Source of the DNA: an uncultured Candidatus Rokubacteria bacterium
Lineage (GTDB): Bacteria > Methylomirabilota > Methylomirabilia > Rokubacteriales > DASRDR01
Length of the DNA: 64,000 bases
Direction: 5' to 3'
NCBI GenBank assembly: GCA_963826115.1
Contig: CAWGVS010000006.1
Span: 1,152,001 to 1,216,000, forward strand
Shown here: positions 1 to 64,000 of the stretch, in pieces
Numbering within the stretch: position 1 is the stretch's first letter
Layout: each line of letters opens with the position of its first letter
Notes under the pieces: generated by a model
What the model saw: only the letters and a program-made list of their open reading frames with translations
Database searches by the model: none
What the model was told of the DNA's origin: nothing
Translations under genes and position numbers: made by a program

Positions 1-633
1 CATGGCGCGGACGCGCTCGAGCTTTTCGTCGCTCGAGGAGGTCGCGAGCACCCGCGCGCCGTGCATCTTGGCGAACTGGAGGGCGAACAGGGACACGCCG
101 CCCGTGCCCTGGACCAGCACGACGTCGCCGGCCTTGACGCCGCCCGCGGTGACGACGGCGTGCCACGCGGTCACGGCGGCGCAGGGCAGGGCCGCCGCCT
201 GGACCGCGTCGAGGTGGCGCGGCGCGCGGACCACGCCGTCCTGGTCGAGCGCCATGAGCTCCTGCATCACCCCGTCCCGCGGGCCGCCGAGCGTCCCGGC
301 CCAGTGGGCCTCGCGGAACGGCCCGCTCCACCACGTCTGCGCGAACGTCGGGCACACGAGGTCGCCGACCGCCACGCGAGAAACCCCGTGCCCGACCGCG
401 ACGACACGTCCGGCGCCGTCCGAGCACGGCACCAGGGGCAGCGCGCCGCCCCGGCGACCGTAGCCCCCGTTCGCCATCACGTAGTCCCGGTAGTTGAGGG
501 ACGCGGCCTCCATGCGCAGCAGCACCTCGCCCGGCCCGGGCTCGGGCGTCTTCCGCGTGGCGGGCCGGATGTTGTCGGGGGTCCAGGCGTCCTGGATCTG
601 CATGACCTTCATCGTCGACGGTGTCGTCGGCAT
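1..633 (-). CDS. NAD(P)-dependent medium-chain dehydrogenase/reductase (quinone oxidoreductase/alcohol dehydrogenase family), runs off window start
   Basis: Manual minus-strand translation (not in ORF track): MPTTPSTMKVMQIQDAW...GEVLLRMEAASLNYRD...PCSDGAG...LPCAAVTAW...VLVQGTGGVSLFALQFAKMHGARV; GGAGG RBS upstream of ATG. Confidence 0.9.
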   Translation of the reverse strand, partial: MPTTPSTMKVMQIQDAWTPDNIRPATRKTPEPGPGEVLLRMEAASLNYRDYVMANGGYGRRGGALPLVPCSDGAGRVVAVGHGVSRVAVGDLVCPTFAQTWWSGPFREAHWAGTLGGPRDGVMQELMALDQDGVVRAPRHLDAVQAAALPCAAVTAWHAVVTAGGVKAGDVVLVQGTGGVSLFALQFAKMHGARVLATSSSDEKLERVRAM

Positions 634-726
634 GGGCGCTCCTCCGGCGGGCGGATCGGGGCTCGGGATCGGGATCAAGGCATGCTAGCAGGCCCGCCCG
701 ACCCGCTCCACCCCGGGTCGGGCCCG

Positions 727-1641
727 TCAGCGGCTCAGGATGGCGATGCCCGCGACGGTCAGCGCCGCGCCCGCCGCCGCGCGCCACGTGACGCGCTCGC
801 CGGCGAGGAACCCGATCGGCAGCGCGAAGAGCGGGGAGGCCGACGAGAGCACGGTGCCCAGCGTGACGCTCGCGTACTTGAGGCCGGCCAGGAAGCTGAC
901 GGCGCTGAGCGCCGTCAGCGCGCTGAGTGCGAGCACGCGCCGCCCCACGACGCGGCGCTGGGCCCAGAGCCCGCGCGCCGTCCCGCGCGCCCACGGCGTC
1001 GCCCACAGGAGGAGCGTGCTGAGCGGCAGGCGCACCGCCTGGATCGCCAGCGGCTCGATCTCCTGGACCGGGGGCTTCATGAGGGCCGCGCTCACCGCCC
1101 AGGCGAGGGCCGCGACGGCGGCGAGCCGCACCCCGCGGCGGCGGCCCTCGGCCGGCACGGGAGAGTCGGTCCGGCCCTCGCTCACGATGAGGACGAGGCC
1201 GCCGAGCGTCACCAGCGAGCCCACGGCCATGCCGAGCGTGATGCGCTCGCCGAACCACCAGAGCGCCAGCCCGCTCGCGACGATCGGGTACCCCGCCGTG
1301 GAGATCGTCATGGCGCGCGCGAGCCCCAGGAACTTGGTGCTCTCGAAGAACGCGGTGTCCCCGATCCCGAGCGCGGTCAGCACGCTGAGCACCAGGCAGG
1401 CCCAGGCGAGGGGCGTCACGTGGGCGAGGTGCCGGAGGTCGCCGAACGCGAGGGCCAGCGGTACGAGGAGGACGCTCGCGCCGGCCGACCGGATGATGTT
1501 CAGCGAGAGGCTCGGGAACTGCGCCGTGAGGCTGCGCGCGACGAGCGACACGAGCGTCCAGGCCAGCGCGGCCACGAGCGAGGCGGCGATGCCGAATCCC
1601 ACGCCGAGCCCGCTCGCGTCCACGGCGACCGACTCTAGCAC
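727..1641 (-). CDS. DMT/EamA family transporter
   Basis: About 10 hydrophobic segments in two EamA-like halves; typical LWWFGERIT and FLAGERVT motifs; start uncertain. Confidence 0.85.
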   Translation of the reverse strand: MLESVAVDASGLGVGFGIAASLVAALAWTLVSLVARSLTAQFPSLSLNIIRSAGASVLLVPLALAFGDLRHLAHVTPLAWACLVLSVLTALGIGDTAFFESTKFLGLARAMTISTAGYPIVASGLALWWFGERITLGMAVGSLVTLGGLVLIVSEGRTDSPVPAEGRRRGVRLAAVAALAWAVSAALMKPPVQEIEPLAIQAVRLPLSTLLLWATPWARGTARGLWAQRRVVGRRVLALSALTALSAVSFLAGLKYASVTLGTVLSSASPLFALPIGFLAGERVTWRAAAGAALTVAGIAILSR

Positions 1642-1824
1642 GCAGGCGCCCGGCCGCCGGTGAACTGCCGGCGGAACGCGCGCGGCACGCCTCCGCGGTT
1701 GGCGTCAGCGGAGCCGGGGGCGACGCGCCCAGCGCTCGGCCAGTCTCCGGGGCTCCGGGCCGCGGCCGGACTACGCGGCGGCGACGGTCGAGCGGCCGGC
1801 CCTCAGCGCCTGATCCGGGCCGGC

Positions 1825-2757
1825 TCAGTCCTTCCCGACCTCCGCCCGCGCCGCGCGGATCAGCTCGGGGAAGCTGTAGCTCGGGATCGCGCAGCCGGGC
1901 GCGAGGAAGAGCTTCCGCGTCCCGGCCTCCTCGACGGCGGAGCGGACCTGCTCGCGGATCTTGGCGGCCGACGTGTACGGGAAGTTCACGTGGTCGAGGC
2001 CGCCCATCAGGGCCCGCGGCGTGACCTTGCGCATCAGCGTGAGCGGCGGGCCCGAGTCCCGGTCCGCCCACGAGATCGCGTGCACCGGGTAGTCCTGGAG
2101 CCGGTCGAGGAAGAGCTCCCGCCCGTGGGCGTGGAGGATGTGGAACTCGCCGAACGGGCGGATGGCCTCGAGGAACGCGAGGTCGAACGGGCGCATGAAG
2201 CGCTCGTACTGCTCCGCGGTCAGGGACTCCGGCGTCGCCGGCACCGAGAAGAAGATGCCCGACGCGCCGCCGTGGAGGCTCGCGATCGCGTAGCGGACCA
2301 GGTTCTCGTTGACCACCGCGAGCGCGGCCTCGAGCTCCGCCGGGTGCTCCTGCATGAAGGGGCCCATCGCCTCCTTCAGGACGTTGCGCTTCAGCGTGCT
2401 CCACGCGTTGAAGACGGTGTCGACCACGAGCGCCTTGCCCTTGAGCGACTGGCCGATCAGGCGGACCGCCTCGAGCTGCTCCCCCAGCGAGCCCTGCCGC
2501 ACGTCGAAGGCGATGATCCGCTTGAGCTCCTTGGGGTCGCTCAGGGTCTCGATGCTCCGAGGCATCGGGTAGGAGTAGTCGTTCATGATCTTGAGCCAGT
2601 CGAGGTTGTAGGCCTCGAAGAACTCGAGGTGCGTCTGCGCCGTTCGCTCCGCCGGCGCGTGCTGCAGCCCGAAGTGGTACCAGACGCTGAACGGCGGCCG
2701 GTCGACGTCCGCTCCCGACAGGGCCGCCCGGACACGCTCGATCTTCGTCATGCTCAT
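1825..2757 (-). CDS. Uroporphyrinogen decarboxylase (URO-D/MtaA-CmuA superfamily) family protein
   Basis: C-terminal part of the 1825..5874 ORF: MSMTKIERVRAALSGADVDRPPFSVWYHF...ILHAHG...LFLAPGCAI; GAGGAG RBS. Confidence 0.85.
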   Translation of the reverse strand: MSMTKIERVRAALSGADVDRPPFSVWYHFGLQHAPAERTAQTHLEFFEAYNLDWLKIMNDYSYPMPRSIETLSDPKELKRIIAFDVRQGSLGEQLEAVRLIGQSLKGKALVVDTVFNAWSTLKRNVLKEAMGPFMQEHPAELEAALAVVNENLVRYAIASLHGGASGIFFSVPATPESLTAEQYERFMRPFDLAFLEAIRPFGEFHILHAHGRELFLDRLQDYPVHAISWADRDSGPPLTLMRKVTPRALMGGLDHVNFPYTSAAKIREQVRSAVEEAGTRKLFLAPGCAIPSYSFPELIRAARAEVGKD

Positions 2758-2774
2758 CTCGTCTCCTCGCAGGG

Positions 2775-3314
2775 TCAGATGACGTAGAGCCAGGCCCGGG
2801 AGGCGAGGTCCCCCGCCTTCCAGGACCCCGTCTCGCCCAGCCAGCCGGCTGCCTCGTCCCCGTCGCTCGTGCGCGCGACCGCCACCGTGCTCCCGTCCCG
2901 GAGGAACCCGCCGAAGGCGACGCGGCCGGCCCCGCGGAGCTCGACGAGCGCGAGCTGCGCCATGTCGCGGTCCGCCGTGGGGCCCTCGACGACGAGGGCC
3001 GGGCGGGTGCCGTCGAGGACGACCGGCGGCTCCGGGTCCCACGGCTCGACGAACGTCTCGAACTCGTGGGCGACGTACCCGGTCCACGCGCCGACGCGGT
3101 GGTAGGGGTCTTCCTCGATGATGGCGCGGAGCGCGCCGGCGTCCGGCACGCGGTAGAACAGCTCGGCCCGCCGCCCGTCCGGGCTCGGTCCCCCGGCCAC
3201 GAGAGCCCTGGCCGATCGGAGCCGCGCCATGCGCTCGATGTGCGCCTGGCGGACGGGCGCTCGGCGGGCCAGGTAGTCGTCGGCGCAGGCGATTTGGACG
3301 TGGACGACGGTCAT
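2775..3314 (-). CDS. YciI-like protein, apparently two tandem YciI-type domains
   Basis: RRAPVRQAH...LVAGGP...IIEEDPY is the YciI signature; second half has VAFGGFL; AGGAG RBS before ATG at 3314. Confidence 0.7.
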   Translation of the reverse strand: MTVVHVQIACADDYLARRAPVRQAHIERMARLRSARALVAGGPSPDGRRAELFYRVPDAGALRAIIEEDPYHRVGAWTGYVAHEFETFVEPWDPEPPVVLDGTRPALVVEGPTADRDMAQLALVELRGAGRVAFGGFLRDGSTVAVARTSDGDEAAGWLGETGSWKAGDLASRAWLYVI

Positions 3315-3474
3315 CGGCGCTCCTCGATCCTTCGCGAGCCCGGCGATTCCGGACGTCCGGGAGACGGCGGGCCCGCGCCTCCGCATGATACCCCCGGACG
3401 ACGGGCCGCGGGGGCCCGGGTCCCGGGCCGTCACGGGCCCGCACCGAATCGGCTCCCGCCGACGTCGTATCAGC

Positions 3475-4428
3475 GTGGAGGCCCTGGAGTTCCTCGTCCG
3501 GCACGGCTATCTCGTGCTGTTCCTGGTGGTCCTCGGGGAGCAGCTCGGCCTGCCTCTGGTCGGGGCGCCCGTCCTCCTCGCCGCCGGGGCCCTGGCCGGG
3601 ACCGGCCGGTTCTCGCTCGTCCTGGCGCTCGTGCTGGCGGTCGTCGCGTGCCTCCTGGGCGACCTGGTCTGGTTCGAGCTGGGCCGTCGCCGCGGCTCGT
3701 CGGTCCTGGCATTCCTGTGCCGCGTCGCGCTCGAGCCCGACTCGTGCGTCCGTCGCACGGAGGACGTCTTCTCCCGGTGGGGCGCGCGGGTCCTGCTGAT
3801 CGCGAAGTTCGTCCCCGGGCTCAACACGGTCGCGCCGCCGCTGGCCGGCGTCGTCGGGATCCCGCGCGCGCGGTTCCTCCGCTACGACGCGGGAGGCGCG
3901 GCGGCCTGGGCGGTCGTCTACGTCGGGCTCGGCTACGCGTTCAGCGCCCAGCTCGAGGCCGTGGCGCTCGCCCTGGCGAGCCTGGGCCGCGGCGCCGCGG
4001 TGGTGGTGGGCGTCGCGCTCGCCGGGTACGTCGTCCTCAAGTACGTGCAGCGCCGGCTGTTCATCCGGAGCCTCCGGATCGCGCGGATCGCGCCCGAGGA
4101 GCTCCAGGCGCGGATGACGGGCGGCGAGGTGCTCGTGATCGTCGACCTCCGGACGTCGGAGCACATCGCGAGCGACGGGCTCTGCATCCCCGGCGCGCTC
4201 CAGATGGACCCCGCGGAGCTCGCGCGCCGCCACGGCGAGATCCCCCGGGATCGGGAGATCGTCCTCTACTGCTCCTGACCCTCCGAGGCGACGAGCGCCC
4301 GGGTGGCGCTCCGGCTCAGGCGGGTGGGGGTGACGCGGGTGCGGCCGCTCCTGGGAGGGTTCGACGCCTGGCGCGCCGGCGGGTTCCCGGTCCAGCCCGT
4401 TCTCGGCGCCGAGAACCGCGCGGCCTGA
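3475..4428 (+). CDS. DedA/VTT membrane domain + rhodanese domain fusion, probable selenoprotein (in-frame UGA at 4276-4278)
   Basis: DedA motifs (EQLGLP, GDLVWFELGR, AKFVPG); rhodanese IVDLR...IPGA...IVLYCS-TGA-PSEATSARVALRL...VRPLLGGFDAW continues in frame to TGA 4426-4428. Confidence 0.85.
4293..4311 (+). promoter_or_regulatory. Candidate bacterial SECIS hairpin
   Basis: GAGCGCC-CGGGT-GGCGCTC: 7-bp perfect stem starting 15 nt after the UGA, loop about 22 nt downstream with G at loop position 2. Confidence 0.6.
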
Positions 4429-4439
4429 CCCGCGGCGGC

Positions 4440-6998
4440 CTACTCGCCGCGGAGGATCGGCAGCGGCTTCCGCCCGAGGAGGCGGAAGGTTCCGGCGAAG
4501 CCGACCCCCACCGCCAGCCCGATCGTCGCCAGGAGCGCCACGGCGACGGGGAGGGGGTCGAGCGCCGGGGGCACGTCGAGGACGAAGCGGAGGACCGCCC
4601 ACGCGGTGAGCGCGCCGGTCGCCGCGCCGCCGATGCCGGCCACGAGCCCGAGGCACCCGTACTCGACGGCGAACGCGCGCGCGACGCGGCCTCGCGTCGC
4701 CCCGATGGTGCGGAGGAGGGCCGACTCGTAGAGCCGCTGCGCGCGGCTCTGGGCGAGCGTCTCCGCCATCACGGTGAAACCGGCCCCCAGGACGAAGAGC
4801 GCGACCAGCCGCACCGCGACCGCGATCCGGTCGACCACCCCGGTGATGCGCTCCAGCACGTCGCGGACGGGGATCGCCGTGACGTTCGCGAAGGCCGCCG
4901 CGACGCGCTCCTGCACGACCTGGTCGGCGCCCGGCGGGACCCGCGCCGTGGCGAGGTACGCCGTCGGCGCTCCGTCGAGCGGCCCCGGCGAGAAGATCAC
5001 GAAGAAGTTCGCGCCGAGCGTCTGCCAGTCCACCTTCCGGAGGCTCAGCACCTCCGCGCGCACCGGCACGCCCTGGACGTCGAACGTGAGGGTGCCGCCG
5101 ACGTCGACGCCGAGCGCGCGCGCGGCCTCCGCCTCGACGGAGATCAACGCGCGCCCCCGGTCGCTCGCGTCCCACCAGCGGCCGCGCGTCAGGACGGTGC
5201 CGGCCGGGGACGCTTCCGCGAAGGTCAGCACGTACTCCCGCGTGACGCGCCAGGCGTCCTCGCGGCCCGCCCAGCGTTCCCGCGCGATCGGCGTCCCGTT
5301 GATCGCGCTCAGGCGGGCGCGCACGACCGGCACCAGCGCCGGCGGGGAAGCGCCGGGGACGGACTCGATCGTCCGGCGAAAGGCGTCCGCCTGGTCGGGC
5401 TGCACGTCCACGAAGAAGAAGGACGGCGCCTCGCGCCGCCGGTCGAGGTCGAGCTGCCGGGTGAGCCCGCGCTCGAGGAGCGCGACGGCGGTGAGGAGCG
5501 TCACGCCGATGCCGAGCGCCACCGTGACCCCGATCGCCTGGTTGCCGGGCCGCGTGAGCGCCCGGAGCCCGTGGCGCCAGGCGATGGAGCGCGGGGAAGC
5601 GACCGATCCGGCGACGCGCCGGAGCGCCCACGCGCCGAGGACCAGAACACCCAGCGCGCCGGCGGCGGCCCCGAGGAAGATGGCGCCGATGCGGAGGGGG
5701 CCGGCCTGCCAGAGCGCCAGGAGCGCGAGCCCCCCGGCGATCACGCCCGCGGTCGTCCACGGCCGGCGCGGGCGCACGGTCCCCGCGTCCACCGGGTGGC
5801 GGAGCAGGATCGCCGGCGGCACCGCGCGCGCGGAGAGGAGCGGCCAGAGGGCGAAGAGTAGCGTCGCCAGGCACCCGGCCAGGAGCCCGGTCAGGACCGC
5901 GGTCGGCGCGGGACGCGCCTCGAGCGCGAAGGGAACGAACGGCTGGAGGAGCGGCCCGAGGAGGAGCTGGGCGGCGGTGCCGAGCGCCGCGCCCGTAAGG
6001 CTCCCGAGAGCGCCGAGCGCGAGCGCTTGGACCACGTACACGGCCGTCAGCGTCCGCCCGCTCGCGCCCAGGCAGCGGAGGATGGCGATGGTGCCCACCT
6101 TCTTCGCGAGGAAGGCGCGGACGGCGGCCGCCACGCCGATCCCGCCGACCAGGAGGCTCGTCACGCCCACCAGGCGCAGGTAGGCGGAGAGCTGGTCGAA
6201 GAAGCGGCGGAGGCCCGGCTGCGCCTCGTCGAAGGTCGCCACCCGCACGGCGGGATCCGCCATCGCCCCGACGAGCGCGGCGCGGGTGGCGCGCGGGTCG
6301 ACGCCGTCGGGGAGGCGGACGAGCGTGCGATGACGCACGCGGCTGCCGAGCTGGACGAGCCCCGTCGTCTCGAGGCTCCGGGCGCTCAGGAGGACGCGCG
6401 GGCCCAGGGTGAAGAGCGACGCCGCGCGGTCCGGCTCCTTCCGGAGGACGCCGGCCACGGTGAAGGTCGCGTCGCCGACGAGGATCGTGTCGCCGGGCGC
6501 GACGCCGAGCCGCCCGAGGACGGCCTCCTCCACCACGACGCCGCCGTCCGCGAGGAGCCGGTCGAGCGGGCGCGCCGGCAGGGTATCCAGCCGGCCGTAG
6601 AGCGGGTAGTCACCGTCCACCGCCTTCAGCTCGACGAGGAGCGTGCGCCCCGATCCGGGGTGCCGCGCCATCCCGACGAGCTCCTTCACCCGCGCCACGG
6701 TCGCGCCGCGGCGCGCGAGGTCCTGGACCGGCCCCTCCGCCGCGGCGTCGAGGGGGCGGGCCGAGCGGAGCTCGACGTCCCCGCCCAGGAGCGCGCGGGC
6801 CTCGCGCCCGAGCGAGCGGTCGATCGACGCCGCCACGCTCAGGACGGCCACGAGCGCGCCGACCCCGAGCGCGATGCACGCGAGGAAGCCCGCGAAGTGG
6901 CGCCAGGCGCCGCGGGTCTCTCGCCAGGCGAGACCGGCGACGAGGCGCCAGGGCAGCGCGGGCGGCGCCGGCGCGCCCGACGAGACCGGTGATCTCAC
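4440..6998 (-). CDS. ybbP: ABC transporter permease, YbbP/FtsX-like
   Basis: 852 aa with two FtsX-type TM blocks; LAWRETRG, LLGGDVEL, YPLYG, PSFFFVDVQPDQ; coupled to the ATPase gene by GTGA overlap. Confidence 0.85.
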   Translation of the reverse strand: MRSPVSSGAPAPPALPWRLVAGLAWRETRGAWRHFAGFLACIALGVGALVAVLSVAASIDRSLGREARALLGGDVELRSARPLDAAAEGPVQDLARRGATVARVKELVGMARHPGSGRTLLVELKAVDGDYPLYGRLDTLPARPLDRLLADGGVVVEEAVLGRLGVAPGDTILVGDATFTVAGVLRKEPDRAASLFTLGPRVLLSARSLETTGLVQLGSRVRHRTLVRLPDGVDPRATRAALVGAMADPAVRVATFDEAQPGLRRFFDQLSAYLRLVGVTSLLVGGIGVAAAVRAFLAKKVGTIAILRCLGASGRTLTAVYVVQALALGALGSLTGAALGTAAQLLLGPLLQPFVPFALEARPAPTAVLTGLLAGCLATLLFALWPLLSARAVPPAILLRHPVDAGTVRPRRPWTTAGVIAGGLALLALWQAGPLRIGAIFLGAAAGALGVLVLGAWALRRVAGSVASPRSIAWRHGLRALTRPGNQAIGVTVALGIGVTLLTAVALLERGLTRQLDLDRRREAPSFFFVDVQPDQADAFRRTIESVPGASPPALVPVVRARLSAINGTPIARERWAGREDAWRVTREYVLTFAEASPAGTVLTRGRWWDASDRGRALISVEAEAARALGVDVGGTLTFDVQGVPVRAEVLSLRKVDWQTLGANFFVIFSPGPLDGAPTAYLATARVPPGADQVVQERVAAAFANVTAIPVRDVLERITGVVDRIAVAVRLVALFVLGAGFTVMAETLAQSRAQRLYESALLRTIGATRGRVARAFAVEYGCLGLVAGIGGAATGALTAWAVLRFVLDVPPALDPLPVAVALLATIGLAVGVGFAGTFRLLGRKPLPILRGE

Positions 6999-7669
6999 GC
7001 CGCGGCGCGGTCTCCCACGACCCGCCCGTCGCGCAGCTCGATGACGCGGTCGGCATGCGCCGCGAGGGCGGGGTCGTGCGTCACCAGGATCAGCGTGGTC
7101 CCGTGGCGGCGGTGGAGGCCCACCAGGAGGTCGACGATCTGGGCGCCGGTGGCCGAGTCGAGGTTGCCCGTCGGCTCGTCCGCCAGGATCAGGCCCGGGC
7201 GGTTCGCGACCGCGCGGGCGAGCGCGACCCGCTGCTGCTCGCCGCCCGACAGCTCCGCCGGGTAATGGGCCACGCGCGCCTTGAGACCGACGTCCTCGAG
7301 GAGCGCCCGCGCCCGGACGGGCGCGTCCGCGGCGCCCGCGAGCTCGAGGGGGATCGCGACGTTCTCGAGCGCGGTGAGGGTCGGGATGAGGTGGAAGGAC
7401 TGGAAGACGTAGCCGATCTTTCCCAGGCGCAGGCGCGCGAGAGCGTCCTCGTCGAGCGCGGCCAGCTCGATCCCGTCCACCCGGATGGAGCCGGCGGTCG
7501 GCCGGTCGAGGCCCGCGACGAGGCCCAGGAGCGTCGACTTGCCGCTTCCGGAGGGACCCGTGATCGCCATGAACTGGCCGGGGGGCACGCTGAGCGTCAC
7601 GCCGTCCAGGACTGTCACGACGCCGGCGGCGCTCCGGAGCCGCATGACGAGATCGCGGACCTCGACCAT
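6995..7669 (-). CDS. ybbA: ABC transporter ATP-binding protein, YbbA/LolD-like
   Basis: Walker A GPSGSGKS, LSGGEQQRVALARA, ILADEPTGNLD. Confidence 0.9.
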   Translation of the reverse strand: MVEVRDLVMRLRSAAGVVTVLDGVTLSVPPGQFMAITGPSGSGKSTLLGLVAGLDRPTAGSIRVDGIELAALDEDALARLRLGKIGYVFQSFHLIPTLTALENVAIPLELAGAADAPVRARALLEDVGLKARVAHYPAELSGGEQQRVALARAVANRPGLILADEPTGNLDSATGAQIVDLLVGLHRRHGTTLILVTHDPALAAHADRVIELRDGRVVGDRAAA

Positions 7670-7694
7670 CCGCGCCTCATATTACACTGTGCTC

Positions 7695-8321
7695 ATGTGG
7701 GGACTTCGCGCGGCCGCGCTCGCGCTCGTGTTCGGCCTCGGGGCGTCGGCCGTCCAGGCGGCGCCGGCGCCCGAGCGCGTCGTCGTCGTGCTCGGCGACA
7801 GCCTCACCGCGGGGTGGGGCGTGGCGCCCGAGGAGGCGTGGCCGGCGCTGGTCGACGCGCGCCTCCGGCGCGAGGGCTACCCGTATCGCGTCGTCAACGC
7901 GGGGGTGAGCGGCGACACGACGGCCGGCGGCCTCCGTCGCGTCGACTGGGCGCTGCGGAGCCGTCCCGCCATCGCCGTGGTGGCGCTCGGCGCCAACGAC
8001 GGGCTCCGGGGCCTGGGCACCGATGCGATGGAGACGAACCTCCTGGCGATCGTCGAGCGGTTCAAGGCGAACGGCGCCCGCGTCCTCGTCGCGGGGATGA
8101 TGGTCCCGCCGAACTACGGCGCCGCGTACACGCGCGCCTTCCGGGAGGTCTACCCGGACGTCGCGCGCCGGACGCGCTCGGCCCTGATGCCCTTCCTGCT
8201 CGACGGCGTCGCCGCCGATCCCGCGCTGAACCAGGCGGACGGCATCCATCCGAACGCCGCCGGCCACCGCGCGATCGCCGACCGCGTGTGGCCCCACCTG
8301 GTCGCGCTGCTGACGCGATGA
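7695..8321 (+). CDS. tesA: Arylesterase / acyl-CoA thioesterase I (SGNH hydrolase) with signal peptide
   Basis: GDSLTAG, NAGVSGDTT, LGANDG, DGIHPN blocks; divergent from ybbA as in the known tesA-ybbAP arrangement. Confidence 0.9.
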   Translation: MWGLRAAALALVFGLGASAVQAAPAPERVVVVLGDSLTAGWGVAPEEAWPALVDARLRREGYPYRVVNAGVSGDTTAGGLRRVDWALRSRPAIAVVALGANDGLRGLGTDAMETNLLAIVERFKANGARVLVAGMMVPPNYGAAYTRAFREVYPDVARRTRSALMPFLLDGVAADPALNQADGIHPNAAGHRAIADRVWPHLVALLTR

Positions 8322-9265
8322 GCCGGCCGAGCGGGATGGCGACCCGGGTGGCGCCGGCGGGGCTCCGGCTCCTCGCCGCCGGCCTGCTCCTCGCCGGCTG
8401 CGCGGGCGCCGCGAAGGCGCGGCCGGCGCTCACCTTCGGCCCCGAGGCCGATCTCGACGCCTCGGCGCGGCTCGTCGCGGACCGCGCGCGGACGGCGGAC
8501 GTCGTGTACCTCGGCGAGCTCCACGACAACGCCCAGCACCACGCGGTCCAGGCGCGGGTCCTCGAGGCGATCCTCGCCACGGGGAGGCGGCCCGCGCTCG
8601 CGTTCGAGATGATCCCGGAGACCGGCCAGGCCACCCTGGAGGCGGCGGTGCGGAGCGACGGGGGGCCGGTCCAGGTCGAGCGGGAGCTCGCGTGGCGGGC
8701 CCAGGGCTGGCCGAACTTCGCGATGTACTGGCCGCTCTTCGAGCTGGCGCGGAAGCACGGCCTGCCGGTCGTGGCCACCGATCTGGATCCCGCGCTCTCC
8801 CGGCGCGTCGGGCGGGAGGGTCTCCGCGGGGCGGGCGAGGAGGCCTCGCGGCTCCGGTCCGCGATGCCCGACGACCTCCAGCGGGACCGCGACATCGTGC
8901 GGCGGCTCCGCGCGGCGCACTGCGACCAGATCAGCGAGGACCGCGCGTTCCGGATGCTGGACGGCTGGTACGCGCGCAACGTGGTGATGGCGCGCCGGGT
9001 GGAGGACGGGCTCGCGCGCGCGCCCCAGGTCGTCATGATCATGGGCCGCGGTCACGGGTCGCCGGGCGGGGTCCCCGAGCAGCTCGCCGCGCTCCGGCCC
9101 GGGACGCGCCAGTTGATGGTGGGCCTGTACGAGGGCCAGGCCGACGGGGTTACCGCGCCCCTGGCCGACGTGGTGTGGGTCACGCCGGCGCGGCCGCGCC
9201 CCGACCCTTGCCTCAGCTTCCCCCAGCGCCTCGGCGGCCTCATCCGACAAGGAGCGACCTCATGA
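8318..9265 (+). CDS. ChaN family (haem/iron-uptake associated) lipoprotein
   Basis: Lipobox LLLAGC; DVVYLGELHDNAQHH, LAFEMI, GRGH motifs; ATGA overlap with tesA stop. Confidence 0.8.
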   Translation: MSRPSGMATRVAPAGLRLLAAGLLLAGCAGAAKARPALTFGPEADLDASARLVADRARTADVVYLGELHDNAQHHAVQARVLEAILATGRRPALAFEMIPETGQATLEAAVRSDGGPVQVERELAWRAQGWPNFAMYWPLFELARKHGLPVVATDLDPALSRRVGREGLRGAGEEASRLRSAMPDDLQRDRDIVRRLRAAHCDQISEDRAFRMLDGWYARNVVMARRVEDGLARAPQVVMIMGRGHGSPGGVPEQLAALRPGTRQLMVGLYEGQADGVTAPLADVVWVTPARPRPDPCLSFPQRLGGLIRQGATS

Positions 9266-10899
9266 CCGGCGGCGACGCGCTCGTCCAGACCCTCCTGGCC
9301 CACGGCGTCACTCAGGGCTTCGGCGTGCCCGGCGAGAGCTACCTCGCCGTCCTCGAGGGGCTGCGGCGCGAGCGGGCGCGTTTCCGCCTGGTCGTCACGC
9401 GGCACGAGTCGGGGGCGAGCTTCGCCGCCGAGGCGTACGCGAAGCTCGCGCGGCGGCCGGCGGCCGCCTTCGTCACCCGCGGGCCGGGCGCGACGAACGC
9501 CGGCATCGGCATCCACACCGCGATGCAGGACTCGACGCCCGTCCTCCTCTTCGTCGGCCACGTGCCGACCCACGCGAAGGGGCGCGAGGCGTTCCAGGAG
9601 ATCGACTACCACCGGATGTACGCCCCCATCGCGAAGGCGGTGCTCGAGCCGGAGTCGGGCGCGGACGTCGCCGAGTGCACCGCGCGCGCGATCCGGCTCG
9701 CGGTGGCCGGCCGGCCCGGCCCGGTCGTCGTGGTCCTGCCCGAGGACGTGACCGAGGCCGGCGCGGGGGACGCGCCCATCCCCGCGGCGCCCCCGCGTCT
9801 TCGCGCCGCGCCCGCGCCCGAGGGCGTGCGGGAGGCCGCGCGGCTCCTCGGGCAGGCGCGGCACCCCATCGTGATCGCGGGCGAGATGGCGGCATTCGAG
9901 GACGCCACCGCCGCGCTGGTCCGCCTCGCCGAGGCGAGCGGCGCGGGGGTCGTGACCGCGTGGCGCCGGCAGGACACCTTCCCGAACGACCACCCCGCGT
10001 ACCTCGGCCACTTCGGGATCGGGCGCGCGCCCTTCCAGCGGGAGGCGTGGGCGGCGTGCGACGTGGTGATCGCGGCGGGCACGCGCCTCGACGACATCAC
10101 GACCGAGGAGTTCACGCTCCTCCGGCCCGACCAGCGCCTGATCCACGTCCACCCCGATCCCGCGATCCTCGCGCGGTCGCGGGCCGACGTCCCGCTCGCC
10201 GCCGACACGGGCGTCGCGCTCCTCGCGCTGGCCGAGGCCCTCGGCGGGCCGGCGCCCGCCGCCCGGGTCGCGTGGCGCGCGCGGCTCCACGGGGAATACC
10301 TCGCCTTCACGCGGCCGGGGCAGGTGACCGTCCGCGGCGCGGTGGACCCGGCCCGCGTCGTGGAGGCGGTGACGGCGGCCCTCCCCGCCGAGGCGATCGT
10401 CGTCAACGATGCCGGGAACTTCGCGGGCTGGGTCCACCGCTACCACCGCTTCCGCCAGCCGGGCACGCAGGCGGCGCCGTCGTCCGGCGCGATGGGCTAC
10501 GGCGTGCCGGCCGCCATCGGCGCGAAGCTCGCCCGTCCGGACCGGCCCGTCGTGGCCTTCGTGGGGGACGGGGGCTTCCTCATGACCGGGCAGGAGCTGG
10601 TGACGGCCGTCCAGGAGGAGCTGCCCGTGAAGGTCGTGCTGGGCGACAACGGCGCCTACGGCACGATCGCGATGCACCAGCACAAGCGCATCGGCCCCGA
10701 CGGCCTCTTCGCCGTGCACCTCCGGAGCCCGGACTTCGCGGCCGTGGCGCGCGGATACGGCGTCGCCGCCTTCCTCGTGGAGAAGACGGCGGAGTTCGCC
10801 GACGCGTTCCAGGCCGCGCTCGCCCATCCGGGCCCCGCGCTGGTCCACGTCAAGACGGACCTCCGGGACATCTCGACGGCGGGCCCGCTTCCGGCCTGA
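9262..10899 (+). CDS. Thiamine pyrophosphate-dependent enzyme (acetolactate synthase large subunit-like)
   Basis: FGVPGESYL, RHESGA, TRGPGATNA, GAMGYG, GDGGFLM...N TPP motif; AGGAG RBS. Confidence 0.9.
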   Translation: MTGGDALVQTLLAHGVTQGFGVPGESYLAVLEGLRRERARFRLVVTRHESGASFAAEAYAKLARRPAAAFVTRGPGATNAGIGIHTAMQDSTPVLLFVGHVPTHAKGREAFQEIDYHRMYAPIAKAVLEPESGADVAECTARAIRLAVAGRPGPVVVVLPEDVTEAGAGDAPIPAAPPRLRAAPAPEGVREAARLLGQARHPIVIAGEMAAFEDATAALVRLAEASGAGVVTAWRRQDTFPNDHPAYLGHFGIGRAPFQREAWAACDVVIAAGTRLDDITTEEFTLLRPDQRLIHVHPDPAILARSRADVPLAADTGVALLALAEALGGPAPAARVAWRARLHGEYLAFTRPGQVTVRGAVDPARVVEAVTAALPAEAIVVNDAGNFAGWVHRYHRFRQPGTQAAPSSGAMGYGVPAAIGAKLARPDRPVVAFVGDGGFLMTGQELVTAVQEELPVKVVLGDNGAYGTIAMHQHKRIGPDGLFAVHLRSPDFAAVARGYGVAAFLVEKTAEFADAFQAALAHPGPALVHVKTDLRDISTAGPLPA

Positions 10900-11032
10900 G
10901 CGCCCCGTCCGCGAGGCGCGTCACGCCGTGGATGCGCCGTGTTGACGCGGCCCGGGCACTCTGGGAACATCGATCGCTGACCGCCGCCGGAATCCGCTCG
11001 AACCCGACCGTCCGCCCGATGAGGAGGCGCAG

Positions 11033-12286
11033 ATGAAGATGGGCAAGTGGCTCCTGGTCACCCTCGGCTTGACGCTCGGGCTCGTGGGGACGGCCCGCGC
11101 CCAGACCGTCGAGATCGAGTACTGGCAGTACACGTTCGCCCAGCGCGTGCAGGCGATCGACGAGCTCATCAAGCGCTTCGAGGCGGAGAATCCCAACATC
11201 AAGGTCAGGCACACCCACGTGCCCTACGACGACTTCCGGCTGAAGATCGCCGCCGCGATTCCGGCCGGGCAGGGGCCCGACGTGGTGCAGCTCTTCTACG
11301 GCTGGCTCCAGGACTACCTGAAGGCGAAGCTCCTCCAGCCGCTGCCGGCGGAGGCGTTCCCCGCGGCGGAGATCGAGCGCGACTTCTTTCCGCTGGTGAA
11401 GCAGATGAGGGTGGACAACCAGTACTACGCGGTGCCCACCGCGGTGCGCTCGCTCGCGCTCTTCTGGAACAAGAAGCTCTTCGCGGAGGCGGGGCTCGAT
11501 CCCGCGAAGCCGCCCCAGACGCTCGACGAGCTCTCCGCCATGGCCCAGAAGCTCACCAAGCGCGACGCCGCCGGCAACCTCCTCCAGGCCGGGATCGCGC
11601 TCGACATGGGCCTCCAGGACCATCACTGGCTGCGCGAGGTGCTGATCCGGCAGATGGGCGGTCAGCCCTATTCGGCCGACGGGAAGACCGTCGCGTACAA
11701 CAGCGCCGCCGGCCACCGCGCCGCCGGCTGGTACACCGATCTCGCCACCAAGCAGAAGGTCGGTGAGTTCGGCTTCATGACCGACGGCGTGACGGCGTTC
11801 AAGGCCGGCAAGGCCGGCCTGATGATCGACGGCTCCTTCCGGCTCGCCGCGTTCGACGCCCAGGCCGGGCTCGACTACGCCGTCGCCGAGCTGCCGACCC
11901 ACCAGGGGAAGCGCTCGAACTTCGCGTCCTACTGGGTCAACGGCATCACGCCCAAGGCCACGGGCCCGAAGAAGGACGCCGCCGTCAAGTTCCTGAAATT
12001 CATCACCACGCCGGCGGCGATGGAGCTCTGGCTCGAGAAGGTGGGCGAGCTCCCGGCGCGCAAGGCGGTCGCCGAGCGGGACGCGATCCGGAGCCACCCG
12101 AAGTACGGCGCGTTCATCCGGGGCCTCGGCTACGCGGAGGCCACGTTCTTCGTCAACGAGACCGCTCAGCGGAAGCTCTTCATGGACATGACGGACCGCA
12201 TCGTCCTGAAGGGCCAGCCGGTGCCGGAGTCGGTCGCGCAGGCGGCGGCGGAGGAGCAGAAGCTCCTGGACGCCTTCTTCAAGTAG
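11033..12286 (+). CDS. ABC transporter extracellular solute-binding protein (carbohydrate/CUT1 family)
   Basis: Signal peptide ending ARA-Q; FEAENPNIKV, GPDVVQ, LFWNKKLF, PQTLDEL; GAGGAGG RBS. Confidence 0.9.
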   Translation: MKMGKWLLVTLGLTLGLVGTARAQTVEIEYWQYTFAQRVQAIDELIKRFEAENPNIKVRHTHVPYDDFRLKIAAAIPAGQGPDVVQLFYGWLQDYLKAKLLQPLPAEAFPAAEIERDFFPLVKQMRVDNQYYAVPTAVRSLALFWNKKLFAEAGLDPAKPPQTLDELSAMAQKLTKRDAAGNLLQAGIALDMGLQDHHWLREVLIRQMGGQPYSADGKTVAYNSAAGHRAAGWYTDLATKQKVGEFGFMTDGVTAFKAGKAGLMIDGSFRLAAFDAQAGLDYAVAELPTHQGKRSNFASYWVNGITPKATGPKKDAAVKFLKFITTPAAMELWLEKVGELPARKAVAERDAIRSHPKYGAFIRGLGYAEATFFVNETAQRKLFMDMTDRIVLKGQPVPESVAQAAAEEQKLLDAFFK

Positions 12287-12338
12287 GGTCGGCGGGGTCC
12301 CGGGGCGCGACCCCGGGGCCCCGGCCTCGCCGCTCGCG

Positions 12339-13223
12339 ATGCTCGACCGGCTCTCGCTCCGCTCGCGGCGGACGCTCTGCGCGTGGACGTTCCTCGCGGT
12401 GCCCATCGTCTTCTACACGACCATCCGCTTCTATCCCGCCGCGGACGCGCTCCTCACCTCCCTGACGGACTGGAACATCGTCGGCGCGCGCCGGTTCGTC
12501 GGGCTCGAGAACTACCGGCGCCTCTTCGCCGACCCGACGTTCTGGCAGGTGATGGGCAACACGTTCCAGTACCTGATCGTCGGCGTGGCCGTGAGCCTCG
12601 GGCTGTCCTTCCTCGTGGCGTACCACCTCGACCGGGTCCGCTTCGGCCACGCGGTTCTCCGCGCGCTCTACTTCGTGCCGCACATCACGACCGCGGTCGC
12701 CATGGCCTGGGTCTGGCGGTGGCTCTACCAGCCGGTGCCGATCGGCGTGTTCAACGGCCTCCTGGTCTGGGCGGGCCTCCCGCAGCAGCCGTTCCTGCGC
12801 TCGACGGAGCAGGCGCTCTACGCGGTCCTGGCGCCCGCGATCTGGGCCGGGCTCGGTTTCCAGATCGTCGTCTTCCTGGCCGGGCTGAAGGCGATCCCGC
12901 AGGAGTACTACGAGGCGGCGGCCATCGACGGCGCCGGGCCGTGGCGCGCGCTCGTGCACGTGACGCTCCCGCTCCTCCGGCCCACCCTCGTGTTCCTGGT
13001 CGTCGTCAGCTCGATCGCCTTCCTGCGCATCTTCGACTACGTGTACGGCATGACGCTCGGCCAGGGCGGGCCGCTCGACTCCACCAAGCCGCTCGTGCTC
13101 AAGATCTACGAGACCGCGTTCGGGCATTTCCAGATGGGCTACGCGACCGCCCAGACGGTGGTCCTGTTCGCGATCCTCCTCGCGGTCTCGCTCCTCCAGC
13201 TCCGCCTGCTGCGGTCGTCATGA
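12339..13223 (+). CDS. Carbohydrate ABC transporter permease
   Basis: FVGLENY, EAA loop YYEAAAIDGAG, TM helices. Confidence 0.9.
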   Translation: MLDRLSLRSRRTLCAWTFLAVPIVFYTTIRFYPAADALLTSLTDWNIVGARRFVGLENYRRLFADPTFWQVMGNTFQYLIVGVAVSLGLSFLVAYHLDRVRFGHAVLRALYFVPHITTAVAMAWVWRWLYQPVPIGVFNGLLVWAGLPQQPFLRSTEQALYAVLAPAIWAGLGFQIVVFLAGLKAIPQEYYEAAAIDGAGPWRALVHVTLPLLRPTLVFLVVVSSIAFLRIFDYVYGMTLGQGGPLDSTKPLVLKIYETAFGHFQMGYATAQTVVLFAILLAVSLLQLRLLRSS

Positions 13224-14059
13224 GTCTCGTGGGCCGGCGCGGGCGGGGCGGGCAGGCGACGCAGGCGGTCGTGTGGGTGCTCCTGCTGGCGGGCGGTCTC
13301 CTCATGGTGATGCCGTTCGTGTACATGCTGTCGACCTCGCTCAAGACGAACGCCGAGGTCTACGAGCTGTCGCTCCTGCCCCGGGCGCCCACGCTGGACA
13401 ACTACCGCCGGCTGGCCGGCGCCTCGGGGTTCCCGCGCTGGTTCCTCAACTCGCTCGCGATCGCGGTCGTGACCACGGCCTCGGTGCTGTTCTTCGACAG
13501 CCTGGTCGGCTACACCTTGGCGAAGTTCCGGTTCCGCGGCCGCCGGGTCGTGTTCCTGGCCATCCTGAGCACGCTGATGATCCCGACCGAGATGCTGGTG
13601 CTGCCGTGGTACGTCATGAGCAAGAATCTCGGCTGGCTCGACACCTACTGGGGCATCATGTTCCCCGGGATGATGACGGGGTTCGGGACCTTCCTCATGA
13701 GGCAGTTCTTCGAGAGCGTGCCGGACGAGCTCCTCGAGGCCGGCCGCGTCGACGGGCTGGGCGAGTTCCAGATCTGGTGGCGCATCGCCATGCCGCTCGT
13801 CGGCCCCGCGCTGTCCGCGCTCGCGATCTTCACCTTCCTCGGCAACTGGACGGCGTTCCTGTGGCCCCTCATCTCGACGACGAGGCGCGAGCTCTACACG
13901 CTGCCCGTGGGGTTCGCGTCGTTCTCCGGCGAGTTCCAGCGGGAATGGGAGATGGTGATGGCCGGCGCCAGCGTCGCCACCCTGCCGGTGCTCCTCGTGT
14001 TCATCCTCCTCCAGAAGTACATCGTGCGCGGCGTCATGCTGACCGGCATCAAGGGCTAG
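13220..14059 (+). CDS. Carbohydrate ABC transporter permease (second subunit)
   Basis: C-terminal part of the 12383 ORF: PTLDNY, FLMRQFF, ELLEAGRVDG, IKG end; ATGA overlap. Confidence 0.9.
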   Translation: MSLVGRRGRGGQATQAVVWVLLLAGGLLMVMPFVYMLSTSLKTNAEVYELSLLPRAPTLDNYRRLAGASGFPRWFLNSLAIAVVTTASVLFFDSLVGYTLAKFRFRGRRVVFLAILSTLMIPTEMLVLPWYVMSKNLGWLDTYWGIMFPGMMTGFGTFLMRQFFESVPDELLEAGRVDGLGEFQIWWRIAMPLVGPALSALAIFTFLGNWTAFLWPLISTTRRELYTLPVGFASFSGEFQREWEMVMAGASVATLPVLLVFILLQKYIVRGVMLTGIKG

Positions 14060-14087
14060 GAGCGGGCGCGATGACCGTCGCATCCCG

Positions 14088-14200
14088 GCGTCCTCGGTCC
14101 TCGCCCGTCCTCGGCGTACCGGAGTACGCCTGCGGGGGGCTCGGACCTGCGTCCTTGGGCTGCTCGGTCCTCGCCCCCGCTCGCGGGTCGACGGCGCCGA
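14088..14200. repeat. Intergenic bulged-palindrome (REP-like) element
   Basis: Central hairpin GGCGTAC-CGGA-GTACGCC with imperfect arms and a repeated CTCGGTCCTCGCCC motif. Confidence 0.5.
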
Positions 14201-14270
14201 GCCGCGCGGGGTGGGCGACCATTACGGTTCATCGGCAGCAGCTCGGATCCTTCAGGGGTTGTGGGACCGC

Positions 14271-15767
14271 ATGATGGGCTCGAGCGACGAGGAGCGGTTC
14301 CCGGCGCCGGTCTACCGGGAGACGGTGCTCGCGCCGCTCTTCGAGGGCGTGAAGCGGCACCACTGGCGCCAGCTGATGCGGGTCAATCGCGCGAGCGCGA
14401 TCATGCTGGCGGCGCAGGGTCTCCTGACGCGGGAGGAGGCGGGAGCGATCCTCCGCGCGCTCGACGAGATCGAGCGGGGCACCGACGTCCCGGCGCTCGC
14501 CTACACCGGCGAGCACGAGGACTTCTTCTTCTACGTCCAGACCGAGCTCGAGCGGCGCCTGGGCGTCGAGACGGCGGGGAAGCTCCACACCGGGCGGAGC
14601 CGGAACGACATCGACCACACGGTCTTCAAGATGGCGCTGAAGGAGCACCTGGCCGCGCTCCTCGGCCACCTCCTCGACGCGCTGACCGCCGTCCTCGACG
14701 TGGCGGAGGCGAACCGGGAGACGCTGGTGGTCGCGTACACCCACGGCCAGCCCGCCCAGCCGACCACGTACGGCCACTACCTCGGGGCCCTCGCCGAGCT
14801 CCTGCTCCGCGACGTGGAGCGCCTCCGCCTGGCCGGTCGCTACCCGGACCTCTCCAGCATGGGCGCGGCGGCGATCACGACCTCGGGGTTCCCGCTCGAC
14901 CGCGCGGCGATGGCGGAGCTCCTCGGCTTCGCCGCCGTCCAAGACAACGCCTACGGCTGCATCGCCGCCGACGACTACGTGACCAGCGTGTACGGCGCGC
15001 TCCAGCTCCTCTTCATCCACCTCGGGCGGTTCGCGCAGGATTTGAACGCCTGGACCGGCTTCGAGGTGGGGCACCTCCGCGTGCCCGACGCCTACGTCCA
15101 GGTCAGCTCGATCATGCCGCAGAAGCGGAACCCGGTCGCCGTGGAGCACCTCCGGCTCCTCTGCTCGCTCGCGGCCGGCCGCGCCGCGACGACGCTCGCG
15201 ACCCTCCACAACACGCCGTTCACCGACGTGAACGACGCCGAGGGCGAGGTCCAGGTGGCCGGCTACGCGGCCTTCGAGGCGGGGGGCCGCGCGCTCCGGC
15301 TCCTGGCCGGCTTCATCCGCGCCGCGCGCGTGGACGAGGCGCGCGTGCGCCGCCACATCGACGAGAGCTGCATCACGGCCACCGAGCTGGCGGACTCGCT
15401 CGTGCGCGCGGAGGGGATCTCCTTCCGCCAGGCCCACGAGGTCGTGTCGCGGCTGGTGCGGGGGATGCTCGACCGCGGCGAGCGGTTCCCCACGGTGCCC
15501 CACCGGGCCTTCGCGGAGGCGTTCGCCGCCGTCGCCGGCCGGCCGCCCCGCCTCGGCGAGGCCGAGCTCCGGCGCTTCACGACCCCGGAGCACTTCGTCG
15601 CGGTGCGCACGCTGCCGGGCGGCCCGGCGCCCGGCCCGCTCGGCGAGAGCCTCCGGCGCTACCGTCAAGAGCTCGAGGAGGCGCGCGCCTGGCTCGCGGA
15701 GTACCGCGGGCGCCTGGAGGGGGTCGACCGCCGGCTGGCCGAGCGCGCCCGCGCGCTCGGCGCCTGA
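14271..15767 (+). CDS. Argininosuccinate lyase-like C-N lyase (aspartase/fumarase superfamily)
   Basis: HTGRSRND, YTHGQPAQP, SSIMPQKRNP signatures; N-terminus differs from housekeeping ArgH. Confidence 0.85.
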   Translation: MMGSSDEERFPAPVYRETVLAPLFEGVKRHHWRQLMRVNRASAIMLAAQGLLTREEAGAILRALDEIERGTDVPALAYTGEHEDFFFYVQTELERRLGVETAGKLHTGRSRNDIDHTVFKMALKEHLAALLGHLLDALTAVLDVAEANRETLVVAYTHGQPAQPTTYGHYLGALAELLLRDVERLRLAGRYPDLSSMGAAAITTSGFPLDRAAMAELLGFAAVQDNAYGCIAADDYVTSVYGALQLLFIHLGRFAQDLNAWTGFEVGHLRVPDAYVQVSSIMPQKRNPVAVEHLRLLCSLAAGRAATTLATLHNTPFTDVNDAEGEVQVAGYAAFEAGGRALRLLAGFIRAARVDEARVRRHIDESCITATELADSLVRAEGISFRQAHEVVSRLVRGMLDRGERFPTVPHRAFAEAFAAVAGRPPRLGEAELRRFTTPEHFVAVRTLPGGPAPGPLGESLRRYRQELEEARAWLAEYRGRLEGVDRRLAERARALGA

Positions 15768-15777
15768 CCGCGCCGCG

Positions 15778-16353
15778 CTACTGGGGCCGGTTCGCCCGGA
15801 CGTCCCAGCCGCCGACCGCGGCTTGCCCGAGGCTCCCGTCGGGCATCTGCGGCCGGTACTCGATCGTGATCTTCCCGTAGACCAGCGTCACCTCGGCAGA
15901 GGGCGGCGCGTCGGCCGAGTCGCCGAGCTTGACGCCGGAGACCAGCACGTCCTGGAGCGTGACCTTCAGGTAGTCGGCGGCCTCGCGGCCGGGCCGGCGG
16001 CAGCTGAGGACGGCCGACTGGACGTGCCGGCCCGCTGCCGCCGTCTGAAGGAGCGCGGGGACGGCGCGGTCGAGCCGCTGCGTGACCCGGAGCGGCTGGA
16101 AGTCGGCACGGCCGACGCTGGCGGAGGCGCCGCTCCCCAGCGTCGCCGCGACGGGGGTCGCCATCCCGAGGGACCAGCCCACCAGCTCGATCTCGCCCCG
16201 GTGCCGCGCGTCCGCGCTGTCGCCGGTGACGCCGTCGATCTTGAGGAAGCACTCCTCGGTGGCCGCGTCAGCCGGCGCGCTCCATGCGACGCCGGCCAGG
16301 ATCGCGATTCCGGCGAGGACTCCCAGCACCCACGGACCGCCGCGCTCGTGCAT
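15778..16353 (-). CDS. hcp: Hcp1-family (type VI secretion tube) protein with N-terminal signal peptide
   Basis: FLKIDGVTGDSADARHRGEIELVGWSLG...YLKVTLQDVLVS...EVTLVYGKITIEY...GWDVRAN; GGAGG RBS before ATG 16353. Confidence 0.85.
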   Translation of the reverse strand: MHERGGPWVLGVLAGIAILAGVAWSAPADAATEECFLKIDGVTGDSADARHRGEIELVGWSLGMATPVAATLGSGASASVGRADFQPLRVTQRLDRAVPALLQTAAAGRHVQSAVLSCRRPGREAADYLKVTLQDVLVSGVKLGDSADAPPSAEVTLVYGKITIEYRPQMPDGSLGQAAVGGWDVRANRPQ

Positions 16354-16536
16354 GGCCGCCTCCGATCCGATCGTCTCCATTCCGGTCGCGAGGGACGTTC
16401 CCTCGGGCGGCATCCTAGCACGCGGCCGCACGGCGCTTCTCCGAGCGGACGCGGCGGCTCGCCAGGGATGCGCAGCCGCTCGGTCCGGGGTTAGGCTAGG
16501 GGGCGTCGGACACCTCGCCAGACGGGAGACGCGACG

Positions 16537-17307
16537 ATGACGACCGCGAGTGCGACGGGACGGTTGGCGGCGGAGTGGGCGGCGCAGGGCTTCCTCCCGG
16601 TGGTGGACGTGCTCTCGCCCGGGGAGGCCGACCGCTGCCGCGCCCGCTTTGACGAGCTCGAGCGCGAGGTGCCGCCGGAGCAGGCGGAGGTCCACATCCG
16701 GGACCGTCATCTGGACGTGGAGTTCGTCTGGCGACTCGCCACGCACCCGAAGGTCCTCGACGCGGTCGAGGCGGTCCTCGGGCCCGACGTCGTCCTCCTC
16801 GCGTCGAACTTCTTCTGCAAGTACCCGGCGGAGGAGCGGGGCGAGCGGTTCGTGGCGTGGCACCAAGACGTGACGTACTGGGGTCTCGAGCCGCCGCGCG
16901 CGATCACCGCCTGGATCGCCGTCGACGACGCCGACGTGGAGAACGGGTGCATGAGCGTGATCCCGGGCTCCCACCGGCTCGGCTTCTTCGAGCACGGCAA
17001 GTCGGATCGGCCCGGCAACCTCCTCAGCATCAACCAGGAGGTGTCCGACGACACGGTCGACGAGCGCCGTGCGGTCTCCATGCCGCTCCGGGCCGGGCAG
17101 ATGTCCCTCCACGACGGCATGCTCCTCCACGGGAGCCATCCGAATCGCTCGTCCCGCCGGCGCTGCGGCCTCGCGGTCCGCTTCACCACGCCGGACGTGC
17201 GGCAGGTGGCCCCGAACTCGGCCCGCGGGTACTACCGGCCGGTCCTCGTCCGCGGCTCCGACCGCTACCGCCACTTCCCGCCGGTCGAGGTGCCCTGGCG
17301 AGACTGA
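16537..17307 (+). CDS. Phytanoyl-CoA dioxygenase (PhyH) family Fe(II)/2-oxoglutarate dioxygenase
   Basis: WHQDVTYW (HxD), ENGCMSVIPGSH, LLHGSHPNRSSRRR. Confidence 0.9.
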   Translation: MTTASATGRLAAEWAAQGFLPVVDVLSPGEADRCRARFDELEREVPPEQAEVHIRDRHLDVEFVWRLATHPKVLDAVEAVLGPDVVLLASNFFCKYPAEERGERFVAWHQDVTYWGLEPPRAITAWIAVDDADVENGCMSVIPGSHRLGFFEHGKSDRPGNLLSINQEVSDDTVDERRAVSMPLRAGQMSLHDGMLLHGSHPNRSSRRRCGLAVRFTTPDVRQVAPNSARGYYRPVLVRGSDRYRHFPPVEVPWRD

Positions 17308-17312
17308 TCGCC

Positions 17313-19471
17313 ATGACGCGGGGCCTCGCGCGCCTGGCCCTGGTTGCTGTCGCGTGGCTCGCGGCGGGCCCGGCGCACGCCGCGTCTCCGAGCCCGCCGC
17401 CGCGCGTGGAGGCGCGGCTCGACCTCGATCCCGGCCGCCGAGCCCGTTCCCCGCCGACTGGCTCACGGTGCCCGACCGCACGCAGCGGACGGGGCTCCGC
17501 GTGGCGAATCCCGTCGCGCGGTGCGTGCCGGTCCGCTCCGCCTGCGACGACCTCCGGCTCCTCGCGGAGCTGGACGGCTTCGACCTCGAGCCCCGGCTCC
17601 AGATCCGGTTCACGGGCGCGATCGACGTGGGGAGCGTGAGCACGCGGAGCGTGTTCCTCGTCCGTCTCGGAGCGGGTCCGCCCGAGCTCACGCCCGTCGA
17701 CCGCGTGGTCTGGGATCCCGACACGCTCTCGCTCTACGCGCGCCCCGAGAGCGTGCTCGAGCCCGAGGCCCGGTACGGCCTCGTGGTGACGCGGGACCTC
17801 CGCGACGCGGGCGGCCGGCCGGTCGAGCCCTCCGCCGGCTTCCAGGCGCTCCTCCGGTCGGGCGGGGGCCCGCCCGTGGGCGCCGAGCACCGGGCATCCT
17901 TCGGGCTCCTCCGCCGCGCGCTCGACCGCCGGGGCATCCGGATCGACCGGCTCGCGCTCGCGTCCGTCTTCACCACCGGGAGCGTGTCGGCGTTCCTCGA
18001 GCAGGCGCGCGACGCGCTCGACCGGCAACCGCCGGCGCCCGCGCTGATGACGGCGCCCGAGGCGGGCGGCCGCGCGTGGTTCCCTCGCGCGACCCTGTCG
18101 CAACTCGCCCTCCGGCGTCAGATCGGGCCGGCGCCGAGCGGGACCGGGTCCGCGACCGAGGCCGCGCCCGCCGGGTTCCGCGACGAGACCCTCCAGCTGG
18201 ACGCGCTGCCCCGTGACGCGGTGGGCGGGGTCGGGATCGGCTGGTACTGGTCCCCGTGGTACCTCACGCCCGAGCGCCGGATCGCGGAGCTGCCCACGCT
18301 CGCGCCCCGCCCCCCGGCCTCGGTCGACCGTCCCGTGCCCTTCGTCGTGGTCACGCCCGCCGGCCCGCCGCCGGCCGGGGGCTGGCCCCTCGCGGTCTTC
18401 GGTCACGGCTACGGCGGCGAGATGCTGTCGAACGCGCTCCTCGTGGCGGGGGGTCTCGCGCGCCAGGGGATCGCGACGGTGGCGATCTCGGTGGTCGGCC
18501 ACGGCGGCGGGCCGGAGAGCCGGCTCCTCGTTCACCTGACGGACGGGCGGACGCACGAGGTGCGCGTCCCCGGCCGCGGCGTCGACCTCGACGGGGACGG
18601 CCGCATCGAGCCGACCGAGGGGCTCACGCCGCTGGCGGGCGGTCCCTACGCGGCGCTCGGCCTTCGGGACGGGCTGCGCCAGCAGGTGGTCGACCTCATG
18701 GCGCTCGTGCGGGCCGTCGGAACCGGTCTCGACGTCGATGGCGACGGCGTCGCGGACACGGGGCTCGGTCCGATCGGCTACGCCGGGCACTCTCTCGGCG
18801 GGATCTACGGGACGCTTCTCCTTGCCGTCGACACGCGCGTGCGCGTGGGCGCGCTCGTGGTCGCGGGCGGCCCCGTACCCGAGATCGCGCGGCTCTCGCC
18901 GGCGTTCCGGCCGCGCGTCAAGGAGGCGCTCGGGCGGCGGCTCCCGTCGCTCCTGAACCTGCCGGGCGGCGACTTCCGGGAGGACCTTCCGCTCCGCGGC
19001 GAGGCGCCGGTGGTCACGCCGGCGGTCGGCGCGCTCGCCGTCCAGGAGTACCTCGCGCGGGCCGAGTGGCTCGGCCGCCGCGGGGACCCGGTGGCCTACG
19101 CCCGGCACCTCCGCCGGGCGCCGCTCCCCGGGCTCGAGCCGGCCCGCGTGCTCGTCCAGTACGCGCTCGGGGACCCGGTCGTGCCCAACTCCACGACCGC
19201 GACGCTCGTCCGCGCGGGGCAGCTCGGCGACCGTACCGTCGTGGTGCGAACCGACCGGGTCGCGCGCGCCATGGCCACCGACTGGCCGAACCCGCACGGC
19301 TTCCTGCTCGCGGTCCGCGCGCCGGGCCTGGTCGGGCGCGTGGCGGCGCTGACCCAGGAGCAGCTCGCCCGCTTCCTGCGCGACGACGGGGAGAGCGTGT
19401 GGATTCCCGGCGGGCTCTCGTCCGCGGGGCCGGACGACCGCTTCGTCGAGGGGCCGGCCGGCGCGCGGTGA
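17313..19471 (+). CDS. Secreted alpha/beta-hydrolase (lipase-like) with N-terminal Ig-like region; one frameshift near 17440
   Basis: Signal peptide MTRGLARLALVAVAWLAAGPAHAA in one frame, then SPFPADW...LDGF...VFGHG...GHSLGG...GDPVVPN...PHGF in the next frame. Confidence 0.7.
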
Positions 19472-19600
19472 GACGCGCGCGGCGCCGCGTCGCGCCCTGG
19501 GAGCGCGCGACGCGGTAGGGGTACAATGGCGAGGTCGATCGCGCCCCGACGCCCGGCATCCGGCCGGCGCGTCCGGTGACCCCGAACCTGCGAGGGCCCC

Positions 19601-20086
19601 ATGAAAGTTCTGAGGATCGTGCCGGAGCGGTGCACGGGCTGTCTCCGATGCGAGCTGGCCTGCTCGTACGTCCAGACGGGCACGTTCCAGCCCGCGAAAT
19701 CGGTGATCCGCGTGTCGCCGTTCGAGGGGCACACGAGCTACGCCCCCTACACGTGCTTCCAGTGCGCCGAGGGCTGGTGCATGACCGCGTGCCCGGTGGG
19801 GGCGATCGTCATCTCCCCGGTGGGCGCGAAGGCCGTCATCGACGACCAGTGCGTCGGCTGCAAGCTCTGCACGATCGCCTGCCCGTACGGGACGATGTTC
19901 TACAACCCGGACACGCAGAAGGCGTTCAAGTGCAATCTGTGCGGCGGCGACCCCGCGTGCGCCCACGCCTGCCCGACGCAGGCGATCCTCTACGAGGACG
20001 TCGAGACCGCGGACTGGCTCGGCGACTTCGCGGCCGACCGGGCCGCCGGCACGCTCCTCCCGGCCGGCGGGAACGGGAGGCACTGA
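19601..20086 (+). CDS. 4Fe-4S dicluster electron-transfer subunit (AorA-like)
   Basis: Four Cys clusters: CTGCLRCELAC, CFQC...CMTACP, CVGCKLCTIACP, KCNLC...CAHACP. Confidence 0.9.
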   Translation: MKVLRIVPERCTGCLRCELACSYVQTGTFQPAKSVIRVSPFEGHTSYAPYTCFQCAEGWCMTACPVGAIVISPVGAKAVIDDQCVGCKLCTIACPYGTMFYNPDTQKAFKCNLCGGDPACAHACPTQAILYEDVETADWLGDFAADRAAGTLLPAGGNGRH

Positions 20087-21405
20087 TGCCGAAGCGCCAC
20101 GTCATCGTCGGCGGCGGCACCGCGGGCCACAACGCGATCAACACCATCCGCCAGGAGGAGGGCGAGCGCTCGGAGATCGTCCTGGTCTCGGCGGAGCGGC
20201 CCTACTCGCGGATGGTCCTCCCGTACTACCTCGGGCGCACCATCTCCGAGTCGCACGTCTTCACGGCGACGCCCGCCAAGCTCGCCCGGCTCGGCGTGAC
20301 CACGCAGCTCGGGCGGCGGGCGACCGCGCTCGACGCGAAGGCCGGGAAGCTCACGCTGGACGACGGGACGGCCCTCGAGTACGACGACCTCCTGATCGCG
20401 ACGGGGTCGTCCGCGGTCCGCGCCCCCGTGCCCGGGGCCGACGGCGCCGGGGTCCACAGCTTCTGGACCCTCGAGCAGGCCCGCGGCGTGGTGGCCGAGA
20501 TCAAGGCGGGCAGCCACGTCGTGATGGTCGGGGCCGGCTTCATCGCCTTCACCATCCTCAACTCGATCCTGGCGCTCGGCGCGCGGCTGACCATCCTCGA
20601 GATCGCGCCCCAGATCCTGCCGCGCATGATCGACCGGCAGGGCGCCGCGCTGGTCGACGCGTGGCTCCGGAGGCACGGCGTCGAGATCCGGACCGGCGCC
20701 ACCCTGACGGCGGTCGAGCAGCACGCCGGGCGCCGCCGCCTCCGGTTCAAGGACGGCCCCGACGTCGACGCGGACGTGGTCATCATGGCGACGGGCATCC
20801 GGACGAACCTCGGATGGCTCGAGGGTTCGGGCGTCCGCGTGAACCGGGGCGTCGTCGTGGACGACCGCCTCCGATCCAGCGTCCCGACGGTCTATGCCGC
20901 GGGCGACGTGGCGGAGGGGCGCGACCTGATCACGGGGCAGCCCGACGTTCACGCCATCGAGCCGACGGCGATGGAGCACGGCCGGGTGGTCGGCGCCAAC
21001 ATGGCCGGGCGCGACGTGCAGTACCGCGGGAGCCTCCTCATGAACATCGTGGAGGTGTGTCACCTCGACGTCGCGAGCTTCGGGCGCTGGGACGACCCGG
21101 CGGCCGAGCTCATGCTCGCGGTCGACCCCGACCGCCCCGCGTACCGGAAGCTCCTCTGGCACGGCGACCGGCTGACCGGCGCGATGATCCTCGGCCCCTC
21201 GGGCGACATCTGGACCACGAACGACGTGGGCATGCTGAAGGGCCTGGTCCAGTCCGGGGTGGCGCTCGGGCCGTGGAAGGAGGCGCTCCGGCGCAACCCC
21301 TTCGACGTCAAGCGCGCCTACGTCGCGTCCCACACGGCCCGGCAGCTGCTGCCCCAGACCGTGCTCGGCCGTCCGGCCCCCGCGCCGGCCGTCCTCTGGA
21401 GCTGA
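20086..21405 (+). CDS. FAD/NAD(P)-dependent oxidoreductase (AorC/NirB-N-like)
   Basis: VIVGGGTAG, LLIATGS, VGAGFIA, VYAAGDVAE; TGATG overlap with upstream stop. Confidence 0.88.
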   Translation: MPKRHVIVGGGTAGHNAINTIRQEEGERSEIVLVSAERPYSRMVLPYYLGRTISESHVFTATPAKLARLGVTTQLGRRATALDAKAGKLTLDDGTALEYDDLLIATGSSAVRAPVPGADGAGVHSFWTLEQARGVVAEIKAGSHVVMVGAGFIAFTILNSILALGARLTILEIAPQILPRMIDRQGAALVDAWLRRHGVEIRTGATLTAVEQHAGRRRLRFKDGPDVDADVVIMATGIRTNLGWLEGSGVRVNRGVVVDDRLRSSVPTVYAAGDVAEGRDLITGQPDVHAIEPTAMEHGRVVGANMAGRDVQYRGSLLMNIVEVCHLDVASFGRWDDPAAELMLAVDPDRPAYRKLLWHGDRLTGAMILGPSGDIWTTNDVGMLKGLVQSGVALGPWKEALRRNPFDVKRAYVASHTARQLLPQTVLGRPAPAPAVLWS

Positions 21406-21418
21406 ACATCAAGCAACG

Positions 21419-21485
21419 GGGTCAGGCCTTGACTTTGATGTCCAGACGAAGTGTCCGGCAGGATCTCAAAGTCAAGGCCTGACCC
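21419..21485. repeat. 20-bp perfect inverted repeat (REPIN-like)
   Basis: GGGTCAGGCCTTGACTTTGA (21419-21438) and TCAAAGTCAAGGCCTGACCC (21466-21485), 27-nt spacer. Confidence 0.85.
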
Positions 21486-21524
21486 TGAAGTTTGGCAATC
21501 GAAGCTGAGGCCAGGAGAACGCCA

Positions 21525-23459
21525 ATGACGCAGGCAGGGACGATGGCGGCGACGAAGGTGGCGGGGGCGGTGCGGCGCGACCTCCCCGGCGGGTACGCGG
21601 GACAGCTCCTCCGGGTCGACCTCGGGGCCGGTCGCGCGTGGGGCGAGCCCTGGTCGCCCGCCGACATGCGGACGTACCTCGGCGGCGCCGGGCTCGGCGC
21701 GAAGATCCTGTGGGACGAGGTCCCGCCCGAGGTGGGCTGGGACCATCCGGCGAATCGCCTCGTCCTGGCGACAGGGCCCCTGGCCGGCCTCCCGGTGTGG
21801 GGCACGGGCGGGCTCACCGTCGTCACGCGCGGCGCGATGACCAACGGCGGCACCTCGACCCAGGCCAACGGCTTCTTCGGCGCGAACCTGAAGTACTGCG
21901 GGTACGACGCCATCGTCGTCGAGGGCCAGGCGCCGGAGTGGACCTACCTCCTGGTCCGCGACGACCGCCTCGAGCTCCGCGACGCGCGCCACCTCGTCGG
22001 CAAGGACACCTGGGAGACCCAGGACGCGCTGACCGCCGAGCTCGGGTGCTCGGGCCACATGCTGAGCGTCTACTCGATCGGTCCCGCCGGCGAGAGCCTG
22101 GTGCGCTTCGCGGCGATCCAGGGCGACTACGGCCACGTCGCGTCCAAGAACGGCGTGGGCGCCGTGATGGGCAAGAAGCGCCTCAAGGCGGTCGCGATCG
22201 TCCGGGGCGGCGGCCTCCTCCGCGCCGCCGACCCGCGCGGGCTCATCGCCGCGGCCGACGACATCGCCAACGAGCTCCGCACGAACCCCGCGTCCAAGAC
22301 GCTCTACGAGTACGGCACGCTCCCGGGCGTCGTGAACCTGGGCGCCCTCGGCGCGCTCCCGATCAAGAACTACACGACGAACGTCACGCCGCCCGGCGTC
22401 GACATGAAGCAGTGGGAGGCGCCGGCCCTCCGGAACGGCTTCGACCACCGCGGCCACCAGTGCAACGCCTGCGGCATGCACCACTGCCACATGCAGGTCC
22501 TGCCGAGCGGCAAGCACAAGGGCGCCATCGTCGACGAGCCCGAGTACGAGGGCTGGTCGGGCGCCGGCTGGACGATCGGCTGCACCGACCCGGTGGCGGT
22601 CTCCTGGCTCAACACGCAGCTCGACCGCGCCTGCGTCGACGTCAACGAGTTCGGCTGGCTCTGCGGCTTCGTGATGGAGTGCCAGGAGAAGGGCTACATC
22701 ACCGAGCAGCAGCTCGGCTTCCGGCTCGGGTGGGGCGACGCCGAGGGCGCGAACCGGCTCCTCCAGATGATCAACCGGCGCGAGGGCCTGGGCGATCTCC
22801 TCGCCGAGGGCACGAAGCTCGCGGCCGAGCGCCTGGGCGGCGGCGCGCTCGAGTGCTCGATCTACACCGGCAAGAACGCCTCGCCGCGCGGCCACGACCA
22901 CCGAGGCCGCTGGGAGGAGATGCTCGACACGTGCACCGGCTCGACGGGGACGCTCGAGACCGGGCCGCCGGTGTTCCCGGCCGAGCTCGGCTTGCCCGCG
23001 CGCATCAACCCGTTCGACCCCGAGCAGGTCGCGCGCCAGGTGGCCGGCCTGAACGGCCGCCGGAACTTCGAGGACTCGCTGGGCGCCTGCATCTTCACGA
23101 CGCGGACGTACCTCGAGAACCTCGCGCGCACGCTCTCGGCCGCCACCGGGTGGGAGTACTCGCGCGAGGAGGCGATGCGCTTCGGCCGGCGGATCGGCGC
23201 GATCTTCCGCGCCTTCAACCTCCGCTGCGGCATCCGGAACGACCTCGAGCGGCCGTCCCGGCGCTACTGGTCGACGCCGGTCGACGGGCCCGCGAAGGGC
23301 CAGTCGATCGAGAAGCACTGGGAGCGCATGCTCGACGTCTGGTACGAGGGCATGGGCTACGACCGCGCGAGCGGGCGCCCGACGCCCGAGACCCTGAAGG
23401 CGGTGGGCCTCGAGTGGATGGTCCCGGCCGTGTGGGGCGACGACCGGTCGCGCCGGTGA
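21525..23459 (+). CDS. aor: Aldehyde:ferredoxin oxidoreductase family (tungstopterin) catalytic subunit
   Basis: LLRVDL, YLGGAGLG, SIGPAGESLVRFA, GVGAVMGKKRLKA, CNACGMHC, EPEYE, DSLGAC, GRPTPETL; AGGAG RBS. Confidence 0.9.
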   Translation: MTQAGTMAATKVAGAVRRDLPGGYAGQLLRVDLGAGRAWGEPWSPADMRTYLGGAGLGAKILWDEVPPEVGWDHPANRLVLATGPLAGLPVWGTGGLTVVTRGAMTNGGTSTQANGFFGANLKYCGYDAIVVEGQAPEWTYLLVRDDRLELRDARHLVGKDTWETQDALTAELGCSGHMLSVYSIGPAGESLVRFAAIQGDYGHVASKNGVGAVMGKKRLKAVAIVRGGGLLRAADPRGLIAAADDIANELRTNPASKTLYEYGTLPGVVNLGALGALPIKNYTTNVTPPGVDMKQWEAPALRNGFDHRGHQCNACGMHHCHMQVLPSGKHKGAIVDEPEYEGWSGAGWTIGCTDPVAVSWLNTQLDRACVDVNEFGWLCGFVMECQEKGYITEQQLGFRLGWGDAEGANRLLQMINRREGLGDLLAEGTKLAAERLGGGALECSIYTGKNASPRGHDHRGRWEEMLDTCTGSTGTLETGPPVFPAELGLPARINPFDPEQVARQVAGLNGRRNFEDSLGACIFTTRTYLENLARTLSAATGWEYSREEAMRFGRRIGAIFRAFNLRCGIRNDLERPSRRYWSTPVDGPAKGQSIEKHWERMLDVWYEGMGYDRASGRPTPETLKAVGLEWMVPAVWGDDRSRR

Positions 23460-23782
23460 ACGCGGCCCCGCCCGCGCCCCGGACGGTGCCCGTCGAGGTC
23501 CTGTCCTGGGTCAACAAGCTGATCGGGGGGCCGGGGACGGGGCAGGTGACGGTGGACACGGCGGCGCCCCGCGGCGCGACCGTCCGCGCCGTGCTCCGCG
23601 CGATGTCGGAGCGCTACCCGGAGCTCGGCCAGGCGCTCTGGGACCCGACGCGCCCCCGCGAGCTCGGCGACAACATCGAGGTGCTCGTCAACAACGCCGT
23701 CCTGGGCCTGACGCACGACCTCGACAGCGAGGTGCTGGACGGCGAGCGGATCACGCTGCTCGGCCAGTACATGGGCGGCTAG
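23456..23782 (+). CDS. MoaD/ThiS family sulfur-carrier protein
   Basis: C-terminal part of the 21638 ORF; TVRAVL...VLVNN...ends in Gly-Gly; GTGA overlap with aor stop. Confidence 0.8.
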   Translation: MNAAPPAPRTVPVEVLSWVNKLIGGPGTGQVTVDTAAPRGATVRAVLRAMSERYPELGQALWDPTRPRELGDNIEVLVNNAVLGLTHDLDSEVLDGERITLLGQYMGG

Positions 23783-23798
23783 ACAGGAGAGCCCCGTC

Positions 23799-24437
23799 AT
23801 GATGCCGGAGCCGTCGACCCTCGCCGTGTTCGTCGTGGCCGCCGTGGCGCTCCTCGTCACGCCCGGTCCGGCGGTCCTCTACATCGTCGCCCGGAGCGTG
23901 GAGCAGGGGCGCTGGGCGGGCGTCGTCTCGGCGCTGGGCGTCCACGTCGGCACGCTCGTCCACGTCGCCGCGGCCGCCCTCGGGCTCTCCGCGCTCCTCG
24001 TCTCGTCGGCCCTCGCCTTCGACATCGTCAAGTACCTCGGGGCCGTCTACCTCGTCTACCTGGGGGTCCGGCGGCTCCTCGCGAGGGACGCGCGCGCCGA
24101 GTCGGGCGCCGCCCCGCCCAGGAGCCTCCGGCGCCTCTTCGGGCAGGGCATCGTCGTCAACATCCTGAACCCGAAGACGGCCCTCTTCTTCCTGGCGTTC
24201 CTCCCGCAGTTCGTCGATCCGGCTCGCGGGCAGGTGGGCCTCCAGATCCTGGCCCTCGGGATGATCTTCGTGGCCCTCGGCGTCGTCAGCGACGGCCTCT
24301 ATGCGATCGCCGCCGGCACGGCGGGGGGGTGGCTCAAGCGCGACGGCCGCGTCCTCCGCGCCGAGCGGTACGTCACCGGCGGCGTCTTCGTCGGCCTCGG
24401 CCTGACCGCCGCGTTCGCCGGCAACGGCCGGAAGTAG
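23799..24437 (+). CDS. LysE/RhtB family translocator
   Basis: TPGPAVLY, KYLGAVYLVYLG, NILNPKTALFFLAFLPQFV. Confidence 0.92.
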   Translation: MMPEPSTLAVFVVAAVALLVTPGPAVLYIVARSVEQGRWAGVVSALGVHVGTLVHVAAAALGLSALLVSSALAFDIVKYLGAVYLVYLGVRRLLARDARAESGAAPPRSLRRLFGQGIVVNILNPKTALFFLAFLPQFVDPARGQVGLQILALGMIFVALGVVSDGLYAIAAGTAGGWLKRDGRVLRAERYVTGGVFVGLGLTAAFAGNGRK

Positions 24438-24501
24438 CTGTCCGTCCGGCCGGTCGAAGTGGCGACTCGGTGACACGACCGGACTGCACCCATCTGCGAC
24501 G

Positions 24502-24795
24502 ATGTGCTACATGCGATACCGGAAGAATGAGATTGGCGTGCGGGAGCTGAGGCAGAACCTCAGCGTCTACCTGCGACGGGTCAAGGCTGGTCAAACCCTC
24601 GACGTCAGGGAACGCGGCACCCGGGTCGCTCTGATCGTTCCGGCGACCGGGCGTTCGACGGTTCTCGAACGGCTGATCGAGGCCGGCCGCGCGACTGCCG
24701 CGAAGGGGGATCTGCTCGGGCTCGGACGACCGATTGGACGGCGACCGTCTCGGCGAGCCAGCCGAGCTTTCGCCAGCCTCCGCGCCGAGGGCTGA
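24502..24795 (+). CDS. vapB: Type II TA antitoxin, Phd/YefM family
   Basis: IGVRELRQNLSVYLRRVKAGQTLDVRERGTRVA; overlaps the toxin start (TGATG); alternative start 24511. Confidence 0.85.
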   Translation: MCYMRYRKNEIGVRELRQNLSVYLRRVKAGQTLDVRERGTRVALIVPATGRSTVLERLIEAGRATAAKGDLLGLGRPIGRRPSRRASRAFASLRAEG

Positions 24796-25193
24796 TGCCG
24801 CTCGTCTACCTGGACTCGTCGGCCCTGGTGAAGCTCGTCGTCACGGAGCCGGAGTCGATGGCGTTGATCGAGCGCCTCCAAGCCTGGCCTCGGCGCGTGT
24901 CCAGCGCGCTCGCGTTGACCGAGCTGCCTCGCGCCCTGGCGCGCGCGGGTTTCGGCCCTCCCGTGCAGCGTCGCGCTCGGGAGGTGCTCGGGCGTCTCGA
25001 CCTGCTCGACGTCGACCGCCGGATCCTGGCGACCGCGGCGGCGCTCGAGCCGACGGCCCTGCGCACGCTCGGCGCGATTCACCTGGCCACGGCCCTGGCC
25101 GTGCGCGAGGATCTCGATCTCGTCGTCACCTATGATCGACGACTGCGGGCGGCCGTCGAGCGAGTGCACCTCGACGTTGCGACACTCGCCTGA
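24795..25193 (+). CDS. vapC: Type II TA toxin, VapC PIN-domain family
   Basis: VYLDSSALVKL, LTEL, LRTL(G)AIHLATA, VTYDRRL. Confidence 0.88.
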   Translation: MPLVYLDSSALVKLVVTEPESMALIERLQAWPRRVSSALALTELPRALARAGFGPPVQRRAREVLGRLDLLDVDRRILATAAALEPTALRTLGAIHLATALAVREDLDLVVTYDRRLRAAVERVHLDVATLA

Positions 25194-25338
25194 GGCGGCC
25201 ACGCGCATGGACCTGATCCCGGGGGATCGTCGCGGCGCCCGTGCTCCCGATCTACTCTGACCGGCCTTCCGGCCCTCGGGGACGGTGCAGTATCATCGCC
25301 AGACATCGAGGGCCGCGAGGCCCGGAGAGGAGCCGCGG

Positions 25339-25695
25339 ATGATTGCCAAGGCTACGGATCGGTCGACGTACCTGGACCTCCACAAGATGGACTGGGAGCC
25401 CAGCGGGTTCCCGGGCGTGTGGAACAAGGTGCTCTACGAGGAGCCCGACGGCCGCCGGACCATCCTGACCCGCTTCGAGCCCGGCGCCCGGCTGCCGCGC
25501 CACCGCCACGTCGGGCTCGAGCAGACGTTCATCCTCGAGGGCTCGCTGGTGGACGACGACGGGGAGTGCACGGCGGGGAACTTCGTCTGGCGGCGCCCCG
25601 GGTCGGTCCACCGGGCATGGTCGCCGAACGGCTGCATCGGCATCGGGATCTTCGAGCGCCCGAACGAGTTCCTGGAAGAGCCGGGCCGGGCCTAG
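25339..25695 (+). CDS. ChrR-like cupin domain protein
   Basis: PGARLPRHRHVGLEQTFILEGSL...PGSVH; GAGGAG RBS. Confidence 0.85.
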   Translation: MIAKATDRSTYLDLHKMDWEPSGFPGVWNKVLYEEPDGRRTILTRFEPGARLPRHRHVGLEQTFILEGSLVDDDGECTAGNFVWRRPGSVHRAWSPNGCIGIGIFERPNEFLEEPGRA

Positions 25696-25784
25696 GGCCC
25701 CGCGGCGTCCTCCACGACTGACGCCTCCCGCGCCGCGACGGGCTCGTGTCGCGGGGTGGCTCCGGCCGCGCTCGCGGGCCGGCG

Positions 25785-26015
25785 CTACGGGTAGCGGATC
25801 AGGCGGCCGGTGAAGGAGACCGTGAAGTTGAGCGTCCGGTTGCTCCCGCCGAGCAGGACCAGCACGTCCGTCCGCGGCGCCGCGCAGCCGATCAGCCTCC
25901 GACCCCCGCCGATCGGCAACCCGATTCCCGCCACGATGGTGTAGATCACCTGGGCCTAGGGCGAGGTCTGGTTGAGGAACACCCGCTGGACGTTGACGGG
26001 ACGGATCGAGGGCAT
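25785..26015 (-). pseudogene. Small hypothetical gene interrupted by an in-frame TAG (25956-25958)
   Basis: GAGGAGG RBS then MPSIRPVNVQRVFLNQTSP*AQVIYTIVAG...LNFTVSFTGRLIRYP*; mostly G/C-ending codons. Confidence 0.4.
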
Positions 26016-26118
26016 GCAGACCTCCTCTGGCGCTGGGAGCGATTGATCGCGTGTCGCGCGCGTCGCCGGCACACGAGGGCTACCGCTTCTGTGGTGCGCG
26101 TGTCAAGATGCCGGACCA

Positions 26119-27105
26119 ATGCGACTCAGGTTCGGGATCTGTCCTACGGAGGGCGGCCACTTCTTCCGGGAATCACTGGCCGAGGTCGAGCGCGCCGAGG
26201 CGCTGGGTCTCGACTCGGTGTGGCTCGCCGAGCACCACGGCGTCCGCGACCACTACTGGCCCGCGCCGGTCCAGATGCTGACCGCGCTCGCCGCGCGGAC
26301 GTCGCGCGTGACCCTCGGCGCGAACGTGTGCGTGTTCCCGTTCTACCACCCGGTGCGGCTCGCCGAGGAGACGGCCCTCCTCGACGTGGTCTCGAACGGG
26401 CGCGCCGTCCTGGGGGTCGCCATCGGCTACAAGCCCGACGAGTTCCTCCTCTACGACGCTCAGCTCGAGAAGCGCGGGGCGCGGCTCGAGGAGGGCCTCG
26501 CCCTCATGAAGGCGCTCTGGACGCGGGACGGCGTGACCCACCGCGGGGCGCACTTCACGGTCGTGGACGGGCGGATCGAGCCGAAGCCGGTCCAGCAGCC
26601 CCACCCGCCGGTGTGGATCGGCGGCTGGGGCGACGTCACCCTCCGTCGCGCCGCGCTCCTCGCCGACGCGTGGCTGCCGGGCCCGACGGCGGACCTCCCG
26701 CGGCTCCTCCGGAGCCAGGCGCAGATCCGGGAGCACCGCCGGCAGGCCGGCCTCCCCGAGCCCGCCGAGTGGCCGGTGACGCGCGAGCTCTGCATCGCGG
26801 AGACGGAGCGCGAGGCGCGCGAGCTGGCCGACCGCCACCTCATGCTCGCCTACGGGAAGGAGTACGGCGGGACCTGGAAGCATCCCTTCATCGACGCGGA
26901 GACCGCGGCGGACCTCGACCGTCTCGCCGCGAACCGCTTCCTCATCGGGACGCCGGACCGGGTCGTCCGGGACCTCCAGCCGTTCGTCCGGGAGTACGGG
27001 ATGACCCACGTGATCTTCCGGCTCTTCACGCCCGGCATGCCGCACCGGCAGGTGCTGCGCCAGATCGAGCTCCTGGCGCGAGAGGTCGTCCCCGCGTTTC
27101 GCTAG
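26119..27105 (+). CDS. LLM-class (luciferase-like) flavin-dependent oxidoreductase
   Basis: AEALGLDSVWLAEHH, HPVRLAEETALLDVVSNGR, PKPVQQPHPPVWIGG. Confidence 0.92.
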   Translation: MRLRFGICPTEGGHFFRESLAEVERAEALGLDSVWLAEHHGVRDHYWPAPVQMLTALAARTSRVTLGANVCVFPFYHPVRLAEETALLDVVSNGRAVLGVAIGYKPDEFLLYDAQLEKRGARLEEGLALMKALWTRDGVTHRGAHFTVVDGRIEPKPVQQPHPPVWIGGWGDVTLRRAALLADAWLPGPTADLPRLLRSQAQIREHRRQAGLPEPAEWPVTRELCIAETEREARELADRHLMLAYGKEYGGTWKHPFIDAETAADLDRLAANRFLIGTPDRVVRDLQPFVREYGMTHVIFRLFTPGMPHRQVLRQIELLAREVVPAFR

Positions 27106-27752
27106 CGCCCCGCCTCGCCCGGCGGCGCGACGACGGCCCGGACGAGCATTTGCTTCCCGAGCGGCTTCCAGGGGAGCCGGAGGTACAGGCGGATCAGGGC
27201 GGGCGACACGGGCAGCCGCGACGCGACCGTGAGCGGGAGAAACCGCGGCCGGCACTCGACGACGCGAAAGCCGTTGACCGCGAGGAAGTCCACGAGGCTC
27301 CGGTCCGTGTAGACGGTCTGGTGCGTGTAGTCGTCGAAGTACTCGCGATGGGCGTACCGGTAGTTCGGCTGGAGGAGCGCGATCGATCCCCCGGGGGCGA
27401 GCGTCCGCCGGAGCTCCGCGAGGACCCGGGCGCCGTCGCTCCGCGTCAAGTGCTCCAGCAGGTTGCTGGCGAGCGCGAAGTCGACCGAGCCGTCCGGGAT
27501 GACACCGAGGTCGGTCACGTCACCGACGTGCGCCGTGACGCCGGGCGCGAGGTGGCGGGGCATCCCGCCCCACTGATCGACCGCGATCCGCCGCGCGCAC
27601 CGGATGTTGTTGATGAAGTGGCCGTAGCCGGCGCCGAGGTCGAGCACGCACGCGTCCGGCCGGACCAGCGCCTGGAAGTAGTACCGGCAGAGGGCCTGCC
27701 ACACGACGTCCCGGCGCGGATCGAAGGGCAGGCGGGTCTCGTGGTAGCTCAT
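27102..27752 (-). CDS. Class I SAM-dependent methyltransferase
   Basis: VLDLGAGYG, ASNLLEHL, LAPGG, YFDDYTH; ATGA overlap with the GT2 stop. Confidence 0.85.
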   Translation of the reverse strand: MSYHETRLPFDPRRDVVWQALCRYYFQALVRPDACVLDLGAGYGHFINNIRCARRIAVDQWGGMPRHLAPGVTAHVGDVTDLGVIPDGSVDFALASNLLEHLTRSDGARVLAELRRTLAPGGSIALLQPNYRYAHREYFDDYTHQTVYTDRSLVDFLAVNGFRVVECRPRFLPLTVASRLPVSPALIRLYLRLPWKPLGKQMLVRAVVAPPGEAGR

Positions 27753-28801
27753 CGGCCGCGTCTCGTGACGCGCCGCCAGCCGAAGAGCAGCCCGGCCACC
27801 ATCCGCAGCCCCACCCGCGCCGCGACCCAGTTGCTCGAGGCGCCCTTGCTCCGGCCATACCGGGCGTGGAAGGTCACCGGGCACTCGACGACGCGGAAGC
27901 CGTGGCCCAGGGCCGTGTCGAGGAAATGGGCGTTGAACTCGAGGTTCACCGCGGAGTCGAGGCGCGGCAGGAGGCGGGCCAGCGCGTCGTTCCGGCAGAG
28001 CTTGTAGGTGGTGCCGACGTCGGTGAACGTGCCGCGGCCGAGGTGCTTGAGCTCGAGCAGCTTCCCGACGATGAAGTTGCCGTAGTACATGCCGGTGGTC
28101 AGCTGCGTCCGGAACGCGCGGAGCTGCTCGACGATGCGCGTCCCGTTCACGATGTCGGCGTGCGGCGCGTAGGCGAGGAACTTGTCGATGTCGTAGGCGC
28201 GGTACGTCATGTCCCCCTCGCAGAGGAGGGTGAGGTCGGTGTCGCCGTGGGAGAGCCCCTCGGCGAGGGCCCGCCAGACGCACCGGCCGTAGCCCGGCTG
28301 GAGCTCGCGGACCACGAGCGCGCCGGCCTCCGCTGCCACCGCGGAGGTGCGATCGACGCTGTTGTTGTCGACCACGACGACCCGCCGGGTCCGCGGGTGC
28401 GCGCAGAAGTCGCGGACCGCCGGCCCGATGCTCTCCTCGTCGTTGTACGCCGTCAGCACCACGGTGACGTCCAGGTTGGCGAGAGGCTCGTAGCGCACGT
28501 CCAGGCCGAGGCGCTTCCGGGGCAGGAGGACGAGCAGGTCGACGGTGATGAGGACGAGGCCCGTGACGACCGGGATCCCGCTGTACCAGACCACCTTCTG
28601 GAGGAAGGGCAGCAGGACATCGTGCCGATCGAAGGGGAGGGTCAGGAACCGGCCGAGGACCCCGAGCGTGTAGATGGCGAAGCCGATGCCCGCCAGGAGG
28701 AGACCCCAGAGGAGCGCGGGAAACGTCGCGCGCGCCGGGACGACCCCCGCGTCATCGGCGGGCTCGGGCGGCGGCGTCAGCGCGTGCGGGCGGGCGCTCA
28801 C
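27749..28801 (-). CDS. Glycosyltransferase family 2 (polyprenol-phosphate glycosyltransferase-like) with N-terminal TM helices
   Basis: VVLTAYNDEESIG, VVVDNNSVD, GYG, EGD motif, VNGTR, R.G.SK. Confidence 0.85.
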   Translation of the reverse strand: MSARPHALTPPPEPADDAGVVPARATFPALLWGLLLAGIGFAIYTLGVLGRFLTLPFDRHDVLLPFLQKVVWYSGIPVVTGLVLITVDLLVLLPRKRLGLDVRYEPLANLDVTVVLTAYNDEESIGPAVRDFCAHPRTRRVVVVDNNSVDRTSAVAAEAGALVVRELQPGYGRCVWRALAEGLSHGDTDLTLLCEGDMTYRAYDIDKFLAYAPHADIVNGTRIVEQLRAFRTQLTTGMYYGNFIVGKLLELKHLGRGTFTDVGTTYKLCRNDALARLLPRLDSAVNLEFNAHFLDTALGHGFRVVECPVTFHARYGRSKGASSNWVAARVGLRMVAGLLFGWRRVTRRGR

Positions 28802-30357
28802 CAGCTGACCATCGACGCGTCGAGGACATCGCGCATCGGCGCGCAGCCGAGGCGCTGGAGCCCGTCCTTCAGGCGCGCGGTGTCACGCTCGTCCTTGGGC
28901 AGATGGAACAGGCGCCCCGCCAGGGCGCAGTGGGGCGTGTAGGCGCCCCGGATCGCGTCCCGGAAGGCGGGGCTCAGGGACTGGAGGCCCCGGTACACGT
29001 TGTTGTCCAGGCGGGTCACGACGAGGTCGAACTCTCGCGCGCGGAGCCGGCCGGCCAGCGGCCCGGTGTCGTACCGGCCCTGCTTCTCGAGGAGGTAGAT
29101 GAGGGACGGCTCGGTGATCGGCGGCGAGGGCGCCAGGAGGGCGAGCGGCCCCGCCGCCGGGAACACCCTCTTGTCCTGCAGGATCTCGTGGAGGGCGTGC
29201 CACTCGGCGTTCCGGGCCCGGACGTCCCAGGTCAGCGATTTCTTGACCGAGCCCAGGATCGTCGGGAGCTGGATGGCGAGGATCAGCACCGCGACGAGCA
29301 CTTGCACGACCGGGGCCTGACCGGCGAGCCGGTAGAGCCGGAACGGCACCACGCTCGCGAGCGGCACCGCCACGAGCAAGGTCTCGAAGAGGTAGTTGAA
29401 GTTCGCGCCGGGGTGCCGCATCGTGGCCAAACCCACCAGCAGCGAGACGGCGGCGTACAGGAGGAGCAGGCCACTCTTCGGCCCGAGCCGGCGGAGGAAG
29501 AGCGGCACCGCGCTGAGCGCCAGCAGGAACACCGGCTCGGACGCCACCGCGAACCCGAACCGCACCCAGCCCCGGTACTCCGTCAATGACGACCGGATGG
29601 CCGTGACGTTCTCGATCAGATGGGGCTCGAACGGGACGAAGACGAGGTAGCTGCCGGCGGCGGTCAGCGCGGCACCGGCCGCGAGCTCGGCCGCGTGCCG
29701 GTAGCGACGTCTCCAGACGAGCCACAGGACGCCCGTGATCGCCGCCGACACGAACGTCAGCTTGAAGCCAAACGAGAGGCCGGCCGCGAGCCCCGCGAGC
29801 GCCGGCGCGCCGCGCCACCGGCCCATGAGGATCCGGACCGACAGGAGCGCGAACAGGAGCCCGATGAAGTCGGCGCGGATCTGCGGCGCCCACTCGCCGA
29901 AGACGTAGACGGAGAAGCCGAGGAGGCCGCTCCACACCACGACGCGCGGGTGGCGGGTCAAGGCCCTGGTCACCGACATGGCGACGAGCACGGTCAGCGC
30001 GAAGAACGTCAGGGCCATGAGACGCGCGGGCAGGAAGGGATTCGCGGGCTGCGCCAGACGGTACGGGATCGATGCCAGGAGGTAGAACATCGGACTGTAC
30101 AGGCTCGGGTTGTGGGGTGCCTCGTCCGGGCCGCGATAGAGACGGCCGGTGAGGGCGTACTGCCGCACGTCGTAGAGGATGAAGGTGTCCCCGTATCCGA
30201 CCTCGTCCAGGAGCGGCATGGTCACCGCGAAGCGCAGGACGTTCGCCCCGAGCCCCAGGACGACACAGAGGAGGAGAGCAAGGTACGCCCACGGCAGGCC
30301 TCCGGCCCGGCGGCGCGGCGCCGCCCGACCCCCCCCGATGACGGGTTCGCTCGTCAC
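28798..30357 (-). CDS. Polytopic membrane protein, probable GT-C fold (ArnT/PMT-like) transferase
   Basis: About 11 TM segments; YGD...YSPMFY, IRAD, FKLT, GANFNY; in operon with GT2. Confidence 0.55.
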   Translation of the reverse strand: MTSEPVIGGGRAAPRRRAGGLPWAYLALLLCVVLGLGANVLRFAVTMPLLDEVGYGDTFILYDVRQYALTGRLYRGPDEAPHNPSLYSPMFYLLASIPYRLAQPANPFLPARLMALTFFALTVLVAMSVTRALTRHPRVVVWSGLLGFSVYVFGEWAPQIRADFIGLLFALLSVRILMGRWRGAPALAGLAAGLSFGFKLTFVSAAITGVLWLVWRRRYRHAAELAAGAALTAAGSYLVFVPFEPHLIENVTAIRSSLTEYRGWVRFGFAVASEPVFLLALSAVPLFLRRLGPKSGLLLLYAAVSLLVGLATMRHPGANFNYLFETLLVAVPLASVVPFRLYRLAGQAPVVQVLVAVLILAIQLPTILGSVKKSLTWDVRARNAEWHALHEILQDKRVFPAAGPLALLAPSPPITEPSLIYLLEKQGRYDTGPLAGRLRAREFDLVVTRLDNNVYRGLQSLSPAFRDAIRGAYTPHCALAGRLFHLPKDERDTARLKDGLQRLGCAPMRDVLDASMVSW

Positions 30358-30533
30358 AGGCCCTCTCGCCCTGTGTGGCAGGAGGCTCGCGTTCCAGCGA
30401 CGCGGCAATCTCACGCGTCGCCCGCACCGCTACCGTAGCACGCACGGTGCCAGCGGTACCGACGCCGCCGGACGGGGTCCAGCAAGTCCGGCGGCGGGAG
30501 GTCAGCTCGGCATTCGTCAGACGCGACGCGGTT

Positions 30534-31662
30534 TCATCGCTTCGGCTTGCAGGTCGCCTCGATCTCCAGGACCGCGTCGCCGGACAGGGTCCCGACCGCG
30601 CTCGTCATCATGGCCGCGCCGCTCGTCGCGTAGGGATAGACGAGCCGCGCGCCGTCGCGCGCCTCGAGCTCCACGGTGACCGGGGGTGGCGGCGCCATCA
30701 CCGGCACGGACATGCCGGAGCCGTTCGGGCACCGGACGCCGAAGGGCGACATGCGCTGCCCGTCCTTGTCGATGCGGAGCTTGAACACGCCGTCCTCGAG
30801 CGTGCCCTCGACCACCATCGGAAGCATCATCGGCATGCCCGTGTACTGGCACGCGCCGCCGATGATGCGGCCCTCGAAGCTTCGCGTCGCGCGGCCGCTG
30901 ACCGACTGGGGCGCCGGGCCCTCCGTGATCTCGAGGGGCACCAACGCCGTGGACCCGTACTCCGCGGCGGTGCCCACCGGCCCCATCGGGACCTTCCAGT
31001 CCATGCGGGCGACGCTCTTGAAGACCAGCGCGTACTGGAGGTCCGCCGACAGCTTCTCGACGAGGCTCTGGAGCTCGGCGATCTCCAGCTCGTACGACTC
31101 GACCTCCTCCCACCGGTCGGCGCTCGGCATGCCGGCCTTTCAGTCCCGGCCATCGTGTCGGGGATGACGGTGCGTCGTGCGCCGAGGTCTCCCGGCGCTC
31201 TTTCGCGCCTCGCAGACGTCGTGGTGGTAGTCCTCGTGGTGCTCGACCGCCTCGGCGACCTCCCGGCAGGGCGCCCGGGCCTTCTCTCGGGCCAGGTGGT
31301 CGGGCCGGGCTCGCACACGGCGCTGTCGAACTCGATCAGCGTGTCATGTCCCCGGCGATCGTCCGATCGCTCTCTTCGAGGAGCTCGCGGAGCTTGGCTC
31401 TCCTTTGTCTCCACGGGAGTCCGAGCTCTGCAGGATCGGGCCTCTCCTTCTCGAAGAGGTCGTCCATCTGGTCTGCGGTAGTAGTCACGCATGGCCTGCT
31501 TCTCGGCCAGCCGCTCCGGATCGCGTCGAGGTGCTTGCACTCGCACGCCTCCTGCTGCGCGGACGCCGGGCGGGCCGGAGAGACGAGGAGCGCGACGAGC
31601 GCGAGAGCGGCCGCCGCCCACGGGAGCGTCGGCCGCCGATGCCGGGAGCGTTCACCTCGCAT
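30534..31662 (-). CDS. Secreted hypothetical protein with HExxH motif; several frameshifts (about 31140-31530)
   Basis: GGAGG RBS, signal peptide ...ARPASA-QQEACEC; VEHHEDYHHDVC at about 31213-31248; EEVESYELE and a beta-rich C-terminus in the 30534..31130 frame. Confidence 0.5.
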
Positions 31663-31766
31663 GGCGCCACCTCCGTGCCGAGATCGTCGCCTCGGCCGCC
31701 CGGACGTCCGGCGCCGGCCCGTCCGACCGTCGGCTCGCGCGGGGCCGGAGCCTGCCCGGCGACGCG

Positions 31767-33140
31767 CTACCGCCGCGCGAGCGCGTTCCGCGCGAGGAGC
31801 TCGCCGATCAGGTCGTCGAAGGCGCCGACCGTGTCGTCGATGTCCTGCTCCTCGTGGGCGGCCGACGTCATGCCGCCGTTGTAGGAGAGGAGCTCGATGC
31901 CCCGCACCCGGAACCCGTTCTGGAGCGCCCGCACGAGGTTGGCGTCCATGCTCTTGAGGGTGACGGTGTCGAGCCAGCGATAGTCCTCGGGCCGCGCGAC
32001 CCCGAGGTTCGCGCCCGGCGCCTCGAGGTAGACGTGGAAGGCCGAGCTCTCGCCGTAGGCGAGGCCCTTGACCCCGCGGCGCTCGAGCACCCCGTTCAGG
32101 CCGGCGCGCAGGCGATCGGCGAGCGCGTCCGCCCGGCGCGTCGGCTCGCCGGTGGCGACGATGCCGAGGCAGGCGAGCCCCGCCGCCGCCGTCAGCGGCG
32201 TCGCGTTGTACGTGCCCTGGTGGGCGATCCGGCGGAAGCGGTCGTGGAAGGCCTCGCCGGTGATGTCGAAGACGCGCATCACCTCGGCCCGGCCGCAGAG
32301 GGCCGCGCCGGGGACGCCGCCGCCGATGATCTTCGCGTGGGTCGACAGGTCCGGCGTGACGCCGGAGCGCTCCTGGGCGCCGCCGGGCGCCCAGCGGAAG
32401 CCCGTGATGACCTCGTCGAAGATGAGGAGCGTCCCGTGGCGCCGCGTCACCTCGCGGAGGCCGGCGAGGAAGCCGGGCCGGAGCGGCAGGCGCGCCCACG
32501 AGCCCCCGCTCGGCTCCAGGATCACCGCGGCGACGTCGCCCCGCTGGCGGAGGATCCGGTCCACCTCGTCAAGGTCGTTGGCGCGCGTCATGACCGTGCC
32601 GAGCCGGAAGCCCGGCGCGAGCCCGATCGACGGCGGCACGTCGTAGGGCGGCGAGAAACCCGTCACGAGCTCGTCGCCCCAGCCGTGGAAGTGGCCCTCG
32701 AAGCGCATGATCGTCGGGCGGCCCGTGTGGGCGCGCGCGACGCGGCACGCCAGCATGTCGGACTCGGTGCCCGAGTTCGTGAAGCGCACGCGCTCGCCGC
32801 ACGGCACCAGCGTCTGGATCTTCTCGGCCCACTCGACCTGGAGCGGGTGGTCGTTCCCGAAGTGGGTCCCGAGCGGCGCCGCCTTGATCACGGCCTCGAC
32901 GATGGCGGGGTGCGCGTGGCCGAGGAGGAGGGCGCCGTTCCCGAGGTGGTAGTCGATGTACCGGTGGCCGTCGACGTCCCACTTGTAGGCGCCCTGGGCC
33001 CGCGCGATGTAGGTGGGGAAGGGCAGCGCGTGCCGCATGTCGTGGCCGAGGGCGCCGCCGACCGCCTGCTGGGCCCGCGCGTACCACCCCTCCGTTGCCG
33101 ATCGCGTCGCCTGGAATTGCTCCTCGAAGGTCGGCTTCAT
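31767..33140 (-). CDS. Class III PLP aminotransferase (glutamate-1-semialdehyde aminomutase-like)
   Basis: WDVDGHRYIDY, RFTNSGTE, FHGW, LIFDEVITGFR, AKIIGGG, HQGTYN. Confidence 0.9.
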   Translation of the reverse strand: MKPTFEEQFQATRSATEGWYARAQQAVGGALGHDMRHALPFPTYIARAQGAYKWDVDGHRYIDYHLGNGALLLGHAHPAIVEAVIKAAPLGTHFGNDHPLQVEWAEKIQTLVPCGERVRFTNSGTESDMLACRVARAHTGRPTIMRFEGHFHGWGDELVTGFSPPYDVPPSIGLAPGFRLGTVMTRANDLDEVDRILRQRGDVAAVILEPSGGSWARLPLRPGFLAGLREVTRRHGTLLIFDEVITGFRWAPGGAQERSGVTPDLSTHAKIIGGGVPGAALCGRAEVMRVFDITGEAFHDRFRRIAHQGTYNATPLTAAAGLACLGIVATGEPTRRADALADRLRAGLNGVLERRGVKGLAYGESSAFHVYLEAPGANLGVARPEDYRWLDTVTLKSMDANLVRALQNGFRVRGIELLSYNGGMTSAAHEEQDIDDTVGAFDDLIGELLARNALARR

Positions 33141-33268
33141 GCCTCTCGCTCCCCGCTCCCGGGCGCCCACCGGCTCCGCGCCGGCCGCGCCCCGTGTCGA
33201 TGGTCGGTCAGATGCTCCGTGGAAGTCCGCTCACCGGGCAGTGTCTCACGCCGCGCCTGACGCGGCTC

Positions 33269-34381
33269 CTAGCCGAACACGCTCTCGAGCGGCGCCGCCT
33301 TCTCGCCGACGGCCTCCGCCACGCCGGGGTGGACGATCCGCCCCTGGTAGACGTTCAGGCCCTTGGCCAGCGCCGGGTTTCCCCGGAGGCCGGCGGCCAG
33401 GCCCTTGCCGGCGAGCTCGACCACGTAGGGCAGGGTGGCGTTGGTCAGGGCGAACGTGGAGGTGCGCGGCACGAGGGCGGGCATGTTGGCCACGCCGTAG
33501 TGCACGACGCCGTGCACGAGGTAGGTCGGCTCGGCGAGCGTGGTCGGGTGCACGGTCTCGACGCAGCCCCCCTGGTCCACCGCGACGTCGACGATCACCG
33601 ACCCCTCCTTCATCGTCTTCACCGTCGACTCCGGGACGAGGACGGGCGCGCGCGCGCCCGCGACCAGGACCGCGCCGACCAGGAGGTCCGCGCGCGGGGC
33701 GAGCCGGGCGATGTTGAAGGCATTCGAGACCAGCGTGACCACCTGGCCGCGGAAGATGTCGTCCACGAGGCGGAGACGGTCGACGTTCACGTCGAGGATC
33801 GACACGTCGCCGCCGAGGCCCACCGCGATCTTCGCCGCGTTCAGGCCGACGATGCCGGCGCCGATGATCATCACGTTGCCGGGCGGCACGCCGGGCACGC
33901 CGGAGAGGAGGATGCCCCGGCCGCCGTGGGCCTTGCCCAGGTGGTAGGCGCCCTCCTGGACCGACAGGCGCCCCGCCACCTCGCTCATCGGCGTGAGGAG
34001 CGGGAGGCTCCCGTCGGTCCGCTGCACCGTCTCGTAGGCGAGGGCGACCGTGCGCGACTTCTGGAGCGCGCGCGTGAGCTCCGGCACGGCGGCGAGGTGG
34101 AGGTAGGTGAAGAGGATCTGGTCCGCGCGGAGCCGCGGGTACTCCTGGGAGATGGGCTCCTTGACCTTCAGGATCATCTCCGCCTCGGCCCAGACCGCCT
34201 CGACCGGCCGGAGGAGCGCCCCCAGCTGCGTGTAGTCCTCGTCGCGGAAGCCGCTGCCCGTGCCGGCCCCGGGCTCGATGAGGACCCGGTGGCCGTGTTC
34301 GACGAGGGTGAGGGTGCCGGCGGGCGTGAGCGCCACGCGCTGCTCGCCGGTCTTGATCTCCTTGGGGACGCCGATGATCAC
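33269..34381 (-). CDS. ald: Alanine dehydrogenase
   Basis: IIGVPKEIK, KVKEP, FTYLHLAA, LLTPMSEVAGR, DVAVDQGGC, VANMP; GTG start after GAGAGGAG. Confidence 0.95.
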   Translation of the reverse strand: MIIGVPKEIKTGEQRVALTPAGTLTLVEHGHRVLIEPGAGTGSGFRDEDYTQLGALLRPVEAVWAEAEMILKVKEPISQEYPRLRADQILFTYLHLAAVPELTRALQKSRTVALAYETVQRTDGSLPLLTPMSEVAGRLSVQEGAYHLGKAHGGRGILLSGVPGVPPGNVMIIGAGIVGLNAAKIAVGLGGDVSILDVNVDRLRLVDDIFRGQVVTLVSNAFNIARLAPRADLLVGAVLVAGARAPVLVPESTVKTMKEGSVIVDVAVDQGGCVETVHPTTLAEPTYLVHGVVHYGVANMPALVPRTSTFALTNATLPYVVELAGKGLAAGLRGNPALAKGLNVYQGRIVHPGVAEAVGEKAAPLESVFG

Positions 34382-34596
34382 GGGTGTCGTCTCCTCTCGA
34401 TGGCCGGCGGGCGACGCCCGCGGCCACGCTGCCGCTCTTCCCAGCTCCGGCCGACGGCCGGCCGCGCTCATGGTACCGCCGATTCGACCCCCGCGGGGCC
34501 GGCGGCCGTGTCGGGGCGTTCCCTGGCCGGGCGCAGCGAGGGCGGGTCGCCCGATCGGGCGCCCGCCCCCGTGCTCCCGGTCCGCGCGGCGAGACG

Positions 34597-35844
34597 CTAC
34601 GCGCCGAACTTCTGCGGGAACTGCTTCACGATCGCCTCGGCCAGCGGGTCGGCGATCATCCGCATGTGGCCCGTCGCCCCGCGGAGCATCGTGTACACCT
34701 TCGGCTGGTCGCCCGCCGCCTGCGCGTCGATCACGGGCTTGAGCGTCAGGATGTGGTCCTTCACGAGCCCGGCCACCACGTCCTTCGGGAGGTTCGGGTT
34801 GGCCGAGGCGAGGAAGGCGCCGAAGTCCTGGGAGTATCCCACGAGGTCCTGCACGGCCTTGTCCTGCTTGGCCTTGTCCTTGGTCGCGACGCCGACCGTG
34901 TAGTCGACGACGAAGCCGATGTGGCGCCGCCAGAGGGGGAGGAACGCGTCCTCGGCGCCCTGGCCGTAGACGGAGCCGATCGCCTTCGAGATGTCCACGC
35001 CGTTCGCGTCGAGCGCGGCCGCCGCCGCCTTGAACTCGGGGTCGCGCGCGCCGAGCGCCGCGCCGGTGGCGCGCGCCGCCAGGTACGTGTGCTCCTGGAA
35101 GGCCATGGTCAGCGTGGTGCGGAGGCCGGCGGCGGCCGACGTGGTGGAGCCGGGGAATCTGTCGGGGAACTGCTTGACGATGGCGCCGGCCAGCGGGTCG
35201 GCGATCATGCCCATGTGGGCGTAGGCGGTCCGGGTCGCGGCGAAGGCCTTCGCCTGGTCACCCGTGACCTGGGCGTCGATCACGTCCTTGAGCGTGAGCA
35301 CGTGCGTCTTCACCAGTCCGGCCACCGCGTCCTTCGGGAGGTTCGGGTTGGCGGAGGCGAGGAACGCGCCGAAGTCCTGCGTGTACTGGACGAGGTCGGC
35401 GACGGCCTTGTCCTGCTTGGCCCGGTCCTTGGTCGCGACGCCGACCGTGTAGTCGACGACGAAGCCGATGTGGCGCCGCCAGAGGGGGAGGAACGCGTCC
35501 TCGGCGCCCTGGCCGTACACGGAGCCGATCGCCTGCGAGATGTCCACGCTGTTCTGGTCGAGCGCCGCCGCGGCCGCCTTGAACTGCGCCTCCCGGCCGC
35601 CGAGGGCCGCGCCGGTCGCGCTCGACGCGAGCAGGATGTGCTCGCCGAGGAGGTAGTTGAGGCCGGCGCGGAGGTCGGCCGCCTTGGTGGCCGACGTCGC
35701 CATCATGCCGTCCGACGCGGTGCTCTGGGCCATCGCCATGTGGCCGTGGCCCATGCCGCCGGACATCCCGCCGCCGCTGCAGCCGACGGCCACGAACGCG
35801 GCGATCGCCGCCGCCCCGAACTGTCTCGCCCATCCCGTCGTCAT
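34597..35844 (-). CDS. Lipoprotein with His/Met-rich N-terminus and two tandem ~183-aa helical domains (often labelled copper amine oxidase-associated)
   Basis: AVGC lipobox-like site, GMSGGMGHGHMAM, repeated AADLR...EH...AFLPLWRRHIGFVVDY...ANPNLPKD...H...HM. Confidence 0.75.
   Translation of the reverse strand: MTTGWARQFGAAAIAAFVAVGCSGGGMSGGMGHGHMAMAQSTASDGMMATSATKAADLRAGLNYLLGEHILLASSATGAALGGREAQFKAAAAALDQNSVDISQAIGSVYGQGAEDAFLPLWRRHIGFVVDYTVGVATKDRAKQDKAVADLVQYTQDFGAFLASANPNLPKDAVAGLVKTHVLTLKDVIDAQVTGDQAKAFAATRTAYAHMGMIADPLAGAIVKQFPDRFPGSTTSAAAGLRTTLTMAFQEHTYLAARATGAALGARDPEFKAAAAALDANGVDISKAIGSVYGQGAEDAFLPLWRRHIGFVVDYTVGVATKDKAKQDKAVQDLVGYSQDFGAFLASANPNLPKDVVAGLVKDHILTLKPVIDAQAAGDQPKVYTMLRGATGHMRMIADPLAEAIVKQFPQKFGA
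34600..35690. repeat. Intragenic tandem duplication, period 549 bp
   Basis: For example GGTCGCGACGCCGACCGTG...GGAGCCGATCGCCT at about 34882-34985 is nearly identical to about 35431-35534. Confidence 0.9.
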
Positions 35845-35917
35845 GTCCGTTGCCTCCTCTGGAGCGCTTCGTTGCCGGTGTGTGGGTTGAGGTCCCGCGT
35901 GTCCGTACACCCGGCTC

Positions 35918-35945
35918 TACGCGGGACCCTGGCGCGCCGGATTGC
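35918..35945 (-). promoter_or_regulatory. Candidate ECF (SigK-clade) promoter for the lipoprotein gene
   Basis: Minus strand GCAATCC-N17-CGTA about 75 nt upstream of the lipoprotein ATG. Confidence 0.5.
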
Positions 35946-35976
35946 GGGCCCCGGGGGGCTTTGTTATGAAGGGGAC

Positions 35977-36552
35977 ATGGGTGCCGTCCAGCCGGACGCG
36001 TCGGTCCGGCTCCTCGCGGAGATCGCCCGGGGCGACCGCGAGGCCTTCGCGCGCTTCTACGACCTCCACGCTGCGCTGGTCCACACGTTCGCGCTCCGGA
36101 TCCTCCGCGAGCGGAGCGAGGCGGAGGAAGTGGCGCAGGACGTCTTCGTCCAGGTCTGGCGCCAGGCCGAGGGCTACAGCCGCGACCGCGGGACGCCCGA
36201 AGCCTGGCTCATCACGCTGACCCGGAGCCGGGGCATCGACAAACTTCGTTCCAGACGTAGACGCGATGAGATGGTGCGACCCGCGGACGACCGGGACCGA
36301 CTGCCTGAGCCCGTGGCGCCGGAGAGTGCGTCCGGCCCGGCGGAGGCGCGCGCGACGCTCGGCGGGGCGCTCGGCGACCTGCCGCCGGCGCAGCGGAGCG
36401 TCCTCGAGCTCGCCTACTTCGACGGCCTCACGCAGACGGAGATCGCCGCGCGGCTCAACGAGCCGCTCGGCACGGTGAAGACGCGCATGCGCACGGGACT
36501 CGAGCGGCTCCGGGGCATCCTCTCGGCGCGGAGCGGGGCGGAGCGGGCATGA
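35977..36552 (+). CDS. ECF sigma factor, SigK-like
   Basis: GDREAFARFYD, AEEVAQDVFVQVW, AWLITLTRSRGID, ELAYFDGLTQTEIA...PLGTVKTRMR. Confidence 0.92.
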   Translation: MGAVQPDASVRLLAEIARGDREAFARFYDLHAALVHTFALRILRERSEAEEVAQDVFVQVWRQAEGYSRDRGTPEAWLITLTRSRGIDKLRSRRRRDEMVRPADDRDRLPEPVAPESASGPAEARATLGGALGDLPPAQRSVLELAYFDGLTQTEIAARLNEPLGTVKTRMRTGLERLRGILSARSGAERA

Positions 36553-37343
36553 ACCACGAGCGGTGGCTCGAGCTGGCCGACCTCCACGCGGCCGGCGCCC
36601 TCGACGGCCCGGAGCTCGCCGAGCTCGAGGCCCACCTCGCGACGGGCTGCGTCCAGTGCGCCGCACGGATCCGCGAGACCCGCGAGGCGCTGGCGCTCGC
36701 TGCGCGCGAGCTCCCGGAGGTCGCGCCGCCGCCCGCGCTCCGGGCCCGGGTCCTGGCCGCGGTCGCGAGCGAGCCCGGGCCCGCCGCGCGGCCGGCCACC
36801 GCGCCCATCCCGCTCCCGCCGGCGCGCCGCCGGCGCGGCGCCATCTGGTGGACGGGCTGGGCCGGGCTCGCGGCGGCGGCGGCGCTCCTCGTGTTCGTGA
36901 ACGCCGAGCTCCGGACGACGCGCCAGGAGATGCGCGCCCTCCAGGGCCGGCTGGCCACGCTCCAGACGGAGCTCTCCGAGCGCGAGGCGACGCTCCGGTT
37001 CCTGTCGGATCCGAGCGTCCGGTTCGTGAGCCTCGGCGGGCTCGAGCCCACGCCGGACGCGGGCGCGTGGCTCCTGTGGAACCCGACGACCCGCCAGGGC
37101 CTTCTCCTGGCGCGGGGACTTCCCGCCGCGCCGGCGGGCCACGCCTACGAGCTGTGGGCCCTCGCCGGCGCCCAGCCCGTGCCGGCGGGCGTCTTCACGG
37201 TCGACGCGGCCGGGCGGGGACTCCTCCGGCTCCAGCCGCTTCCCGAGGGCCACACCTTCGACGCCTTCGCCGTCACCCTCGAGCCCACGCCCGGCGTCCC
37301 CAAGCCCACGGGCCCCATGCACCTCCACGGGAAGGTGCTGTAG
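36549..37343 (+). CDS. Anti-sigma factor, RskA family with N-terminal zinc-finger (HxxxxCxxC)
   Basis: EAHLATGCVQC, PPPALRARVL, TM helix, YELW...PVPAGVF...FAVTLEP...PTGP; ATGA overlap. Confidence 0.9.
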   Translation: MNHERWLELADLHAAGALDGPELAELEAHLATGCVQCAARIRETREALALAARELPEVAPPPALRARVLAAVASEPGPAARPATAPIPLPPARRRRGAIWWTGWAGLAAAAALLVFVNAELRTTRQEMRALQGRLATLQTELSEREATLRFLSDPSVRFVSLGGLEPTPDAGAWLLWNPTTRQGLLLARGLPAAPAGHAYELWALAGAQPVPAGVFTVDAAGRGLLRLQPLPEGHTFDAFAVTLEPTPGVPKPTGPMHLHGKVL

Positions 37344-37553
37344 CCAGCCCCCGGCTTCCCGACAGCTCCCTCTGGGCCGAGTCGCCCCGACCTCGGCTTG
37401 TCTGTGGCGGTGTTGGTTACGTGTTTCCTACCAGCTAGGGCGCCCTGTCCGCCTAGGGATGTCAGCCCGTGTACCGAGGCGGGAGGGTGTGAGGCGTATC
37501 GAGATAGATACGTAAATACGCAGAGTTGAAGCTGCCGTTGGCTGTCGAATGTG

Positions 37554-37572
37554 TATTACAAAATCTGTGATA
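37554..37572. promoter_or_regulatory. Candidate operator palindrome upstream of the HTH gene
   Basis: TATTACA-AAATC-TGTGATA, AT-rich imperfect inverted repeat 14 nt before the ATG. Confidence 0.4.
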
Positions 37573-37585
37573 ACCTGACGCTGCC

Positions 37586-38272
37586 ATGACTCCCCAGGAG
37601 CTGCGGACAGCCCGGGTCGAGAGGGGCTTGACCCAGAGCCAGGCGGCGGTCAGCCTGGGCCTGTCCCAGCCCTACGTCGCGATGCTCGAGCGCGGGCAGC
37701 GGCGCCTGACCGATGCACTCGTCCAGCGGGTGAGGGCCGTCTACGCCCTGCCTCCGACGTTCGTCCCGCCGGTGATGGAGCGTGAGCCGCCATCCCAGGA
37801 CACCCTCGTCGCGGATCTGGCCGGACTCGGGTGTCCCGGGTTCGCCCATCTCCGCCCGTCGCGTTGGACGCCCAAGAACCCGGCCGTGGTTCTCCTGGCG
37901 GCGCTGGCGACCGACGACCTCGACGCGCGTGTCGTGGAAGCCCTCCCGTGGCTTCTCCTGGAGTACCCGACGCTCGATCAGGACTGGCTCGTCCGACACG
38001 CGAAGCTCGACGATCTGCAGAACCGCCTGGGGTTCGTGACCGCGCTGGCCCGCGCGCTCGCGCGGCGAGCGGGCCGGCACGACAAGGCGGCCGTGCTCGG
38101 AGCCCTGGAGAATCGACTGGAGCGAAGCCGCCTGGCTCGCGAGCAGACGCTGGGCCGGCGGAGCGTCTCCGAGCGCGTCCGATCGTGGGTGGCCAGCCGG
38201 CGGTCTCCGGAAGCTCAGCGCTGGAACGTCATGACCGACTGGACGGTGGACATGCTCCGGTATGGCGCCTGA
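37586..38272 (+). CDS. XRE-family HTH protein with C-terminal helical domain (putative antitoxin)
   Basis: LRTARVERGLTQSQAAVSLGLSQPYVAMLERG; KNPAVVLLAAL...EALPWL...QNRLGF. Confidence 0.75.
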   Translation: MTPQELRTARVERGLTQSQAAVSLGLSQPYVAMLERGQRRLTDALVQRVRAVYALPPTFVPPVMEREPPSQDTLVADLAGLGCPGFAHLRPSRWTPKNPAVVLLAALATDDLDARVVEALPWLLLEYPTLDQDWLVRHAKLDDLQNRLGFVTALARALARRAGRHDKAAVLGALENRLERSRLAREQTLGRRSVSERVRSWVASRRSPEAQRWNVMTDWTVDMLRYGA

Positions 38273-38807
38273 CCTTCGGTCGCCGTGGCTCGACTTCCTG
38301 CTGGAGCTCGACGATCGGCTGCCCGAATCCGTGGCGATCCACTGCGTCGGCGGATTCGTCATGACCGCGCTCTACGGCCTCGGGCGGACGACCGCGGACC
38401 TGGACTGCTACGCGATCGTTCCCTCGGACAGCACCTCGATGCTCCTTGGCCTGGCGGGAGGCGATTCACCGCTGGCGAGGAAGCACCACGTCCATCTGCA
38501 GCTCGCGGCGGTGGCGAGCTTGCCCGATCGGTACGAGGACCGCTTGATCGAGATCGCGCCGCACAGGTTTCGGCGGCTCCGGCTCTACGCCCTGGAGGCG
38601 CACGATCTCGCGCTCTCCAAGCTCGGGCGGAACCACCCGGTCGATCGCGACGACGTGGCCTACCTCGCGAGGCGGATTCCGCTCGATCCCGGCGTTCTGC
38701 GCGCGCGCTACCATGAGGAGCTGCGCCCGGGGATCATCGGCGACCTGGCGCGCCACGACCTGACCCTCGAGCTGTGGCTCGAGGAGTTCTTCTCTCCGCC
38801 AGCCTGA
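38262..38807 (+). CDS. DUF6036-like nucleotidyltransferase (putative toxin)
   Basis: CVGGF...RTTADLD (GG...DxD), DLALSKL.R...DRDD; overlaps the HTH gene by 11 nt. Confidence 0.75.
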   Translation: MAPDLRSPWLDFLLELDDRLPESVAIHCVGGFVMTALYGLGRTTADLDCYAIVPSDSTSMLLGLAGGDSPLARKHHVHLQLAAVASLPDRYEDRLIEIAPHRFRRLRLYALEAHDLALSKLGRNHPVDRDDVAYLARRIPLDPGVLRARYHEELRPGIIGDLARHDLTLELWLEEFFSPPA

Positions 38808-38964
38808 GGCGCCTGTCGATCTCGGGGGTCAGGCCCCGCCCTCTGTGCCAGGATGGGGGAGACAGTCCCTCCGTCCGAAATTGCTGCAGAGGGCGATCGG
38901 TGCGGGTGCCCGACAGCAGAGACAGAAGCCGACAGCACGGCGACGCACGTGGGAGGAGAATCGA

Positions 38965-39948
38965 ATGACCGGCCGGCGCGCCTTCATCGCTAGTCTCGCC
39001 GTGGGCGCTCTCCTGGCGTCGAGCGGAGCCGATGCCCAGACCGCCAGAAACGTGCATCAGATCGGATACCTGTCCGTCACGTCGGCTGCTAGTGGACTGG
39101 GTAATCTCGAAGCTCTACGGGCTGGATTGCGCGCGTTCGGCTACATCGAGGGGCAGAACCTCACAATCGAGGCTCGCTGGGCGGATGGACACGCCGAGCG
39201 TCTTCCTCAACTCGCCGCAGAGCTGGTCCGTCTCCCGGTGAAAGTGCTCTGCACCGCAGGCGGGCAAGCTTCGGCAGCGGCGCAGCAGGCGACGTCCACG
39301 ATCCCAATCGTGTTTGCGAACGTCGCATTCCCAATCCAGTCCGGTCTCATCGCGAGCTACCCGCACCCAGGCGGCAACATCACGGGGGTCGCGTTCATTG
39401 GCCCTGAATACGGGAAGCGGTTGGAGCTGCTCAAGGAGGCCTATCCCAAGCTCTCCCGCGTCGCGCTGATCTACAACCCCGACAACCCCGGGAGCGTCCT
39501 GGCGTTGCAGGAAACGCAACGATGGACGCCTGGTTTACGGGTCAGGCTCGAGCCTCACGAGTTCCGGAGTCCGGATGATTTCGAGCGCGTCTTCGAGGCG
39601 ATCGCCGGAAAGCGGCCGGATGCGTTGATGACCACCGCCGACTCGCTCCTTATCTCCCATCGCAGCCGCATCGTCGAGTTCACCGCGAAACAGCGCCTAC
39701 CCTCAATGTTTCCGACCCGGGACTTCGTGGTCTCCGGAGGCCTCATGTTCTATGGCGGCAGCATCCCGGAGATGTTCCACCAGGCCGCCGCCTACGTAGA
39801 CAAGATTCTCAAGGGCGCCAAGCCGGCCGACCTTCCCGTCGAGCAGCCCACGAAGTTCGAGTTCATGATCAACATGAAAACCGCGAAGGCGCTGCGCCTC
39901 GCGATCCCGTCATCGCTACTGCTGCGGGCGGATCAGGTGATCGAATGA
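38965..39948 (+). CDS. ABC transporter substrate-binding protein (PF04392-type), orphan
   Basis: RRAFI leader, GYIEGQNLTIEARWA, TIPIVF, PGGNITG, YVDKILKGAKPADLPVEQPTKFE, LLLRADQVIE. Confidence 0.9.
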   Translation: MTGRRAFIASLAVGALLASSGADAQTARNVHQIGYLSVTSAASGLGNLEALRAGLRAFGYIEGQNLTIEARWADGHAERLPQLAAELVRLPVKVLCTAGGQASAAAQQATSTIPIVFANVAFPIQSGLIASYPHPGGNITGVAFIGPEYGKRLELLKEAYPKLSRVALIYNPDNPGSVLALQETQRWTPGLRVRLEPHEFRSPDDFERVFEAIAGKRPDALMTTADSLLISHRSRIVEFTAKQRLPSMFPTRDFVVSGGLMFYGGSIPEMFHQAAAYVDKILKGAKPADLPVEQPTKFEFMINMKTAKALRLAIPSSLLLRADQVIE

Positions 39949-39970
39949 TCGGGTCGCCGGACCATGGGGC

Positions 39971-40042
39971 ATCGAACATCGGGCGTCAGCGGGCCGTCGG
40001 CTCGCGCTGCTCGCCTCCGGCCGCTGAGCCTGCGCGTCGGGC
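39971..40042 (+). mobile_element. Degenerate attC-like integron recombination site
   Basis: ATCGAAC...TCAGCGG(G)CCG...CGGCCGCTGA...GTCGGGC: 72-bp imperfect palindrome with a bulged base, just after the stop codon. Confidence 0.5.
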
Positions 40043-40158
40043 AGCAAGACTGGCCGCTCATGGGCACCGCTCACACATGTCCGAAGCCGACTGTCTCACC
40101 CGACTTGGAAACTTCCGCCGAGCTTCGTTGCCTCGCGCGGCGCCGGACCCCGGGGTGA

Positions 40159-40861
40159 CTAGCCGAGCAGGGTGACCTCGCCGCTCGCGATGTCGTAGTG
40201 GGCGGCGACGATCTTGAGCTTGCCGGCGGCGACCATGTCGGCGAGGACCGGCGAGGCCTTCCCGAGGAGGCTCGCCTGGATGCGGGCGTTCGCCCGGACC
40301 GTCGCGTCGGGATCGGGGCCGGCCAGGTTCACGGCCGGACGCAGCGGCGCGTAGAGCGCGCTGATCTGGCCGGGCACGGCCTTGCCGGCGATGGCCGCGG
40401 TCACCGCGCCGCACGCGCCGTGGCCCAGCACCATGAGGACGCGCGTGCCGAGGACTGCCGCCCCGTACTCCAGGCTCGCGACGATCTCCGGCGTGGCGAC
40501 GTTGCCGGCGACCCGCACGACGAAGATGTGCCCGATCGTCTGGTCGAAGAGGATCTCGACCGGCACGCGCGAGTCGGCGCACGAGAGCACCGCGGCGAAG
40601 GGCTCCTGCTTCTCGGCGGTCTTCTGGGCGAGGAGCGTGAGGTCCTCCTGGAACGAGGTGAGCCGGCCGGCCTTGAAGCGCCCGTTCCCGTCCATGAGGG
40701 CCTTGAGCGCGTCGTCGGGCGAGAGCGTGGACTGGGCGCTCGCCGTGCCCCGCGCCGCCGGGCCGGCCGCGACCGCGGCGCCCAGCGTCACGGCGCCGGC
40801 CGCGGCCATTCGGAAGCAGGTCACGGCGGGCCAGGGGTGCCATCTCGGGAATCGACGTCAT
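40159..40861 (-). CDS. Beta-class carbonic anhydrase with Tat signal; frameshift near 40812
   Basis: LMDGNGRF, LSCADSRVP, RVAGN, SLEY, GHGACGA; MTSIPEMAPLARRDLL joins RMAAAG if one base is removed. Confidence 0.88.
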
Positions 40862-40972
40862 CGTGCGCTCCTCGGTGAGGGTGAGAGTCGTTTCAGGCCA
40901 ATCGAGTCTAGCTCACCCGGGCCTCGACCACCCGCCGTCAAACTCGGGGGTCAGCCCTCGACGTTGGTTTGA

Positions 40973-41639
40973 TCAAGCTCGCGGGCCGGGACCCGACTTC
41001 GAGAGGCCCTGGGTCACGGGGGCGCGGAGGGCGAAGAGGCCGCTGATCGACTTGAAGGGGATGAGGACGCCGTGCTCGGAGAGGCGCACGGGCGCGCCGG
41101 GCTCGTCGAAGAGGGACAGGAGCGCGCCTTGCTCCTCGAGGGGCCAGTCGCGGTGGCCGGGGCCGAGGCGGTGCGAGACGCGCGCTTCGGAGAACGCGGC
41201 GACCAGGTCGCGGCGGAGCGCGCGCACGGCCGTCTCGATGGCCGCCCAGCCCGCGAGGTCGAGGAGGTAGGCCTCGAGGAGGTCGTGGCGCTGGCCGAGC
41301 GCCGCCACCTCGGCCTCGAGCGCCGGCCCGAGCGTCAGGACGAACGCGACCGCCTCGCGGGCGTCCGCGAGGTGGCGCCCGACGGCCTGGCCCGAGAACG
41401 TCGGCCCGTCGGCGAGCGACACGCGGGTCGGGGCTGGCCCGGGCCACGCCGACCCGCCGGAGGCGGGCGGCGGGCGCGGCGAGGATATCGGCCCGCGCCG
41501 CCATCGCGCGCGTCGCCTCCCAGACCGCCGCCGGCGCGTCGTCGCGGCGGCGGTAGCGGGCGAGGCGGAGGACGGTCCACGGATCGACGGCGACCCGGGG
41601 AGGCTCCCAGGGGACGATGCGGCCGGCCTCGAGCCGCAC
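40973..41639 (-). CDS. Stand-alone vitamin B12-dependent methionine synthase activation-like domain protein; frameshift near 41430
   Basis: AFVLTLG, LLEAYLLDLAG, RLGPGH.DWPLEEQ, VRLSE...IPFKSISG. Confidence 0.65.
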
Positions 41640-42284
41640 TACTTCTGGCCGTACTTCGGGGAGTAGGGCCCGTGGAGGAGGCCCCGGTCCTCGACCGCGA
41701 GCTGGGCGTTCGCCCGCTCGGAGAGGCCGTGGGCCCGGTCCGTCGACTGGCCGATCACCTGCGTGATGAGCGCGCCGATCACGTCGGCCAGGATGTTCCC
41801 CGATCCGCCGCTGTTCTCCTGGGCCGCGAGGCGCCCTGCCCAGAGGAGCGTCCCCGTCTGGGTGTCCACCAGGCGGGCGTCGGCCACCACGACGGTGCTG
41901 CTGGAGAGGAGCTGGAACCGCGTCCCGTACTGCTTGATGGTGACGTAGAGGACGGCGTCCGCGCCGATGATCTCCCGGATCTTCCCGAGCGGGGCCTGGA
42001 CCATCTCCCCGGGCGTCGGCATGCCGTTTTCCTTGAGCAGCTGGTCGATCAGGGCGACGGGGTACACGTAGTAGCCGAGCTCGGCGATCGGCCGCGTCAC
42101 GGTGGACAGGTACCCGTACGTCGCCCGCACGTCGGTGCCCTCGTTGACCGGCGGCAGCACGACGATCGAGCGCGGCGGGTAGGCGCGGTAGTTCGTGTAG
42201 TCGTATCCCTTGGCGGCGCACCCCGTCGCGCCGAGCCCTCCCAGGACGACGAGGAGCCCGATCCCGAGCCGGCGCGGCCTTCAT
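41639..42284 (-). CDS. DUF799 (GNA1162-like) lipoprotein; frameshift just after start
   Basis: GLGATGC lipobox, PPRSIVVLPPVN, PIAELGYYVYPV, GADAVLY, LLHGPYSP. Confidence 0.8.
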
Positions 42285-42634
42285 GGGGCGGGGAGCCGCG
42301 CGAGCAGCCGGTCCATGAACACCGCGGACTCCGGGAAGCTGGCCTTCTCGGTCTCGAACTCCTGGCGGGCCTGGTCCGCCCGCCCGATCGAGTAGTAGAG
42401 GGCGCCGAGGTGGGCGTGGAAGCCCGGGGGCACCGGCCGGTTCGCCGCGCGCGCCTCCTGGTAGTCCTGCTCGAGCAGCTCGATCTGGCGCTCGGGCGGC
42501 ATGCTGCCGGGAGCGGCGTAGGTGGCGTAGATGACCGCTTCGTAGCGGCCCCAGTGATACAGCGTCGTCGGCGCGGCGCAGCCCGTCAGGAGCGCCAGGA
42601 GAACCAGCAGCGCCGGGAGGGCGGTGCCCGTCAC
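42281..42634 (-). CDS. DUF4810 lipoprotein
   Basis: LLTGC lipobox, LYHWGRY, VPPGFHAHLG, FETEKASFPES. Confidence 0.85.
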   Translation of the reverse strand: MTGTALPALLVLLALLTGCAAPTTLYHWGRYEAVIYATYAAPGSMPPERQIELLEQDYQEARAANRPVPPGFHAHLGALYYSIGRADQARQEFETEKASFPESAVFMDRLLARLPAP

Positions 42635-42635
42635 G

Positions 42636-43343
42636 TCAGTTCCGGGCGGGCGTCCACTTCCCCAGTTCGACTCCCTCCACCAGCCGGTTGACGGCCTCGC
42701 GGATGGCCAGGTCGAGCACCTTGCCGTTCAGGGTGGAGTCGTAGCCCTGGGTGCCGCCGAACCCGAGCACCTCGCGGCTACTGAGCTCGTACTCGCCGGC
42801 GCCCTGCACCGAGAAGACGACCTCCGACGTGAGCACGTTGATCACGTTCAGGTTGACCTTGGAGTAGGCGATCTGCTTCTTGCCGCTGCCGAGGATGCCG
42901 AAGAGCTGCACGTCGCCCACTTCCTTGCGCCCGAACTCCGCCACGTCGCCGGTGATGGCGAAGTCCGCCCCCTTCAGTTGCTGCTGGGCGCCCTTGATCG
43001 CGGCCTCGCGCGCCATCTCCTCCATGTTGTCCCGCTCGACCACGGTGAAGCGCCCGGTCTGCTGGAGGTGCGTGATCAGGATGCCCTTGGCCTGGCCACC
43101 GAGCCGGTCCACGCCGTCGAAGAACAGGCCGCGGAGGTAGGCCGAGCGATTGTCGAACTTCCCCACCACGAGGGTGCTCTTCGGGCCGCCGTACGGGGTG
43201 CCCGCGGAGGTGACCTGCTGGGGCTCCACGGTCCGGTGGGCTTCCGTGGCGCACCCGGAGAGCCAGGCGGCGAGCAGCACGGCGAGGGCGGCCGCCGGCA
43301 GGCGGCGGCGCGCGGGGGCGGGCCTCAGGCCTGTGTCACCCAT
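42636..43343 (-). CDS. CsgG/HfaB family lipoprotein
   Basis: LSGC lipobox, VGKFDNRS, ILITHLQQTGRFTVVER, TGDVAEFGRK, YDSTLNGKVLDLAI. Confidence 0.88.
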   Translation of the reverse strand: MGDTGLRPAPARRRLPAAALAVLLAAWLSGCATEAHRTVEPQQVTSAGTPYGGPKSTLVVGKFDNRSAYLRGLFFDGVDRLGGQAKGILITHLQQTGRFTVVERDNMEEMAREAAIKGAQQQLKGADFAITGDVAEFGRKEVGDVQLFGILGSGKKQIAYSKVNLNVINVLTSEVVFSVQGAGEYELSSREVLGFGGTQGYDSTLNGKVLDLAIREAVNRLVEGVELGKWTPARN

Positions 43344-43409
43344 CGTGTCAGGGCCTCCGTGGTGACCGGGCGGTGTCCCGGGTGGCACCGCGTCGGGAAG
43401 ATGTCGAGG

Positions 43410-43438
43410 ATCATGGGGTCGGTCGTCCCCCCTGTCAA
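43410..43438 (-). promoter_or_regulatory. Sigma70-type promoter for the csgG-like operon
   Basis: Minus strand TTGACA-N17-CATGAT. Confidence 0.55.
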
Positions 43439-43451
43439 CCAGACCGCCCAC

Positions 43452-43479
43452 TTGACGGGTCTCGCTCGGCTTCTATAAT
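43452..43479 (+). promoter_or_regulatory. Sigma70-type promoter for garR
   Basis: TTGACG-N16-TATAAT. Confidence 0.7.
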
Positions 43480-43603
43480 CAACGCGTTTTCCACGATTTT
43501 GCGCGGGCGTCGGCGGCCTGCCTCGAGATTCCCCCGCGAGCCACCGGGTCCGCGAGCCAGTTGGCGTGCGAGCCGCGAGCACAGCTGGAAGGAGACGGAC
43601 GTC

Positions 43604-44503
43604 ATGCAGGGACCGATCGGATTCATCGGGCTCGGGATCATGGGCCGGCCCATGGCCAAGAACCTCCTGAAGGCGGGTCACGCGCTGGTCGTCCACAACC
43701 GGAGCCAGGCGGCCGTCCAGGAGCTCGCGGGCCTCGGCGCCAAGACGGCGGACTCGCCGGCGGCGGTCGCGCGGGCGGCGGGCGACCTCATCGTCACGAT
43801 GCTGCCGAACTCGCCCGACGTCGAGGCGGTGGCGCTCGGCCCGAAGGGGCTCCTCGAGGGCGTCCGCGGCGGCCAGGTCCTGGCCGACATGTCGACGATC
43901 TCCCCGATCGTCTCCCAGAAGGTCGGCGCGGCGCTCGCCCACAAGGGCGTGAAGATGCTGGACGCCCCGGTCTCGGGCGGGGAGAAGGGCGCGATCGAGG
44001 GCATCCTGTCGATCATGGTGGGTGGGGAGCCCGCCGTCTTCCAGCAGGTCCTGCCGGTCTTCCAGGGGATGGGGAAGACGATCACGCACCTCGGGCCCCT
44101 CGGCTCCGGCGGCTTCACGAAGCTCGCGAACCAGATCATCGTGGCCGTCAACCTGACGGCGCTCGCGGAGGCGCTCACGCTGGCGGCCAAGGCCGGGCTC
44201 GACATCGAGCTCACGCTGAAGGCGCTCGGCGGCGGCCTCGCCGGCTCCCGGTGCCTCGACCAGAAGACGCCGAACTACCTCGCCCACGAGTTCAAGCCCG
44301 GGTTCAAGATCGACCTCCACTACAAGGACCTCGGCCTCATCGCCGACGCCGCCCGGGCGCTCGGCGTGCCGCTCCCGGCGACCGCCGTCGTGCAGGAGCT
44401 CTTCAGCGCCGCGCGCGCCAAGGGCCGGGGCCAGCTCGACCACTCGGGGATCGTCACGGTGCTCGAGGACCTCGCCGGGGTCCAGGTCAAGAAGCACGCA
44501 TGA
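43604..44503 (+). CDS. garR: 2-hydroxy-3-oxopropionate (tartronate semialdehyde) reductase
   Basis: GFIGLGIMGRPMA, TMLPNSPDV, DAPVSGG, KLANQIIVA, PGFKIDLHYKDL. Confidence 0.85.
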   Translation: MQGPIGFIGLGIMGRPMAKNLLKAGHALVVHNRSQAAVQELAGLGAKTADSPAAVARAAGDLIVTMLPNSPDVEAVALGPKGLLEGVRGGQVLADMSTISPIVSQKVGAALAHKGVKMLDAPVSGGEKGAIEGILSIMVGGEPAVFQQVLPVFQGMGKTITHLGPLGSGGFTKLANQIIVAVNLTALAEALTLAAKAGLDIELTLKALGGGLAGSRCLDQKTPNYLAHEFKPGFKIDLHYKDLGLIADAARALGVPLPATAVVQELFSAARAKGRGQLDHSGIVTVLEDLAGVQVKKHA

Positions 44504-44623
44504 CCGCTTCCGGGGCCGTCCGTACCGGGCGGCCGTGCTTCGCGACCCGGACTCCGGCGCGGGTACGCGGCGGGGTCTCCTTGCTCGTCCTCGGCGCGCC
44601 GCGGGCGCGAGATCGGGTAGCCC

Positions 44624-45601
44624 ATGATCAAGGTCCGGCGCGTCAAGAAGGGCGACCTCTCCCGGATGCGCGAGGTCGTCGAGTCCGCGTTCGGCGACTT
44701 CTTCGAGCGCCAGCTCGGCACCCGCCCGCGCCAGGTCTTCGGGGGCGCGCAGTACGTGCACCACCGGTGGCTCATGGAGCCGTGGGGCTGCTTCGTCGCC
44801 GAGGAGAACGAGGGCAAGATCGTCGGCGTCTCGGTCGCGGTGTGCTGGGGGACGCTGGGGCTCTTCGGCCCCGTGGCCGTCCTCACGCCGTACCAGAACC
44901 AGAAGGTCGCCCAGCAGCTCGTGCGGGCCGCCCAGGCCTTCTTCGACGAGAACAAGGTGACGCTCCAGGGCGTCGTGACGTTCCCGTACAGCCCGAAGCA
45001 CCTCGTCCTCTACCAGAAGTTCGACTTCAAGCCGCGCGCCCTCGTCGCGATCACCGCGCGGTCGCTGGAGCGCCGGGAGCCTTCGCCGCCGGCCAAGCCC
45101 GCGCGGGGCGTGCCGGTGGTCTACCGCTTCTCGACCTACGAGGAGGGGAAGAAGAAGGGCCTTCTCGGGCGCCTCCGGACCTTCACCGGACGGATCTACC
45201 GCGGGCTCGACCTCACCAAGGAGATCGAGATCGTCGACGGCCTCGCCCTCGGCGACACGCTCGTCCTCGAGAAGGACGGCACCCTCCTCGGCCTCGCCAT
45301 CTGCCACACCCCCGGCGTGTCCGAGGCGCCCCAGGGCTCCCTCTACGTGAAGTACCTCGCGATCGACCCCGCCAAGCGGCGCCCGGAGTACTTCGCCCAG
45401 CTCCTGACCGCGTGCGAGGACTTCGGCATCAACGCGGGGTGCCAGCGCATCATCGCGCCGGTCTACACGGGCTACTGGAAGGCCTACCAGATGCTCCTCG
45501 GGTCGGGCTACCACGTCGAGCAGCTCATGCTCCGCATGAAGCGCGGCAAGAACGACGACTACGAGAGCGAGGAGGACTTCGTCCTCGACGACTGGCGCTG
45601 A
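44624..45601 (+). CDS. GNAT family N-acetyltransferase (tandem GNAT fold)
   Basis: CFVAEE.GKIVG, FGPVAVLTPYQNQKVAQQL (acetyl-CoA loop), LYQKFDF; strongly host-like codons. Confidence 0.75.
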   Translation: MIKVRRVKKGDLSRMREVVESAFGDFFERQLGTRPRQVFGGAQYVHHRWLMEPWGCFVAEENEGKIVGVSVAVCWGTLGLFGPVAVLTPYQNQKVAQQLVRAAQAFFDENKVTLQGVVTFPYSPKHLVLYQKFDFKPRALVAITARSLERREPSPPAKPARGVPVVYRFSTYEEGKKKGLLGRLRTFTGRIYRGLDLTKEIEIVDGLALGDTLVLEKDGTLLGLAICHTPGVSEAPQGSLYVKYLAIDPAKRRPEYFAQLLTACEDFGINAGCQRIIAPVYTGYWKAYQMLLGSGYHVEQLMLRMKRGKNDDYESEEDFVLDDWR

Positions 45602-45605
45602 CGCG

Positions 45606-45908
45606 TCAGCCCCGCTCCCGCCACCACCGGTAGACCAGCGCCTGGAGCAGCGAGACGGCGCCGAGCGTGACGCCGTCGATCGCGTAGACGGACACGAACC
45701 GGTCGGACCAGGCGCGCAGGACCAGCAGCGGGAGCACCACCAGCGCGACGTTCGCCGCGAGGAAGAGCGCGCCGAGGCCGATCGTCTCGAGCGCCGCCGC
45801 GAGCGCGTTCCCGAGGCCCCGTGGCGAGAGCCCGTGGCGCTTCCGGCCGACGAGATACCCCCCGAGACAGGTCAGCAGGAGCGCCGCCGCCAGGCCTAGG
45901 CGCTCCAT
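45606..45908 (-). CDS. Small hypothetical membrane protein (3 TM)
   Basis: 100 aa hydrophobic ORF directly downstream of the YdcF-like gene. Confidence 0.6.
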   Translation of the reverse strand: MERLGLAAALLLTCLGGYLVGRKRHGLSPRGLGNALAAALETIGLGALFLAANVALVVLPLLVLRAWSDRFVSVYAIDGVTLGAVSLLQALVYRWWRERG

Positions 45909-45936
45909 GCGCTCGCACCCCGGCTCTCCCGCGCGC

Positions 45937-46592
45937 TCACATGTAGCCCTGCAGGCGGTAGTAGAGCCACCCCCCGACCTCCTGGGCGAGGAGCCGCGCC
46001 ACGGCCATCCGGCCCGCGGCGGTCTCCGCGTCGAGCGGGATCTCCAGCGCCGGAGCGGCGTGGACCTCGAAGCCGGCGCGCTCGAACGCCCTGCGGGCGC
46101 GCACCAGATGGAGCTGCCCGCTCACGAGCAGGATGGACCGGAGCCCGCGCGGCCGGAGCGCGGCGGCCACCCTCGACGCTCTCCTCGCGGGTCGTGTTGG
46201 CGCCGATGACCGTGAGGATCGCCGCGGGCGGGACGCCCAGGTCGCGCGCCAGCCGCGCCCGGATCTCGGGCTCCGAGGGACCGACCGGCGGCGTGGTGCC
46301 GGAGAGGACGAGGAGCGGCGCGAGCCCCTGGTGATGGAGGCGCATGCCCTCCACGAGGCGGTGGAGCGACGCGGAGTCGAGCCACCCGTCCGGCGAGAAC
46401 GCGCCGCCGAGCACGACGATGGCGTCCGCGGGCTCGATCCTGGCCGGCTCCGCGTAGCGGGTGGCGAGCCACCCGACCGCGGGCGTGAGCGTGGTCGACG
46501 ACGAAGAGGACGACCGTGACGGCGCCGAGGAGGCGGCAGGCGAGGAGGTCCGGTCGCGCGCGGACCTGTTCGGCGCGATGTGCCGCCGTCAT
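45937..46592 (-). CDS. YdcF/DUF218 (ElyC-like) protein; frameshifts near 46495 and 46172
   Basis: ADAIVVLGG, LVLSG, LGVP..AI, ANTTREE, ILLVSGQLHLVRA..AF, QEVGGWLYY spread over three frames. Confidence 0.75.
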
Positions 46593-46863
46593 CGCCCGTC
46601 GCCTCCGCGGTCTGTGTCGCCGCGGCGCCCGCTGCCGCGCCGGATCGCGCGTTGGCCCCGGCCGTGCTCTGTCCGGCGACATCCTAGCACCGGGATACCG
46701 GCCGTTCGGAAGGCGTGCGGCCGGATCGTGGGCGACGATCGAGGTGGTTGGCGCGCCCGAACGAATCGAGTGCGTGGCGGTCACGCATGCGCAACGTGCG
46801 CAACATGGCAACCGGACGCTGCGAGCGTCGCCGGCGCTCGGCCGACCGGTACGCGCCGCAGCG

Positions 46864-46879
46864 AGGTACCCTGTATGCG
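46864..46879 (+). promoter_or_regulatory. Candidate sigma54 -24/-12 promoter
   Basis: AGGTACC-CTGT-ATGCG with exact GG-N10-GC spacing. Confidence 0.45.
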
Positions 46880-47047
46880 CAGACCGTTGCACGACATAGG
46901 CACCGAGCTTCAGGGCGCTTCGACACGAGGGAGGCTGAATCGCCCGCCATTCGCTGGAAGTCGTGGCTCCATCCTCGCCTGGTTCGATCCTTGCGAGTAC
47001 CCGCGCCACGGGACTGACAGATGCGCTCGTTGAGGGCTCGAGCCGGC

Positions 47048-47559
47048 ATGCGTGATCCCAACCAGACCGACCATCCGGTCACGCGGCTCGTTCCGGAGCG
47101 AGCTCTTCCGCTACCTGCTCGACTCTCGAGGCGCAGAAGGCGCTTCGCTTTCGCTACTGCGTGTCGCTCCTGTGCCTCGAGCCGGATGTCGAAGGCGCGC
47201 GGCCCGCGGGGTGGCGCGCCAGATCGCCCGGATCATCGCGCGCCTCGTCCGGGAGACGGACGTGGCCGCGACCCTGTCGGCCTCGACGGTGGGTATTCTC
47301 CTGGTCGGCGCGGAGCCGTGCACGCTGGCGGGGATCCTCGATCGGGCGGCGAGCGCCGGCGAGCCCGGGTCGGCCGCGGTTCGCCTGCGGTCCACGGGTC
47401 GTGTCGGTGAGCGGGGGCGGGGGCTGCTACCCGTTCACGGCCTCGAGCGCGACGGAGCTGCTGCGCCAGGCGATCGACTTCATGAGCCGCGCTCGCCGGG
47501 AGGGCGGCGCCCGTCTGCTGCTGCCGCCGCTCGCGACCGCGATCGCGAGCGGCGCCTGA
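47048..47559 (+). CDS. Degenerate GGDEF-like domain protein; several frameshifts
   Basis: Fragments ELFRYLLD / QKALRFRYCVSLLCL / LVRETDVA...VGILL / VSVSGGGGCYP..A....ELLRQA resemble a GGDEF fold without the GGDEF motif. Confidence 0.5.
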
Positions 47560-47580
47560 CGCCGAGCCGCGCCAGAGACC

Positions 47581-47959
47581 CTAGGCCGACGGGTGGCGCG
47601 ACCGTCGGCAGCGCAGCCCGGAGAGCGCCTCGTCGAGGTGGTTGAGCGCCCAGGGCTTCCGCAGGACGTCGGTCACCCCGAGCTCCCGCGCCTCGGCCAG
47701 CTCCTGGTTGTTCGCATGACCCGTCAGGATGACCACCGGTAGGGCCGGATCCCGCTGGCGGATCCGTCTGAGCACCTCGACGCCGCTCGTTCCCGGCAGC
47801 CTGACATCCAGGAACACCGCCTGAGGGGCGTCGGCCGCGATGCGGTCGAGGCCTTCGGAGCCCCGTTCGGGCGACGCTCGTGCTGTGCCCCTCGAACGAG
47901 AGCACTTCGGCCAGGGCACTCGCCACCTCGGGCTCGTCCTCGATGATCAGGATCCGCAT
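47581..47959 (-). CDS. Stand-alone response regulator receiver protein; frameshift near 47860
   Basis: MRILIIEDE...; VFLDVRLPGTSG...VVILTGH...LRKPW; GAGGAG RBS. Confidence 0.85.
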
Positions 47960-48005
47960 GTGAAGGTCTCCTCAGTGGAGGTTTGACCTAGGCTAACACG
48001 GTGAG

Positions 48006-48034
48006 ATGACAGCCCACGGCCGTCGTGTTATAGA
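48006..48034 (+). promoter_or_regulatory. Candidate sigma70 promoter for the sigma54 activator gene
   Basis: ATGACA-N17-TATAGA with extended TG. Confidence 0.4.
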
Positions 48035-48125
48035 GGACCCTTCGACTCACGGGAAGGGCGCGCTTCGCGGCAAGGTGTCGCCCTCGTCGTCCTCATGAAG
48101 AAGGCTGCTTCGCCCTCCGGGCGGG

Positions 48126-49221
48126 TTGGTCGATCCGCCTGCGGTCACGACGACTACGGATAGGCGGAATCCGTATCTTTCCGAGTACTTGCCACTCTTC
48201 TCGCTCAGCCCGAAGATGCGGATCCTCACGCGGATGGTCCAGGAGGTGGCCCGAACCGACGCGACCGTGCTCGTGCTGGGGGAGAGCGGAGTCGGCAAGA
48301 ACCTGATCGCCCGCGCGATCCACGAGATCTCGTCGCGGCCGGGCCGGGCCCTTCGTGGTCGTCAACTGCGCCGCGCTGCCCGGCGAGCTGCTCGAGTCCG
48401 AGCTGTTCGGCCACGAGAAGGGCGCGTTCACCGGCGCCTACCGTCGGACTCCCGGGAAGTTCGAGTACGCGAATCACGGGACGCTGTGCCTCGACGAGAT
48501 CGGCGAGATTCCGCGCTCGCTCCAGGCGAAGCTGCTCCACGTGCTCCAGGACCTCCGGTTCTCGCGGGTTGGCGGGCACGATCCCATCCGGGTGGACGTT
48601 CGGGTCGTCGCCACCACCAACCGCGACCTCGAGGCCGCGATGCGCGCGGGCGAGTTCCGCGAGGACCTCTACTACGGCTGAACGTGCTCGAGGTCCGCGT
48701 GCCGCCGCTCCGCGAGCGCCGCGAGGCCATCGAAGGTCTCGCCGGCTACTTCCTCGGGCGGTGCAACGAGCAATACGGACGCCATGTCGCGCTCCTGCCC
48801 GAGACCGTCGCGCTCATGCTGGAGTACGCGTGGCCCGGCAACGTGCGCGAGCTGGAGAACTTCATCCGGCGCCTGGTCGTCCTGGGTGATTCGCAGCGCG
48901 CGCACGACGACATGACGTCGCGGCTCATCGCGTCCCGGAATGGCCGCCACGGCCCCGCGGCGTCCGGGACCGGCGCGCCCGACGAGGTCGACGCGCCGGT
49001 CCCAGCCTCAGAGCGCGCCCGCGCTCGCCGACCTGCTCGATCTGAAGGCCATCGCGCGCCGGGCGGCCCGGGAGGCCGAGAAGAAGGCGCTGCTCCAGGT
49101 CCTCGAGCGCGTCCGCTGGAACCGGGCGGAGGCCGCCCGCGTCCTCAAGGTGTCCTACAAGACCCTCCTCAGCAAGCTGACCGAGTGCGGAGTCCCGCCG
49201 CGGCGCAGCCGCAGTCAGTGA
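48126..49221 (+). CDS. Sigma54-dependent enhancer-binding activator (AAA+ and Fis HTH, no receiver domain); frameshifts near 48350, 48678, 49005
   Basis: [68 protein letters not shown]. Confidence 0.88.
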
Positions 49222-49233
49222 GCTGACACACGA

Positions 49234-49257
49234 ACGGCGACTCGCGAGAGTCGCCGT
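49234..49257. terminator. Hairpin between convergent genes
   Basis: ACGGCGACTC-GCGA-GAGTCGCCGT, 10-bp stem with GNRA loop; no U-tract. Confidence 0.55.
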
Positions 49258-49290
49258 CGCATCGGACCTTGGTACCGTGTCGCTCGGACG

Positions 49291-50055
49291 CTAGACCTTC
49301 CGGCGCCGCCGCGCGAACATCCCGAGGCCGGCCAGGCCGGAGCCCAGGAGCATCAGCGTGGTCGGCTCGGGAGCGGCCGCCGCATCGACCGAGAACTCGC
49401 TCAGGACGAAGTTGCCATTGGAGTCCTGGAGACCCGGGCCGCCGAACGGAAGGCTGGCGTCGGTCAGCGCCTCGAGCCGGAATCCGGTGATTCCCGTCAG
49501 ATTCGTATAGGCGAGGACCGTGTATTTCTCGTGGTTCAGGTTGTTGTCCGGGAAGGTCACAAGGAGCGACCCGTCCGGGAGCTCCGTGATCGTGTTGCCA
49601 TTGAACGAGCTGAAGATCGAGGGGTCGAGCACGGTCCAGTTCGCCGTGACGTCACCCCCGGTCGACAGGCCGTCGGCGAAGTTCGCTGTGGGGTCCGTCG
49701 TCACCGACAGACGGAATCGTCCGAGGGCGTGCTCGCTGTCCGCAGGGTTCGGACTGGGAACCGGATTGAAGAACGTGTGGTCCAGCGTGAACGTGAGTGC
49801 CGTCCCGCCAGGGAACACAGGCGTTGGCGCGACTGCCTCGAAGGCGGCCGTCTGATCCTGCCCCACGTTGGGGTAGATCGCCCAGCCGTTTTGGGCCGTA
49901 GGCGTGGCCGGGATGCCATCGATGGCCTGGCCCACCGGGAAGCCCGTCTGGGAGAAGGTTGCGGTGGCCTGCGTCAGCGGAATGGGCACGGCCTGCGCCG
50001 GCCCGGCCACGAGCAGTCCGAGAAGAACCAGACAGGTGAACATTGACAATTTCAT
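49291..50055 (-). CDS. PEP-CTERM surface protein with two beta-sandwich (discoidin/lectin-like) modules
   Basis: Signal peptide ending AQA; C-terminal APEPTTLMLLGSGLAGLGMFARRRRKV; GGAGG RBS. Confidence 0.9.
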   Translation of the reverse strand: MKLSMFTCLVLLGLLVAGPAQAVPIPLTQATATFSQTGFPVGQAIDGIPATPTAQNGWAIYPNVGQDQTAAFEAVAPTPVFPGGTALTFTLDHTFFNPVPSPNPADSEHALGRFRLSVTTDPTANFADGLSTGGDVTANWTVLDPSIFSSFNGNTITELPDGSLLVTFPDNNLNHEKYTVLAYTNLTGITGFRLEALTDASLPFGGPGLQDSNGNFVLSEFSVDAAAAPEPTTLMLLGSGLAGLGMFARRRRKV

Positions 50056-50102
50056 TCCACACGCCTCCCTAGGCCGTACGATCATGGCATCGCTCTGTGT
50101 GA

Positions 50103-50118
50103 AGCAGGTGCGATGCCA
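50103..50118 (-). promoter_or_regulatory. Sigma54 promoter for the PEP-CTERM gene
   Basis: Minus strand TGGCATC-GCAC-CTGCT. Confidence 0.7.
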
Positions 50119-50399
50119 ATTCTCTCGTGATCCCTACGTCAACGATCTCAGGTACTTACCGCTCGAGTAAGTTTCCAAAGGACATCCCGTTGCATCCCGG
50201 TAGGCACCCGAGTTCACAGAATCACGAAGTCCACGACATGCCACACGCTTCCTAGCGCATCGAGGCCGCCGGCCCTCGACTTGGAAGCAACATTCTTCAC
50301 TTGTGAAGTGATTTGCACATTCTGTGGGCCTCGCGACCCGTTCGACAATCGTGGCAATTGTAAGTAGCTGGTTTGAAAGCGATTGTCCTGAGCCAACCC

Positions 50400-50415
50400 T
50401 GGTACCCGGATTGCT
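50400..50415 (+). promoter_or_regulatory. Sigma54 promoter for the exosortase operon
   Basis: TGGTACC-CGGA-TTGCT, close to consensus TGGCACG-N4-TTGCW. Confidence 0.75.
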
Positions 50416-50431
50416 CTAGTTCTAGGCTGAG

Positions 50432-51388
50432 ATGTCGATGGATCAAGCGGGCGCGCTCGGCGAGGCCGAAGGCAAGTTCACAGGGTTGGTCGCGGTGACT
50501 GACGCGCCAACGCCGGTCCACCAGTCCATTGGCCGGCGACGGCCCGTCCCGGCGATCGCTCTCCTCGGCGTCGCCCTACTCCTGCTCTACTGGCCGGTCC
50601 TCGCCAAGCTCGTGGCGGACTGGTGGGACGACGCCAACTACTCGCACGGGTTCCTGGTTCCCATCTTCAGCGGCTACATCGTCTGGCAGCGGCGAGCGGC
50701 GCTCGCGTCCACCCTGGCGGCACCCCGTGGCACCCTGATGGGCTTGGGCCTCCTGATCGCCGGGCTGGGCCTTCTCGCCCTGGGTGAGGTGGGTGCGGAG
50801 CGATTCCTGGCCGGGAGCTCGCTGATCCCGGTCCTGGCGGGGCTGGTTCTGTATCACCTCGGCCCGGCGGCGCTCCGGGTGGTCGCGTTCCCACTGGCGT
50901 ACCTCCTCTTCATGGTCCCGTTGCCCAGCATCGCGTTCTACGCGATTGCGTTCCCGCTCCAGCAGCTGGCCGCCGAGAACGCCGCGTGGACGCTCGACCT
51001 TCTCGGGATCCCGGTTCTGCTCGACGGCAACGTGATCCACCTGAGCCAGATCACGCTCGGCATCACCGAGGCGTGCAGCGGCATCCGCTCGCTCATCTCG
51101 ATGCTGGCTCTCGCGGTCGCATGGGGCCACCTGACGCTTCCGGGGTTCTGGCCACAGGCGCTGCTCGTGGCGTCGGCCCTGCCGATCACGGTCGTGGCGA
51201 ACGCGGGCCGCGTCGTGGTGACCGGCCTCCTCGGCCAGTACGTCGGGATCGAGTACGCCACGGGCTTCTTCCACGGCTTCTCGGGCTGGGCGATCTTCCT
51301 GATCGCGTGCGCCGGACTGCTCGGAGTCCACACGCTGATCGGGATGGCCCTCGACCGGCGCGGTCGACGAGAGGCGGTGGCCTCGTGA
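50432..51388 (+). CDS. epsH: Exosortase (EpsH family)
   Basis: YSHGFLVP, FPL..LLFMVP, catalytic ACSGIRS, ANAGR, FFHGFSG; alternative start 50495. Confidence 0.92.
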   Translation: MSMDQAGALGEAEGKFTGLVAVTDAPTPVHQSIGRRRPVPAIALLGVALLLLYWPVLAKLVADWWDDANYSHGFLVPIFSGYIVWQRRAALASTLAAPRGTLMGLGLLIAGLGLLALGEVGAERFLAGSSLIPVLAGLVLYHLGPAALRVVAFPLAYLLFMVPLPSIAFYAIAFPLQQLAAENAAWTLDLLGIPVLLDGNVIHLSQITLGITEACSGIRSLISMLALAVAWGHLTLPGFWPQALLVASALPITVVANAGRVVVTGLLGQYVGIEYATGFFHGFSGWAIFLIACAGLLGVHTLIGMALDRRGRREAVAS

Positions 51389-52023
51389 CCGGGCGCGGTC
51401 GCTTCCTCGTGTCGCTGGCCCTGATCGTCGGGACGCTCGCCTTCCTCCAGCTTCGCTCGACCGGCGAGGCGATTCCCCTGCGCCGGAGCCTGGCGATGTT
51501 CCCGGCTGCGCTGGGTGAGTGGCAGGGGCGTGAGGCAACACTTCTGGACGGCGACACCCTGCGGCTTCTCAGGCCGACCGACTACCTGGTGCGGCGTTAC
51601 GCCGACGCGTCAGGGCGGAGCCTCTGGCTCTACATCGGCTACTGGGACTCCCAGCGGAAGGGCGCCCAGACTCACTCGCCGAAGAACTGTCTCCCGGGAG
51701 GGGGCTGGGAGCCACTCGAGGTCGCGCAGACGACCGTGCCCCTCGCCGACGGCCGCGCGATCCCGGCCAACCGCTTCGTGATCCAGAAGGACCGCGAGCA
51801 GCAGGTGGTGCTCTACTGGTATCAGGCGCGCGGCCGCGCGCTCGCCGGCGAGGTCGAGGCGCGTGTCGACATGGTTCGCAGCGCGCTCTTCCAGAACCGC
51901 ACCGACGGCGCCGTCATCCGGCTCTCCAGTCCCGTCTACGGCACCGTGGCCGAGACTACCGCGTGGCTCGTCCGCTACGCCCAGGCGCTCGACGGCGTGC
52001 TGGGCGAGTATTTGCCCATATGA
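51385..52023 (+). CDS. epsI: EpsI family exosortase-associated protein
   Basis: FP..LGEWQG, LYIGYW.SQ, HSPKNCLPGGGW, VLYWYQ, RTDGA. Confidence 0.9.
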   Translation: MTGRGRFLVSLALIVGTLAFLQLRSTGEAIPLRRSLAMFPAALGEWQGREATLLDGDTLRLLRPTDYLVRRYADASGRSLWLYIGYWDSQRKGAQTHSPKNCLPGGGWEPLEVAQTTVPLADGRAIPANRFVIQKDREQQVVLYWYQARGRALAGEVEARVDMVRSALFQNRTDGAVIRLSSPVYGTVAETTAWLVRYAQALDGVLGEYLPI

Positions 52024-52063
52024 GCGTTCCGCGCTCGTCGATCCGCCAAAGGGAGTGATTCGC

Positions 52064-54240
52064 ATGATTGCCGGGCTGCGTCGGTTGACACCGTCTCCTC
52101 CTTGTCTTGCTCGTTCTGGCGGGCGGATGCGCTCGCTCCCCCGAGGCGAAGAAGGCTCGCTACCTCGACCACGGCGACCACTACTACCGGAAGGAGCAGT
52201 ACCGCGAGGCGATCCTCGAGTACCGGAATGCGCTCCGGATCGATCCGGCAAACGCTCGCGCGATCGAGCAGCTCGGCCTCGCTCACTACCAGCTCGGCGA
52301 GCTCGGCCAATCGCTGCGCTTCCTCCTGAAGGCGCGGGAGCTTGCGCCGGACCACGCCGAGGTCCGCTTGAAGCTCGGGACATGTATCTCCTCGGCCGCC
52401 GGCCGGCGGAGGCGCGCCAGGAAGCCCAGGCCGTCCTTCAGCGGGACCCGCAGAACCTCGAGGCGCTGATCCTCCTGGCCAGCGCCGCGACGACCGACGA
52501 CGAGGTGGACGCGGCCATCCGGGCGGTCGAGGCCGCGCGCGGAGAGTCGGGCGGGAGCGCGCGGCTCCTCGTGGCCCTGTCCAAGCTTCACCTGCGGAAG
52601 CGCGACCTCCCGGCGACGGAGCGGTTCCTCGCGGAGGCGGTGGCGCGCGAGCCGAAGTCGGTCGAGGCCCACACGGCGATGGCCGAGCTGCTTCTCCTCA
52701 AGCGCGATCTCGCCGGCGCGGAGCGGGAGTTTCGCGTGGCGGCGGACAGCGCGCCGGCCGGGTCGGCGGCGCGGCTCAGGCTGGCCGACTTCTACGTGCT
52801 GTCGCGCCGGCCCGAGGAGGCTCGCCGCATCCTGACGGAGTCCACCGAGAAGGCGCCGGGCTACCTTCCGGCCTGGCGGAAGCTGGCCGAGCTGGCTGTC
52901 GCCGAAGGGCGCGTCGCCGACGCGGAGAAGACGCTGGACGGCCTTCTCAAGAAGAGCCCGCAGGACATCGACGGACACTTTCTCCGCGGCCGCATCTACC
53001 TGGCGAAGCGCGAGACGACCGAGGCCATCCAGGAGTTCCAGCAGGTCCTGAAGCTCGAGCCGCGGCTCGCGCCGGCCCGGTACCAGCTCGCCCTGGCGCA
53101 CCTCCAGGCTGGCAACGTGGCCCAGGCGAAGGCGGAGCTGAAGGAGGCCACCACGGTCGCGCCGAACTACGTGGAGGCCGACCCTCCGGCTGGCCCAGCT
53201 GAACCTCCAGTCCGGCGCGCCCGACGTGGCCATCGAGGACCTGGAGAAGCTGCTCGCCCGCGAGCCGCGGGCCGTCGAGGCCCACGTCCTTCTGGGGGCG
53301 GCGTACCTCGCCAAGCGCGACCCGGTCAAGGCGATGGCAGCGTTCCGCAAGATCGGGGAGATCGCTCCGAAAGACCCGCGCGGCCCCTACTACGTGGGGC
53401 AGGCGCTGGTCGCCCAGGGGAAGCGTGCCGAGGGCCGGAAGGAGCTCGAGGCGGCCCTCGATCGGGCGCCCGGATACGTGGAGCCCGCCGTCCTGCTCGT
53501 CCGGCTCGACTTCGCCGACAAGCGTCCGGATGCCGCCCTGGCGCGGGTGCAGAAGCAAGCCGAGCGCGCGCCGCGCGCCGGGGCCGTCCAGCATCTCCTG
53601 GGCCGCGTCCACGAGGCGCGCCGCGAGCTGCCGGCCGCCGAGGTCGCTTACCGAAAGGCGATCGAGCTCCAGCCCGAGCTGATGCCCGCGTATCTCGACC
53701 TGGCGCGTCTCTACGGCGACGCCGGTCGCTACGATCCGGCTCTGGAGCGCCTCGGCGAGGCTCTGAAGCGCAACCCTCGGGACCTCGGCGCGCTCATGCT
53801 GGCGGGGGTCATCCAGGAGCGGAAGGGCGATGTGAAGGCGGCCCAGGAGTCGCTGGCGAAGGCCCTCGAGGTCAATCCGCGCTTTGCCCCGGCCGCCAAC
53901 AACCTGGCGTATCTCCTGTCCGAGCACGGCGGCGACCAGGAGCGCGCCCTCCAGCTGGCCCAGGTGGCCAAGGAGGTCGCGCCCGACGAACCCCACATCT
54001 CGGACACGCTCGGCTGGATACTGTACAAGCGAGGCGTCTACCAGCGGGCGCTCGCGCTCCTCCAGGAGGCGACGCTGAAGCTGCCCGACGATCCGACCGT
54101 CCAGTACCACCTCGGAATGGCCGCCGTGAAGGCGGGCCAAACCGCGACGGCCCGCCGGGCGCTGACGACAGCCTTGGCCTCGCCGGTGAGCTTCGACGGA
54201 GAAGGACGCGGTTCGGAAGGCACTGGCGGAGCTGCGGTAG
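52064..54240 (+). CDS. Large TPR lipoprotein (PrsT-like, PEP-CTERM/EPS system); frameshifts near 52100, 52380, 53180, 54200
   Basis: LAGGC lipobox, many TPRs, AANNLAYLL, SDTLGWILY, YHLGMA; ends KDAVRKALAELR-TAG. Confidence 0.8.
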
Positions 54241-54348
54241 GGCGATCTCGGTCTCGCGGTCGCCCCAACACCACTGATATGGAAGGGTCTCTGATCATGC
54301 AGGTCATCGCAACTGTCTCGTGACCACGGATGTGCTCGCCCGACTCGC

Positions 54349-55315
54349 ATGGCATCGCTACTGGTGCCCGTGATCGTGGGCGTGTGCTTGATGTCGAGCG
54401 CCGCCACGGTCGGATCCCAGCCCGGTGGGCCCACCGTTTCGGGCTGCCCGGCCTTTCCGGCCGACAACATCTGGAACACGCGAGTCGACCGCTTGCCCGT
54501 CTATTCGCGCTCGGCGGAGTTCATCAAGACCATCGGCCGGTCGAAAGGCCTCCATCCCGATTTCGGGTCTAAGAAATGGAAGGGGGAGCCGATCGGCATT
54601 CCGTTCGTCACCGTTCCTGGCACGCAGCCGCGAGTGCCGCTGGCCGCACAGTACGCGGGCCGAGAGCGACCCCGGCCCGTATCCCATACCGGCGGGCGTG
54701 TCCATCGAAGGCGGCACGATGAGCAGCGGTGACCGCCATGTTCTCGTCGTCGACCGCGACAACTGCAAGCTGTATGAGTTGTTCAATGCCTACCCGAAGT
54801 CCGACGGAAGCTGGCGGGCCGATGCCGGCGCGATCTTCGACCTGCGGACGAACAAGCTGCGACCGTCTGGCTGGACGTCGGCAGATGCCGCCGGATTGCC
54901 GATTCTTGCGGGCCTGATCAGGTATGACGAGGTGGCGTCAGGCGAGATCCGACACGCGCTTCGTTTCACTGCGCCGGTCACGCAGCGATCCTTCGTCTGG
55001 CCGGCTCGTCACCATGCGTCGAAGAACGCGAGTCCCGATGTGCCTCCGATGGGGCAGCGGTTTCGACTGAAGGATTCCTTCGACATCTCGCCGTACCCCA
55101 AGAACGTGCAGGTCATCCTCACGGCCCTCAAGCGCTACGGGATGATCCTCTCTGACAATGGAGGAGCCTGGTTCATCACCGGGACTCCGGACCCGAGATG
55201 GGATGACGATGAAGTCAGAGCGCTGCGCCGAGTCACCGGTGACGCGTTCGAAGCGGTGGACGTGTCGGGCTTGGTCATCGAGCCGGACTCGGGAAAGGCT
55301 CGCGAGATCCGCTGA
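54349..55315 (+). CDS. Conserved secreted hypothetical protein; frameshift near 54657
   Basis: Signal peptide, CPAFPADNIWN, ESDPGPYPIP, GDRHVLV, WTSADAAGLP, IRHALRFT, LKRYGMILSDNG. Confidence 0.7.
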
Positions 55316-55342
55316 ACTGCTCCGGCCGTGATGGCCCCCGGC

Positions 55343-56138
55343 ATGAAGACCGCGATCATCTGTCACCACGACGACGCTCTCGATCGCCAGGTGCTGCCCG
55401 CGCTGGCTCGCGTCGTTCTCGGAGGTCGTGGGCATCATCTCCGTCGAGGAAGGGGTGGAGCAGAGAAGGACGAGACTCCGGCGCGAGCTCAAGCGGGTCG
55501 GCTGGACTCGGTTTGTGGATGTCCTGGCCTACCGTGTCTATCACCGATCGTTCCTGCGAAGGCGCGACGCGGCCTTCGAGACGCGGTTGCTCTCGCGACT
55601 GGCCTCGGCCTATCCCGCCGTGGCGGCGAGTCTTCCCGTGCTCACGACGTCCACTCCCAATTCACCGGAGACGCGCGCCTTCCTCGAGAGGGTGCAACCG
55701 GATCTGATGATCGCCCGGTGCAAGGTGATCTTGAAGCGCGAGATCTTCTCGGCACCTCGGCTCGGCACCTACGTCATGCATCCTGGCATCTGCCCCGAGT
55801 ATCGCAATGCACACGGATGCTTCTGGGCGCTCGCCGAGAACGACGTCGACAAGGTGGGCATGACGCTGCTGAGGGCAGACGCGGGGATCGACACCGGTCC
55901 CGTCTTCGGCTTCTTCTCGTATCCCTATGACGAAGCGACCGAATCGCACGTCACGATCCAGCGCCGGGTCGTGTTCGAGAACTTGGATCGCGTCCGGGAC
56001 ACGCTGCTGGAGATCGAGAGGGGAACGGCTCCGATCATCGACACCTCGCGGCCGGAAGTCGGCCAACTGGGGCCAGCCCTGGCTCTCGAAGTATCTGAGC
56101 TGGCGAGCGGACGGCTCAGGAGGCGCGGGGAGCCGTGA
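55343..56138 (+). CDS. Formyltransferase family protein; frameshifts near 55400 and 56050
   Basis: PDLMIA, HPGICPEYR (HPxLLP-like), GMTL...GIDTG. Confidence 0.75.
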
Positions 56139-56923
56139 AGCGGATCTCCCTCCTCTACCACGATGTTGTCGGCCATGATCGTCAGCGCGAGCGGGTTCTC
56201 GGGCGCCGACGCTGACATCTACAAGCTCGACGAGGGGAAGTTCGCCGCTCATCTGGCGCGGATCGCGGAGCTGGGCCCCGATCGCGTCGGAGGCGTCTGA
56301 CCGGCGCCGCTCGGGACGGCCAGGTGATCCTGACGTTCGACGACGGCGGCGTCAGCGGAGACGAGCCGATCTCCCGCATGCTGGAGGCGCACGGCTGGCG
56401 GGGATGCTTTTTCATCGTCACGGAGCGCATCGGGCAACCCGGCTTTCTCTCGCGAGAGCAGATTCGCGAGCTTCACCGTCGCGGTCACCACATCGGCTCA
56501 CACTCCCATTCGCACCCAGCGAGCTTCTCGACGCTGACCTGGGAGGGGATGGTGCAGGAGTGGACGGAGAGCCGGCGGATCCTGGAGGAGATCATCGGCG
56601 AGCACGTCTACAGCGCGTCGGTGCCGGGTGGGTATTACTCACGGCGGGTGGCCCGAGGCGGCTCGACACGCCGGCTACACGGTGATGTTCAACTCCGAGC
56701 CGACGTCGCGAGGGCGCCGTATTGACGGGGTTGTGCGATTCTGGGCCGCTACGGGATCTGGCGCCACACGTCGCCCGAGCTTGCCCAGGCGCTGGCGCGC
56801 GGAGATTTTCTGCCGCGGGCTCGGCAGGCCCTGATGTGGAACGCGAAGAAGCCGCTCAAGAGGATCGGGGGAAGTGCGTGGCTACGTTTCCGAAGGTGGG
56901 CCCTGGAGCGAGTTGCGCCGTAG
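56135..56923 (+). CDS. Polysaccharide deacetylase (NodB-like); several frameshifts
   Basis: LLYHDV, LTFDDG, IGSHSHSH, SVPGGYY; C-terminal LGRYGI...ERVAP-TAG. Confidence 0.75.
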
Positions 56924-57011
56924 CCATCGGGCGGTCGGTGGCGTCTCCGGTGCCGCGCACTCGGGCCGTGGTGGTCCGTTGACGACGTTTAGCGGAACGT
57001 GACGTGCCGAG

Positions 57012-58214
57012 ATGTCCACGGTGGGCATTCAATATCCGGATGTTCCTGGTGCTGGGTTAGGGGGACTTGTGGAGATTTGCCTCTGCGTCGATCACTGGTC
57101 GTCGTTCTATCCCCTTCAGGGCACGGTCCGCTATGTGCAGACACTGGCCCAGGGACTGGTGGCGTGGGGTCACAGGGTCCACATACTCACGCCGCACCCT
57201 TCGATCGATTCGGACTTCGAAGAAGACGGGTGCCTGATCCATAGTCGGGTCGTGTCACCGATTCGGATGGTTTCACGGTTTCAGCATGGCCTGGGGGAGA
57301 GCCTGGGCGTGTGGCGAGCCCTGGGTCGGTTGCTCCGGGACCATCCCATCGACGTGGTCGAGTTCACCAACTGGGAAGGAATTGGCGCCGTCACTGCCAC
57401 CTTCACCCGAGTACCCACGGTGATCCGCCTACACACTACTGCCTACGACACGATCCGCATGGGTATTGGCAAGCCAAGACTGGAGCGGCACTATGCCCGC
57501 TTGGAGTGCTGGACGGCCCGCCGCGCCAGCGCACTAGCCACGCACTCAACATCGCATCAGACCCAGGTGGCTGCCGACTACCAGGTGCCGCGGGAACGGA
57601 TCGCGGTTATCCCGGCTGGGGTCAAGCCGTTGACGCCGACAAACCGAGGCAGCCGCAATCCGCGGCAAGTGCTGACGGTCAGCTCAGCGACGCCGCGCAA
57701 AGGGGTAGCGATCTTTCTAGCAGTGGCGGACCAAGTTGCCCGCGCGCTGCCCGATTGCCGATTCGTTTGGGTGGGTGAAGACACGGCCACGGCGCCAGAG
57801 GGCAAGACCTGGGCACAGCACTGCGCGAACCGCTATCCTCATCTGAAGAACGTGAGGTTCGTCGGTGCGTGCTCTGACGAGCAATTGGCGGACTACTATG
57901 CCGAGTCGGCCGTCTATCTCTGCACTTCGCGGTACGAGTCGTTTGGGTTGACCCTGGTGGAGGCGATGCACGCCGGACTGCCCGTTGTGGCGCCGCGGGC
58001 GGCGGCGATGGCGGAGTTGGTTCGGGCGGGGCAGACCGGCTGTCTGTATGAGCCTGGTAACGCAGAAGAGTGCAGTGCGGCGTTGCAAGACCTGATGCGG
58101 AAGCCATCGGATAGCCAGGCTATGGGTGAATGCGGCCAGGTAGTAGCGCAAAGGGAGTATTCCGTGGATCGTATGACCGGCCGCGTGTTGGATCTGTACC
58201 GCAGTGTCTGCTGA
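57012..58214 (+). CDS. Glycosyltransferase family 4
   Basis: GHRVHIL, RKG, SRYESFGLTLVEAMHAGLPVV; alternative start 57069. Confidence 0.9.
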   Translation: MSTVGIQYPDVPGAGLGGLVEICLCVDHWSSFYPLQGTVRYVQTLAQGLVAWGHRVHILTPHPSIDSDFEEDGCLIHSRVVSPIRMVSRFQHGLGESLGVWRALGRLLRDHPIDVVEFTNWEGIGAVTATFTRVPTVIRLHTTAYDTIRMGIGKPRLERHYARLECWTARRASALATHSTSHQTQVAADYQVPRERIAVIPAGVKPLTPTNRGSRNPRQVLTVSSATPRKGVAIFLAVADQVARALPDCRFVWVGEDTATAPEGKTWAQHCANRYPHLKNVRFVGACSDEQLADYYAESAVYLCTSRYESFGLTLVEAMHAGLPVVAPRAAAMAELVRAGQTGCLYEPGNAEECSAALQDLMRKPSDSQAMGECGQVVAQREYSVDRMTGRVLDLYRSVC

Positions 58215-58225
58215 GGCGTAACGAG

Positions 58226-59761
58226 ATGGGCATGAGCGTCAGGGCATTGCTGGCGAAGAACGCCACGTGGAGCTTGTTGGGGACCGCGATCAACACGCTC
58301 ACCGGTTTCGTGGTGGCACCGTATTTGATCCACTCGCTGGGCGAGACGTCGTACGGCTTGTGGATTGTCATGGGCTCTGTGGCGGGCTATTTCGGTCTGG
58401 TCGACCTGGGTGTGCGCGGTTCGGTTGGTCGATTCGTCGCGCTCTACCGCGCCCTGGGCGATACTGCCGGGGTCAATCGCGTCTTTTCCACCTCAGTCGT
58501 GCTGCTGGCCGGTGCCGGCTCACTGGCCTTTGCCGGCATGCTCGCCTTTCGGTTGATCTTCGACACCATCTTCGACTACCCGGCCGAACAGGCTGTTGAC
58601 GTGCATGTCACCTTGGTCCTGGTCGGCATCACCTTGGGGCTGATCCTAGTGGGCAGCGTCTTCGACGCAGTGCTCTGGGGCTGCCAGCGTTTTGATCTGA
58701 TCAACCTGGTCGACATTCCCGCTGCTCTGGCACGGCTCGCACTGACGATCTGGAGCGTGGCACTGGCGCCGCGATTGGCGACCGTCGCGCTGGTCACGCT
58801 AGGGGTGTCGGTGGCCGCGGTGCTGGCGAAAGGGATCTTGAGCTATCGGGAAGAGCCCAGCCTGCGTGTTCGACTGCTCTCTTGCACCTCCGCCACAATT
58901 CGGGAGCTCTTTGGCTACGGCTTCTGGGCCTTCGTCAGCTCGTCGGCCCTGACGGCCAAGAATCAGTTACCGCCCCTGCTGATCGGCGCGCTGTTGGGAG
59001 TGGCGATTATCACGCCGTTTTCGATCGCCAATCGGCTGGCGGCGTCCATGACGATGCTTCTAGTCGCTGGTACCGGGATCTTGACGCCCTATGCCACCTC
59101 GCTGCACGCGCAAGGCAATCGGTCTCAGGAGAAGAGGCTGTTCCTCGTCGGCGGCCGGCTATGCTTGCTGGCGACCTTGTTCATGACCGGCGGACTGGTC
59201 TTTCTCGGCGAGCCGTTTATTCAACTCTGGATCGGCTATGCCATGGAGCCTGCAGGTGAACTGCTAGTCATCTTGTCGCTGGGGCAGGTACTGGCCCACT
59301 CGCAGTACGTGACCGGCAACATCATCCTGGCCAAGGGGAACCTGGGGCTGATGGCGGCGCTATGCGTAGCCGAGTTGATCCTGACCGGCGCATTGCTGCT
59401 CTGGTGGACACCAGCATACGGGCTGGGCGGAGCTTGCTGGGCAATCATCCTGCCCAATTGGCTTTGCCAGGGCGTGGGCCGCGTCTGTCTGGGCGCGGCC
59501 ATCCTGGAGGTGCCTGTCGGCCGCTACCTGACTCACTGCTTGCTGGTCCCCACACTATGGTCGCTGCCGGCGTGGCTGCTCTTGGGCGGGGTAACGGCCT
59601 GGAGGCCACCCGTGGGTTGGCTGGAGTTCTTCCTCTATGCCACGGCCTATCTGGCCATGTTCCTGCTGGGCGGCGCGTCTCTGTTCGATCTGCGACCGCT
59701 GGTTGCGGCGGTGCGTTGCAAGAAAGTCAAGCGCATAACGCTGTCGGCGTTCAAGACATGA
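58226..59761 (+). CDS. wzx: Wzx-like oligosaccharide flippase
   Basis: LLAKNATWS, LGETSYGLW, LVDLG; about 12-14 TM segments. Confidence 0.85.
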   Translation: MGMSVRALLAKNATWSLLGTAINTLTGFVVAPYLIHSLGETSYGLWIVMGSVAGYFGLVDLGVRGSVGRFVALYRALGDTAGVNRVFSTSVVLLAGAGSLAFAGMLAFRLIFDTIFDYPAEQAVDVHVTLVLVGITLGLILVGSVFDAVLWGCQRFDLINLVDIPAALARLALTIWSVALAPRLATVALVTLGVSVAAVLAKGILSYREEPSLRVRLLSCTSATIRELFGYGFWAFVSSSALTAKNQLPPLLIGALLGVAIITPFSIANRLAASMTMLLVAGTGILTPYATSLHAQGNRSQEKRLFLVGGRLCLLATLFMTGGLVFLGEPFIQLWIGYAMEPAGELLVILSLGQVLAHSQYVTGNIILAKGNLGLMAALCVAELILTGALLLWWTPAYGLGGACWAIILPNWLCQGVGRVCLGAAILEVPVGRYLTHCLLVPTLWSLPAWLLLGGVTAWRPPVGWLEFFLYATAYLAMFLLGGASLFDLRPLVAAVRCKKVKRITLSAFKT

Positions 59762-60666
59762 ACCAGGAATTGGTGAGCGCGGTGATCCCGACGTTCAACT
59801 ATGGCCGCTATGTTACCGAAGCGGTCGATAGCGCACTGGCGCAGACGCACCGCAACCTGGAGATCATTGTGGTGGATGACGGCAGCACTGATGACACGCG
59901 GGAGCGACTAGCCGGGTATCGCGACCGCATCATTTATGTCTTTCAGAAGAATCAGGGACTATCGGCGGCCCGCAACACCGGCATCCGCCATGCCCGGGGT
60001 GAATGGATCGCCCTGCTTGACTCCGACGACGTCTGGCACCCACAGAAGACGGACATTCAGTTGCGGGCGGCCAAGCGTTTCACCGGCGTCGGCCTGATTG
60101 GTTCGCCGTCTGCCTCCATCATGTGGCCGGAGGTGGAGACGGAAGCGGCGGCCAGATTGCTGAGCCAACGGGACTTCCTCCTGTCGGGGCGGATAGGTCC
60201 CTCCGGGGCGCTGATTTACCGGAGCTGCTTCGACCGAGTGGGCTTGTTCGATACCGCCTTGCGCTCCTGCGAAGATCGGGACATGTGGTTGCGGCTCAGC
60301 GTCGAATACCCCGCCATGCTGGTGCTCAGTCCCTGCTGGTGGTACCGCCGCCATTCGACACAGATGAGCCGGCGGGCCACCCCCATGTATCTGAACCACC
60401 TCGCAGTGCTGGAGAAGTTCTTCCGGCGCCATGGTGAACTGTGCCACCTGCAAAGTCTCGGCGAAGCCTACATGTACCTGGATGCCTCCTGGTGCTACTT
60501 TGAGGAAGGGGACCGCCGGCGGGCCATCGCCTATCTGCTGCGATCATTCGCCCGCCGGCCACTTGGCATCCATGATGAGCTAAGCAAGCCGTTTCATCGT
60601 TGCAAGGCCCTGACGCGTTTCGTCTTGGGCGACCGCGTGTTTCAAGGAATTAATCGGTTCCGCTAG
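59758..60666 (+). CDS. Glycosyltransferase family 2
   Basis: VSAVIPTFN, VVDDGSTD, GLSAARNTG, LLDSDD, EDRDMW; ATGA overlap. Confidence 0.92.
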   Translation: MNQELVSAVIPTFNYGRYVTEAVDSALAQTHRNLEIIVVDDGSTDDTRERLAGYRDRIIYVFQKNQGLSAARNTGIRHARGEWIALLDSDDVWHPQKTDIQLRAAKRFTGVGLIGSPSASIMWPEVETEAAARLLSQRDFLLSGRIGPSGALIYRSCFDRVGLFDTALRSCEDRDMWLRLSVEYPAMLVLSPCWWYRRHSTQMSRRATPMYLNHLAVLEKFFRRHGELCHLQSLGEAYMYLDASWCYFEEGDRRRAIAYLLRSFARRPLGIHDELSKPFHRCKALTRFVLGDRVFQGINRFR

Positions 60667-60913
60667 GATCGGCGGCATTCAGTGCAGGCGTCAAGGGTGC
60701 TCCGGCCGACGATGAAAAGATGGTTGGTTCGGCAAGGCCATTCTGGCCCGCGACGATTGCTGATTCATTGTGCGGGTGGCGCGTTGTCGGAAGAGCAAGC
60801 ATGACCCAATGCGGTGCCCACAATGGCCTGGCCACGTCGGTCCAGGTGCGTGACCACCCGGTGGGAGTCAGGCTCCGCGCTCGTCCGTGGCCTGGTGGTA
60901 TTCGAGACCTGAG

Positions 60914-61717
60914 ATGATTCTGAAACGCACGGTGAGCGCCGCCGTCCGTGCCTACACCCTTTACGCACCCACGCAGCGCGGCGCGACATTCCTTCGCCGC
61001 AAGACGTCCCGGTGGCTCGTCGCGCGCCTCGACACGGGCGTGTGGATCCGCGTGAGCGGTGTCTCGGACTTCGAGTGGCACGCCTTCAGGGGCCGACCTA
61101 GCCCAGAAGCGCTCACGATGCGAGTGTTCGTCGAACTCCTGAGGGAAGGCGACACTGTTCTCGACATCGGTGCGAATGTCGGCTACTACAGTCTCACGGC
61201 TGCGGCACGCGTCGGTCGGACCGGGAGGGTGATCGCGGTCGAGGCGGACCCTCGCGCCGCGAGGCGCCTCCGCGAGAACGTCGCCCTGAACAAGTTGGAG
61301 AACGTGACGGTCATCGAAGCCGCTGCGTCCCGCGAAGCTGGCATGATGGCGTTCCACCTCGGCGCTGACAGTGAGGGGAGCAGCCTCGCCGATCTCCACG
61401 ATGGCGGCGAGGTGGTCAATGTGCCCGTCACGACGATCGACGCCATTGTCGCCGGCGCGGACCTCCAACAGGTGAACATCCTCAAGATGGACGTCGAGGG
61501 CGCCGAAATCGACGCGCTCGCCGGCGCGTCCCGTGTTCTCTCGGCGGCGCAGCCGCCGCGCTTGGTGCTCGAGGCGAACCCGGTCACGCTTCGCGCGGCT
61601 GGTCGGTCCGTCCAAGACCTGCGGCGCTGCGTGGAGTCGTTCGGCTACCGCGTCTCCACGATCGAGACACTCCGCTGGCAGGGCGAGGCGGTCGAGAACT
61701 GGCTGGCGGCCCGCTGA
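60914..61717 (+). CDS. FkbM family methyltransferase
   Basis: VLDIGANVGYY, KMDVEGAE. Confidence 0.9.
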   Translation: MILKRTVSAAVRAYTLYAPTQRGATFLRRKTSRWLVARLDTGVWIRVSGVSDFEWHAFRGRPSPEALTMRVFVELLREGDTVLDIGANVGYYSLTAAARVGRTGRVIAVEADPRAARRLRENVALNKLENVTVIEAAASREAGMMAFHLGADSEGSSLADLHDGGEVVNVPVTTIDAIVAGADLQQVNILKMDVEGAEIDALAGASRVLSAAQPPRLVLEANPVTLRAAGRSVQDLRRCVESFGYRVSTIETLRWQGEAVENWLAAR

Positions 61718-61754
61718 GCCGTGGCCTCCAATATCGGCCCTGAATTCAGATGGC

Positions 61755-62432
61755 CTAGCCAGAATCCTTGACGAGCCGAGTCCGGTAACCGTAGTAGGCG
61801 GCGACTGATCTGAGGTTTAGCAACGAGGACAACTGCTCGAGGGTGCCGGCACACCAGTCTCGGGTATTCTTCCAGCCATCGAACGGCGGGTCGTAGAAGA
61901 ACGTGGAGTCGACGATCTCGAACCCGGCGCGAGCGATGATGCTCTTCATCTCGGACATCGACGGGATCCAAATCGGGGAAGGGGACTGACCTCGGCGGAA
62001 GAGGCGACGTAGAGTGTCTCGGAATACGGGCCGGTTCTGGCAGAAGAAGACCAGTGTGCCGTCCGGCTTGAGCAGCCGCTGTATCTCGGCTAGATAATGC
62101 GCGGGATCGGGAACGAAGTGAATGACGACCACGGACAGAACCACGTCGAAGGAGTGATCGGCGAAAGGAGCGCCGGACTGGTCACATTGCACGAAGACGA
62201 TAGGAGCGTACTCCTGAGAGGCGAAGGCGACTCGCCGAGGGTCCACGTCGCAGCCGACCACCGGGTTCGTTCGCGATATGGCGTAGGCAAGGTCGCCGTA
62301 ACCGCATCCGTAGTCAAGGACCCGGCCTCCGATGCCCTTCATCAAATGCAAGACCGCCGCGTGCCGGCGGCGCTGGTGCCAGGTAGGCCTCGCGCTTTTG
62401 CGATAGTTGGAGGGCACGCCATCGAAGCTCAT
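61755..62432 (-). CDS. Class I SAM-dependent methyltransferase
   Basis: VLDYGCGYG, PFADHSFD, RLLKPDG. Confidence 0.85.
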   Translation of the reverse strand: MSFDGVPSNYRKSARPTWHQRRRHAAVLHLMKGIGGRVLDYGCGYGDLAYAISRTNPVVGCDVDPRRVAFASQEYAPIVFVQCDQSGAPFADHSFDVVLSVVVIHFVPDPAHYLAEIQRLLKPDGTLVFFCQNRPVFRDTLRRLFRRGQSPSPIWIPSMSEMKSIIARAGFEIVDSTFFYDPPFDGWKNTRDWCAGTLEQLSSLLNLRSVAAYYGYRTRLVKDSG

Positions 62433-62692
62433 GGACCTAACCGGCGCGCTTAAGGGAAAGCAGAGTGTTAGGAGTGCGGGTCCGTGGGCCGGATGACTGG
62501 CACTGGATCGCGTGAATCACCGACGCGCGGCAATCGTAGCGCCCCCGTCGCCGAATCATCAAGAGGTGGCCGCCGGAGGGATTACGGGGCGTGGGTCAAG
62601 TCGCGCTTCACGTGGGGAGTCAGGCCGGAGCTCAGGTCGCAACGGTAGCGACTCGACGCGAAGCCGCTCTCGCCCTCGAGACGGTTCGGCGG

Positions 62693-63364
62693 TCACGGAT
62701 CCGGCACGCCGGGCGGAAGAAAGAGGAGATTCGGCGACCGTTCCCGTCTCGGCCACATTCGATATCCTAAAGGCGCCAGCTCGGGCAGCAGGGATTCGTC
62801 CCCTTCGATCAGCATCACGGGCCGATCGCGCCGGATTAGGGCGTGCATCCCGCGCAGCACGGCATGCTCCGCGACTTCGGTGTCAATCTTCACGAACGCA
62901 ACCCGGATCGGGAGTGCCAGCGCATCGACGGTGGCGGCGAGCACAGAGGTCGTGCCCGCCTCGGACGCCCGCGCCGTGAAGTAGTCGGGCAAGCCCTGCT
63001 CGTTTTTGTCGATCACGAACCTGAGCAGCCGTGGTGTGTGTGAAGCCGCGAGATTGAGCACGGTGATGTTGCCGTGCCGGGAGGCTCGGGCGAAGAACGT
63101 CAGGAGTTCCGACGTGGCGGGAACGGGCTCGAACGCGATTACACGGCCTTCTGGGCCGACGAGTTCTGCCAGGCGCACACTGTAGTATCCGACATTCGCA
63201 CCGATGTCCAGGACCCAGTCACCCCGATGTACCCATCGGGCCAGTAGCTCGAACTCTGGCTCCGAAGGGGCGAAGCGCCCTCTCTTCATGTCGAGCCAGA
63301 TCTTCCAGCGACGGACTTCGTGCTGGATCATCGGCGGCAGGTGACTGGCGAGCCGCTTCAGCAT
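62693..63364 (-). CDS. FkbM family methyltransferase
   Basis: VLDIGANVGYY, AFEPVP, FVKIDTE. Confidence 0.85.
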   Translation of the reverse strand: MLKRLASHLPPMIQHEVRRWKIWLDMKRGRFAPSEPEFELLARWVHRGDWVLDIGANVGYYSVRLAELVGPEGRVIAFEPVPATSELLTFFARASRHGNITVLNLAASHTPRLLRFVIDKNEQGLPDYFTARASEAGTTSVLAATVDALALPIRVAFVKIDTEVAEHAVLRGMHALIRRDRPVMLIEGDESLLPELAPLGYRMWPRRERSPNLLFLPPGVPDP

Positions 63365-63392
63365 GTGGTGATGCCGCGTGCGCGGAGCCGCA

Positions 63393-64000
63393 TTAGGCCG
63401 TGAAGGCCCGCGCTGGGGTGGACGCTAGGTACTCGTTGATCACGAACCGAGCCTTGCCGGCGGGCGTCTTGGGCAGGGCGCTGTGGTACTCGATCGCGAC
63501 GTCGGCGCCGTTGCCCAGGTGCTTGCCGAAGATGGCGCGCAGAGTGGGCTCCTCGCGGGCCGGATCGTACGCGGGTGTCGGGACGATCCTTATGACGGCC
63601 TGCCCCGGACGATGCTGGATGATCTGGTACTCGACGACGCCCGGCATGTGACGGAAGGAGTGGGTGCCGATGACTCCGGAGATGGCGTCCCCCGCCGTGG
63701 TGAGGAGGACATCGTTGACGCGCCCGTCGAGCCGTGTGATGCGTCCCAAGGTTCGGCCGCACCCGCAGCCGGGGCCGGCGAGGAGGCCGGCATCGCCGTT
63801 CCGATAGCGGATGAGCGGCATGGCGTGGTTGTCGAGGTCCGTGATCAGGAACGGCCCCTCTCCCTCGAGCGCGGCGCGCCCGTCTCCCTGTTCGACCTCG
63901 ATGATCGCGTGCTCGTCGCAGGTGTGATAGACGTCGGGCCGGTCGGGGCAGGTGTAGGCGAGCGACTGGACCTCGCCGCAGCCGTAGTACGGAAGCACCT
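63393..64000 (-). CDS. Phenylacetate-CoA ligase/CapK-like adenylate-forming enzyme, C-terminal part (5' end outside window)
   Basis: YYGCGE, ITDLDNHAMPLIRYRNGD, CGCGR, DGRVND, PKTPAGKAR. Confidence 0.85.
   Translation of the reverse strand, partial: VLPYYGCGEVQSLAYTCPDRPDVYHTCDEHAIIEVEQGDGRAALEGEGPFLITDLDNHAMPLIRYRNGDAGLLAGPGCGCGRTLGRITRLDGRVNDVLLTTAGDAISGVIGTHSFRHMPGVVEYQIIQHRPGQAVIRIVPTPAYDPAREEPTLRAIFGKHLGNGADVAIEYHSALPKTPAGKARFVINEYLASTPARAFTA

Follow-up and report, generated by a model that had tools for sequence, protein, structure and literature searches.

A DedA-rhodanese gene contains a single in-frame TGA codon

The window analyzed here, meaning the whole 64,000-nucleotide stretch of DNA, contains at positions 3475 to 4428 of the forward strand one gene, which encodes a 317-residue protein with a DedA/VTT membrane domain and a rhodanese domain. 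It is flanked by opposite-strand genes for a YCII-like protein (2775 to 3434) and an FtsX/MacB permease (4440 to 6998), with a URO-D gene further upstream. The open reading frame obtained with translation table 11 (start ATG 3385 or GTG 3475) stops after ...IVLYCS at a TGA at 4276 to 4278, as a preliminary description of the locus had also noted. Past this codon, the same frame stays open for 49 codons (PSEATSARVALRLRRVGVTRVRPLLGGFDAW...) up to a TGA at 4426 to 4428 on the plus strand, which we annotate as the true terminator and downstream of which a hairpin of the kind found at 4293 to 4311 (see below) is absent. The full coding sequence of the predicted DedA-rhodanese selenoprotein (3475 to 4428, plus strand) therefore comprises 317 codons plus the terminal TGA, and the codon at 4276 to 4278 is the only TGA within it. 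Comparison with homologous sequences makes GTG 3475 the likely start codon, with ATG 3385 as an in-frame alternative upstream: the N termini of homologues fall within a few residues of GTG 3475, and the 30 extra residues added from ATG 3385 have no counterpart in relatives, whose matches open at query residues 1 to 6.

The rhodanese domain spans the TGA codon

The Pfam VTT/DedA model (PF09335) matches residues 30 to 154 (3562 to 3936, plus strand) over model positions 3 to 122 of 123, with a score of 45.9 bits against a cut-off of 33.9. In an AF2 model of the protein (pLDDT, 87.3; pTM, 0.79), helices occupy residues 2 to 23, 30 to 42, 48 to 73, 75 to 85, 90 to 112, 116 to 127, 131 to 155, 157 to 168, and 172 to 199, and the whole membrane part covers approximately residues 1 to 199 (3475 to 4071, plus strand); two of these helices, 30 to 42 and 116 to 127, are short and re-entrant-like. 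The rhodanese domain (residues 207 to 301; 4093 to 4377, plus strand) is recognized by Pfam (PF00581, 45.5 bits against a cut-off of 22.2), Foldseek, and NCBIfam. The Pfam match lies on both sides of the TGA, which is codon 268, in agreement with the earlier proposal that the 49 codons beyond it complete the rhodanese fold. The top matches in a Foldseek search of the PDB were the rhodanese structures 3tp9, 6mxv, 3nhv, and 5ve3, all matching the rhodanese part, and this search returned no match to the DedA part.

The TGA codon is conserved among relatives

We found TGA in the same alignment column at 30 of 30 relatives' loci (29 of 29 when the unpublished genome is left out). The best 45 matches among 61 relatives each contain exactly one TGA, as do 134 of the 150 matches listed for 251 genomes in the window's phylum. 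Of these 251 genomes, 112 have the DedA-rhodanese gene, often in two to four copies, and many Acidobacteriota have it too. The genome from which the window comes has a paralogue (C10:571258-572178) that reads LYCAU at this site and is followed by the same hairpin. At 80 loci from other phyla (a set drawn from Acidobacteriota, Nitrospirota, delta-proteobacteria, Rokuibacteriota, and others), the codon is TGA in 47 and a Cys codon, TGC or TGT, in 33. Relatives keep TGA at codon 268 and more distant homologues have Cys, which was one of the checks that the preliminary description had proposed. The 49 codons past the TGA are likewise open and conserved at the protein level in different phyla, down to approximately 46% identity.

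TGA differs from TGC and TGT by one base, which raises the question of a sequencing or assembly error in a Cys codon. In Logan contigs from four public runs, no other letter occurs at 4276 to 4278 in any contig; a 260-nucleotide contig identical to positions 4088 to 4347 keeps the TGA, and so does a 1,002-nucleotide contig of approximately 95% identity. In each public run, at most 0.27 of the words sampled are present, so that parts are left without cover, and the contigs from RNA libraries are short conserved pieces with no bearing on expression or transcription. Nonetheless, given the recurrence of the same TGA within the phylum and at loci elsewhere, we consider an error at this codon extremely improbable, as had been argued before from the window itself.

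A conserved hairpin follows the TGA codon

A SECIS-like hairpin, GAGCGCC-CGGGT-GGCGCTC, lies at 4293 to 4311 (plus strand), exactly as first described. Its conserved 17-nucleotide core (AGCGCC/CGGGU/GGCGCU, 4294 to 4310, plus strand) is located 15 nucleotides past the TGA and is lengthened in the window by the pair G4293-C4311, which gives a stem of 6 to 7 bp and a 5-nucleotide loop, CGGGU, with G at loop position 2. Bacterial SECIS elements are stem-loops that follow the UGA closely and have a G in their apical loop, and the hairpin fits this type in its spacing, stem, and loop G.

Comparative data identify this hairpin as a candidate SECIS element. The codons at +6 (AGC), +7 (GCC), and +10 (GCG) are identical at 30 of 30 loci, while other codons nearby that specify invariant residues have a third-position entropy of 1.0 to 1.7 bits. 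All six core pairs are present in 76 of 82 forms with selenocysteine (Sec) predicted at codon 268, and the remaining 6 Sec forms have five of the six; the complete core stem occurs in just 5 of the 37 Cys forms and in none of the 5 Glu forms. All 82 Sec forms have G at loop position 2. In other words, synonymous sites are frozen in the Sec forms only, and most Cys forms lack the full stem, which is the pattern of conservation that the preliminary description had asked about. The six core pairs are invariant, so the core stem offers no compensatory changes, but the optional seventh pair (of 80 in all: CG, 28; GC, 17; GU, 4; UG, 2; UA, 1; unpaired, 28) does covary, with 0 of 500 shuffles attaining the observed score. 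A clade without the TGA (three Ser and two Cys forms; L052 to L055 and L058) retains an intact hairpin, and therefore the hairpin is not strictly tied to the TGA. Fold energy was also considered as evidence and was rejected, with a z score of -0.68 and 43 of 200 shuffles folding equally well in this GC-rich DNA. An Rfam scan of positions 4150 to 4450 (E ≤ 10) returned no SECIS family and only chance-level matches (mir-671, Moco-II, and S15 leader).

The genome encodes the selenocysteine machinery

The preliminary description had called for a search for selA, selB, selC, and selD, and the genome carries all of them. The tRNA-Sec gene (selC), selA, and selB share one locus, and the selD gene itself has an in-frame TGA. 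We detected selA in 52 of 61 relatives; neither selA nor selB was found in four metagenome-assembled genomes (MAGs) that have the TGA form (G025, G029, G042, and G048; 89 to 100% complete).

These four MAGs are consistent with the TGA being a genuine stop that yields a DedA protein of 267 residues ending in an interrupted rhodanese domain, the 49 codons beyond it being untranslated or decaying. Gene callers produce just such a product, and the real terminator of the gene is likewise TGA. However, the downstream codons are open, conserved across phyla, and complete the rhodanese fold, Cys occupies the TGA column in other homologues, and the Sec machinery is present in the genome, so that termination at codon 268 appears very unlikely. 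Alternatively, read-through of the UGA could insert Cys, Trp, or Gly, whether by near-cognate decoding, by a suppressor, or through an altered code. While it is true that homologues function with Cys at position 268, this genome has a dedicated tRNA-Sec with selA and selB in one locus, and a hairpin with SelB-type spacing is conserved along with the TGA. Since TGA also terminates the gene, the code is not reassigned, and we regard read-through with another amino acid as highly improbable.

Several features by which bacterial selenoproteins are recognized, namely a conserved UGA, coding conservation downstream of it, homologues with an aligned Cys, a stem-loop, and sel genes, are found here, and they indicate that SelB with Sec-tRNA very probably binds the hairpin and inserts selenocysteine at UGA 4276 to 4278. 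In this mechanism, SelB and Sec-tRNA would bind the hairpin on the translating mRNA, and selenocysteine would enter at the UGA to give the loop L-Y-C266-S-U268-P. The preliminary description had called the protein a probable selenoprotein, and none of the tests that it had named, on the relatives, the sel genes, the hairpin, and the contigs, refuted it.

Selenocysteine would be the second member of a C-x-U pair

In the HMMER alignment, Cys266 (TGC, 4270 to 4272, plus strand) falls on the catalytic-loop cysteines of 3tp9 and BpPRF (5ve3), so that it corresponds to the canonical catalytic cysteine of rhodaneses. The TGA (4276 to 4278, plus strand), very probably read as selenocysteine 268, lies two residues past it, where the loop has an insertion of two residues, which results in a C-x-U pair. 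The preliminary description assigned the UGA to the active-site Cys position, which is imprecise, since the canonical catalytic Cys itself is C266. The same description also took the UGA to replace the second Cys of a pair, and this agrees with the HMMER alignment. Its statement that Cys homologues read YCSCPNE was borne out by the full-length database relatives, of which 69 of 69 have C-x-C-P-N-E.

C266 is retained irrespective of the residue at position 268, in each of the 49 sequences tabulated and at each of the 80 loci. Residue 268, for its part, is evolutionarily labile (U, C, S, or E), with at least nine changes between U and non-U in a FastTree tree of 127 sequences. With Sec, Cys, Ser, and Glu variants coexisting at one position, the family would offer a natural experiment for asking what selenium is used for.

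The DedA part contains a second motif, C-x8-C (3718 to 3747, plus strand), formed by Cys82 (TGC, 3718 to 3720) and Cys91 (TGC, 3745 to 3747) in an Arg-rich helix-turn-helix, LCRVALEPDSCVRR. Both residues are kept without exception in set A2 (70 of 70 sequences), in 37 of 37 Sec forms, and in 40 of 40 truncated representatives, and the motif is missing from five of six DedA-only paralogues. Within the phylum, C82 and C91 are kept in 41 of 41 Sec or Cys forms and lost in 7 of 8 Ser or Glu forms, a pattern that would suggest coupled loss of the DedA cysteines and residue 268. This coupling fails in a wider sample of 150 cluster representatives, where 12 of 15 forms without the C-x-C pair keep both DedA cysteines (3 of 15 have lost them) and 9 of 83 C-x-C forms are without one or both, and we therefore claim no coupling.

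Possible functions of the DedA-rhodanese protein

Since the rhodanese domain follows the last membrane helix with six Lys or Arg residues in the flank, it would lie in the cytoplasm. A tentative proposal, which we hold as one possibility, is that C266 serves as a persulfide carrier with U268 as its nucleophilic partner. In this proposal, C266 would be the canonical persulfide-carrying cysteine, the highly nucleophilic U268, two residues on, could form an Se-S bond with it, and the module would accept or reduce sulfane sulfur or selenium where the DedA transporter domain faces the cytoplasm. A selenium-substituted rhodanese was reportedly described by Ogasawara in 2001.

The C-x-U rhodanese could instead be a redox or persulfide sensor that switches a DedA-type lipid or undecaprenyl-phosphate flippase, rather than an enzyme of sulfur or selenium transfer. 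The DedA part is most like the UptA and general DedA models of NCBIfam, though far below their cut-offs, and the lability of position 268 would fit a modulatory residue. We found no conserved gene neighborhood across the 80 loci, the best neighbors being nitroreductase (14 of 80) and MarR (14 of 80), followed by dCTP deaminase (13), SDR (12), YceI (11), and peptidase M50 (10); the minority neighbors of stress or redox type (nitroreductase, MarR, and YceI) are in keeping with a sensor. On the other hand, no particular substrate is supported, the canonical catalytic Cys is retained throughout, and Sec normally sits in catalytic redox sites, as is generally known and as passages of PMC9312934 indicate. 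We consider a sensor role rather unlikely.

In a more elaborate version of the transfer proposal, the DedA domain would be a chalcogen transporter whose substrate is thiosulfate, selenite, or a sulfane/selenide carrier, and C82-x8-C91, placed in the cytoplasm, would form with C266-x-U268 a four-chalcogen relay that captures or reduces the emerging substrate. Such a relay would be somewhat analogous to YeeE/TusA, a thiosulfate uptake pair. Although quite unlikely in our estimate, it would, if true, make this protein the first DedA-superfamily selenoprotein and open a direct molecular approach to the long-standing link between DedA and selenite. That link, which the preliminary description mentioned, is indeed in print (Ledgham 2005, as cited in a passage of PMC8679861).

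Database annotation and significance

All 51 close database matches end at residue 267 to 269, the 69 full-length matches being Cys forms, and 40 of 150 cluster representatives stop exactly at ...[YF]C[TSAD]. With the internal TGA very probably read as selenocysteine, annotation pipelines thus truncate this protein in many bacteria from soil; the expectation that standard pipelines would do so had been voiced from the window, and close relatives in public databases do end at the TGA. Our literature search found no published DedA-fused rhodanese selenoprotein, although supplementary tables may list such genes, and among the papers listed none that ties selenoproteins to PF09335, VTT, or SNARE-associated domains in the sense of such a fusion. 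The word "DedA" has 0 occurrences in the main texts of the reviews PMC13188914 and PMC9312934, of PMC2398784 (GOS), and of PMC12013277 (deep-Sep). As relayed in a passage of PMC13188914, Deng 2026 (Cell Rep) predicted 63 selenoproteins in a Methylomirabilota MAG.

If this interpretation is correct, soil and groundwater bacteria have a widespread membrane protein that is systematically misannotated as a truncated "DedA," an annotation that hides a rhodanese domain and a selenocysteine. A DedA-fused architecture would then join the rhodanese selenoproteins, and the poorly understood DedA superfamily would gain a subfamily with a fused catalytic domain suggestive of sulfur or selenium chemistry. 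The compact, sequence-invariant 17-nucleotide hairpin, common to several phyla, would also be a handy natural SECIS for study or for searches.

Comparison with known systems

Within the DedA/VTT superfamily (PF09335; Escherichia coli YqjA/YghB, the undecaprenyl-phosphate transporters UptA, and TMEM41B/VMP1), the protein shares a VTT domain that scores above the Pfam cut-off and the two short re-entrant-like helices, and it differs in its rhodanese fusion and in the C-x8-C motif that most DedA-only paralogues lack. It is far below the cut-offs of both the UptA model (NF052604, 52.9 bits against 250) and the general DedA model (50.4 against 236), which separates it from the UptA and PRK10847 equivalogs. 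E. coli YgaP (PDB 5hbo and 5hbl) also has a rhodanese tethered to the inner membrane and is a Foldseek match to the rhodanese part, but its anchor is simple, consisting of two helices, and it has one catalytic Cys and lacks Sec. Fusion of a rhodanese selenoprotein to a membrane domain has a precedent in TsoB (NF045694), presented in a table of PMC13188914 as a rhodanese/DsbD fusion-like selenoprotein; it has another membrane partner, the motif UxxxxU, and two Sec residues, and our protein scores 14.2 bits against its cut-off of 805.

The Cys-form orthologues have the same architecture and length, 52 to 60% identity, C82 and C91, and YC-x-C-PNE, and they differ in having Cys for Sec and in having mostly lost the downstream hairpin. 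They occur in Acidobacteriota, Verrucomicrobiota, Nitrospirota, and delta-proteobacteria, under the NCBI names "DedA family protein/thiosulfate sulfurtransferase GlpE" or "VTT domain-containing protein." To our knowledge, there is no experimental work on these orthologues, and our literature search found none.

The best NCBIfam match is NF041203 (rhodanese_LYCAU), a "rhodanese-related (seleno)protein" family that appears as a predicted selenoprotein family in passages of PMC13188914 and PMC9312934. Residues 200 to 307 align with model positions 18 to 124 of 126 at 82.4 bits against a cut-off of 115 (the two genomic copies score 78 and 79.2 bits), so by NCBI's rule the protein is not a member. 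Both are rhodaneses with L-Y-C-x-U, that is, with a predicted Sec two residues past the catalytic Cys (LYCSU here and LYCAU in the paralogue); NF041203 is a standalone model of 126 positions, whereas here the domain is fused behind a DedA membrane domain of approximately 200 residues with a C-x8-C motif.

Open reading frame and conservation of its in-frame TGA

The table-11 open reading frame of the DedA-rhodanese gene, which starts at ATG 3385 or GTG 3475 on the forward strand, stops after IVLYCS at a TGA codon (4276-4278), and past this codon the frame stays open for 49 further codons, up to a second TGA at 4426-4428. The preliminary description had proposed that this continuation completes a rhodanese domain, and Pfam searches bear this out: the product read through the TGA contains a VTT/DedA domain at residues 30 to 154 (45.9 bits; cut-off, 33.9) and a rhodanese domain at residues 207 to 301 (45.5 bits; cut-off, 22.2), with the TGA (residue 268) inside the latter. 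The gene stands alone, with both flanking genes, for a YCII-like protein (2775-3434) and an FtsX/MacB-type permease (4440-6998), on the opposite strand.

Relatives of the gene keep the TGA codon. Searches of 61 related genomes gave full-length matches of 50 to 77% identity, with exactly one TGA in each of the 45 best. In 30 of 30 fetched loci, one of them from an unpublished genome and excluded from later counts, the TGA occupies one and the same column of the alignment, within the motif LYC[ST]-U-P[NS]EA[TS]SAR. Across the phylum Methylomirabilota, 112 of 251 genomes have a match at E ≤ 1e-50; among the 150 matches listed for these 251 genomes, 134 contain one TGA (1 of these also has a TAG) and 16 contain none. 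Twelve of the 16 span residue 268 and encode Cys (TGC, 4 matches), Ser (TCC or TCA, 3), or Glu (GAG, 5) there. A scan of all prokaryotes, with one genome per species, found 80 loci, assigned by record title to Acidobacteriota, Nitrospirota, Verrucomicrobiota, delta-proteobacteria, Rokuibacteriota/Methylomirabilota, Dormibacterota, and others; the codon is TGA in 47 and TGC or TGT in 33, a ratio that is no measure of prevalence, since one search pattern demanded the Cys form. Many relatives have two to four DedA-rhodanese copies.

An assembly artifact at this codon had been considered unlikely, and contigs from four public runs, aligned to 3300-4700, give no alternative letter at 4276-4278. Among them are a 260-nt contig that matches 4088-4347 without a difference and a 1,002-nt contig, about 95% identical, that spans 3376-4377. 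We also observed that most contigs from other samples have AA in place of TC at 4282-4283, which changes Ser270 to Asn and gives P-N-E, the family consensus.

Among the 120 best matches to 5.8 billion proteins, all 51 with 65 to 100% identity are 267 to 302 residues long, cover only 83 to 84% of the query, and are cut at the TGA; where named, they are called "membrane protein DedA." The 69 full-length proteins, all at 60% identity or less, carry Cys at 266 as well as at 268 (69/69), the C-x-C form expected of Cys homologues. Since 40 of the 150 top-ranked representatives from clustering at 50% identity terminate exactly at ...[YF]C[TSAD], the selenocysteine (Sec) form is diverse, and gene callers consistently cut it short. 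Public databases throughout carry the very probable DedA-rhodanese selenoprotein under a wrong annotation, as a truncated DedA protein.

Catalytic loop and predicted structure

The UGA had been placed at the active-site Cys. It does lie in the catalytic loop, but HMMER alignments to 3tp9 and the BpPRF fusion 5ve3 identify the canonical catalytic cysteine as C266 and reveal two inserted residues in the active-site loop, where Sec stands at +2 from C266. The predicted Sec is therefore the later residue of a C-x-U pair. C266 is retained in 49 of 49 tabulated sequences and in all 80 loci of the prokaryote scan. Residue 268 varies among U, C, S, and E, and a FastTree tree of 127 sequences has at least nine switches between U and non-U there; being unrooted, it gives them no direction.

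An AlphaFold2 model built from an alignment of 70 sequences was confident (pLDDT, 87.3; pTM, 0.79). It places nine helices before an alpha/beta rhodanese domain, the last ending at residue 199, and two of them, 30-42 and 116-127, are short and hydrophobic, like those seen in DedA models. Foldseek matches were to rhodaneses only. Because region 70-113 contains nine Lys/Arg residues and the flank past the last helix contains six, the positive-inside rule predicts a cytoplasmic position for the C-x8-C motif (C82, C91) as well as for the rhodanese domain. One candidate role is to serve, on the cytoplasmic side of the transporter, as an acceptor/reductase for sulfur or selenium; a redox switch acting on the DedA transporter is an alternative candidate. 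The earlier-noted link between DedA and selenite is in print (Ledgham 2005, as cited in PMC8679861).

The C-x8-C motif is invariant in the 70-sequence alignment (70/70), in Sec forms (37/37), and in truncated representatives (40/40), and it is missing in five of six DedA-only paralogues. An apparent co-loss of C82/C91 and residue 268 within the phylum failed in a wider sample, where 12 of 15 forms lacking the C-x-C pair still have C-x8-C, so we do not claim a coupled relay. In the Glu-268 clade (loci L056, L057, and L059 to L061; motif YC-x-E-P[KR]E), one or both DedA cysteines are lost in all five members, and this clade seems to be a redox-inactive side branch of the family.

A compact hairpin downstream of the UGA

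The hairpin GAGCGCC-CGGGU-GGCGCUC lies at 4293-4311, exactly as first described. By folding energy it does not stand out from shuffled sequence (z = -0.68), so in DNA this GC-rich its mere presence says little. In 30 Sec forms, the stem codons +6 (AGC), +7 (GCC), and +10 (GCG) are invariant (30/30), and serine has six codons; nearby codons of equally invariant residues vary freely, with Ala +4 split between GCG (16) and GCC (14) and with 1.0 to 1.7 bits at the third position of Gly, Arg, and Pro codons. We counted the six core pairs (AGCGCC/GGCGCU) in 127 distinct sequences. All six are present in 76 of 82 Sec forms, with five in the other 6 and none at four or three, versus all six in only 5 of 37 Cys forms (five in 14, four in 10, three in 8). 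None of the five Glu forms has all six (five in 3, four in 1, three in 1), and all three Ser forms do. The hairpin is thus conserved with the TGA, as a SECIS element would be. Sec-form loops are CGGGU (40), CGUGU (23), CGUGC (9), CGGGC (6), AGUCU (2), AGGAU (1), and AGGGU (1), with G at loop base 2 in every one of the 82, and two Sec forms keep the stem despite recoded residues (S-A-S-L versus the usual S-A-R-V).

The core pairs are nearly invariant across the 82-sequence alignment and, because they almost never vary, provide no compensatory evidence. An optional seventh pair, formed by two synonymous third positions, does covary (80 distinct rows: CG 28, GC 17, GU 4, UG 2, UA 1, unpaired 28), with a score matched by 0 of 500 shuffles in a control that takes no account of relatedness. 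Seventeen nucleotides (4294-4310) make up the conserved core, a mini-hairpin that begins 15 nt past the UGA; the minimal SelB-binding element of Escherichia coli fdhF has a size and spacing in this range. No Rfam family matched the hairpin. One clade without TGA keeps the hairpin intact (L052 to L055 and L058, from genomes G201, G195, G187, G149, and G048; three Ser forms with TCC/TCA and two Cys forms with TGC), which cuts against a strict link to TGA; there the hairpin may be a relic of recent Sec loss or have a second role.

Selenocysteine machinery and other TGA-containing loci

All four genes of the Sec pathway, whose presence would be expected, were found in the source genome, G000. selA adjoins selB, and tRNA-Sec (selC; anticodon tca) is nearby on the same contig. 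selD (C5:561687-562604, forward strand, L004) carries a TGA in frame (HGAG-U-ACKLG), and a strong hairpin lies downstream of it, so the pathway itself relies on a selenoprotein. SelA is present in 52 of 61 relatives. Four MAGs with the TGA form (G025, G029, G042, and G048; rated 89 to 100% complete, in 170 to 460 contigs) yielded neither selA nor selB, and a fifth, G047, has them as fragments only. Since selA, selB, and tRNA-Sec share one locus in G000, a single unbinned contig could account for their absence from the four MAGs.

Outside the window, G000 has a second DedA-rhodanese gene (C10:571258-572178, reverse strand, L041), 53% identical, with LYCAU at the matching position and an identical hairpin 3' of its TGA. 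Another rhodanese-domain frame (C5:920567-920893, forward strand, L043), with a signal-peptide-like N terminus, an in-frame TGA in VVLY-U-A-C-PHH, and a small hairpin downstream, has a U-x-C pair, the reverse of the C-x-U order, and is possibly another, secreted rhodanese selenoprotein. A rhodanese-like frame (C5:319146-319394, reverse strand, L049) likewise contains an in-frame TGA (YCWDSA-U-DLSSR), with a GC-rich hairpin after it. In related genomes, rhodanese-domain matches with one in-frame TGA (for example, G053:C162:6149-6550, G026:C15:111131-111526, G044:C34:418-738, and G058:C33:7019-7339) sit within far longer open frames of 529 to 637 amino acids and are probably other rhodanese-fusion selenoproteins.

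Relation to known selenoproteins

Taken together, these data make it very likely that the DedA-rhodanese gene is a genuine, widespread selenoprotein gene. As read from sequence, its predicted product joins a DedA membrane domain to a C-x-U rhodanese, and the gene contains a compact, conserved putative SECIS hairpin. The best NCBIfam match is NF041203, rhodanese_LYCAU, a "rhodanese-related (seleno)protein" (82.4 bits; cut-off, 115), which a 2022 review (PMC9312934) gives as COG0607 form 2; rhodaneses that have Sec at this point in the loop were therefore already known as predicted selenoproteins. Another source, PMC13188914, lists TsoB, a rhodanese/DsbD-like membrane fusion, among selenoproteins and notes 63 predicted selenoprotein genes in one Methylomirabilota MAG. 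The main texts and abstracts that we searched mention no DedA, VTT, or SNARE-associated domain among selenoproteins. The NF041203 model has only 126 positions and so describes a small standalone protein, whereas the gene studied here adds a DedA membrane domain; the fusion is a new architecture for a kind of selenoprotein that is itself not new.
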